DNA of 58,535 nt, counting the filler, from Trichosphaerium sp. ATCC 40318 (taxonomy: Eukaryota; Protista; Tubulinea), in the NCBI GenBank assembly GCA_038496445.1. It is 2 parts of 2 records of this genome, joined end to end, with 100 filler letters (N's around TTAATTAATTAA, not from the genome) between each part and the next. Parts side by side here need not be neighbours in the genome. Positions count along the whole stretch, not along the records: positions 28,908 to 58,535 come from JALMLS010000394.1; 1 more part is not named here. One strand, given 5' to 3'. The notes under the pieces are model-generated. The model was given only the letters and a program-made list of their open reading frames with translations, made no database searches and was not told the origin of the DNA. The translations under genes were made by a program, and so were the position numbers. Below, piece after piece: positions 1 to 58,535 of this stretch (positions within the stretch are counted from its first letter, which is position 1; every line of letters starts with the position of its first letter).

Positions 1-446
1 TTATTGTTGAATCAGACGCTCTCACACACATGCAGCTTGATCGGACCTTATTTCAGAAGTAGTCGTAAGTGTGAGTGATGCACTTGTCATTTCAACACAA
101 GCGAATCCTGTGCTATGGATATCAAGATTACCCACAACACCACTTCCAGGCATAAAACGGACACAAGCTTCATTAGTTTCTAAAGTAATATCTTCGGTGA
201 TTATTGAGTTGAAAATGATACACGTGTCGCCAGTGGATATTTCTATTACGAAACAAAACGGATATTTAACCACTAATAAAAACAAACAATTTATCGTTCG
301 TTTTGCGTACCTGAAGCGGCTGTTATTGTTTTACACTCGGAAGCTGTAAAATCGCATGAATCGCACGTAAAACAAGTACAACGACAGCCTCTTTGAGCGT
401 TTGATGGGGTTAGGAGGACTGTAACAACAAAAAAAACAGTTAACAT
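1..446 (-). CDS. Secreted Cys-rich protein, 5' part (runs off window start); inverted paralogue of 5227-6461
   Basis: ATG at 446 reads MLTVFFVVTVLLTPSNAQRGCRCTCFTCDSCD (signal-peptide-like, then a Cys cluster). A short GT-AG intron precedes exon 2 (VVKYPFCFVIEISTGDTC...), which stays open to position 1. Confidence 0.65.
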
Positions 447-1168
447 TTTAAAGTATGCTTGAATTAACAGCGTACGCAGCAACATCACAACGGTTGCCGT
501 TCCGAATGTTGCGGTTATGAGATGCATTATCTGTTAATCCTGTGGTCGAAACAATTGAGATAAACAGGATTTACACTAAGTTTCACGGGCTTTCTTTCTG
601 TGAATTCACATTCGGGCAAGCTCGTGCTCCTCTTCACATAACATAAGCAGCGACAAGTCTAGTATTTTAATACATGTTTGTTGTCTCACAATCAAGTTTT
701 TTAGAAATGTTATTTTCTGCTCACTCAAGTTTTGAGACAGAGTCAGAGCTGACGATCTGACACTTCTGACAAGATCTTGCAAATGTCACTTTTTAAATGA
801 TCTGCCCTCGCACCTGTAGCGAATCTAACCGTTTCAAACCCACGTGATTTCACAACCCATAGCAAAAAGTATATTTTGACCCAGGCGGAGTTTAGAAAGC
901 CTACAGCAACGTTGGTAGTGTTGCGGGAGGTTTTCACATTAGTATACCTGCTTTGCAGTTTGAATGCTTCGAGAGTGCTTCTGTTAGCGTGGGGTAGGCG
1001 CCAGAGTGGCGCTAGTAAGTTATACACACGTACGTTGATTTTTAAAAGTAAAACAAACGGCAAACAGTGTTTGAGGCATTCATACTGTTTGGAGGTGTAA
1101 CGCTTTCTAGGAACATCATACCTGTTAGCTCGTTGAAGACTTCTATCGTTTGAGGGTACGTCATTGAA
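1..1168. repeat. Left arm of a >=1.1-kb inverted duplication (partner 4615-5671)
   Basis: Reverse complement of 4615-5671 aligns nearly throughout. The left arm has about 100 bp extra at ~646-746. The repeat probably continues beyond the window start. Confidence 0.95.
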
Positions 1169-1879
1169 AATTGTACTATACTTACATAAGTCGTACTATG
1201 AAGTACAGCATTGTCACGTTGTGATAGGTCGACACCATTTGCCACTGTCTTATCTCACTAGATCACGATGTAATTAGTATCTAGTGATGACTAGAACAAT
1301 CTTAAGTGTCATTGCAAGTTGATTGCAAAAAGATGGTCTTGTAGTGTCTTACACTTGCCCTGTATACAAAGATGAAGAACTCCTTTTATGTGACAACCAA
1401 TTATTTAGCTCGGAAGTATTTTCTCAATAGGATATGAATTCATGACGGGAAATAAAAGATTTGCACGGGTTGTAAACGGCTTGTGGGTTGACCAAGAAGA
1501 CCAAATGATTTCTTTCCTATGAATTTGATGTAATGTCAGTAGATTGCTTTTGCCATTTTGTAAAAGTTGGAGCGTCTAAACCTAAATAGATAGTTTGAAG
1601 GGGAGAACGAAAATCCACTGTAAAAAAACGTAAACCCCCGGTGTGATGTAGCGCCCTAGTTTGGTTAAAACGTGTGCCCTTTATAAAACTTTAAAAACTT
1701 TAACTTTAATACCAAATGGATAATTCTAAACAAGGATGGGAAGTGAAGTTCAATTTTTCACAACCTGGATGCCGGAACTACGAGCCAGAAGATAGTTCTA
1801 CATTGATGACAGTTTGGTGAATGAATGTACGCAAGCCTATTCACTAAACTATGATCTCGTCTAGTTTATTCACTACCGT

Positions 1880-2938
1880 TCACTTATAATCTACAAACGT
1901 GTTTTCAAGTACATTTAAACACTCCTTTGTTGTATTTCTACAACCATGCAATATTACCACCTTTACATCAGAAAGGGGAATGAGCCAATCATTTGATGCG
2001 TTAGTGTATGACACATTGATTGTATGTAGCTTTGTAAGATACTTCATACCTGCTCCAGTGATATACCTACATCCTGATAGATTAATTGAGAATAAACCAG
2101 AAAGTGGAATGAGCCAATCATCTGTTGCCTTGGTGTATGAGAGATTGACTGTATGTAGACTTGTAAGATATTTCATGCCTGATACAGTGATACCACAGTA
2201 TGATAGATTAATTGAGTGTAAACCAGAAAGCGGAACGAGCCAATCATCTGTTGCCCATGTATGAGAGAGATTGAGCGTATGTACATCTGAAAGATTTTCC
2301 ATACATGCTTCAGTTATTTTTAGACAACCCTCAAGATGGATTGTGTGAACTCCAGTAAGAGCTTCAACACCTTTATCTGATACTGATGTAACTGCCAAGT
2401 CTATTGTGTGTACTCCAGCTAAAGCTGAAATTCCTCTATCCGTCACAGAGGTACTTCTCAAGCAAATTGAATGAACGCCAGCTAGAGCTGATATACCCAC
2501 GTCTGTAATACCTAAACAATACGATGCATTCAGCTCATGAACACCGCGAATATGATTTAGTCCTGTGTCTGTGATATGGAAACTGGACCTAATGTCAAGA
2601 TGTTGAACACCAGAAAGAAAAGAAAGATCTGTATCTTTTGCTTCTTTAAATTTATACAAAGATATTTTTGTGTTTTTGACAAGAGGACTTCCTGAAAGAC
2701 TTGAACAATGCGACGTCGATTTAACATAGATACAACCGTATCCAACGTGATAGTGTATGACGTCAGATAATACTTTACAACTTTGAGAGACGTTAAATCG
2801 ATCAGAACCATCCACAAACTCAAGTAAATGAGCGAGTATCTCCGGTGGTACGTCTGTCAACAACTCAATTGTGGCGATACTACAAGATTTGCGATTAAAT
2901 TGCTGCAATGGTCCTCTGGCTTTTGGCTTTCGCTCCAT
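1880..2938 (-). CDS. Intronless F-box/leucine-rich-repeat protein
   Basis: F-box motif LTDVPPEILAHLLEFVDGSDRFNVSQSCK, then about 10 LRRs of 22-24 aa (LxGVHTxxLSxTxVTD). First ATG is at 2938; the ORF track starts at GTG 2959. Confidence 0.85.
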   Translation of the reverse strand: MERKPKARGPLQQFNRKSCSIATIELLTDVPPEILAHLLEFVDGSDRFNVSQSCKVLSDVIHYHVGYGCIYVKSTSHCSSLSGSPLVKNTKISLYKFKEAKDTDLSFLSGVQHLDIRSSFHITDTGLNHIRGVHELNASYCLGITDVGISALAGVHSICLRSTSVTDRGISALAGVHTIDLAVTSVSDKGVEALTGVHTIHLEGCLKITEACMENLSDVHTLNLSHTWATDDWLVPLSGLHSINLSYCGITVSGMKYLTSLHTVNLSYTKATDDWLIPLSGLFSINLSGCRYITGAGMKYLTKLHTINVSYTNASNDWLIPLSDVKVVILHGCRNTTKECLNVLENTFVDYK

Positions 2939-3565
2939 AATACGTAATAAGATCTGCACAAAGATTTAGAACGTATAACTATGTAACGGCACGCACGTGC
3001 TACTTATGTCGTATAACTTAGCTAGGGTTATAGGACGAGTTGTTGAAGGTACAAGGTAAGGAGAATTCTGTATTTATTAAGTTTATTACATTTAGGAACT
3101 TCGTTATCTGAATAACGAATGATGTATATGAAGTATTCATATACGACACTTATGGTACGTGAATCCAGTAGCAAAGGCCCTGGCTTGAAATGGTGCCAGA
3201 TTACTTTAGGGTTAAGCACCTTTTAAGACTCACTATCAGTAGAAAGCACGGACTTTTTGGTCTTCACCATTCTCATCTGAGTAACAGAACTCTGATCGTA
3301 AAATAGGTTTCAATTTTAGAAAGTCGACAACCTTGTATTTTTGTTCACAATTGCTAACCGTGTATGAAGTCCTGCGTTTTTGCTGAAGTCTAGAAAGTGT
3401 TGTAACAGTAGGGGATACAGTTTGTTATTTACTTTATAAAGTTTGTCAATGACTAGGAGCAAAGAATCACTTTCAAAAGCATGAACAGCACATGTCCCAA
3501 ATACCCCATTTAGTGCTTTAATGCACTAAATATTCAGTGCCAAGTTAACCTTAATTTCGATGGAA

Positions 3566-3635
3566 TCCGTGTCCAGAACATACTGGAGAGAATATTGAAA
3601 TCAATTGGATGTGGGTTCGATTCCCGCCACAGGAA
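3566..3635 (+). other. Degenerate tRNA-like element (intact T-arm/B-box)
   Basis: GTGGG-TTCGATT-CCCGC T-arm at 3611-3627, followed by CACAGGA. The upstream acceptor, D and anticodon arms are imperfect. Confidence 0.3.
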
Positions 3636-4069
3636 GGTTCCTATATTTGAAAGCCCAGCCCTTCCTTGTAACTGCATTGATGTACACAAATCCTGTGGAT
3701 TTGTGGTTTGTAAATATGGACTCGATTAATGTAATTCTAAACCCAAATAAAGTACGAGCTTGCGCTCTGCCTCTTATTAAAAAAAAAAACTCTGAACATA
3801 AACTAGCAATACTGGCATTGACTTCAGTCAGCAGTGTTTAGCGCCGCTTTTTTACGAAACCACTCACGTTTTTCTGTGCGCATTGAGTACCAGTAGTTGT
3901 CCATCCGAAAAATTGAATTTTACTAAGTCCTTTGACCATGCAAATAGTTTGAAGGGAGGAGTATCAGTCAGTAGTGTAGTTATGTTCGTGCCTCTAACTG
4001 CACCTGATATGCCATCTTGGCTTGCAATATCAAGAGCTTTTACGCTGTAGAACAAGTCTTGACCAGACC

Positions 4070-4245
4070 TGTAGAACTTTATGTAATTGACAGATTAGAT
4101 AATCCTATTTTTTTGCTTGTACTTGTTAATCACTATGAGCATTCAGTATATTGTTACAAGCAAAAAATGTGTAATCCACCTGCTGGTATCAATGATACAA
4201 ATGTGAGGCATGGAAATTTTAAAGGTTATGAGTAATGATGAACTA
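4070..4245 (+). repeat. Dispersed ~180-bp repeat; empty-site paralogue of the 18718-18906 region
   Basis: Shares AGAACTTTATG...GTTAATCACTATGAGCAT...TGTGAGGCATGGAAA...GATGAACTA with 18718-18906. Confidence 0.85.
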
Positions 4246-4614
4246 TGGTTGGTTCAGGTACTTTGCAAGTGGCTGCTACTTGTTCATATCATAATGGTAT
4301 GCAACCAAAAAGTATCAGTATCAAGTATTTTAGTGTAATGTAGATTCTAAACAATGTTCTCGGTTGTACAGAAAAACTAGTCAGTTCAATCAAGGAAAAG
4401 AAAGAGACGGTGAACAAATAGTATTTGTGCTAACTTGACTACACAATTTGGTGTCTTTGAAAAAGCGAATTTATCTCCTTAATGAACTCTCACGCTTGCC
4501 AAATACGCAGTGTACAACCAAGGCTCTAACAATCACCATTATAACAAATCTGAAACAAGTTGAGTGCGAACAGAAACAACCTAATGGGAATCACTGCTGG
4601 TGAGTCTACTGACA

Positions 4615-5671
4615 TTCAATGACGTACGGTCAAACGACAGAAATCTTCAATGAGCTAACAAGGTATGATGTCCTAGAAAGCGTTACACCTCCAAACAGTA
4701 TGAATGCCTCAAAACACTGTTTGCCGTTTGTTTTACTTTTAAAAATCAACGTACGTGTATAACTTACTAGCGCCACACTGGCGCTTACCCCACGCTAACA
4801 GAAGCACTCTCACAGAATTCAAACTGCAAAGCAGTTATATTAATGTGAGAACCTCCCACAACGTTGCTGTAGGCTTTCTAAACTCCGCCTGGGTCAAAAT
4901 ATACTTTTTGCTATGGGTTGTGAAATCACGTGGGTTTGGAACGGTTGGATTCGCTACAGGCGTGAGGGCAGATCATTTAAAAAGTGACATTTGCAAGATC
5001 TTGTCAGAAGTGTCAGATCGTCAGCTATGTTATGTGAAGAGCACGAGCTTGCCCGAATGTGAATTCACAGAAAGTAAAAGTACGTGAAACTTAGTGTAAA
5101 TCCTGCTTATCTCAATTGTTTCAACCACAGGATTAACAGATAATGCATCTCATAACCACAACATTCGGAACGGCATCCGTTGTGATGTTGCTGCGTACGC
5201 TGTTAATTTAAACTTACTACTTTAAAATGTTAACTATTTTTTTTGTTGTTACAGTCCTCCTAACCCCATCAAACGCTCAAACAGGCTGTGACTGTACTTG
5301 TTTTACGTGCGATTTATGCGATTTTACAGCTTCCGAGTGTAAAACAATAACAGCCGCTTCAGGTACGCAAAACGAACAATAACTTGTTTGTTTTTATTAG
5401 TGGTTAAATATCCCTTTTTGTTTCGTAATAGAAATATCCACTGGCGACACGTGTATCATTTTCAACTCAATAATCGCCGAAGATATTACTTTAGAAACTA
5501 ACAGAGCTTGTGTCCGTTTTATGCCTGGAAGTGGTGTTATGGGCAATCTTGATATCCATAGCACAGGATTCGCTTGTGTTGAAATGACAAGTGCATCACT
5601 CACACTTACGACTACTTCCGAAATAAGGTCTGATCAAGTTGCATGTGTGAGAGCGTCTGATTCAACAATAA
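4615..5671. repeat. Right arm of inverted duplication (partner 1-1168)
   Basis: Reverse complement of 1-1168. Confidence 0.95.
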
Positions 5672-6461
5672 CTAATGGGCAATTGCGAATGATTGCTGCT
5701 ATTCAAGATAGTCTGATAATGGAAGGTGGAGAAATAACAAGTGCTTTTTTGTACTGAACTAAAACACTTTTTTATGTTTTCTTACTTTATCTTTAAGCGA
5801 TGCAGGTGTACCTTGCGCACAGTTTCTACCTTTAAATGGTGTTTCACCTGTCGTTGGTGAAATCTCTAGTAATGGATTTAGCGTATGTAACGAGTTTGAA
5901 AACGCAGATGTAGGCGATATATCAAGTAAGTACTTTCTGTACTATCTACAAACTTATTGTTAATGTAAAAAGTGAATGGTCAAGGAGTAAACACCTTGTT
6001 TGCTACTTCAAGTAGTATGGGAAATATAGCAATTGCAGGATCAATAGCTATAACTGAGGTTACTATGAGCGATGTTGTATTCAGGTCAATGACTTCTGCC
6101 GGAGATATTGCTACTATTGAAATTTCAGGATTTGATCTTAGTACATACTTACTTTTAGTTTATTAACACAAACTGTTTTTACTTATGCTTGTTTAAATAG
6201 CTCAAGATGCTCCTAGTACTCCTATTGTAACTACCAATTCCGAAGATATCATATCTGTGACAAATTATGTTGGTTCTGGACCGAAACCAGTGATTGATAG
6301 TGGTGTAGGCGAGGACAAGTATGGATGGGTTTTTATTTTCTGATGAGGTGTTTAAATGACTTTATTGTTTTAGTTGTTGTGGTTCAGATGACACAGTGAC
6401 AACTATCAATTGTGAATTGAATAGGTTAGTACCAAGATCATGCTGTAGTAGACGTATTTGA
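5227..6461 (+). pseudogene. Secreted Cys-rich multi-exon gene, paralogue of 1-446, apparently frameshifted in exon 2
   Basis: ATG 5227 reads MLTIFFVVTVLLTPSNAQTGCDCTCFTC. Exon 2 has TATCCCTTTTTG versus TATCCGTTTTG in the other copy (+1 nt), giving an early TAA. This could be a homopolymer error. The 3' end is approximate. Confidence 0.5.
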
Positions 6462-7786
6462 ACAAAAAGTTCAAGCAGAATTTTATACAGCGCCAAGATG
6501 TTCAGTTTTGATAACATCACGTGATAAAAAAGGACAAGGATGTTAATAAATAAGGGTACTCCTTGAAGTACACTAAACCACTTGACGGTCGTTTCTACTA
6601 TAGAGACTTTTATATCCTCTTGGCCCTTACGGTAACTAGTTAACTGACAAGTTTAATCGAGCAAGCATGATAATTAAAAAAGTTACCCATTGAGGAAATG
6701 GCCACAGCGTCCACCTTGGTCCCTACAAGCATACTTATTTCGGTCACTATCACCTTTGACTCAAGCGGTGTATGTAAGCCTTATAAACTAAGGTAGGCTT
6801 CCTAAACAGTGGTGTAGCGTTTTTAGAAGTACCTTTTGTTTACTTGAATATGCACGTGTGGAACTAGGTTGTTGGTAGTGGTGGTCTGTTAATAGACTCT
6901 GCTAGTTCTGAAGAGTAAATGCTTACGCTTGACTAGTCGCTAGTAGAAGTGGCAAATACCGGTCCGGTTTCAAGATATCGGTTTTCAGTCCGTACCGGTC
7001 CGAGCTTTCAGAATAGACCAGTATGCATATTCATTCAGTGAACATCAAAGAGAGTTAGTTGGTTGTTTGTTAGTTGTTGGCTTCTTTTTGAACCGCCAGC
7101 TACTTTCTTTGATTAAAAGTAGTCCAAAACGCCTTAAAATCAAAATTTCTAAACATAGAGTGGTAGAAAGCCCTCTATCTGGCAGTGTTGGAGTAACAAG
7201 AACAAATGAATCTATACAAAAACAAACTTGACAAAGATATTGTGACTAAAATTTATCGTCTATTAGAGTTGTATGATCATACCAACGATGAACCTAAGAA
7301 GGTAAATATTGCGTAAAGTGGTTTCACTATAGATTAAATGTAAAGCAAACAAAAAAGAAAACTTGAAGCCGAGAAAACTTAACGTTTTTTCAGAAAAAAA
7401 AAACACTGTTGTTTCTGACATTCGCTGTTAGTCTTGAGCCAAGTATGAAGTCTATAGTTACAAAGTAATCCAAATAGAATACATGAAGAATGATGACACT
7501 TCTTGATAGAGGCTAATGTAGTCAAAGAATAAACTCACTTTCAAAATCAAAAGAAAAAAACAGTAAATCATGACCTTACAACATTTCCTTTTTTTACCAA
7601 CTACGCGCGTCATACCGCGTAGTAGTACATACCACAAACTTGTGTGTATCTATCCTTTTGGAAGCACAAAACTGTTTCAACCTCGTGTTCAATGATGTGG
7701 TGTTGTGGCGTTGATTAGAAGGTTCTTACTCCATTTGGACGTTAGGAGTTATAACGTACACAAAAGTAGGTCAAGGTCGTTTATTA

Positions 7787-8172
7787 TTACTTAGTACCCT
7801 CGTACAACTCTTCAAAAGTGACTTTACCCTAACACAAGAGTCAACAAACCATCAAACGATAAAAACGAATAAGATTCTACGTACATCACCGCTAGTGTCC
7901 ATGCTCTTCAAGAAAGCCTTTGCTTCAGCTTCGGTGTTCTCTTTTTTAACGCCCCACTCTTTCATCACCTGCACAACACTCAGAACAATGAATCATAGCG
8001 TAACGGATGGTTTGAGAGCGGTTTACAAAAACTTTTGCAACAAAAACCGTTTTCTTTACGTGAGTAGCGACTACGTGTTTATGTGTACCTGAATAGCTTC
8101 ATCAACAGTTACAAAACCGTTACCGTCTTTGTCGAATTTATCGAAAAATGCCTTTGCTTCTGCTTTATCCAT
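7787..8172 (-). CDS. Small two-EF-hand calcium-binding protein (3 exons)
   Basis: Spliced translation MDKAEAKAFFDKFDKDGNGFVTVDEAIQ|VMKEWG...SMDTSGD|GKVTFEELYEGTK* contains two canonical EF loops. Confidence 0.85.
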
Positions 8173-8575
8173 GTTGATGCTATTAGATATTTGGCCGAAA
8201 CCTAGCTTCAGAAAACTCGCGGTAATTCAAGGTTAAGGCAAGCTTGTTATGAAATACGCCTTAGCCAAAATACTGGAGTTCCCACTTGAGGGGCTTGACT
8301 GTAGATCAGACAAACAACACGAGCTGACTCGTCAACAAATGGCTTGTTAACTGTTTGTTTATCAGTTATTTCTGACTTCAGCCTACAGTCCCTCTCCTCA
8401 AGTCATACTGTGAACAATCAATGGCTAGTTTCCGTTCTCTTCCGGTATCTTAGACTGCTATTACTTAGAATTTAACTTTGATACGACCATTTAAAATACA
8501 CGTCTTTTTTTTTTATTGTCATTCAATTTTTTCCTTCTCTTTTACATTCGTTTACCATCAACCACCACCTGAAGA

Positions 8576-9225
8576 TTATTCCCCAGTAAGATCTACAATA
8601 TTAGGTTCAGGTCCAGCCCACCTTGTCTTGATTGTTCTTTGATGTATTGTTTCAACTTTAAGAGCAGAAATTGCATTAACAGCGTTTTTCAAGCCAACAC
8701 TTGAATAATTATGCTGTTTTAATATAATACCATCTGGCCTCCAAAGCTTATAAACACCAGATATATTACCCTTATCATCTAGAAAGCAATGCTCACATAT
8801 CTGTCCAGTCTCGTAATAAAACTTACATTCAACAGGAAGACCATTTTCACAACGAATTGATTGCTTTACTACAGGCAATCCATCAACTTCTTTTTCATAA
8901 AACCGCTTAAAAGTCCCATTACGCTTGAGCACGTGATTAAATCTAGAAGTAGATGCAGTGTAAAAGCATAGCAGAGGCCATTTAATAAAACTATCAGATC
9001 CTGCGTTCATTATGAGGTACTGTAGCTCGAGAGGAAGTCGAAGTATCAGAGGGGTATTTCTAAAGCGAAAAAAAAGACGTTAAAAGAATATTTTGTTGTG
9101 AAAATAACACACCCCAATGCCGTTGTAAAATTTTTTTATGGGTATAGGCGGTATGCATGGTATACTACGTACCTCCAGGCTTCATCTTCGTTGGAATTTT
9201 CGAGGGTAAACGGACGTTTAGCCAT
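8576..9225 (-). CDS. F-box-like protein with MORN-variant/YwqK-like repeats (2 exons)
   Basis: MAKRPFTL...WR|NTPLILRLPLELQYLIMN (F-box-like), then NGTFKRFY, CKFYYETGQI and GVYKLWRPDG repeats. Confidence 0.55.
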
Positions 9226-9499
9226 AAAGGCCTTCGGAACGTGGTAATTAAATTCGGCGGTGCGTAGACGTGAAGTTAAAACAATTTTAAATGTTGTATT
9301 TGGCTGATCAAATTCCTGTTTTCACCCCAAAATCCAAGTTTTTGCTGGATTTCTGTTTAAGACGCGTGATCAGGTTTAAAAAGTATCGGAATATATTATG
9401 TATTGTTTTATCTACTACTGAAAGTATTTATACGCGATGAGAAGTTAAAGTAAGAGAGAATATTTCAAATACATTTTTTACTTTTATATTTTTTTATTG

Positions 9500-10702
9500 T
9501 TAAATCGTCGCCACAGAATTATAGTGTTCTCCGAGTGTAAACTCATGTTTGTGATAAGTGATGTACAATGGGTCATCTATAACATCAATACAGTAAGTAA
9601 GGGATGAAAGAATAGAAAAATAATAACTTTGCAAGGAGGTGGAGTACAATTGAAATTTCAAAAAAAAAAAAAAAGTATCATACTCGTGAATTCTTCTCCC
9701 ATAATTATTTTAGGTGACTCCGCGCTGTATATATGTATAGGCTTCTTTAAAGATTTAACTAATGCCTGTAACTCTATTTGACCTCCCCACTCGTTCGTGG
9801 TACGTAGCTTCTCGATGTATCCATCAAAATCATCTGCGAACAAAATGTCAAAAACAAAATGCGAGAAAAATAAAAATTAAAGACACGCACTGCTATCGTC
9901 CATGAACTGCAAAAAGTCATCCTTGTGTGCGACTATATAATCAGCTGCTGTCTCCCTTAGTTCTTTTACATTTTTTTCCACGTTATAGCGTTGTAATTGG
10001 TCTGATATTGCAGCATATAAGCAATTACCATCAGGTCTAATATTCTTCATTTTAAAATTATCTTTTTTGATTATCTCGAGTATGCTCTTTCTTTCAATAC
10101 TACGCTTTGATGGTCCTTGTTGCTCCATCTTACGTTCTCTTTCTAATCTTGCATCACGCTCTGATTGTCTTTGAGCTGCCTGACACCGAAAGTAAGCTCT
10201 TAAAACGTAAAAACAAAGAAACTTCAAAACCAATTTGAAGAATCGATGAAAAAAACGCTTGCGAACCTGTTCTTGTGCTTTTTTCTCTCTTGCTGCCTTT
10301 TCTTCGGCTGACACCTTTATTGTCATAGTATCCTCTTCTTCTTGTTTGTCCTTCGAAAAAAGTTAGGCTCCATAAGGAATTTCTGATGGTTTTGAGGTGT
10401 AATTGGCGTTATTTCGCGTATGGGTACCTCAATAACTAGTTCTCCTAATCTTTCGAGCAATCCGTTCCATTCTGTCTTATGACGCTCTTTTTGTTCTGCC
10501 TCTTCTTCCTTCTGGTTTCTACTGCGTTTAGCAGCCCTTGGCAGCTTTTTCCATGTCGCTTTGAACTCCTTCATAGCGTAAGTAAACGGTCACCAGTCCC
10601 TTTCACGTATCAGAGGAGTAGAATACGTACTTTTACTTCTTTCACATGTCTTTGACGCATTTGTTTTTTAGTCTCGTTAGCAGGAGGCCGTTTAGAAGAC
10701 AT
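9500..10702 (-). CDS. OTU-domain deubiquitinase, OTUD6B/Otu2-like (multi-exon)
   Basis: IRPDGNCLYAAISDQL (catalytic Cys box), WGGQIELQAL, and YHKHEFTLGEHYNSV (His box), with a charged coiled-coil N-terminus. Confidence 0.88.
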
Positions 10703-11055
10703 TGTGGTTGATTTGTAACTGACTGTTTATTACTGAGCGACAATACTGTTATAAGGGTTCCTTTTAATTAGCGACAAGCGTCAGAACGTGTACGTAGCTA
10801 ATATTCTGTAGATTAAGTCTACTATTGGCTATTGAACCTTGAATGCTTCTAAGAGCCCTATCAGCTGCGTCAAAAGTATCAGCAACTACGACCAAGTTCG
10901 TAAGTTCTTGTACAGCTACGTACAACAATCAGTCAGTAAAAAACCAAACAAGAAAACATGGACTAGATGAAAGCTTGAACCCGCTCGTACAATGGAATTT
11001 GCTATTAGGTATCTAAATACAACAGTTTAACGCTAAAAAGATAAAAGGCGGTGGA

Positions 11056-12488
11056 ATGCAGCTTGCCGGAGGCCATACTACTTCTAGTATACGTACGGCA
11101 CCATAATCGTCTACGTACGATACCGTAATTGTTTTTTTAGTGTTTTTCTCTCCAACACAACAATTAAATGCTGGACACGCGAAAGTAAGCAACTAGTAGT
11201 TTCTTGACATGTTTTAAAACGAGTATTTGTAGTGGCAGAATGTAGCTCACAGAAAAGCCAAACAAGACGGTGACAGACAGCGTATGTTTGGTAAAATATC
11301 ACGAGAGATAAGATCATGTGCTAGGCGTACGTCAAAAAGCGCTCTAAAAGCCAAACTAAAAAAAAAACCACGTTGAAGCAATTTTGACGTTTCGTAGTGT
11401 TTGGATCTGACCCAGACTCTAATTGGCAGCTTGCACTGTTACTACAACGTGCTAGACGTATGAATTTGCCAAGGGCTAACATTACAAAGCTCTTGAGTGA
11501 GGTACGAAGTTCTTTTTTTTTTTTTTTTTTTTTCGAACAATTGTTTTTTATCTCGTTTTGTTCAACCTCATTTAGGCTGATGCAAGTACAGCCGAAAGTC
11601 TAGAATATGAGTGTTATGGACCACATGGATTAGCTATGGTTATTAAGGTTGGTTTGAAAGTGTCACACGAACGTTTATATTTTTTTTTTTCTTTGAGGTC
11701 AGAGTTCAGCTCTTTTCGCTGATTCTTTGTTTTAGGTCTTGACAGATAATAAAAATAGAACACTACAGAAACTCAAGCTTGTGCTCAGTAAGAATGGGTA
11801 TGTAATCGATAAGATAAAGGTTTTTGTTAATAACTGTTCATAGAGGAAGAATGGGAAGTCCTAATTGTGTAAAGTATATGTTTAATAAACGCGGAGCACT
11901 CTCGGTCAACAGTAATGGTAAATCTGAAGACGAGGTCTTTGAGTTTTGCGCAGAGGCTGGTGCTGAAGACATGGACGTTGGCGAGGACGGTAAATTTTCT
12001 GTACGTACAGTAGCAGCTATATAGTAACCAACATGGTTTAAGGTTTAAAAGTTTTTTTGTTCACGTTGACTTTTTTGTTCTTTGTTTTTTCTTAACATAG
12101 TTGTTTTGATAATGTTTATATGCGTATCAAAAAAGATTGCTCTTTATGTGTTCAGTATTATTTAAAGCGTACTTCTTAAAAATAAGTGACCTGAACGTTG
12201 ATTATATCTGATCTTTTTTCTTGTTTTTTTCTGGTTTTTTTTAAAATGGTAAACTATTTCTAATCAGTGTTTTATCAATAGATTACATGTCCATTTACTG
12301 AGACAATGAATATACAAAAAGCCCTTGAAGCAAAAGGACTTACAATAGAAGAAGCAGAAATTGAAGAAATATCAGATAATCCTATTGAAGTTGATGAAGA
12401 GGAAGATCTTGAGGAAATTCAAGATTTATTAGAGAAAATAGAAAATTTGGATGATGTTGTATCAGTTGTACATAATTGTGAGATGTAA
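11056..12488 (+). CDS. TACO1: YebC/TACO1-family protein (multi-exon; start uncertain)
   Basis: AGHAKWQNVAHRK, GSDPDSNWQL, YECYGPHG, VLTDNKNRT, YMFNKRG, EAGAED and LDDVVSVVHN match YebC/TACO1 motifs. Confidence 0.85.
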
Positions 12489-14533
12489 TAACACCAAAAC
12501 AAGAAAGTAAAAAGATTTGTCGGCCGTATTCAAACGTCCTTTAGGTGAGGATAACTTTATTTGTGTCAGAGAATTAGCTATTGCCAGCTACTTGTATGTA
12601 CTTTCAAGTTGGGCTATTTTGGCTAGTAGAATGGCGTTGCTCTCTTGTAGGCTACTGACAGTTTTTGTTAAGTAGATAATGTCTTGTTGCTTTGTGCTAT
12701 TGTCTTGCTTTAGGTTGGCGTTGCTTATTGTTAAGCTGGCAATGTGCTGTTGCTGTGTAGAATTATCTTTCAAAAGGATGATATTTTCTTGCTTCAAGTT
12801 CACATTACTTTTTGCTAATTTGATATTGTGTAGTTGTTGACTCATATTGTCTTGCTTTAGCATACTGATACTTTGTGCTAAGTTGGCGTTTGCTTGTTCT
12901 TGGTGATTGATGTTTCTTTCTAGGATGAAATTCTCTAGTGTTAAGTTTGTAATGTGTTGTTGTTGCTTTGCATTGGTTTGCTGTAAATTCTGATGAAGTT
13001 CCATCATATTCAGGTTCTTCTTCTTTAGTTTCTCCACCTCATGGTTAGCATCTTGTAATTCTTGTTCAAGATAGAAATAATTCCGACTTCCACTTGAGTC
13101 CATGTGGGAAGCCCACAATTTTCTAGTTACCCTTCAGAGAAAAGAACAAAAAAGAAATTGATTGTCTTACCTGTTGTTAATAAAATCTTCATTGTCAGAA
13201 AGATCATCTGAACCATCAACAATTTGTTTGTTTTCGCCTTTATTAGTCTTTTTATTTCCTTTATGGGATTTTTCTTTTTTGATTCTTTTTCTACTTTTCT
13301 CTTTCAGCGCAACTTTGAGAACATAGCGAGCAACAGCTTGAGTATCTAATAATACTAGTTATATGTCATAATACTACTTGTGTTGAGTGTACCCTGACCA
13401 ACAACAAGCTCATCATACACTGAGTTGGTGAGTTTATCTTCGTTAAGAGGTATACCCAAGTGATCAACCAATGTGTAATGGCTTTGGTAGCCTGGTTTTA
13501 TTGGCTGTCCTCTCAACTTGTCTGTTGGTTTTACCTTTTTTGTAGTCGTCAATTAATAAGAATATGATAAAGTGTTGTTTTGTACAGGGTATATGTTGCC
13601 AGGAGTCACAAGACTCAAAATAAGTGTTTTTTCTTTGATTCCTCCAGTATCATAGGAGCAGGCATACTTTATACTCCGCTAAAAACAACAATGTGAATAG
13701 CATTTGACAAGTTTTACATACTGTGAAGTAGATGCCTTGACCGTAGTATCCAGCATCTAGAGCACTCACAGTTCCAAATCCTGCCTTCACAATACTGTAA
13801 GCTGCTTTTGCAGTTGTTCCGTGAACCATCAATATCACTGGTAACTAAACAGGTGTGTAAGTGTAAGAAATGCTTTGATGATTATTACTGTGTTTGCATT
13901 TGAACTATCTTTGTTATTGGTTCTTTGATCTTGTTGAGTGGGTATAGCTTTGTATCTTATGTAAACGCTCTCTTTGTACTTCTTGTTGGCATCTTTTTTC
14001 CAATCTCGCTTTTTAAACAATGCAGGCAGTTCTCTAAAAAACGTATTATTAGAACCATTAAAATGGCTAAATAAACTGGAAACTACGTACTGATGCCTGT
14101 GCTTTAGTATTTTGTTGGATCGACCAAAGTTTTCAGTCAAGATTTCATTGTAAACAAGAGTTGCTTCGACGATATTGTATTTGTCATAGCCATGCATTTT
14201 TGACATCTCTTCTTGAAGGACCTTGAATTCTCTGACAGCCACTTGATCGTTTGTATCAAGAAGATTCAGCATTCTGTAGTGTGTCGCTTTTGTTGTAATA
14301 CCTCTTGTTTAAAGTGAATCGTTGACAACCAAAATATGACGTAGCGCACATGTTTTTAGATCTGTCCCATGTGTGAGCAAAATACAATCGCAGGTTTAGA
14401 TCCCAGCCATTTTTACTTTTTAATCCTTCGATTTTTAGTAATGTCAATTTAGTAAGAAACAAGAGTGTACCTGTGGTGCTACCGTTTTCTTCGTTTGAGG
14501 ACCCAACAAGTTTGTTACGCCATGCGTCATTAT

Positions 14534-15462
14534 CAGGGCTGAAACTAAACAAGGCTTTGCCTTAAATATGAAGGCATTTTTTTAAAATCAGGCATTGATG
14601 GCAAAAATCAGGCATGCAAAAATGGCAATGCCTGATTTTGCAAAGGCAATGGCAAAAAAGGCAAAAATCAGGCATTGAAATAAGGCTTTGTTGGGCCATG
14701 CCTTAATTGTTGCAATGCCTTGTTTTTTTTAGGCAATGCCTGCCCTAGTTTTTTCATGCATTGCCAGCCTTAAATTTAAAGGCACCAATTAGGCATTGGT
14801 TGTGTACACATTGTACATTAAGGATACATTGGTTTAAGGTAAGTCTCCACCACACCAACACTTCCTAAACATTTTTTTTCATTTACTACTGACGTTTTAT
14901 ATAGACGCCGTCACCAAGCGCTTAGTATTTTATGGATTCTAACGAAACCACCGCCATTCGAACCGCAGCACCCAAATGCACCTACAACAGGAGTATAGGT
15001 ACTTTAAACGATTTTTCCAGTCCGCGAAAATTATACCAATAATTTGTTAATTTTTTTTTCTAGCTAAAGGTTTTTTTTCACATGGAGGACATTGCAGTTT
15101 TTTGTGTTTTGTGTACTGTACTTTAATAAATGAATCACTATTGTATGTCTATATAAAGCCTTGTTTTATGAGTATATGGTGCCTGGGTTATGCCCAAAAA
15201 TTGAGGGCAAAAATGCCTTATTGTTGCACAAAAAATGAGGCATTATTGGACCAACAATGCAGGCTATTTTAAGGCTAATTAGTGAACCAGTTGCTTGCTA
15301 TTTGGCCCAAATATGAGGCTTCAAAGCCCAAAATTACAAGGCAATGCCTCATATTTGCTCATTTTTTTTGGCAAAAACAAGGCAATTTGGTGAAAAATAA
15401 GGCTGTATTTGGTGGCAAAAAAATGGCTTTTGCAAAAAAAGCCTTATTTAGTTTCAGCCCTG
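14534..15462. mobile_element. Non-autonomous TIR element (CAGGG family), copy 1, 929 bp, 2-bp TSD AT
   Basis: TIR CAGGGCTGAAACTAAA...TTTAGTTTCAGCCCTG with many subterminal AGGCAT/ATGCCT repeats. Excision with one AT copy restores the host reading frame. Confidence 0.95.
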
Positions 15463-16112
15463 ATCCCATGCATCATTAGGCATATCATACAAGATACCCC
15501 ACATTAATTGTCCATCTTGTGTCCAAAAGTACTGGTAAAAAACGGTTACAAAGAAACAGAACATAGCAATGTGGATGGTACACTTGAGTGGGAATATGTG
15601 AAAGAACAACGACATATTAAATAACAAATGCCTTTTTCCATTGCCAGTTTAAAATAGGAACGTGTTGGCTAAATGTTGTATGATTAGTAAACAAAGTAAC
15701 ACATTAGTATACCAAGTATGGAAGCCAGTGCTGAAGTTTTTGTCTTCCTTCTAGACGCTCTGAGATTGTAGACAAACAAGATTTCCACAGTGCTTGGCAT
15801 TGTTTACCACTTGGACAGTGTTTTAAGAAAGATACAAACATTTCAACAGCAGCAGGGGCATTTAATATCACTTGTTCAAATAATATGGGGAAAAAGTCTT
15901 GCCACTGTTTTTCGTTGGGTAATATAACTAATAAACAAGTTAATAAGTACTACTTTTAAACAAAAGTGTTGTAGCAGTACATGAATCCGTGTTGGCTCTT
16001 TCTTCGTCAAAAGTGTTGATGTTTGCACTTGCATTGTAAAACAATGGTAAAATTGTATTGTGTCCATGTAGCACTAAATAGTAATGAGGTGACATATATC
16101 ATATGTCATTAC

Positions 16113-17957
16113 CTGTCCAAATCAAAGCTGTCCTTCCATCTTTATCAACAGCATTAATATTTGCCCTTGCATTGAGTAGCATCTTTACAACTTCATTGTC
16201 TCCTTCTATAGCTAAACAGCAGTGAGGAAGCGTATGCTGGTATGCCATTACCTGCCCAAATCAAAGCTGTCATACCACCGTTATCAGCCATGTCAATATT
16301 TGTATTGGCGTTGATTAACATTGATACCATTTCATTGTTTCCTTCTTTTACTAATAGTAACATGAGTAATCATACTGAATTTCATAAGTCACAATGCCTG
16401 CACAAATCAAAGCTGTCCTTCCATACTTATCAACAGCATCAATAGTTGCATTGGCATTGAGGAACATTGATATGATTTCATTGTGCCCTTCCTTAGCTAA
16501 ATAGTAACATGAGCAAATACACTTGGTATATCATATGTGGCATTACCTGCCCAAATCAAAGCTGTCCTCCCACTATTATCAGCAGCATCAATATTTGCAT
16601 TAGCATTTATTAACATTGATACAATTTCATAGTCTCCTTCTATTGCTAAAGGTACGTGAGAAAACACATTTCTCATATTTGTCAATACCAGCCCAAATTA
16701 AAGCTGTTTTTCCTTTTTTATCAACATCATCTATATTTGCGTTGGCATTGATTAGCATTGCTACAATTTCATTGTGGCCTTTTTGTACTAAATTGTAATA
16801 TGAGCAAATGTATGTTGTATGATGATAGTACCTGCACAAATCAAAGCTGTCGTTCCACCATTGTCTACAGCGTCAATATTTGCATTAGTGTTGATTAACA
16901 TCAATACAATTTTGCTGTGTCCTTCATATACTAAATAGTATTGTGAGCAACGACAAGTTGCATTTATGTGACCATTACCTGCATTAATCAAAGCTGATTT
17001 TCCATATTCATCAACAGGGTCAATACTTGCATTAGCATTGAGTAACATTGACATGATTTCATTGTGTTCTTCGTATGCTAAACAGTAACATGAGCAAGTA
17101 CATTGATTTGTATCACTTATGAATTACCTGCCCAAATCAAAGCTGTCATACCACCATTATCAGCCATGTCAATATTTGTATTAGTGTTGATTAGCATTGA
17201 TACCATTTCATTGTATCCTTCTTGTACTAAATAGTAACATGAGGAAATACACGTGTATCACCTATGTGACATTACCTGCACAAATCAAAGCTGTCATGCC
17301 GCCATTATCGACAGCATCAATATTTGCATTAGCATTGAGTAACATTGACATGATTTCGTTGTGTCCCTCTTGTACTAAATAGTAACATGAGCAAATAGAC
17401 ATGTTGTATCATATATGACATTACCTGCCCAAATCAAAGCTGTCCTTCCATATTTATCAAATGTCAATATTTGCATTGGCATTGATTAGTATTGATACAA
17501 CCTTGTTGTGTCCTTCTATTGCTAAATAGTAATGTGAGCTAACACGGGTAATCTGCTATGCTGTATTACCTGCACAAATCAAAGCTGTCATGCTGCCATT
17601 ATTGACAGCATCAATATTTGCATTAGCATTGAGTAACATTGACATGATTTCGTTGTGTCTTTCTTGTACTAAATAGTAACATGAGCAAATACACGTGTAT
17701 CATATGTGACATTACCTGCCCAAATCAAAGCTGTCCTTCCATATTTATCAACAGCATTAATATTTGCATTAGCGTTGAGTAGCATTGATATGATTTTGTT
17801 GTGTCCTTCTATTGCTATACTAACGTGAACAAACGTGTTTTATCTTATGTTACAGTACCTGCACAAATCAAAGCTGTATCTCCAAATTTATCAGCGGCAT
17901 CAATACTTACATTGGCTGTAATTAATTTTGAAAAAGTTTCAGCATGGCCATTTGTCA
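16113..17957 (-). repeat. Tandem array of 13 ~145-bp units, each a 99-nt phase-1 ankyrin exon plus a conserved intron
   Basis: Each exon encodes xxEGHNxIxSMLxNANANIDAVDxxGxTALIWA. The introns are also similar to each other. One exon (17425-17521) is 97 nt. Confidence 0.92.
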
Positions 17958-18906
17958 CTACAATTGGTTAGCTATTTGGTCACCAAGCGTAGTAAACCTG
18001 CAAAAAACCACACTAATTCAATTACACGCCCGCTTGAATAATAGAGATTGTTGGTCATTTCTATAAGGTGTTACCAACATAAAATGCCCATTGTAGAGTA
18101 AAGCGTTGTTTCACCTACTAGTTGTTTTCTTCACTTTAGTTGAACCGCGGTTCTACCATGACGTGCTGTCACTCTTGAGGTTGTTGTAAAGCAATATTAA
18201 GTTGGTGTAGACTTGATCAGAGATTGTTAGGTGAACTGTTATATTATTGGTTCGTTTACAATAACGGGCATTATTTTGTTTTTTATTTCCATTGAATATC
18301 TTTAAACCACGAAAAACCGTTAGTTTTGCGCAAAAAAAATGATTGGGTAGGACCGGAGATAATTATCAGGTCCCTAGTATTAATCATTCAATCTGCTTTG
18401 GAGTTGAGTAGTGCTACGGAAATGCGTTCATGTTTTTGGAGTTAGTCATTACATGAATAAATGTAAAAACAATATGTCGCCAAAAGGCAACTTTATTTTT
18501 TTGAGACCTACCTTTTTTAGAGCGCTTTTTACTCGTAAGTTTTCAGGTGCGTTTGTGGTCATTTTTTGGAGTGTTTACAAAGAAAGGCATTGTTTTCAGC
18601 TTTTTTTTGCCGTCAACTAATAGCATCCTAGAGATGACAGTTGACAACGATAACTACCGTAAAAGCATATGGATTTGCAAATACAAAGCGGAAATGTTTA
18701 AGAGGATGCTGACATTGGCAGAACTTTATGGAGTTGACACAGATTATAGATAAAAAAAGATTGTAAATAATCCCATTTTTTCGCTTGTATTTGTTAATCA
18801 CTATGAGCATCCAGTACATTTTTACAAGCATAAAATGTGTAACCCACATGCTAGTATCTATGATACAAAATGTGAGGCATGGAAAATATAAAGAGTAAAG
18901 ATGAAC

Positions 18907-19244
18907 TAACGCCCGTTATGAATACAAGCAATATTCATATTCATTGTCCCGTAAGCCATATTCATTAATATTCATGAGTCAGGATGTTGAGAAGCTTTTG
19001 GTTTGTAGCACCTAGGGATGTTCCAAATGGATAGATTCAACAAGTTGCATTTGAAAACCGAATCGGAATTGTCAACAGAACACCAAACCCACAAATCCAG
19101 TCAAAATCAGCCATCAAATTGCACAATTTCGACCGTTTACTGTGTTTTGCATGAATAATGAATTTTTTTTAGTCGTGAATATTTGTGAATGTAGGCTGTA
19201 TTTGAATATTATTCAAATTATGCATTCATAACAGAAGGGCGTTA
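18907..19244. mobile_element. 338-bp MITE with 8-bp TSD AGATGAAC (hAT-like)
   Basis: TIR TAACGCCC(---/TTCT)GTTATGAAT at both ends. AGATGAAC lies at 18899-18906 and 19245-19252. The paralogous site near 4236-4245 lacks the insert. Confidence 0.85.
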
Positions 19245-19325
19245 AGATGAACTACCAACAATTTCGGTGTATTTAATAAACCGGTTTTTTATTAGAAAGA
19301 GCACCATATGGTTTTGTGATATTTA

Positions 19326-20053
19326 CTATAGTTTATTGTGGCGCCAAGTTATACCCAAAGATTTTGCTGCTTTTTCTTCTATTCTGCTACGATAAACATC
19401 AGCTTGTTTGAGAGATTTCAAGTAATTCCAATCATTTGTAATTCTGTTACAATTTCGAACATAGAGGTACTCAAGATTGACCAAGGGTTGCATATCTGCG
19501 TCTTTTATGCTGCCACATGAGGTCAAGTGTAGATGCTTAACGTTACCCAAGAATTTAAGTACATCAGTCATGGCATTGTCGTTATAAATATCTAACGTAT
19601 GAATATTGCCAAGTTGTTGAAGCCATGAGTCTTTGGATCATCAAGCATAGTTCATGCACATCCTTTAGCGCCGTAATCCCTTCAACAGTAATGTTGGAGC
19701 AACCAGTGATGTTTAACTTGTATACACCACTTAGAGCTTGCAATGAAGAGTCCGTGATGCTTGAACGTCGAAGACAAAGGGTGTGAACACCACGAAGGCA
19801 CTTCAAGTCATCAAAAGAAAGACGTAAGCCGTTACAATATATGTCAGTGTTTTTAAGCAATGGGCTGTCTTTGAGGAGTGTTATCTTAACAAAACCCAAT
19901 ATTGCTTCGAATGACATCAATGAAGAGATGAGAGACAGTAGAAGTTGTTATACGCTCCTTTCTCGCTAGATATTGTAGAATATTCGTTAATGTCTCTGGA
20001 GGTATCTGCAGTGGTATCTGTTGTTTCACCGATCGTTTTTTAGCCGAGGACAT
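19326..20053 (-). pseudogene. Frameshifted intronless F-box/LRR gene (same family as 1880-2938)
   Basis: MSSAKK...QIPPETLTNILQYL (F-box) stops early. LRRs continue in two other frames (19582-19920 and 19326-19571). It shares SPL(L/V)KNT and GVHTL motifs with the first LRR gene. Confidence 0.75.
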
Positions 20054-20466
20054 TAGGAGGTGTTGACGTTGTGGTTGTTGTAGTTGACTAACAATGATTC
20101 TTTAAGAGCTTTTTTATCAATCTTAATTTCAATCTAGGAATTGCAATCACTGAATTAAGTTTTATCCAGCTTAAAGGCACTGTGGGGTTATACTAAAATG
20201 TCGAAGAAAAAGTCAAACAAATGTCGAAGTGATATTGAACTGTTCACCACAAAGGGAGACAACTGGGTTATGGCGCTCAGTCGCCGCTAGGCTCTGCCCC
20301 CCAAACCCCCCCCGAATGCCTTAACTTTGTATACTAAATAAATAACCCCTATCCCCCCTAACCAAATTCAATCATTTAAATAAATAAAATTCACTCAAAA
20401 CGTAAGATCAATCACTCACAAAACCAATCATTCATGAATTTCACACAAAATCAATCAAATACTTAT

Positions 20467-21335
20467 CAGGGCTGAAACTAAACAAGGCTTTGCCTTAAAT
20501 ATGGAGGCATTTTTTTAAAATCAGGCATTGATGGCAAAAATCAGGCATTGAAATAAGGCTTTGTTGGGCCATGCCTTAATTGTTGCAATGCCTTGTTTTT
20601 TTTAGGCAATGCCTGCCCTAGTTTTTTCATGCATTGCCAGCCTTAAATTTAAAGGCACCAATTAGGCATTGGTTGTGTACACATTGTACATTAAGGATAC
20701 ATTGGTTTAAGGTAAGTCTCCACCACACCAACACTTCCTAAACATTTTTTTTCATTTACTACTGACGTTTTATATAGACGCCGTCACCAAGCGCTTAGTA
20801 TTTTATGGATTCTAACGAAACCACCGCCATTCGAACCGCAGCACCCAAATGCACCTACAACAGGAGTATAGGTACTTTAAACGATTTTTCCAGTCCGCGA
20901 AAATTATACCAATAATTTGTTAATTTTTTTTTCTAGCTAAAGGTTTTTTTTCACATGGAGGACATTGCAGTTTTTTGTGTTTTGTGTACTGTACTTTAAT
21001 AAATGAATCACTATTGTATGTCTATATAAAGCCTTGTTTTATGAGTATATGGTGCCTGGGTTATGCCCAAAAATTGAGGGCAAAAATGCCTTATTGTTGC
21101 ACAAAAAATGAGGCATTATTGGACCAACAATGCAGGCTATTTTAAGGCTAATTAGTGAACCAGTTGCTTGCTATTTGGCCCAAATATGAGGCTTCAAAGC
21201 CCAAAATTACAAGGCAATGCCTCATATTTGCTCATTTTTTTTGGCAAAAACAAGGCAATTTGGTGAAAAATAAGGCTGTATTTGGTGGCAAAAAAATGGC
21301 TTTTGCAAAAAAAGCCTTATTTAGTTTCAGCCCTG
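20467..21335. mobile_element. CAGGG-family element, copy 2, 869 bp, TAT on both flanks
   Basis: Near-identical to 14534-15462 except for an ~60-bp deletion between GGCAAAAATCAGGCAT direct repeats. Confidence 0.95.
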
Positions 21336-21379
21336 TATTCATTTATTGTAAATACAACCATAACGCACAACAGCTCCTC

Positions 21380-22453
21380 ATGTCTCAACAAATACCACAT
21401 AAAAAGTACTTTGAAAGACCAGCATATCATGGAATGCGGTTTATGTACAAGGGAAAATCCTTATCATTGAGTGCATATTTCTATAAAAGGCTGCAAGAAA
21501 ATTACCCTGGAAAACAAGACTATGAAAATGCAAAGACACTATTTCTTGCTAAGTGTAAGGAAGCAAAAGTGGCTCCAGATGATCCCAACCTTGTTAAAAA
21601 GGTTGGTGGACACATGCCTGCACGCAACATGATGGTATTTGAACCTGAAGTTGCAAAAGCAGTCTGGAAAGTCATGAAAGAAAGAGACTTTGAAGAAGGT
21701 AATAATCAATCTAGAGTCGTCACTATGAAAAACTCTACTACCCTCCCCTACCTAAAAATCACTCACTCACTTTTACTTTAGTTAAGCGCATTGGTACCCT
21801 CAATTGTATAGAGTCAAGCTATGAGCCATGTTACAAGCACAAATACAATAGACCATATTTTATGCTGGGAAGAAAAAAGATAAATTTGGTTCACTTTGGC
21901 TTATTCGCTGAGTATGATATATCAATCTACACACGTACAGGAGAGAAAAAAGATGGCCCCTATTTCTACCTACCTGATGTACCTCGTATGTCTGTGGATG
22001 TGTCACACCTGTGTCACAACCCTCGCTGCATAGAACTAGGAGGTCATCTAGTCATTGAAACTCAAGTAGATAATCTGTCTCGAAATCGGTACAAATCAAT
22101 CAAATAGAAAATCCCGCTAACCTCCCTTACCTAGCTGCAAGTTCATCTTTACAAAAAAGGATCCCAACCACAAATGCACTATACATGGTGTTTCATGTCT
22201 AACCCCCCATGTTAATGAAGAAGCTGTAGAGAGCATGGACAGTATTCAACTAAGATCAATCAGGAGAAGTTACGACACAAGCAATTACAAGTACCGAAAC
22301 CAAAAGAAACATACTGCCCGTCTTAGAAAAGAGTTTGAAGGTAAACTTGCTGAAAGTAGCGGCATTATTAAACGATTCAAAACAAAAACACGTAATCTTG
22401 AGGATGAAGTCCGTAAATTAAAACTACAGCTAAAGCTACAAAATAAACTGTGA
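21380..22453 (+). CDS. His-Cys box (His-Me finger, I-PpoI-like) endonuclease with C-terminal coiled coil, 314 aa, 3 exons
   Basis: Exons 21380-21698, 21782-22088 and 22135-22453 splice in frame. Motif: VSHLCHNPRCIELGGHLVIETQVDNLSRNRC...KCTIHGVSC. Confidence 0.85.
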
Positions 22454-22967
22454 CTCTTATTTTACACCCCCTAACCCCCCATACCTTTTTTTTGTTTTTG
22501 CGATAATATCAATCACGGGATATCTAAACCCTTTAGTCCCCTCCATAATTGAAAACTATGGTAGTAGAAAACCCGCTAGTACCCCTTACCAAATTCAATC
22601 AAACTCAAACGTGACTAAACCCTAATGTGTAATCATAGAGACACACTCAAGGGATATTGGTCAGCAATCAAAGTATTACGGCACCTCGAGTGCCAAGTGA
22701 TTGAATCATGGGACATCTAAACCCTCTAGTCCCCCTAAAAGGGGGGGCTTTCTAAATAGTTCCTATGACATAATATATTGTCCGTTTCAGTCAAGTTGGT
22801 CAAAATTTAACTGGTTGTGCACGAAAGTTAGTTATCTGGTGAAAATTTCTAAATTTCTATGCTAACCGGTTAACTGACGAAAATATTCAAATTTCAAGGT
22901 GATGCGGAAGCCAGAGAACACTTCCAAGAAAAAAAAAAAACCCACGTGTACAAAATAACAAGTTTAT

Positions 22968-24533
22968 TTATTTTAACTCTTTTAAAGACAAAATCTGCGC
23001 CTTCAACAATGCCAACTGCTCATGTAATGCTTGTGCTTGGTATTCACGTTGTTTTATTAAGTCAGCATGAACACAGTGTTTTTGCCAGCGAAAGAACCCA
23101 CAGGTGCCACGTGGACAATTGTAGTACCACTTTCCTGGGTTTTTTTCGCTGTTACTAAGCTTTGCGATAATTGTTAGCCCACAATAACATGTTCGCTTTT
23201 CTGGTGCTTTAATGGGTATAGCCGCTAAAAGAGGTAAGTTTAGAGTAGTTGTTGATAAAAAACATACGAATGCTAGGTAGCATATTCAATGCACCTAATT
23301 CATTTGTAGGATACAGCGATGGCGTAGTAGTGTCCAAAGATAGCGTGTTAGCATCTGCAGGATATAGCGATGGCTTTGTGGTGTCCACATTAACTGGTGA
23401 TGAGATTTGTGGCATCGTGGTGCGTTTGGGTTTTCTATACAACCTTTTTAGCGCATATCAAAAATTACTGACGTACTTTGCAGGTTGTGGTAAGAGTGGC
23501 GTTGATTTTCTTTTGCGCGTCTTAAAGTCACTTGCCTTTGCTGGACGATAGCTTGATAGCGTAAGCAATAAGAAGTGAAAAATATAGGTACCTAACTTGT
23601 GGATCATCTTCATCCAAAGTTAAATCTATTTGTAGTATTTGTGTGCTGCTACAAACGTTAATAAAGTATTTTACACAAAAATATTTATTTCGTAGAATAC
23701 CTTGGTTTGAAGAGCTTTGACACACTTGCTTGTTGTGCAGCTTCAACTAATAGTTGAAGTGGAGAAGAGCCATCAGTGATTTTAGGCTGATCAATGAGAG
23801 CTTGAATCACAGTGGCATCAGAGAGAGCAGAAGTCACTCCAATGGGCAAACCGGTTTGTGTTTTTGCTTTATGCTTGATTTTTGGTCCACGAAATCCAGC
23901 TGAAAAGTGTTAACACAATAAAAGAAATTAAATATGTACTTTTTTTTTCCATTTCTTTTTTTCGGTGTTCTGATGCCTTTTTTCTTAACATAGCAGTAAT
24001 ATTGTTGAACAAATGCATTCACTCACTCTCTTCTTTTTTTCCTGTAAGACCACATATTTTTTCAAAAGGTGGTACACCAGCAAACATGGCTGCTTGTTTT
24101 TGAAGGTCAGACTTCAGTTTGGCTGTGCTGGTTACAAGTTTTCCTTGCAAACGTTCAATCTACAAAATTTGTGTTAACATTGTTGGAGAGGAAGTTTGGT
24201 ACCTGCTGCTTTGTCTTTGAGACATCAGCGTCTACTCTATTTTGTCTTCGGACAAGATCAGCATGGATGGCATTTTGCAGCATGTTTTGTCTTGTAGTTG
24301 CTTCGACAGTGTGCCCTAAAACAATTTTAGATTTTGTGTAAATTTTTTTGTTACTCAATACATTTAGGGTGTTTACAATGCTCAGGCCCAGGACATGGTA
24401 TCCTGTAACCGTTTTCGTCTGTTGGGCACTTGTGGGTAAGTTTTCCGTAGGCATTTGGCTTTCTATGTTCCAACTGTTTGTTGTGACACTTGCCACAAGT
24501 CCTACCACTGCGTTGAGTTGCTTTTCTTGGCAT
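22968..24533 (-). CDS. Transposon cargo gene: N-terminal Cys/His-rich region, low-complexity middle, C-terminal GRF zinc finger and coiled coil (multi-exon)
   Basis: Last exon reads TCYCGLTIIAKLSNSEKNPGKWYYNCPRGTCGFFRW (GRF-ZF). First exon reads CGKCH...HKCP...CPGPEHCKH. The stop codon is inside the left TIR. Middle exons were not fully resolved. Confidence 0.7.
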
Positions 24534-24562
24534 CGTTGTTTTGAACTATGACTTAAGTCACA

Positions 24563-36003: not shown

Positions 36004-38313
36004 ATGGAGCCCACACACCCTTTTCATGTTGACGCTGTTTTAAGTGTATTGTTCGGACATATAGAGTTGAAATGTTTACTTTCGTGTCAAAGTGTCTGCA
36101 GGCGCTGGAAAAAAGTCGGTAGATCAAATTGGTTGTGGAAAACGTACGTAGCTACCATTTTTAGACAAACACAGTTTAGTTTATTTCTTATTTATCCTCT
36201 AATCGCCTAGACTAACACTTTATAAGTAAATGCAGCGGGTTTTGTTTTAAAACAAATGCTGAAAAGCAAAAATACCTTAAACCAAAACAAGGCTTTTCAT
36301 ACTACCAGTTGTACAAGACACATACACAAAGTAAGTGATTAGAACCCAAAATTGATGAAAAACCATCTGGTTTACCTTTCATCTCCGCGAATTGGAAAAA
36401 ATTCTAATGTTGTTTAGGTGGACGTTGGAGACGCAATTATATTGTTAAAAGTGAACCATACTTAAAAAAAATTTCTTTTGAAGCGTTAGAAGAAAGAGAA
36501 GAACAAATAAGAGTGTAAGTTCACTACACCACGTGCCAATCAATTAAAAAGAAATTCAAATTATTTTTCAAAAAAAAACTCACAAAGAACTCAGTAGAAT
36601 GCGTGGAAACGATAGGTATACATCAATAAAAGTTGATGGCAAGGACTCAGTCCATTTGGGATCTAAAACTTCAAGTGGACAATTTTGGTGGTCACGTGTG
36701 GCTACAGCAGATGTTTCTGTTGAAAGTATTTCAAGTGCTTTAAATGCCAATCATGGAGATTGTTTTAGTTTGGAAGATGACAATCTACTCAGTACTTTGA
36801 GTGCCATTTTTCCTGATGGATCGTAAGTTTGTAGTACCTTTAACATGATTTTACTCAAATACGTTGCGTAGGTATGACATAATGCAAATTTTTGTTAGAC
36901 CTGAGTTAGTCGAAAACAAATTAAAAACAATTGACAAAGAAGCAACCGATTTCGATGAAAGAGATTACTGGTCAAACGAATGGGCTAAATATTGGGTATG
37001 TGGGTTAGATATTCTCCTTTTAAAAACCTTTTTTTGCCTACATACAGTTTGTCAACAATACCTGAACATTTCGTGATTCAGTCTAAAACTCTACATCTTT
37101 ATTTGTATTTTGTTCGTTTTTAATACAACTCAACGGGGTACAGCATACTCAGTTTTCTTTCTAGGACTGGTGTGAGTGGTATTCAGAAGAAAAGAAAGAA
37201 ATTAACATTGGTTGTCCTTCTTACTATCGTTGTTTTTATCAGCAAGACGAAAAAGAGTTTAGGGTTAACATAATCAATCCATTTCAAAAAATGACATCTC
37301 TTGATGAATCACGTGTTAATCATTATGTTAATAAGCTTAAAAAAGGTGAAATACCTACAGCTATGTCTTTGGGTATGATTGATCGCCGTAAAACAATTTT
37401 CCCAACAAAGAACTATTTGATAAGGCAAAGCACACAAACTGTTCTTTCAAATTTTCTGATTGATGGACATCACAAGATAGCAGCTGCAGCTAGATGTAAC
37501 CTACCTTGTTCATTGCTTGTTTTCTTACCTAAACAACCTCTTACATACTTTCACAAAGACCCACTGCGTAATTATGATAAGGAAATATCATTCTTTGCTG
37601 GCCAAGGATTTGCAAAAAGTACAAACCCCAAAACCAAATCTGACTTTCTTTTTTCCCCTTGCCACAAGAAGATCTTGTGTTTTATTTTGCAAATGAAAAC
37701 AATATTTTCGAAGCGCATTTGGGGTAAAAAGAACACTCTGATGAACGTTCAAGTAAAAATATTGGCTTGCCATCATCACACTTTCCCTTTTTTTTCTCAT
37801 TGTCTTTTGTAGTTAAATGTCGTTCAAAGCATGCTTTGCCGTACCCTTCAGATCCTCCATTTTTGATGACTCAAGACTTCTCTTCTTTATCATGGTATTT
37901 GACTCTTAAGAAAAAGGATGTAGCTAATCTTTGGAGTTACATATTCGACAAGAACGATTATGGCAGAAATAACAGAGTATGTTTTTACCAACTTCAAAAT
38001 TCTTGTATACATGTCCCCGGCTCTTTTTGGTTTTTGCCATTAATGTGGCTCTTTTTCAAACCATGATTTGTTATTTTTCTTGTAAATATTGAGATTGTTG
38101 ACATGTTTCATTTAGTTTGATCCCGAGGAAATCATTAACTCTATTGTTTTTTCTGATGATAAAAAACAATGTACGGTAGAGTTTAGTAAATTGCAGTATC
38201 TCAAGAATGCTATACGTGTTAGTGGACACATTTATGGCTATGAAGGCGTGAGAAAATTTTCAGGACACTACATAGATGTTAAGCATTACAAAAAAATGGA
38301 TTGGAAAAAATAA
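36004..38313 (+). CDS. F-box protein with a ParB/Srx-like DGHH motif domain (multi-exon)
   Basis: F-box-like VLSVLFGHIELKCLLSCQSVCRRWKKVG...LWK. A later exon reads LDESRVNHY...GEIPTA...FLIDGHHKIAAAARC. Confidence 0.65.
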
Positions 38314-38962
38314 ATAAAAAAACAGCTTCTGACTGATTTATTTGCTACTTCATTTACACAAGTCTATACCATAGATCTCTTTATCAAGGTATGTGCGATT
38401 TAGGTCCCAGTCGCGTTTCCAAGGTAGTCTATGACATGGAATATACCTGCTGTATTGTCAAGGAAGGTAGTTGGTTGCAGTGTACAGTTTCTCTTGAAAC
38501 CGCCAGCTTACTTTTCGGTAAACTTGAATGGACAACTTTTCCTTTTATGTAATGTACGTGTACTTGTATGTTGTATGGCGTAAATGACAACATCAAGGCT
38601 ACGCTAGAGCCACTATACGTTGATATCTTCCTCCCAATATTGTCTATTTTGATAAATCGTAAAAGTGAGTAGGATGAGGTAAAGTTTTCCTCAACGTAAG
38701 TATTGTTTTAGGCAAGTTTCATTGCGTTTTATTAAACAAGTTTGTTCAAAGTGTAACCTCGGCCACCCTCTCATGCAAACACCAGTAGACATTGTTTCTT
38801 TTATTCGCTTAATGATGATGCATCTGCAACCTCTTTTGTTGGTTGAACACTTAGTACACATTGTAGTAGGTAGAGTTGATGAACATCCATTCAATATGTC
38901 AGCTTTGAGCATTCACACTGACATATTGAATGTGACGTTGCACTGTACTTTCAGATACAGAA

Positions 38963-39637
38963 CTACAACCCAAATTGGCTGCACTTATTGAATTCTATAA
39001 AATCTAGTGTAAACGAGTCAAATTGGTACCACTCATCATAACCAAATGAGCCACCATAAATATTAAACACTGCAGAAACCTTTTCAAAAGTAACTTGCTC
39101 TTTGGTCCAATCTATTTCATAGTGAAATGGCCCAGCTAGAGTAGCATCTACTCTTTTAATTTGGTATCCTTGACGTTTATTAGCAGCCATCTCAAGTAGC
39201 CTGGTTCTGAAATGAACAAACAGTGCAGGACCAATACGACATGCCATTGACAACTTTCGAATGTCCTTCGCTTCTGGAACCATGTGTCTTTCTTTCCTGC
39301 TTGAGCTGTAAAATTGGGTAAGTTTGAAGGTTATTTTTCGCGTTTTACGAGGGTAAGAGACTTCAATAAATCGCCTACGGGGTTCTAGACGTTTGTTGAG
39401 GGTATCAGAGTCAATATTGAGAGCAATTGCTAGCTGTGTTTTCCAAAAATCATGAGATAGATCGCTGAAGCGTAAAATATGAGAGAAGTACGTGTTTGAT
39501 GCGCGTAAAGCACAAAATGAATCTATAGATAAATAATCAACGATATTTAGCCACATTTCGTTTGGGAGAATCGGATCATAGTCTACAACACGGCTGTCTT
39601 GGTGACAATCACTTTCTTTGGAACCAAAGTTTCCCAT
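38963..39637 (-). CDS. F-box protein with N-myristoylation-like start
   Basis: MGNFGSK start and F-box ILPNEMWLNIVDYLSIDSFCALRASN. It may continue into exons near 38350-38900. Confidence 0.7.
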   Translation of the reverse strand: MGNFGSKESDCHQDSRVVDYDPILPNEMWLNIVDYLSIDSFCALRASNTYFSHILRFSDLSHDFWKTQLAIALNIDSDTLNKRLEPRRRFIEVSYPRKTRKITFKLTQFYSSSRKERHMVPEAKDIRKLSMACRIGPALFVHFRTRLLEMAANKRQGYQIKRVDATLAGPFHYEIDWTKEQVTFEKVSAVFNIYGGSFGYDEWYQFDSFTLDFIEFNKCSQFGL

Positions 39638-39761
39638 GGATATTGTGAGCTAAAAATAAGCTGTAAGTAAGTTGTTGTTTTGTTAAGGCAGATATTAGAC
39701 AAAGCGTCCAAAGTCGCATTCTCCCACTAAGGGATTGTTATATGCTGCCGTTGTAATGAAG

Positions 39762-42700
39762 TTATTTACCTCTATCAACTGGAAAGGCGTGAACTATCGG
39801 TATTTTGCTGTATCGGAGTTGCCATTTTATATAATCCGTGCTAACGTATTGGTTGAGGTGTTTTTTGATTTTTATTGTACGTTTACATCTGTTTCTGTAT
39901 TTTTGATATAGAAGTCTGACATACATTGTATTGAGTTTGTTGGCTAGTTTCTCAGCTCTGTTGATCTTGATACCATACGTTACTGCTATATTATTTATAA
40001 ATTTTTTTGTTACGTATCCCTGTGCTCCTCTAAACAAATCTGGATCACCTGCTTCGTTAATATTCTGAAATATCCATTTCACCTTGAACGTGTTACTCTT
40101 ATCTGGTATGTTTGCTCCTAATTTAGCTATTTCTATACGAACATCTGAGGGGTCATTTTTACGGAACCATTTGCATTTAGTGAAAGAGTTATCCGGGCTA
40201 GCAAGGCTGTTGTACAGTTGTTTTTTGTTTATAGTTTTTTTCTTGTTTAAATATTCATCCGTGATTCTGCACGCGTGGTGGTTAATTTTTTCAAAAAAGT
40301 GTTTAGAGTGACAGAGGACGAAATGTACGAAGTCTTCGTCAATATTTTTATTATTTCTACTGCTACATATAGAGCAGTTTGGCGTGGGGTACATCGTTAG
40401 GTATCTGGTTTTTGCAACAGGGAATGTTACGTTTTTGCCTTTTTTGAACATAAATTTATTTAATGGGAGACCATTACTTCTTACTTTGAGTAACCATGCT
40501 GAAATCGTTTTGTCCAGGTGTATTTTGTGTTCGATGTTACTCGCTTTAAAGTTGATATTTTTTCTTGTTCTACAATGTTTGTTAGCGTTTGCCTCTAGGT
40601 TGTCGAAATAGAATTCCGTAAATTTTTGGTTCACGTAGTCTCTAAATTTTATGTCTAAGATTGATTTACGTTTTGTAATATTCCAATCAGGTCTGCCTTT
40701 AGGGATACCCTTCATTTTTTCTTTACTCCTATTTGAGTTTGCTAATTTGTCTGCTTCGTTATTCATGATAACGAGGCATTTTGTTTTATCTTTACCGTAC
40801 GTTAAATCGAGTAACATCAATTGTTTTTTAACTTTCTTTTTTTCTTTCTTTTTTGCGTCTTCCATGGTATGGCTAGGTATCCATATAAATTTCGTCGGGT
40901 ATTTGCGTTTGTTTATTTCTTCGATTATTCTTATAATTGTGTGATAATGTGGTGTATTTCTTCTTTTTTTGTTACTCCACGAGGTCCAATTTGTTATAGA
41001 GTCCATGGCAGAGGTGCAATCGCATGCTATTAGTATTTTCGTTTCTAGGGGAGATATTTTTAGTGCAACCTCAATGGCTTCCAATTCTGCATTAATAGAA
41101 GTTTTATTAAACAGTACCGGGAGACCGATATTAATGTTATTTGGGGCGTAAACGCCTATACCAGCTTCATTATCTGTACTGACTGATCCGTCTGTAGCTA
41201 TGACAATATGCTCTTTTATGATTAGCGCGTTTTTTGTAAATTCTTTTACTTTTCTTCTGTGGATATTCCTATTTAATTTATTAACTTCACATGTATATGA
41301 TAATTTTAATTTTGCGTTTTTTAGGAGTTCTGATGCTATTGTGACTGAGTCTTTAATCGTACTTAGATCCAAGTATTTGTCTTGGCTTAATGAAAGATGA
41401 AACGAAGGGGAGGTGTGGCATCTTTTTTCTGTAATCCGTCTTAAATATTTGTTACTCGAGTTAAGGCAATTATATACGATGTTCTTTACATACCCTATCG
41501 TCTGGTTTATAAATAGTGACTTCAGGTTTGCTCCCGTTAGTTTTATAAAGAGTCTTTCGTTTAATAGGTTGTGTCTGAGTTTAGCTGCTCCTTTTATTGT
41601 ACATGATGCGTTTTTGTCCATTTCTTCAAGAGCATTTACTCCGAGGAAAACAGACGTACTTACAAAATCTACAGCAGGGTTAATTACCGTGTTTATGATT
41701 TTAACTTTATTATTAACTGATAGTTTCTTAGTACCTAGAAGTTTAAGTCTTTCTCTATGGACAGCCTTCGTCTTATTAATTTGTTTCGTGAAATCTAGGT
41801 TTAGGTTCGTTAGGATACCAAGGTCTTTATAGTTTTTATTTTCGTCTAGGATTGGGATTATTTTATTTCTCCATCTTAGGTTTGGAATTTTATTCTTATC
41901 AACGTACTTATTGTGCGTGAGAGATGATTTATCACAGTTAATTTCCATTCCGAAGAAGTAACACCATTTAGAGAGGATTGCAAACATTTCTTCTAGTTCT
42001 TCTTCTGATTCTGCCATTATTTTAAGATCGTCTGCATACGCAATAACCGCTATAATTATGTCAGACCATTTGTAACCTAGTTTTGATTGTTCTAACTCTT
42101 TTAGGAGGATATTAATAAACAGCGAAAAAAGGATAGGGCTTATTACGTCACCTTGTCTTACTCCTTTATTAATTGGGAATGCCTTTTTACCAACCGGTAT
42201 TTCGAGGGTTGTTTTTAAATCTTCTAGTAAAGACATTATTATGTTACACCACTCCGATGAAAGACCTTGTATTTTTAGCGCTGCTAGTAGCGCCCAAAAT
42301 TGAACTGAATCGTATGCTTTTTTGAAATCTATGTAAAGTACGTACAGCGGTTTTTGTTTTTGATTTGCGTCTTCTATAACTTGGTGGTACAATTTATGTG
42401 CCATATGTATTGATCTATTATTATAGAAACCGAATTGTAGATCGGAGATGGTTTTATTTTCCCTTAGGATTTTTGTTAGTCGTCTAGTAATTATCGTGCT
42501 ATATATTTTGTACATTGAGTTCAATAGACAAATTGGTCTGTATTGAGAGACGTCATTTTTCTTTCTTTTATTCTTGGCTAGGAGGATCATATTAGATTTT
42601 TTCCACTCACTCGGAAGTCTTTTTGTTTTAAGACATACGTTACATACCGTTTTTATAGCATTGATAACTTCTGGGGATAGTACTTTGTATATTTCCATTC

Positions 42701-45700
42701 CAATTCCTGTTGTCCCAGGTGCTTTAAATGATTTCATTAGATTGATGACATGAGTTATCTCCTCTGTTGTAATCTCTTCAATGTCTTGATTAACTATCAG
42801 AGGGAATTTCGCTACAAAGGATTCCGGTTTGAGTAGATTCGGTATAGGACATTTCTTGCCTTGCGGTTTAGATGGGTGGGCGAATTCGCTATTAAACAAT
42901 CCCGACCAAAAGGAGACAAACTCTTCAAGGATGGTATCGTTGCTGTATAGTATTGTAGGGATTCCATTTATGTTTTTTATGACGCTGTTGGTAAAGTCGT
43001 TGTTAGTGGTTTCGTTGAATCTTTGGAGATATTTAAATTTTTTGTATACCGTTTTATTGGATAGTTCTGTTAGCTCGTCAATTGATCTATCGATACATAT
43101 GTTTTCTAGGTTGTTGTGGAGGCCTTTGACCCATCTATTAATGGAGCTTGTGTTGTCTTTAATTAGTCTATTGATTTCTTCTTTGTTATTGTTAAGAAGG
43201 GGAAGAGTGTGAAGTTTCTTCTCGTTTGCTTCTTTTATCCATCCGTTAATTTTTTTGATGTTCTTATTGATGGTTGTTTGTTTAAAGTTTCTTATTATTT
43301 GACGACCTATTTTTCGATAAGTATTTTTTAGGCTGGTTAGTCTTTTATGTTCTGAGTGTTCAATAAAAGGTTTACGTTTTGTCTTACCATTTTTTATTCC
43401 TAGCTCTTTTGCCGAGAACTTAAAGAGTTCCTTCGTGAAGTTGTCTACGAATCTATCAACATAGATATCTGCAAGGAATTCGGTTTCATTTGCTTTGTCT
43501 AAGAGGTTACACGCGTACTCTGAAAGGGAGAAAGACGGGATCACGCTTATGCGTTTTGGATTTCTCATACGTAGCTTTGTTTTCATTATTCTGTTTCTGG
43601 TATCCTTTTCTATACCATCGAGTGTGAATTTGAATTCAAGAATAATTGGTTTGTGATCCAATGAGTGTTCGTCTGAAATTGTGGTTAGTGATTTTGCTTT
43701 GTTAGGTTTTGTCATAAGTGCAAAGTCAATGCGTTCATACAGTAATCCTTTTCCATATTCTTTGATCGTGGTTTTCATTTGGAACGTAAAACTGCTTGGA
43801 CTGTTTTTTAACATTTCTATAGGGTCAGTTAGGCCATTATTCATTTTAAAAATATTCATGATGTTTTCGTACTTAGTTTCAATTTCAATTAGCTCGCTGT
43901 TAATCCATAAGTTCTTGTCATTGTCAAATTGAGCCATATTCCAGTCGCCAATTAGAATCACATTGTTGATATTAACATTCTTGGATTGGAGTTTCTTTAA
44001 GAATGTAGTTATTATGTCTAGTTGTTCTATCTTATTTTGTATCCTATACGCGCTTAGATATATGTTGAAAATTAATGTTTCTTTACCTTTACTATCACTT
44101 ATTGTTAACGCTTGGAAGAAATTATTAGGTGATTCTATCATTTTTACTCGAGACCTGATTTCGTCTCGCAACAGAATTATCGTGCCTCCTTTTGCTCTTT
44201 TGCTGGTGCGAAGTTTATTCTTTTCAAGGTTTTTCCTCTCGTCTGACCATGCTGAATCGTCTATTAATTTTGTGTTTTCCTTCATAAAAGCATCGTTGAT
44301 TTCTAGGTTATTAGGGACATTAGCGAAACATTTGTAATTTGGAAGATTTTTTAAAACAGCGTTTTTAAAATTCGTACTATTTATCTGTTCGATTGATCTG
44401 TGTACTTCTTGTATGCATATAATGTCTAACTTGTATTTATTAGCAAGAATGGATACGTTGTGTAATTTTTTTTCTATTCTACCTTTAATGTTCCATGACG
44501 CTAAGCTGAGCGAAGATTTTGACGATGTTGGTGTTTCTGTGCCTCCTCCTCCTTTTAGTTTAAAATTAATTTGTATATTATTATTTATAAGGTCTAAAAC
44601 ACGCGACTTACCATATATGTGTTTAGAACAAGACATTATGAAGGTGTAATCCCAAATTTTTGGCCAAACGTTATATTTGTAAACGAAAAGAGAGAGAAGG
44701 TTGTTAATGATGATGTTGTGATGAATGGTGATATATTTAGGCTTAAAAAAGTTGATTAGTATTGTTTTTGGTTTACTTAACTTGAATGCTTTTTTAGAGA
44801 AAAACCCATGTTTATTACTGGAGCACATAACATGTAAGAGATGGTGCCTTTTATGTAACTCTAAGATTGGACTATTTTTAAGGAACTTGATGGTGGCGAA
44901 TTTAGAAACGGCTTCTGTTGAAACACATGATCTTTTCTTCATTGTTGATCTCGAGGGTGATTCCATGGCCGTATCTTGATAAGACTTTTTCTTTCGCAGT
45001 TGATGAACCGAAACCGACGATATAGTGGCTAGTTCTAGCACCTTTCGTTGTACAGTCAAGGAAGACGAAGTGCGGGTAGATCTATTGAGTAGTAAGTAAA
45101 TTTTATTTTTAGAGCAAGAAAAATTTACCTCCTTCTTAGCTAGGGCAATGATAACTTCCGTTGGGGTGCCTGACCATGATTTACCAAGGAGTAGGGTGGT
45201 ACTTTTCTCGAAACGCATTCTACAAGGGACATATCTAGTGAAACCATTTTCTTCGGCGTACTTAACATGGTATCCTGCTCTGTTAAGAATAGTAATCACC
45301 ATTGACTTGTTTTGTTCTAAGGCGAGGGTGATATCCGCGTAGTAAGATATTTTCGTTTGGCCGTGTCTGGTGAATGTTGATGAGTCCAGGGTAATCTCTG
45401 GTGCATGGGCATTCTTCTTCCAGAAGGAGAGGATTTCTTCTACATCAAAGGGTCTTTCCTCGCTCCACAATGTAACGGTTCTTCCAATAAGAAAGTTATC
45501 GATATAACGTAAGAAGTTTTTCAATAATTTCGTTTTGTCAAAGTCGAAAAAGTTTAACGCGCTTGTAGGGACTAATGGAAGTTTTCTAAGGACGTCACGG
45601 AGGTATTTCGCTTCGTTAGCATATTCTTCGTTGATAATCTCAGCCGCTCTAAGTCCAAAGATAAAAGCAGTATGACCACGAATCAACGGAATAGTAGCAT

Positions 45701-48700
45701 AACCAAGTGTGCCTGTGTGATTAAAATCAGTATAAGGAATATGATTAAATATGAGCGAACGAAGAGAAGAAATGATAAAATAAATTTTATTTACTATGTT
45801 ACTAAAAATATAATATTTGGTAAAAGGATGAGAGAGGGAAAAGAGGTTTTCTTGTAAGGAAAAGAAGGTCACATAAATTGGCGGCGTACCGTTAATGAGC
45901 CATTTCTTGAATTTGGGGTCCATTTTCATTAGCTTATCAAGCTTGGTGTTGGGAGGGGTAGGAAGAGAGGGAATGAGGATAGTGAAGGCTGCTGAAGGGT
46001 GGATTAATTCGGTCCATTCTTCAAGTCTACCAAAGTTTGCTGAGAGATCTATCTTATTTGGATCGATAGGTTCATCGTCAAATATACTGAGGTTGTTGTT
46101 CTGAAGTAGTGTGAGTAATTTTATAAGTAGAGGACGGTATTTAAAAAGGGAAGAAAAAAGGGCGTTGTGTACTTGGTCGTTCTTGTGACTATTGTTAACG
46201 AAACTAAGAAGAAATGCAATGTTTTCTTTTTCTTCGCGTTTAATAATTTCATCCATAACCTGCTTTTCAATGCTACGTTTCATAGGACTATCCAAAATTT
46301 TAGAGAGTTTAGCCATAGCTTCTTCTCTCGTAAGATTATCGAATTCCTTGAGGCAGTTGGTGTTTGAGGACATGTTGTTAGTGTTGTGTGTGCTCGGTGA
46401 AAAGAACGATATCAGAATAAAATTACTTTTATGAAATTTATTTTTTGTTTTTTGGTTATTGTGAAGTTTTGGTTTGGTAAAGACACCGTTAGTTGGTGAT
46501 TGTGTTCTATTGTTGGTTAAGGGTCTCGGTATATCCTTTCCGGGTTTATGCTTTGTCTTTGTTTTTTTGGTCGCACTAACTTGTTTAATAATATTACTTT
46601 GGAGTTTGAGTTCTAGTTCGTATAAAGTAAGGTTCGCGTTCTCAAAGTATGCTCTAATTTGAAGGAGGAAGATCCTGCCTAGTTGTTTCGTTTTGAAAAC
46701 TATTATCTTAGTGATTTCGACACAGTTTTTTGACAACGCTTTATTTGATAGTTTTTTCTTGTTTACTCTATTGAGAAGGTAAAAAACTAGAGCGCTTTGG
46801 GTTATGATCATGTTTATTGAAACGAGGCAACTTTTTAGGTTGCAGTTGTTTCTTTTAGGTTTCACAATTTTTATGAAGTAATTTTTTACTATTTTTATAT
46901 CTCTTATCTTCGCGTTTTCCAGGGCTGAAACTCAACTAGGCATTGCCTTAAAAAATGATGCATATTCCTAACATTTGGCATTAAATGGCAAAATCAAGGC
47001 ATTTGCATTTGGCAATGCCCAATAAAATAAGGCATTTTTACAAAAAAGCAATGCCTTCATCAAAAAGGCATTAATACCAGGCATTTTTGGGCATCTTTTG
47101 GCATTGCATGAAATCAGGTAATGCCTTGTATTGCATTTTTTGGCATTGCATAAAATCAAGTAATGCCCTGTATTGCAAGTACTTTATGCCTTTATTATGC
47201 CTTATTTTTTTAAGCAATATATGCCTTGTATTTTAATTCATATATAAGGCATTGCCTATACTATATCATAGGACTGATCACATTAAGGAAGTGGTTTAAG
47301 GTAAGTAACAGTCAAACAACTTTTACACTTTTTTTTTCACATCACCTACTGACGTTTTATATAGATAGGCACCTAGCGCTCTTAGTAATTCATGAAATTA
47401 GACGAAACCACCGCCAAACGAACCGCAGCACCCTATTTCACCTACAACAGTAGTAGGAGTGAACTCCGCGATATTTCCAGGACCGCGGAACTCTAACACT
47501 ACAAGGTAAGTTTTTTTTTTTTTCTACACCATCTCATATTTTCTTTAAGGTTTTTTCAAATGTGGACTTAGGAGTTTTGTGTATTGTATGTGTACTGTAT
47601 TATAAAATAAATAGTTGTGTTATTACCTGAAAATGCCCTGGTTTATTAGGCACTGTAGACTATGATAATGCTTACTTTTTGCCTTCAAAATAAGGCATTG
47701 ATGCATGAGTTCAGTAGTAAAATAGAAATGGGAATTTTTAAGTAATCCACCCTGTTTTCCTATGGGAAAAGTAAACGGAAAAACTCTTCCTTAATTCCCA
47801 TTGAATTTATATGAAATTCCGTAAGTATTACTCATAGAATTCTTAGAATATTACTTTTGGAATTGCGTATGTATTTTATATAGAATTCTCTATGTATTCT
47901 TTATAGCATTTCTTAATGTATTTTTTGTAGATTTCAATAAAAAATACTTTATAAATTACACAAAATATTATTTAATACTTTGGTTCAGATTTAATGCAAA
48001 GTCATTTTATTTATTGATCATTACAAAATACAAACATCCTAAATAATACGTACAAGTTAAATACATCGTGTTTTCATAAATGAAAGAAGTAATTTGATCA
48101 CATTTGGTTTTGAGAGCCTGAACAATAATTAATGCGTTTGTAAATGCTAAATTAAGAACGCGTAGGGTTTTTTGATAAATTAAGTGGAAATAAGCTTTAA
48201 AAACAACGTACTTGGAGTTAATGCTTTAAATACATTCTTTAATGGTGTAATAAGGCTGTTGCAATGCTTTAATCATCCTAAAACAGATAAGTAAGAGATA
48301 TTTATGTTTAAGTGATTTTCCAAACCACCTAAAACGCGTTCTCCGTTACTTTTTGGATTAACGCACTTTAACCTGTACCATTGGTTTTTTCACCTTTAAT
48401 AATAGCATGTGGATATTGTTCGCTAGAAAAACCTATGTACCTAAGGTGTTGATGGTTTTTTGCAAATATAAAACTAAACCCTAACCCTAACTTAATTTGT
48501 ACTTTCATAAACCTCAACCCTAGCCCTAACCCTAACCCTAACTAAATTAGTACATTATTTGGTGGATTTTGTACAATAATTCTGAAAATTCCGTATTTAA
48601 GGGAATATTATGGTAATCCTATCAAAAATCCTGCCATAAAAAAAAATAAAAATAAGAATTCTTCACAAATTACCTTAAAAATCCCTAAAACAAAGGAATT

Positions 48701-49485
48701 TAGTGGGATTTATATCCAAAATCCCGTTTTCATTTTACCACTGTTATGCCCTAATTTGAAGGCATAATTCCTTAAAATATGCAAGCAAAACCATTGCAAT
48801 CTTGTGTACCAAATGCAAGCATTTTTCATCAAATATAAGGCATTTTTGGAGCAAAAAATAAGGCATTGCCCTGTATTTGCCTTTTTGAATGAGGCAAAAA
48901 CTAGGCATTTTTGTAAAAAATAAGGCATTATTTGATGAAAATGCCTAAGCATTGTCCAAAAATGCCTTGTTGAGTTTCAGCCCTGTCCCTATCGTTGAAT
49001 GTTGTTATATCATTAGGTTTCCAATCGTATGTGATGATCTTGTTGTTTTGGTAGAGAGACGAGTTTGACGCATATTGTGCTGTTAGACTCTTATTATGTT
49101 CGTGACAGAGTTTTGTGTAATTTGTTAAACTTTTTTTAAATACCGGAAGAAATGATTGGTATTTTTTGAAGTCAGGAGATTGTTTTACTGTGTTCATTGA
49201 TGTGATGAAATTGAAGATAACGAAGTATTTCCATAGTGATCTCAATAGTTTTCTGATAATTTTTTTGTATTTGACTCTCGATTTTTTGGGAGAAGTTCGA
49301 ACTGACTTCCTCGCTACACTGAGTCTGAACGCTCTTGGTGTATTTGCACGATTTACCCTTATTTTTTTTGTTTTTTGTTTTTGTGTTAGGGGAGCTTGCT
49401 CCCCAACCGGCACGTTAGCCGACGGTTGCAAATCATTTTGGCCATCGACCAACGTACCGGATCTTTTCGACGTTGTCGATGGCAT
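39762..49485 (-). CDS. Retrotransposon polyprotein, 2551 aa after removing the insertion: N-terminal region, ubiquitin-like domain, APE endonuclease, RT, RNase H, C-terminal Cys/His motif
   Basis: APE: SWNIKG, IQEVH, GDWN, RIDF, DHKPI. RT: YRPICLL, DFKKAYDSV, GVRQGDVISP, YADD. RNase H: ATDGS, AELEAI, CDC, WIPSH, NNEADKLA. Deleting 46920-48985 plus TC joins TTFNDR-ENAKIRD...KIVKPKR in frame. Confidence 0.93.
46920..48985. mobile_element. CAGGG-family element, diverged subfamily, 2-bp TSD TC, inserted in the LINE ORF
   Basis: TIR CAGGGCTGAAACTCAAC...GTTGAGTTTCAGCCCTG with AGGCAT subterminal repeats. The internal segment is homologous to copies 1 and 2. Confidence 0.93.
47712..48743. mobile_element. 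1032-bp CAGT...ACTG TIR element with 2-bp TSD TT, nested in the CAGGG element; contains CCCTAA repeats
   Basis: CAGTAGTAAAATAGAAATGGGAATTTT versus reverse-complemented right end CAGTGGTAAAATGAAAACGGGATTTT. TT on both flanks. (CCCTAA)n at 48477-48542. Confidence 0.85.
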
Positions 49486-49551
49486 AGGACTTTATTTACT
49501 TTACGTCGTTGCCCAGGGTGAACTGCGTGGAAGTCGCCGGTGTGTCACCCC
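49406..49551 (-). ncRNA. HDV-like (nested double pseudoknot) self-cleaving ribozyme at the retrotransposon 5' end
   Basis: P1 GGGGUGA/UCACCCU (G1-U wobble); P3 ACU/AGU; L3 UCCACGC; P1.1 CC/GG; P4 base CGACG/CGUCG; J4/2 GGCUAA (catalytic C at 49418); P2 ACCGGCG/UGCCGGU. Confidence 0.85.
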
Positions 49552-49814
49552 AAAAAAAAAAAAAAAAAAAAAAAAAAAATAAGCTGTCTAGACTAAAATT
49601 GACTTAAATACATCTCCTCAGTCGCTTTCCTACGTATAATACAACAGGTTGCTTACAAATTTTGAGGTGAATAAAAGGTTGCAAAGAACACATGCTTCAC
49701 GCAACAATATATTGAACACGTGTCATGCTATCGATTATGTATGTGTAACATGTTAGAAGTCAATTGAATTATATTCACCTACAACCCAAATTGCTGAGTT
49801 GACTTCTTTTTGTT

Positions 49815-51826
49815 TTACACGACAAGAGTTGTTGCAATAAGTGCCTGAAGTGCTAAATATTTACTCTTATACTTGAGACACTGAGGTCGAGGACCATGAT
49901 GGTTGACTCCCTTTTGTGATCGATAACGTTAGAGATTACTTTATTAGACATACTACTTACCTTTAAATAAACAACTTTCGCATTGGGTACAATAGCGTCT
50001 TTACAAAGAACTTGAGAGCAAATGTAAGGGATAACGATTTCTAGAATCACGTGGTCAAGTACCTAATCCATCGTTCTCTTGTTTGTATCTATTCCTTAAG
50101 TACTTGTAAGAGGAACTAAATTGCTTGTCTGGGCATCCAGCGGCTGTTGTTACAAAAGACAAAACTGGCACCTTTATAGCAGCATTAGAGTGTTGATTAA
50201 AATACAAACGTACATTGTCAGGGAATGGATGTTCTTTAATAAATAGTTTTCTAAAGAAATATTTAGCAGCCGTCTCTGTGTTCTGTTATTTACGTACCTG
50301 TCCGTGATGGATAACTGTTTCATAGCAATTGGATCACATTTCATCACTCTCTTTAGCATAACCTATAGACTAATGGGATTCTAGAATAGTGCTCAGTTAC
50401 ATACATTTACTATTGCTGTTGATGCTCTTCTTTTGTGTACTGATTCTGCCTTTATTTCATTAAATGTTAGTATTAGAACAAGTACAGAAACGTACCATAT
50501 GAGAGCCATGATAAGGCGTTGATAACGTTATAACACCTCTTATTAATTTGTGTATATCAGGAAATAACGCAACAGCAGCAGTAATGTCAATACCACCTGA
50601 AGTTTCGTTTAGGTTTAAAATTAACAAAAAAAGGAGTACCTTTGCTGTGTCCAACAAGGAGCGTCTTCTTTTGTTTCTCTTTAAACAAAGATTTAATAAA
50701 CGTAGCAATAATAGCTGCGTTAACTTCTACTTGTCCATCTGGAAGTACATCTATGATACACGCATGTGGACATCCGTCTTTCATTAATTGTTCCATTCGT
50801 TTTAATGTATTCTAACTCGAATGTTAGTTCTCGTTCTCCGAAGCTATTTGAACAGTTACATTCTTATTTCCAGCTCCTGGTAATTTTCCACTGAATAAAC
50901 CTGGAACATAGCATATTATAGTATCAGATACACCTTCAATACTTCGAAAAAGATTATTCTCTTCGTCTTTCTCAAAAAGATTCAAATACTCTTCGAAGAT
51001 AACTGTCATATCATTATCAAACGCTAACTCTATTGTTTTTGGCTCAGAAGAGAATACTATATTGAAAAAAGCAATATTAAGTTTAACCCACGAGTGAAGT
51101 ACACGTACATAGTTTGTTTCCGCTTGCATTGTAAGAGTCTGTTTCAAAAGTGAAGCTCAATAACACTTGTATCGATACTTGCTTCCCAAAGTCTCCGCAA
51201 ATTGTGAAAGGAAACCATACTTGTTCTTTTTCAATCATCTACAAATACGCACTGTGAGAGACTCAATTTTTTGAAGAGAGCAAAAAAAAAAACTGGTTCT
51301 GTGAATACAGCGCAATGTGTCAAGTGTCACCTTGCAATCCTCAACTGAAATGATCATTTTTCCAACATGTAAAGCCTCTGTTGCATCAAACAATAGAATA
51401 TATAGGTCTAGCTGTAAACTGTCATGATCGTCATACATCTGAAATTGATGAACAGAATTCCATCTAATACACGTGAATATCAGTGCGAAAAAAGTTTTCG
51501 GTACATTGGGACTTTTGTGGGTTTGGAAATGTGTGTAGATAATTGTTTGCGCCCTGTTTTGGTGGTATATGCCAATTCTATGTATGTTTGAGGTAGTTCT
51601 ACGTATATTATTAGCGTTCATTAAAATACCATCATATTACGTCATAAATCGTATTAGAGGTCATAGTACGCTTACTTTTGTTCTTTGTGTGATTAAAAAG
51701 CTCGTCAGTTAGTTTATTCGTCCGAAGCACTTGCATTTAGACGTGAGAAGCTGAAGTCATTACTTACGTACCTTTGAGAGATACTCTAGTGCTTTTTCGT
51801 TCTTTCTCTGTAATAGAATCATCCAT
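49815..51826 (-). CDS. Alpha/beta-hydrolase (lipase-like, GHSKG), possibly with N-terminal C2-like region (multi-exon)
   Basis: YVPGLF (oxyanion region), LLVGHSKG|GID (nucleophile elbow), LSTPYHGS, NDGL|V and NH. Confidence 0.8.
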
Positions 51827-52006
51827 GCGGCATACGCTTGCGTTATTTAATGTACAACCTGTATTTTACGGAAACTACAAAAACGTTACTAAGTTAGCGA
51901 GTTTTACAACGTTAAGCGATTCTCAGTGACGCAATTAAAGCAACAATTAGTAATGCACAGCTACTAAGAAGTAGGCTACTAACTATTTAACCGGTTAAAT
52001 AATTTA

Positions 52007-54383
52007 ATGACCACTCCGCCACCTACAAAGAAGCGCAAACGCTCTAGAAATGTTGCTTGTAACATATGCAGAACGCGGCACGAGAAATGTGACGGAAGTA
52101 AGTGCACATTATGATTTTATTATTTTTCCGGACAACAACGCCTGATTCCTATTAGACAAGCCATGTGGATACTGTGTACGGACTAAAAACGATTGTGTAT
52201 ACCCAGCGCCAAAAAAACGCGGTCCAAAGCCAGGTATGCAACTGATTAGTACTTTTTGAATATCCTCACTGGTCGCTAAGGTTATAGAAAGGCGTACGCC
52301 GAAAAAATAGCTGAATTAGAAAAACTGGTAGCAGAGCAAAAACAACAAATATACACCCTCACAACCGCACAAAATCTACGATCTATAACCCCAGCTTATC
52401 CACCAGTATTGTCACTATCGTCAACACGCACTGATGTAGGATTGGTTCGTGTTTTAAAACGCCCACGTGGCTTTTTCCAAAAAAAACCAAAGTTACTTTT
52501 ACTGATTTCAGTTCATAGCTCAATCTGAGTGTGGTTAAAAGATATGCTCAGCAATTCCATACAGCGCCTCTAGCTGCGTTCTTGCCAACAAAAATGTTAT
52601 GTGTACCAGACACATCAAACAACCAACGCAAGGATATGGAAATATCTTAGTATTAATGAAGTTTTAGTTACTCCCGAGTTATTCCAAATGTATGGTCTTG
52701 CAGCGTTTGGTGCACAGATAGAAGGGAAACAAGCACACTATGAACAGTTATTAGACATGTCTCGTAGCTCAAGTTGCCACCTGAGCACCACTCTCAGCGG
52801 CAATACCGTAGGTAAACAACAGCGTTTAAATTATCTTAACTTTTTTTTTTTGCACAGCTGGTAATGTCATTTTGAGCACATTGTTATTCTTCAAAGCAGA
52901 CTTTAGAAGTTCTAAACATTATTCCGAACTAGCCATGAAACAATCATCTGATCTCATAGGGTTAGGACCTGGTACTACAATGCTCTTATCACAGTTTGCG
53001 AGTACTTTCGGCTCATTTTTTATTTCAGATTCACTAGATGCTAGACTTCTTCATGCTCAAGTAAAAATGCATCGTGTTAAATTTGAAACCCCTGATGAAG
53101 CTATAAAAGTATTAAGAAGCCTGGTTTGCGAGTTATTAGAAAATGCCAGTACAAGCGGCCAGTTTAGACAAATCTTCATTTTTTCTTTGCTTCATCAAGT
53201 CCAACTTGTTGTACGTCATTTTTATTATACTCTCTAGAATTCATAATCACGTTTAGTGCGATGAAACATTTGAGAAAGATGAGTGCCTAGACATGGTATC
53301 ACGACAGACATGCTTGGTACATCATGTTGGTATTCAACCTTCTGACTTTATTGTTTTGTTTAGATGGCTGTTGACAGAGCACAACAAATCATTCAGGAGA
53401 TGTCAAAAGAAGATCCTTTTAATATTAACTTGGTTCGCATACTACGGCCATTATCGAGAGGTGTTAGAGCTACTTTATCATTGGCATGTGGAAATCCAAA
53501 CAAAGCAATTAAGGTAAGTTTATCAACGATTACACATCAGAGTTTTATCTCATTTTTTTCAATTAGACAGCAGAAGCGCTATTAGAACAATTATTAACAG
53601 ATGGAGCGCCAGCTTTTATGAGTCCCATAATAATTAAAACCTTAATACAAGCACGTCATAGAACATATTTAAGACGTACTTTATTAATTACTTTAGATTT
53701 TTGGTATTACGGGAAGAAAAGCGCCGTTTCAGAAAACGTTATATTATCTAAAAGAAGCAGCTACAGTGTACGTTTACCTGTCGCAGTCGTTCGTTGTATT
53801 TGATACCGTATCATCCTAAAGCCATAGTAGGTTTCCGCTTGCTAATGCTCTTTTTGAGGTAAGTCAATTTGTTTTTTCTTAAAAGTTTGCTGACTTGTAA
53901 AAAGTACATGAACGACAGTTTGGGCGGTGCCATTAGAAGTCAAGACTCAATTAACCCCACTGTTATCGATTGTTCAAATGCTTTCGTTAGAATTGGTTTA
54001 GACAAAGAACATGAGCCTTGTCTTCAGATACGGCATGAGCACTTGACTCTTCCAAGTACCTGAAACCAAAAACTGTGTTTGTAGCTAACTACAGTACAGG
54101 TATTATAGAATATGTGCAATCAAAGCAAGACCGGCTCAATGACTTGAATAAAAACAAACTGACGTTTCCAAGCAGTCCACAAACCTACTCTCCTGACAAT
54201 ACACATGATACTTGCGATGAAGAAGACTTTGCTGCTCTTAATATGGACATGGCAATGTCAGATCTTTCTCTTCCAACTGAGACATCTGCGCTATTTGATG
54301 TGCGTACAAAGTAATTGTTATGCAGAGTACCTAAAAGCAATATTTAGATGTCTCTGAACACTAGTGATGACTGGGCGTTATAA
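52007..54383 (+). CDS. Zn(II)2Cys6 binuclear-cluster transcription factor (multi-exon)
   Basis: ACNICRTRHEKCDG|NKPCGYCVRTKNDCVYPAPKKRGPKP followed by a coiled coil. Confidence 0.88.
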
Positions 54384-54739
54384 ATTTTGTGGAGGATGTA
54401 ATAAGGTAGTTACTAGTTCTTTCCTTATTCTTTAACGGTGTAAATAAAAACCTTGCAGTATTTGAGTGGGTAATTTAGGGATAATTGCGGTTCATCAAAT
54501 AGAGGCCTATGTACAGTTCTAGTACCACACGCGTTAAGGTTATAATAGTACAAACATTATTCCTTTTGGAGAAAGCAAAAAAGTCACGTGGCTGTTTTTC
54601 TGAATACATTTATTTACCCCGGTCACAAAGTGTTATTTAAAGCAGTATCTAATGTGTTGTTTGTCCTAAAGTACCATAAACTATTTTCGTAAGTATTGAA
54701 TTTACTTTCTATTTAAGTTTACTTTACTAACAAACCGCC

Positions 54740-57700
54740 ATGCGGCAAACAACAGCTCGAAGTGGTATTATTTTATTTACGTGGTTCACGTGTATATTAC
54801 TATCAAAAACGCAAGCTGTACAAGGAACCACAGACGAAATCGTAGTTGCGTTAACCGTATCAGCTCAAGCGGAGAATCCTAGAACGGTACTTGTAACGGT
54901 TTGGTAGCGTTGGATGAAAACCGACCAAAGAAACAAAAAAATCTCCACTTCTCTATGTTCCCGTTTTCTTGTATTGTACCAACGGCCTAAGAGCGAAATT
55001 TTGGTTCTCCTCTATCGATAACATGGTTTAATATAATTCTTAGCGTATTTTAAGCAGAGCTCAATTGGAAGGTATCAAATTTTGGGCGGAGTGGGCGACT
55101 AATACCTCAGCAATCACTACAGATAAAAAAGATTATTACAAAGTATTTAAAGTCCGAAAATAAGACAATTTCTCTGACGTTTTGACAGGTAAGGGTTGAA
55201 TACAAAGAAGACTTTGGTTCACCAGAAAATGCAACGGAAATATATCATACCTGGGCTACGCAGAACCCAGACTGGTTTTTGATTGGCACGTGATTTGACG
55301 AAAAAAACGTTTACTTGTTCACTTTTTTGGGTTTTTTTGTTTGAAAGAAAGACACGTTTTCGTCTTCGGGGTCTACTAACGACTACTTATAGGTCCTTAT
55401 TCATCAGATTTAAGCGTACCTGTATCCACGAACCTTACAAATAAATTACTTGTTGGTGTTACGGTTGGTGCCGAAGGTTTTTATCTTGATAAAGAAGCTT
55501 CGTTTTCTGTCACACCAGCAAGCGTTAGGTAGCGAAAAATGACGATTATGACGTGACGTAACAATATTGTTCTAGAGCTTTTACAGTTGCTTTGCGGTTT
55601 TATCGTACTCATGGTGTGAAGACTGTTTCTAAGATAGTATTCGATACGGGATACAGCAGGTCGGCATGTGGCGATGCGTTTGATCTACAGGTCACTTAAT
55701 ATTCACGTAATGGTTTCTGACTAGCTCCCTTTAATAGGCTGAGGCGAGTGGTATAAAACCGTATAACTACCACGCTCTTGAAGTAAACACTATAACGCCT
55801 GAGGCACAAGCAAACTGGACAGCTCTTATTGAGGTACTGTCGTGTGAAAACATCAATAATAACGAACACACGCTATAGAACGTCATTGAACGAAATGCTG
55901 ATGGATTAGTTGTTTGTGATACGCCGCCACAAGTTGGGTTTATGTACGTTGACAAAATCTATTAATATCAAAATCACGTGATTATGTTTCAGGTTTATGC
56001 TCAAAGAAATGCAAAAGAAAAACTGGACACCGAAAGTAATAACTACAGCGCCAATGTCAAACGAATGGAATAACGTTGATGCTGAGTTACGAGAATTTAT
56101 AACCGGCTCTGGGTTGGTAAGGAAACTATCTTTTGCACTTGATAAAAACCATATTTATCTGAGAGTTTTCTGTTTAGGTCAGCAGAAACTCACGTCAAAC
56201 AGATGCGTTTTTTGGAAGTACAAACGACTTTTACAAAGCGTTTGAGAACTATGTTGGTAATGATTCCCTTTCTAATGATATGGCTGGTTTAGCCACAGCT
56301 GCAGGTTTACTTTTACAAGAGTCTATAAATGCAAGTGTTCGTATAACGTAGTCGCCATAAATGACATTTCACGTAGAAAGCAAACTCGTTAGATCAAATA
56401 AAGGTAGCGAACGAAATGAAAAGGATTAATTTAGATACTTTCCTAGGCAAGGTACGACTTTTACGTCCAAAACACAATTACATAATAGGCTTACAATCTT
56501 TCTTTGTATTCCGTCTTACACTCTACTAGCTTTCGTTTAACGTACATAATGAACAAATGCTTGAAGGACCTTTTATTCAATACACAAATACGAGCGACGA
56601 AGCAGTTGGTACACGCCTTTTCATAGAGTGTTATTGCTATCACAATGTACTTACTCTCTATAAGTTGTCGGACCTCTGTTGAATGCATTAGCAACCTTTA
56701 TTTACCCAATGCCTACATGGGAAGAGCGTATTTTTGACACGTCCTTTGGTAACTACATTTCCGAGTGGATTATACTCTCCTGTGTGTTGATATGTGTTAT
56801 AATATCTTTATCTTTTGGTGCCTTTATTCTATTCAATATTAACACTAAGGTTATCGTTGGTGCATGTAAGAGTTCTCATCATTCTTTTGACTGATCACTA
56901 AACTGGTTTTTTGATGTTAGCTCCTGTCTTTTTGGCTGGCATTATCATTGGCAGTCTAATGATTTATGGAGGTGTTCTTTGCCTAACCCCTGATAATATG
57001 ACTACTCTAAGATGTCATCTAAGACTATGGCTTGTATTTGTTGGCACGAGTGTGCTTTTTGGGTAATTACTTAATCCAACTTAACTTACTTTTTGTTGTT
57101 CTAACAGTTTTACAAAGGTGCTTATTTGCGAAGACATGGCGTGTTTATAAGATTCATAAAAGTGCAAAGAAGCTAGAATCTGTATCTATTTCTAATATTC
57201 GTGTGGCATTGTTCGCTGGAAGCTTTGCTATTGGACAAATTGTATTAGTTTTATCACAATATCTGACTTCTCCGTTAATATTTTTTTTTAGGTTCTCTCC
57301 CTTGTCTACAGTTTGACACTCGATGAGTCTGAGCTTGTGCAACCAGATCCTTACAGGAGATCTCAAGATTATTACAAATGTGGAGAGAATACAGTAACAG
57401 CTGTTGTTTCACTTGTACAGTCTATCATATTGGTACACCAATTGCTTCACTCGTGTACTTCTTTTTTGACAAACATGTTTTCATAGGTGATATTGCTTCT
57501 TGTTGGTGCTTATTTAGGGTTTCGAGTGCGAGGTGTTAACCTTAAAGTCTTTAATGAATCAAAGGTAATTAAGCCGCATTGATTATCACGTGGGAAAAAG
57601 TTAATTTTCTATGTTTTTACAGGTAATCGGACTCGCAACGTATAATATGACCTTCTTCTTTTTGTTCACACTCATCATCTCAATAACAATTGTCGATGGA

Positions 57701-58131
57701 AACGCTAGAGAAGCAGAGTATATTGTTGTATCTCTATGCATTTTACTTAGTGCAGGTACTAATATATTCTAAAACATGGCTTAAACAAAATTTCTTAAGT
57801 CAAGGCGCGGTACCACTCAACAGACTTGTTGCCTATGCTCTTTCGGCATCTACTTTAAAAAACTTGTTTTTAAACACGTGTTGTTAACGTTTGTGTAGTT
57901 GGTGCTGTCATTTTGTTGTTTTATCAAAAAGTAAGGTTGCTGGGCACAAAGACTCTTTCATCGGATCCAGAAGTACCTTCAATTGACCATCAACTTGCTG
58001 ATATTAGTGTACATACTATGGCGACCGCTAAAAGACAAGATGCAGTTCAAAAACTTCGCGATGAAAACAAGAAACTCAGAGAACGTATTCAAGCATTAGA
58101 AGCAAAGAAAAACGTCTCTGCACGAAGCTAA
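54740..58131 (+). CDS. Class C (GABA-B/Grl-like) GPCR with periplasmic-binding-type ectodomain (multi-exon)
   Basis: Signal peptide and LIGPYSS-type ectodomain motif. TM segments include CLFAKTWRVYKIH and FNESKVIGLATYN. C-terminal coiled coil. Confidence 0.85.
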
Positions 58132-58535
58132 ATAGCAAAAGAGTCCGCACATAAACGCTTTAATTAGACATGTACTTTTAAATGAACCTTCCTTTACTTT
58201 TATAGTCTTGATCAGAGAACGAACAGAAATTATGTAAGGTGTGAAGAGCGAAAGATTTGTGTAACCATTTTGTTTCAAGGCTTCAAAGAAGCGAAGAATA
58301 GATGCTTCTAGTAAAAGTAGCTGCGGTGGTAATAACTTCTTTAAAAGATGCTTAACACTTGCTCAGACATAAATACAATAAAGGCAAAGAGAATAGCAAT
58401 TAACACAATACTATACAAAACATTTATTAAAAGTAATAGGTAAGGGTTTGAAATCACGAAAATTCCTTCATTAAGCTGCCAATTGTGAATCTTCGAAATC
58501 AAACACTGAAAGCAATCCAGTGCTACTCATTTCAA

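Follow-up and report, generated by a model that had tools for sequence, protein, structure and literature searches.

Ulp1/SENP enzymes and their viral clan-CE relatives cleave after Gly-Gly. The adenovirus protease (adenain) has the type-1 consensus (M/I/L)XGG↓X, in which the arrow marks the cut, and the polyprotein sites of the ASFV protease pS273R are GG↓X. Ulp1-like (C48, clan CE) protease domains have also been described in the non-LTR retrotransposons NeSL-1 and Utopia-1_TSP, and in the available part of that account no cleavage motif is named for these proteases (PMC4640811). For APE-type LINEs, the described arrangements are unprocessed products from two ORFs or, where the element has a single ORF, 2A recoding (PMC3894237). 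In such single-ORF elements, separate products are obtained from one frame through 2A/StopGo (PMC3708506, PMC3894237), which is co-translational recoding at NPGP and not proteolysis. Cytopathogenic pestiviruses carry ubiquitin inserts that are cut by host ubiquitin hydrolases; this precedent, which the initial annotation of the present locus had invoked, is real (PMC8310069). A full-text literature search with partial journal coverage returned no paper that describes a LINE with a Ubl or with a Gly-Gly junction.

The element described here lies in a 58,535-nucleotide stretch of DNA from Trichosphaerium sp. ATCC 40318, the whole of which is termed the window. It is an APE-type non-LTR retrotransposon (LINE), with APE, RT and RNase H in one ORF and a target-site duplication. 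A short LKGG(G) motif is found where its ORF1-like part meets the APE-RT-RNase H part. The reading favored here, to which we give a probability of roughly 40%, is that this motif is a short-motif clan-CE cleavage site that would separate the ORF1-like product from the APE-RT-RNase H product, with the protease acting in cis in a related element, P0003, and in trans in the window element.

The likeness to NeSL and Utopia lies in the presence of an Ulp1-family protease in a non-LTR element, here in P0003, which is a relative of the single-long-ORF window element. Since P0003 carries such a protease, polyprotein processing is implied. Both of these use a restriction-like endonuclease and have the protease at the N-terminus, whereas the elements considered here are of the APE-RT-RNase H type and the P0003 protease is located between the ORF1-like part and APE. 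In addition, the P0003 protease is circularly permuted with respect to yeast Ulp1, and the window element, unlike NeSL and Utopia, has no protease. With regard to the viral enzymes, L-K-G-G with a small residue after it conforms to the type-1 consensus of adenain, which requires no folded Ubl body. The adenovirus and ASFV substrates are virus structural polyproteins, whereas the junction in the window is a candidate site in a LINE protein. In the pestivirus polyproteins, as in the window ORF, an enzymatic protein comes directly after a di-Gly end, but what these viruses carry is genuine host ubiquitin sequence, while the window segment has no detectable ubiquitin similarity. Finally, the NPG motif is absent from the window ORF, from P0003 and from a further relative, P0006. 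A 2A/StopGo peptide (D(V/I)ExNPGP) at the window junction is ruled out, as the ORF contains no NPG.

The features of the locus are given below, with positions counted along the window and residues along the uninterrupted part of the ORF.

39652–39664, minus strand: target-site duplication, 3′ copy, ACAGCTTATTTTT
39665–49574, minus strand: whole non-LTR retrotransposon, bracketed by an exact 13-bp direct repeat
39762–46865, minus strand: remainder of the ORF, uninterrupted, 2367 codons and stop
40866–41213, minus strand: RNase H, residues 1885–2000 (Pfam PF00075, E 3.8e-10)
41886–42563, minus strand: reverse transcriptase, residues 1435–1660 (Pfam PF00078, E 2.8e-37)
43890–44501, minus strand: APE-type endonuclease, residues 789–992 (Pfam PF03372, E 1.9e-4, 21.7 bits, slightly below the gathering score of 24.5)
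44511–44540, minus strand: Thr/Ser/Pro/Lys linker from motif to APE, residues 776–785
44541–44558, minus strand: L-K-G-G-G-G motif, residues 770–775, candidate cleavage site or hinge
44547–44768, minus strand: 74-residue segment, residues 700–773, I/N/K-rich with LKGG at its end and no recognisable fold
46920–48985, no strand assigned: nested non-autonomous inverted-repeat transposon of 2066 bp with terminal inverted repeats
48986–49485, minus strand: first part of the single ORF, ATG at 49485, 166 codons, interrupted by the nested transposon
49575–49587, minus strand: target-site duplication, 5′ copy, ACAGCTTATTTTT

The element is about 9.9 kb long with its nested insert and about 7.8 kb without it. 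The exact 13-bp repeat at its ends is present in two copies in the window, where none would be expected, and about 23 further T (49552–49574) lie inside the element after the 5′ copy. The nested transposon ends in 25-nt inverted repeats at 46920–46944 and 48961–48985, which match at 24 of 25 positions, and it contains subterminal AAGGCATT repeats together with telomere-like CCCTAA runs. The initial annotation had counted a single ORF of 2551 codons once this transposon is removed, and frame counting across the insert gives the same figure (166 + 18 + 2367 = 2551), with one copy of a 2-bp “GA” discounted as the insert's duplication.

Between 39762 and 46865, the frame encodes in order the ORF1-like part, the junction, APE, RT, RNase H and a C-terminal Cys/His motif. 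The APE assignment gains support from the relatives P0006 and L002, with whose APE regions the domain aligns. No protease domain was found in the window element, either with Pfam or with phmmer using the P0003 protease as query, and Rfam gave no match in the examined piece.

Minus-strand translation of 44547–44768 reproduces verbatim the 74 residues ending in LKGG that had been reported earlier. The flexible linker placed downstream of them is also present, as LKGG is followed by GG, then TETPTSSKSS and then APE, whose Pfam match starts at residue 789. The LKGG↓G position lies about 12 residues upstream of the point where APE homology starts. Relatives can be aligned from window residues 777–783 onward, the sister element from residue 777.

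The composition of the 74 residues is strongly biased, with 17.6% Ile, 12% Asn, 12% Lys, no Glu, no Ala and little Asp. The segment also has the lowest GC of the ORF at codon positions 1 and 2 (0.28 and 0.22, respectively). Its alternative frames contain 5 and 10 stops, which indicates that the reading frame has been kept open. A word-based homologue search with residues 560–1010 gave no match, an exhaustive phmmer search of residues 501–1012 against 1.84 billion representative proteins gave 0 matches, and scans of genome contigs and viral contigs gave none. From its sequence, the segment resembles an AT-driven spacer under weak constraint that would need only to stay open, and the 74 residues are best explained as a compositionally biased, fast-evolving segment between the ORF1-like and APE-RT-RNase H halves. 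As for the motif itself, Gly accounts for 2.9% of the window protein, and GG occurs at only one further place in its 2367 residues. Judged by residue usage, the LKGG(GG) motif is non-random.

The same motif is found in P0003, in which residues 727–739 read ...ITIHTTLKGGG. The best BLASTP pair between the window pre-APE region (790 aa) and P0003 residues 1–1050 is a stretch of 41 residues that ends in LKGGG, with an E-value of 0.09, and LKGGG is the sole 5-mer that the two regions have in common. A composition-weighted rarity score equally high was reached in 14 of 3000 shuffles (about 0.005, the junction position not being counted), and a GGG run appeared in 1.1% and 0.6% of shuffles of the two regions. 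P0003 contains 2.2% Gly and only one other GG. Its LKGGG is encoded by CTC AAA GGC GGA GGG, and that of the window by CTA AAA GGA GGA GGA. These differing codons suggest that constraint acts on the protein, and a nucleotide-level signal behind the motif is ruled out. In both elements a single long ORF is divided at the motif into a non-enzymatic and an enzymatic half, with no Met soon after the motif, and in P0003 the GGG is followed by RSNKKVQNTKSS. With phmmer, no link was found between the pre-GG segments of the two elements.

About 45 residues after the motif, P0003 has a Peptidase_C48 match in Pfam (E 7.7e-7, 29.6 bits against a cut-off of 20.7). This region also matches yeast Ulp1 (1euv) with an E-value of 4.4e-7, and the Asp, Gln-Cys and His-Trp motifs are present. 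Relative to the yeast enzyme, the halves are permuted, so that the Asp/Gln-Cys half (792–847) comes before the His-Trp half (902–982). A complex predicted between the protease region and the pre-GG segment of P0003 itself had an ipSAE of 0.40, compared to 0.02 for the best control, but in calibration of the tool only 5 of 78 solved complexes passed with scores of 0.60 or below, as did all 4 of the passing mismatches, and unless there is a good prior, most passes at such scores are wrong. Agreement among the three runs was at least 27% of contacts, with a partner pLDDT of at least 33. The predicted complex is weak support for action of the P0003 protease on this segment.

Relatives of the window element could be reached through the RT domain only. 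In the RT tree, the window element falls within a nine-member clade (support 99/95), in which P0001 (locus L002) is its sister (support 100/96). P0003, P0005, P0006, P0012, P0002 and P0004 with P0007 are placed around these two in no resolved order; the source of P0007 is the amoebozoan Planoprotostelium. Two clade members, P0004 and P0012, have two ORFs, while P0003 (2589 aa) and P0006 (2370 aa) have a single ORF like the window element. The RT domains of P0003 and the window element are 38% identical, and their APE domains were not aligned by BLASTP.

The motif is carried by two independent lineages only, namely the window element and P0003. At the position homologous to the window LKGGGG, the sister element reads KTKKITNY, which is soft evidence of absence because this copy is decayed by frameshifts. 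The P0006 junction contains no LxGG. The P0003 cluster comprises 17 members, which are near-identical and so add no diversity, and a search with P0003 residues 640–1010 returned its own cluster only. In a metagenome scan with the RT alignment, 80 loci of 25–36% identity were found. None of these 80 had LxGG in an open frame upstream of the RT motif, and as only 10 had at least 650 such codons, few reach the junction. The expectation that LxGG would be conserved before APE in relatives is borne out for P0003, where the motif stands ahead of Ulp1/C48, and fails for P0006 and for the decayed P0001/L002. The proposal of a GG-directed cut between ORF1-like and ORF2-like products fares in a similar way: the same LKGGG junction before Ulp1/C48 in P0003 favors it, and the lack of the motif in the nearest relative speaks against it.

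If the motif is a cleavage site, the constrained part would be the short L-K-G-G-G at the end of the segment and not the segment body. These five residues would constitute a (M/I/L)-x-G-G↓x site for clan-CE cysteine proteases (Ulp1/SENP, adenain, ASFV protease), and this consensus is found at the domain border as LKGG↓G in both the window element and P0003. A cut at the motif would free the ORF1-like protein from the enzymatic protein. In P0003, the site would be served in cis by the element's own protease, which is encoded just after the motif. The window element encodes no protease and so would depend on one supplied in trans, which may come from a protease-bearing sibling element or be a host Ulp/SENP-type enzyme. 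The cutting of either motif, and the protease responsible, are what we infer here. P0003 gives thin, though independent, support to a GG-directed cut at the junction. The wider proposal, that there is a lineage of APE-RT-RNase H LINEs that uses Gly-Gly polyprotein proteolysis, in which P0003 would have a permuted Ulp1-type protease and the window element would borrow one, is tentative and somewhat doubtful.

The cleavage-site reading has serious rivals in a glycine hinge and in chance. The closest relative of the window element, P0001, lacks the motif, and other clade members have two ORFs (P0004 and P0012) or a single ORF with no LxGG at the junction (P0006). Moreover, a plain flexible hinge would likewise typically consist of a Gly run and then a stretch rich in Ser/Thr. 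Such a linker would remain uncleaved, the ORF1-like module would be mobile and the fusion would work whole. This is rather unlikely, even though the GGGG and TETPTSSKSS of the window and the GGG and RSNKKVQNTKSS of P0003 have the expected character, the linker of the sister element at the junction is of another, Lys/Thr-rich kind, and the window element has no protease. A hinge is also in keeping with a review according to which no processing of the products takes place in two-ORF APE-type non-LTR elements (PMC3894237). However, Leu-Lys ahead of the glycines is not something that a hinge needs, yet the two lineages, which have no further 5-mer in common, agree at all five residues, and in P0003 these directly precede a protease of a Gly-Gly-cutting family. 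It may also be that LKGG(G) arose independently in the two elements or is a historical leftover, and that the 74 residues are merely a translated AT-rich, stop-free spacer. The low GC at codon positions 1 and 2 and the extreme I/N/K bias point in this direction, as do the absence of any homologue of the segment among the 1.84 billion representative proteins or by word-based search, the lack of the motif in the sister element and the modest BLASTP E-value of 0.09. Against it stand the shuffle test, at about 0.005 even before the position at a module border is counted, and the stops in the other two frames, beside which this frame has been kept open; chance or history is a distinctly unlikely explanation.

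The model of the initial annotation was that the 74 residues form a beta-grasp ubiquitin-like domain that is cut after Gly-Gly by host deubiquitinases or Ubl proteases. The length of the segment and its LKGG end (residues 770–773), a C-terminal L-x-G-G tail comparable to the LRGG of ubiquitin, favor this model, and so do the pestivirus precedent and the fact that the family of the P0003 Ulp1-type protease has cellular members that process Ubl precursors. The by-eye ubiquitin pattern was not confirmed beyond chance, as no Pfam or PDB sequence match to ubiquitin or a Ubl was obtained at E ≤ 10: Pfam hmmscan gave 0 families for both the 74-aa and 138-aa versions, and phmmer against all PDB chains gave 3 unrelated matches, with no ubiquitin, SUMO or NEDD8 chain among them. 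Since the I/N/K bias is strong, hydrophobic positions are easily matched by eye to those of any beta-rich protein, and with no Glu or Ala and little Asp the composition is unlike that of known Ubls. In the ESM Atlas, the best look-alike of the 74 residues scored 0.78 (MetW) and was taken as noise, and the ORF1-like part had no usable match. A resemblance of the P0003 pre-GG segment to aldehyde-dehydrogenase fragments (0.92 in the same resource) was spurious, with few shared features. In three attempts, structure prediction gave no confident fold by which the beta-beta-alpha-beta-beta-beta order of a beta-grasp could be judged. AlphaFold2 produced only helices from the single 74-aa sequence (pLDDT 37) and a few strands from a 2-sequence alignment (pLDDT 28), two unusable models whose secondary structures contradict each other, and ESMFold2 gave an unusable model for the equivalent P0003 stretch (pLDDT 33). 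The segment body is not detectably conserved in relatives, since only about 41 residues at its end align, weakly, with P0003 (E 0.09), and L002 is unalignable upstream of residue 777. On these grounds the ubiquitin-like domain is not upheld, and the model as a whole is very unlikely. Host DUBs generally require a folded ubiquitin body. Because none is indicated in the segment, cleavage of the junction by host DUBs is unlikely.

The ubiquitin-fold reading is unsupported. What is left of the original proposal is di-Gly processing in a modified form, for which the evidence comes from two lineages and is thin. Should the motif be no more than a hinge, there is nothing unusual about the element, a single-ORF LINE that inserted recently. 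If the cleavage-site reading is true, APE-type LINEs would have a third way of obtaining the ORF1p:ORF2p pair, by proteolysis at a Gly-Gly junction, and GG-to-AA mutation would offer a simple handle on how stoichiometry is set in single-ORF LINEs. It would also link LINE biology to the Ubl-protease systems of adenoviruses, ASFV and Polinton-like elements. One member of the lineage would then encode its own Ulp1-type protease and another would rely on a protease from elsewhere, so that there would be a protease-dependent “parasite of a parasite” among the LINEs.

The single-ORF LINE on the minus strand is interrupted by a non-autonomous transposon and lies between two ORFs. These features occupy the following positions in the window:

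38963-39637, minus strand: flanking ORF with a weak, sub-threshold Pfam match
46920-48985: nested non-autonomous transposon of 2066 bp with 25-nt terminal inverted repeats (CAGGGCTGAAACTCAAC...)
50824-51147, minus strand: flanking ORF with a weak, sub-threshold Pfam match

The weak matches of these flanking ORFs involve F-box at E 0.005 and DUF632, a plant family, at E 0.002. The nested transposon carries many subterminal repeats of the AAGGCATT type, together with telomere-like CCCTAA runs at approximately 48477-48542. The only sequence that its two flanks have in common is a 2-bp "GA", which would be unusual as a target-site duplication.

On the strand of the LINE, approximately 23 extra T residues (49552-49574) separate the 5′ target-site duplication from GGGGTGACAC, which is the start of the 5′ UTR. 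The 3′ end of the element (39665 onward) has neither poly(A) nor another simple repeat.

The called N-terminus of P0006, a single-ORF relative, reads MNFLRGGA (residues 1-7), with LRGG right at the called start; this stretch may be a spurious 5′ extension in the gene call. In P0004, a two-ORF relative at locus L003, the ORF2 frame reads WIIVGG|SELS (L003 nt ~1531-1545) in the stretch that directly follows the stop codon of ORF1 and precedes the ATG of ORF2. This segment would enter a protein only through frameshifting and is probably a coincidence.

In P0003, a distant single-ORF relative (locus L001), the Ulp1/C48 domain is circularly permuted compared to yeast Ulp1, with the Asp/Gln-Cys half first (residues 792-847) and the His-Trp motif half second (residues 902-982). 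The P0003 cluster (P0121-P0134) represents one element of ~8.4-8.9 kb that recurs as whole contigs in JGI, NCBI, ENA, and Logan, and its copies are near-identical, agreeing at 99.6-100% over 450 aa. The element seems to be an active LINE of high copy number whose organism is common in public samples.
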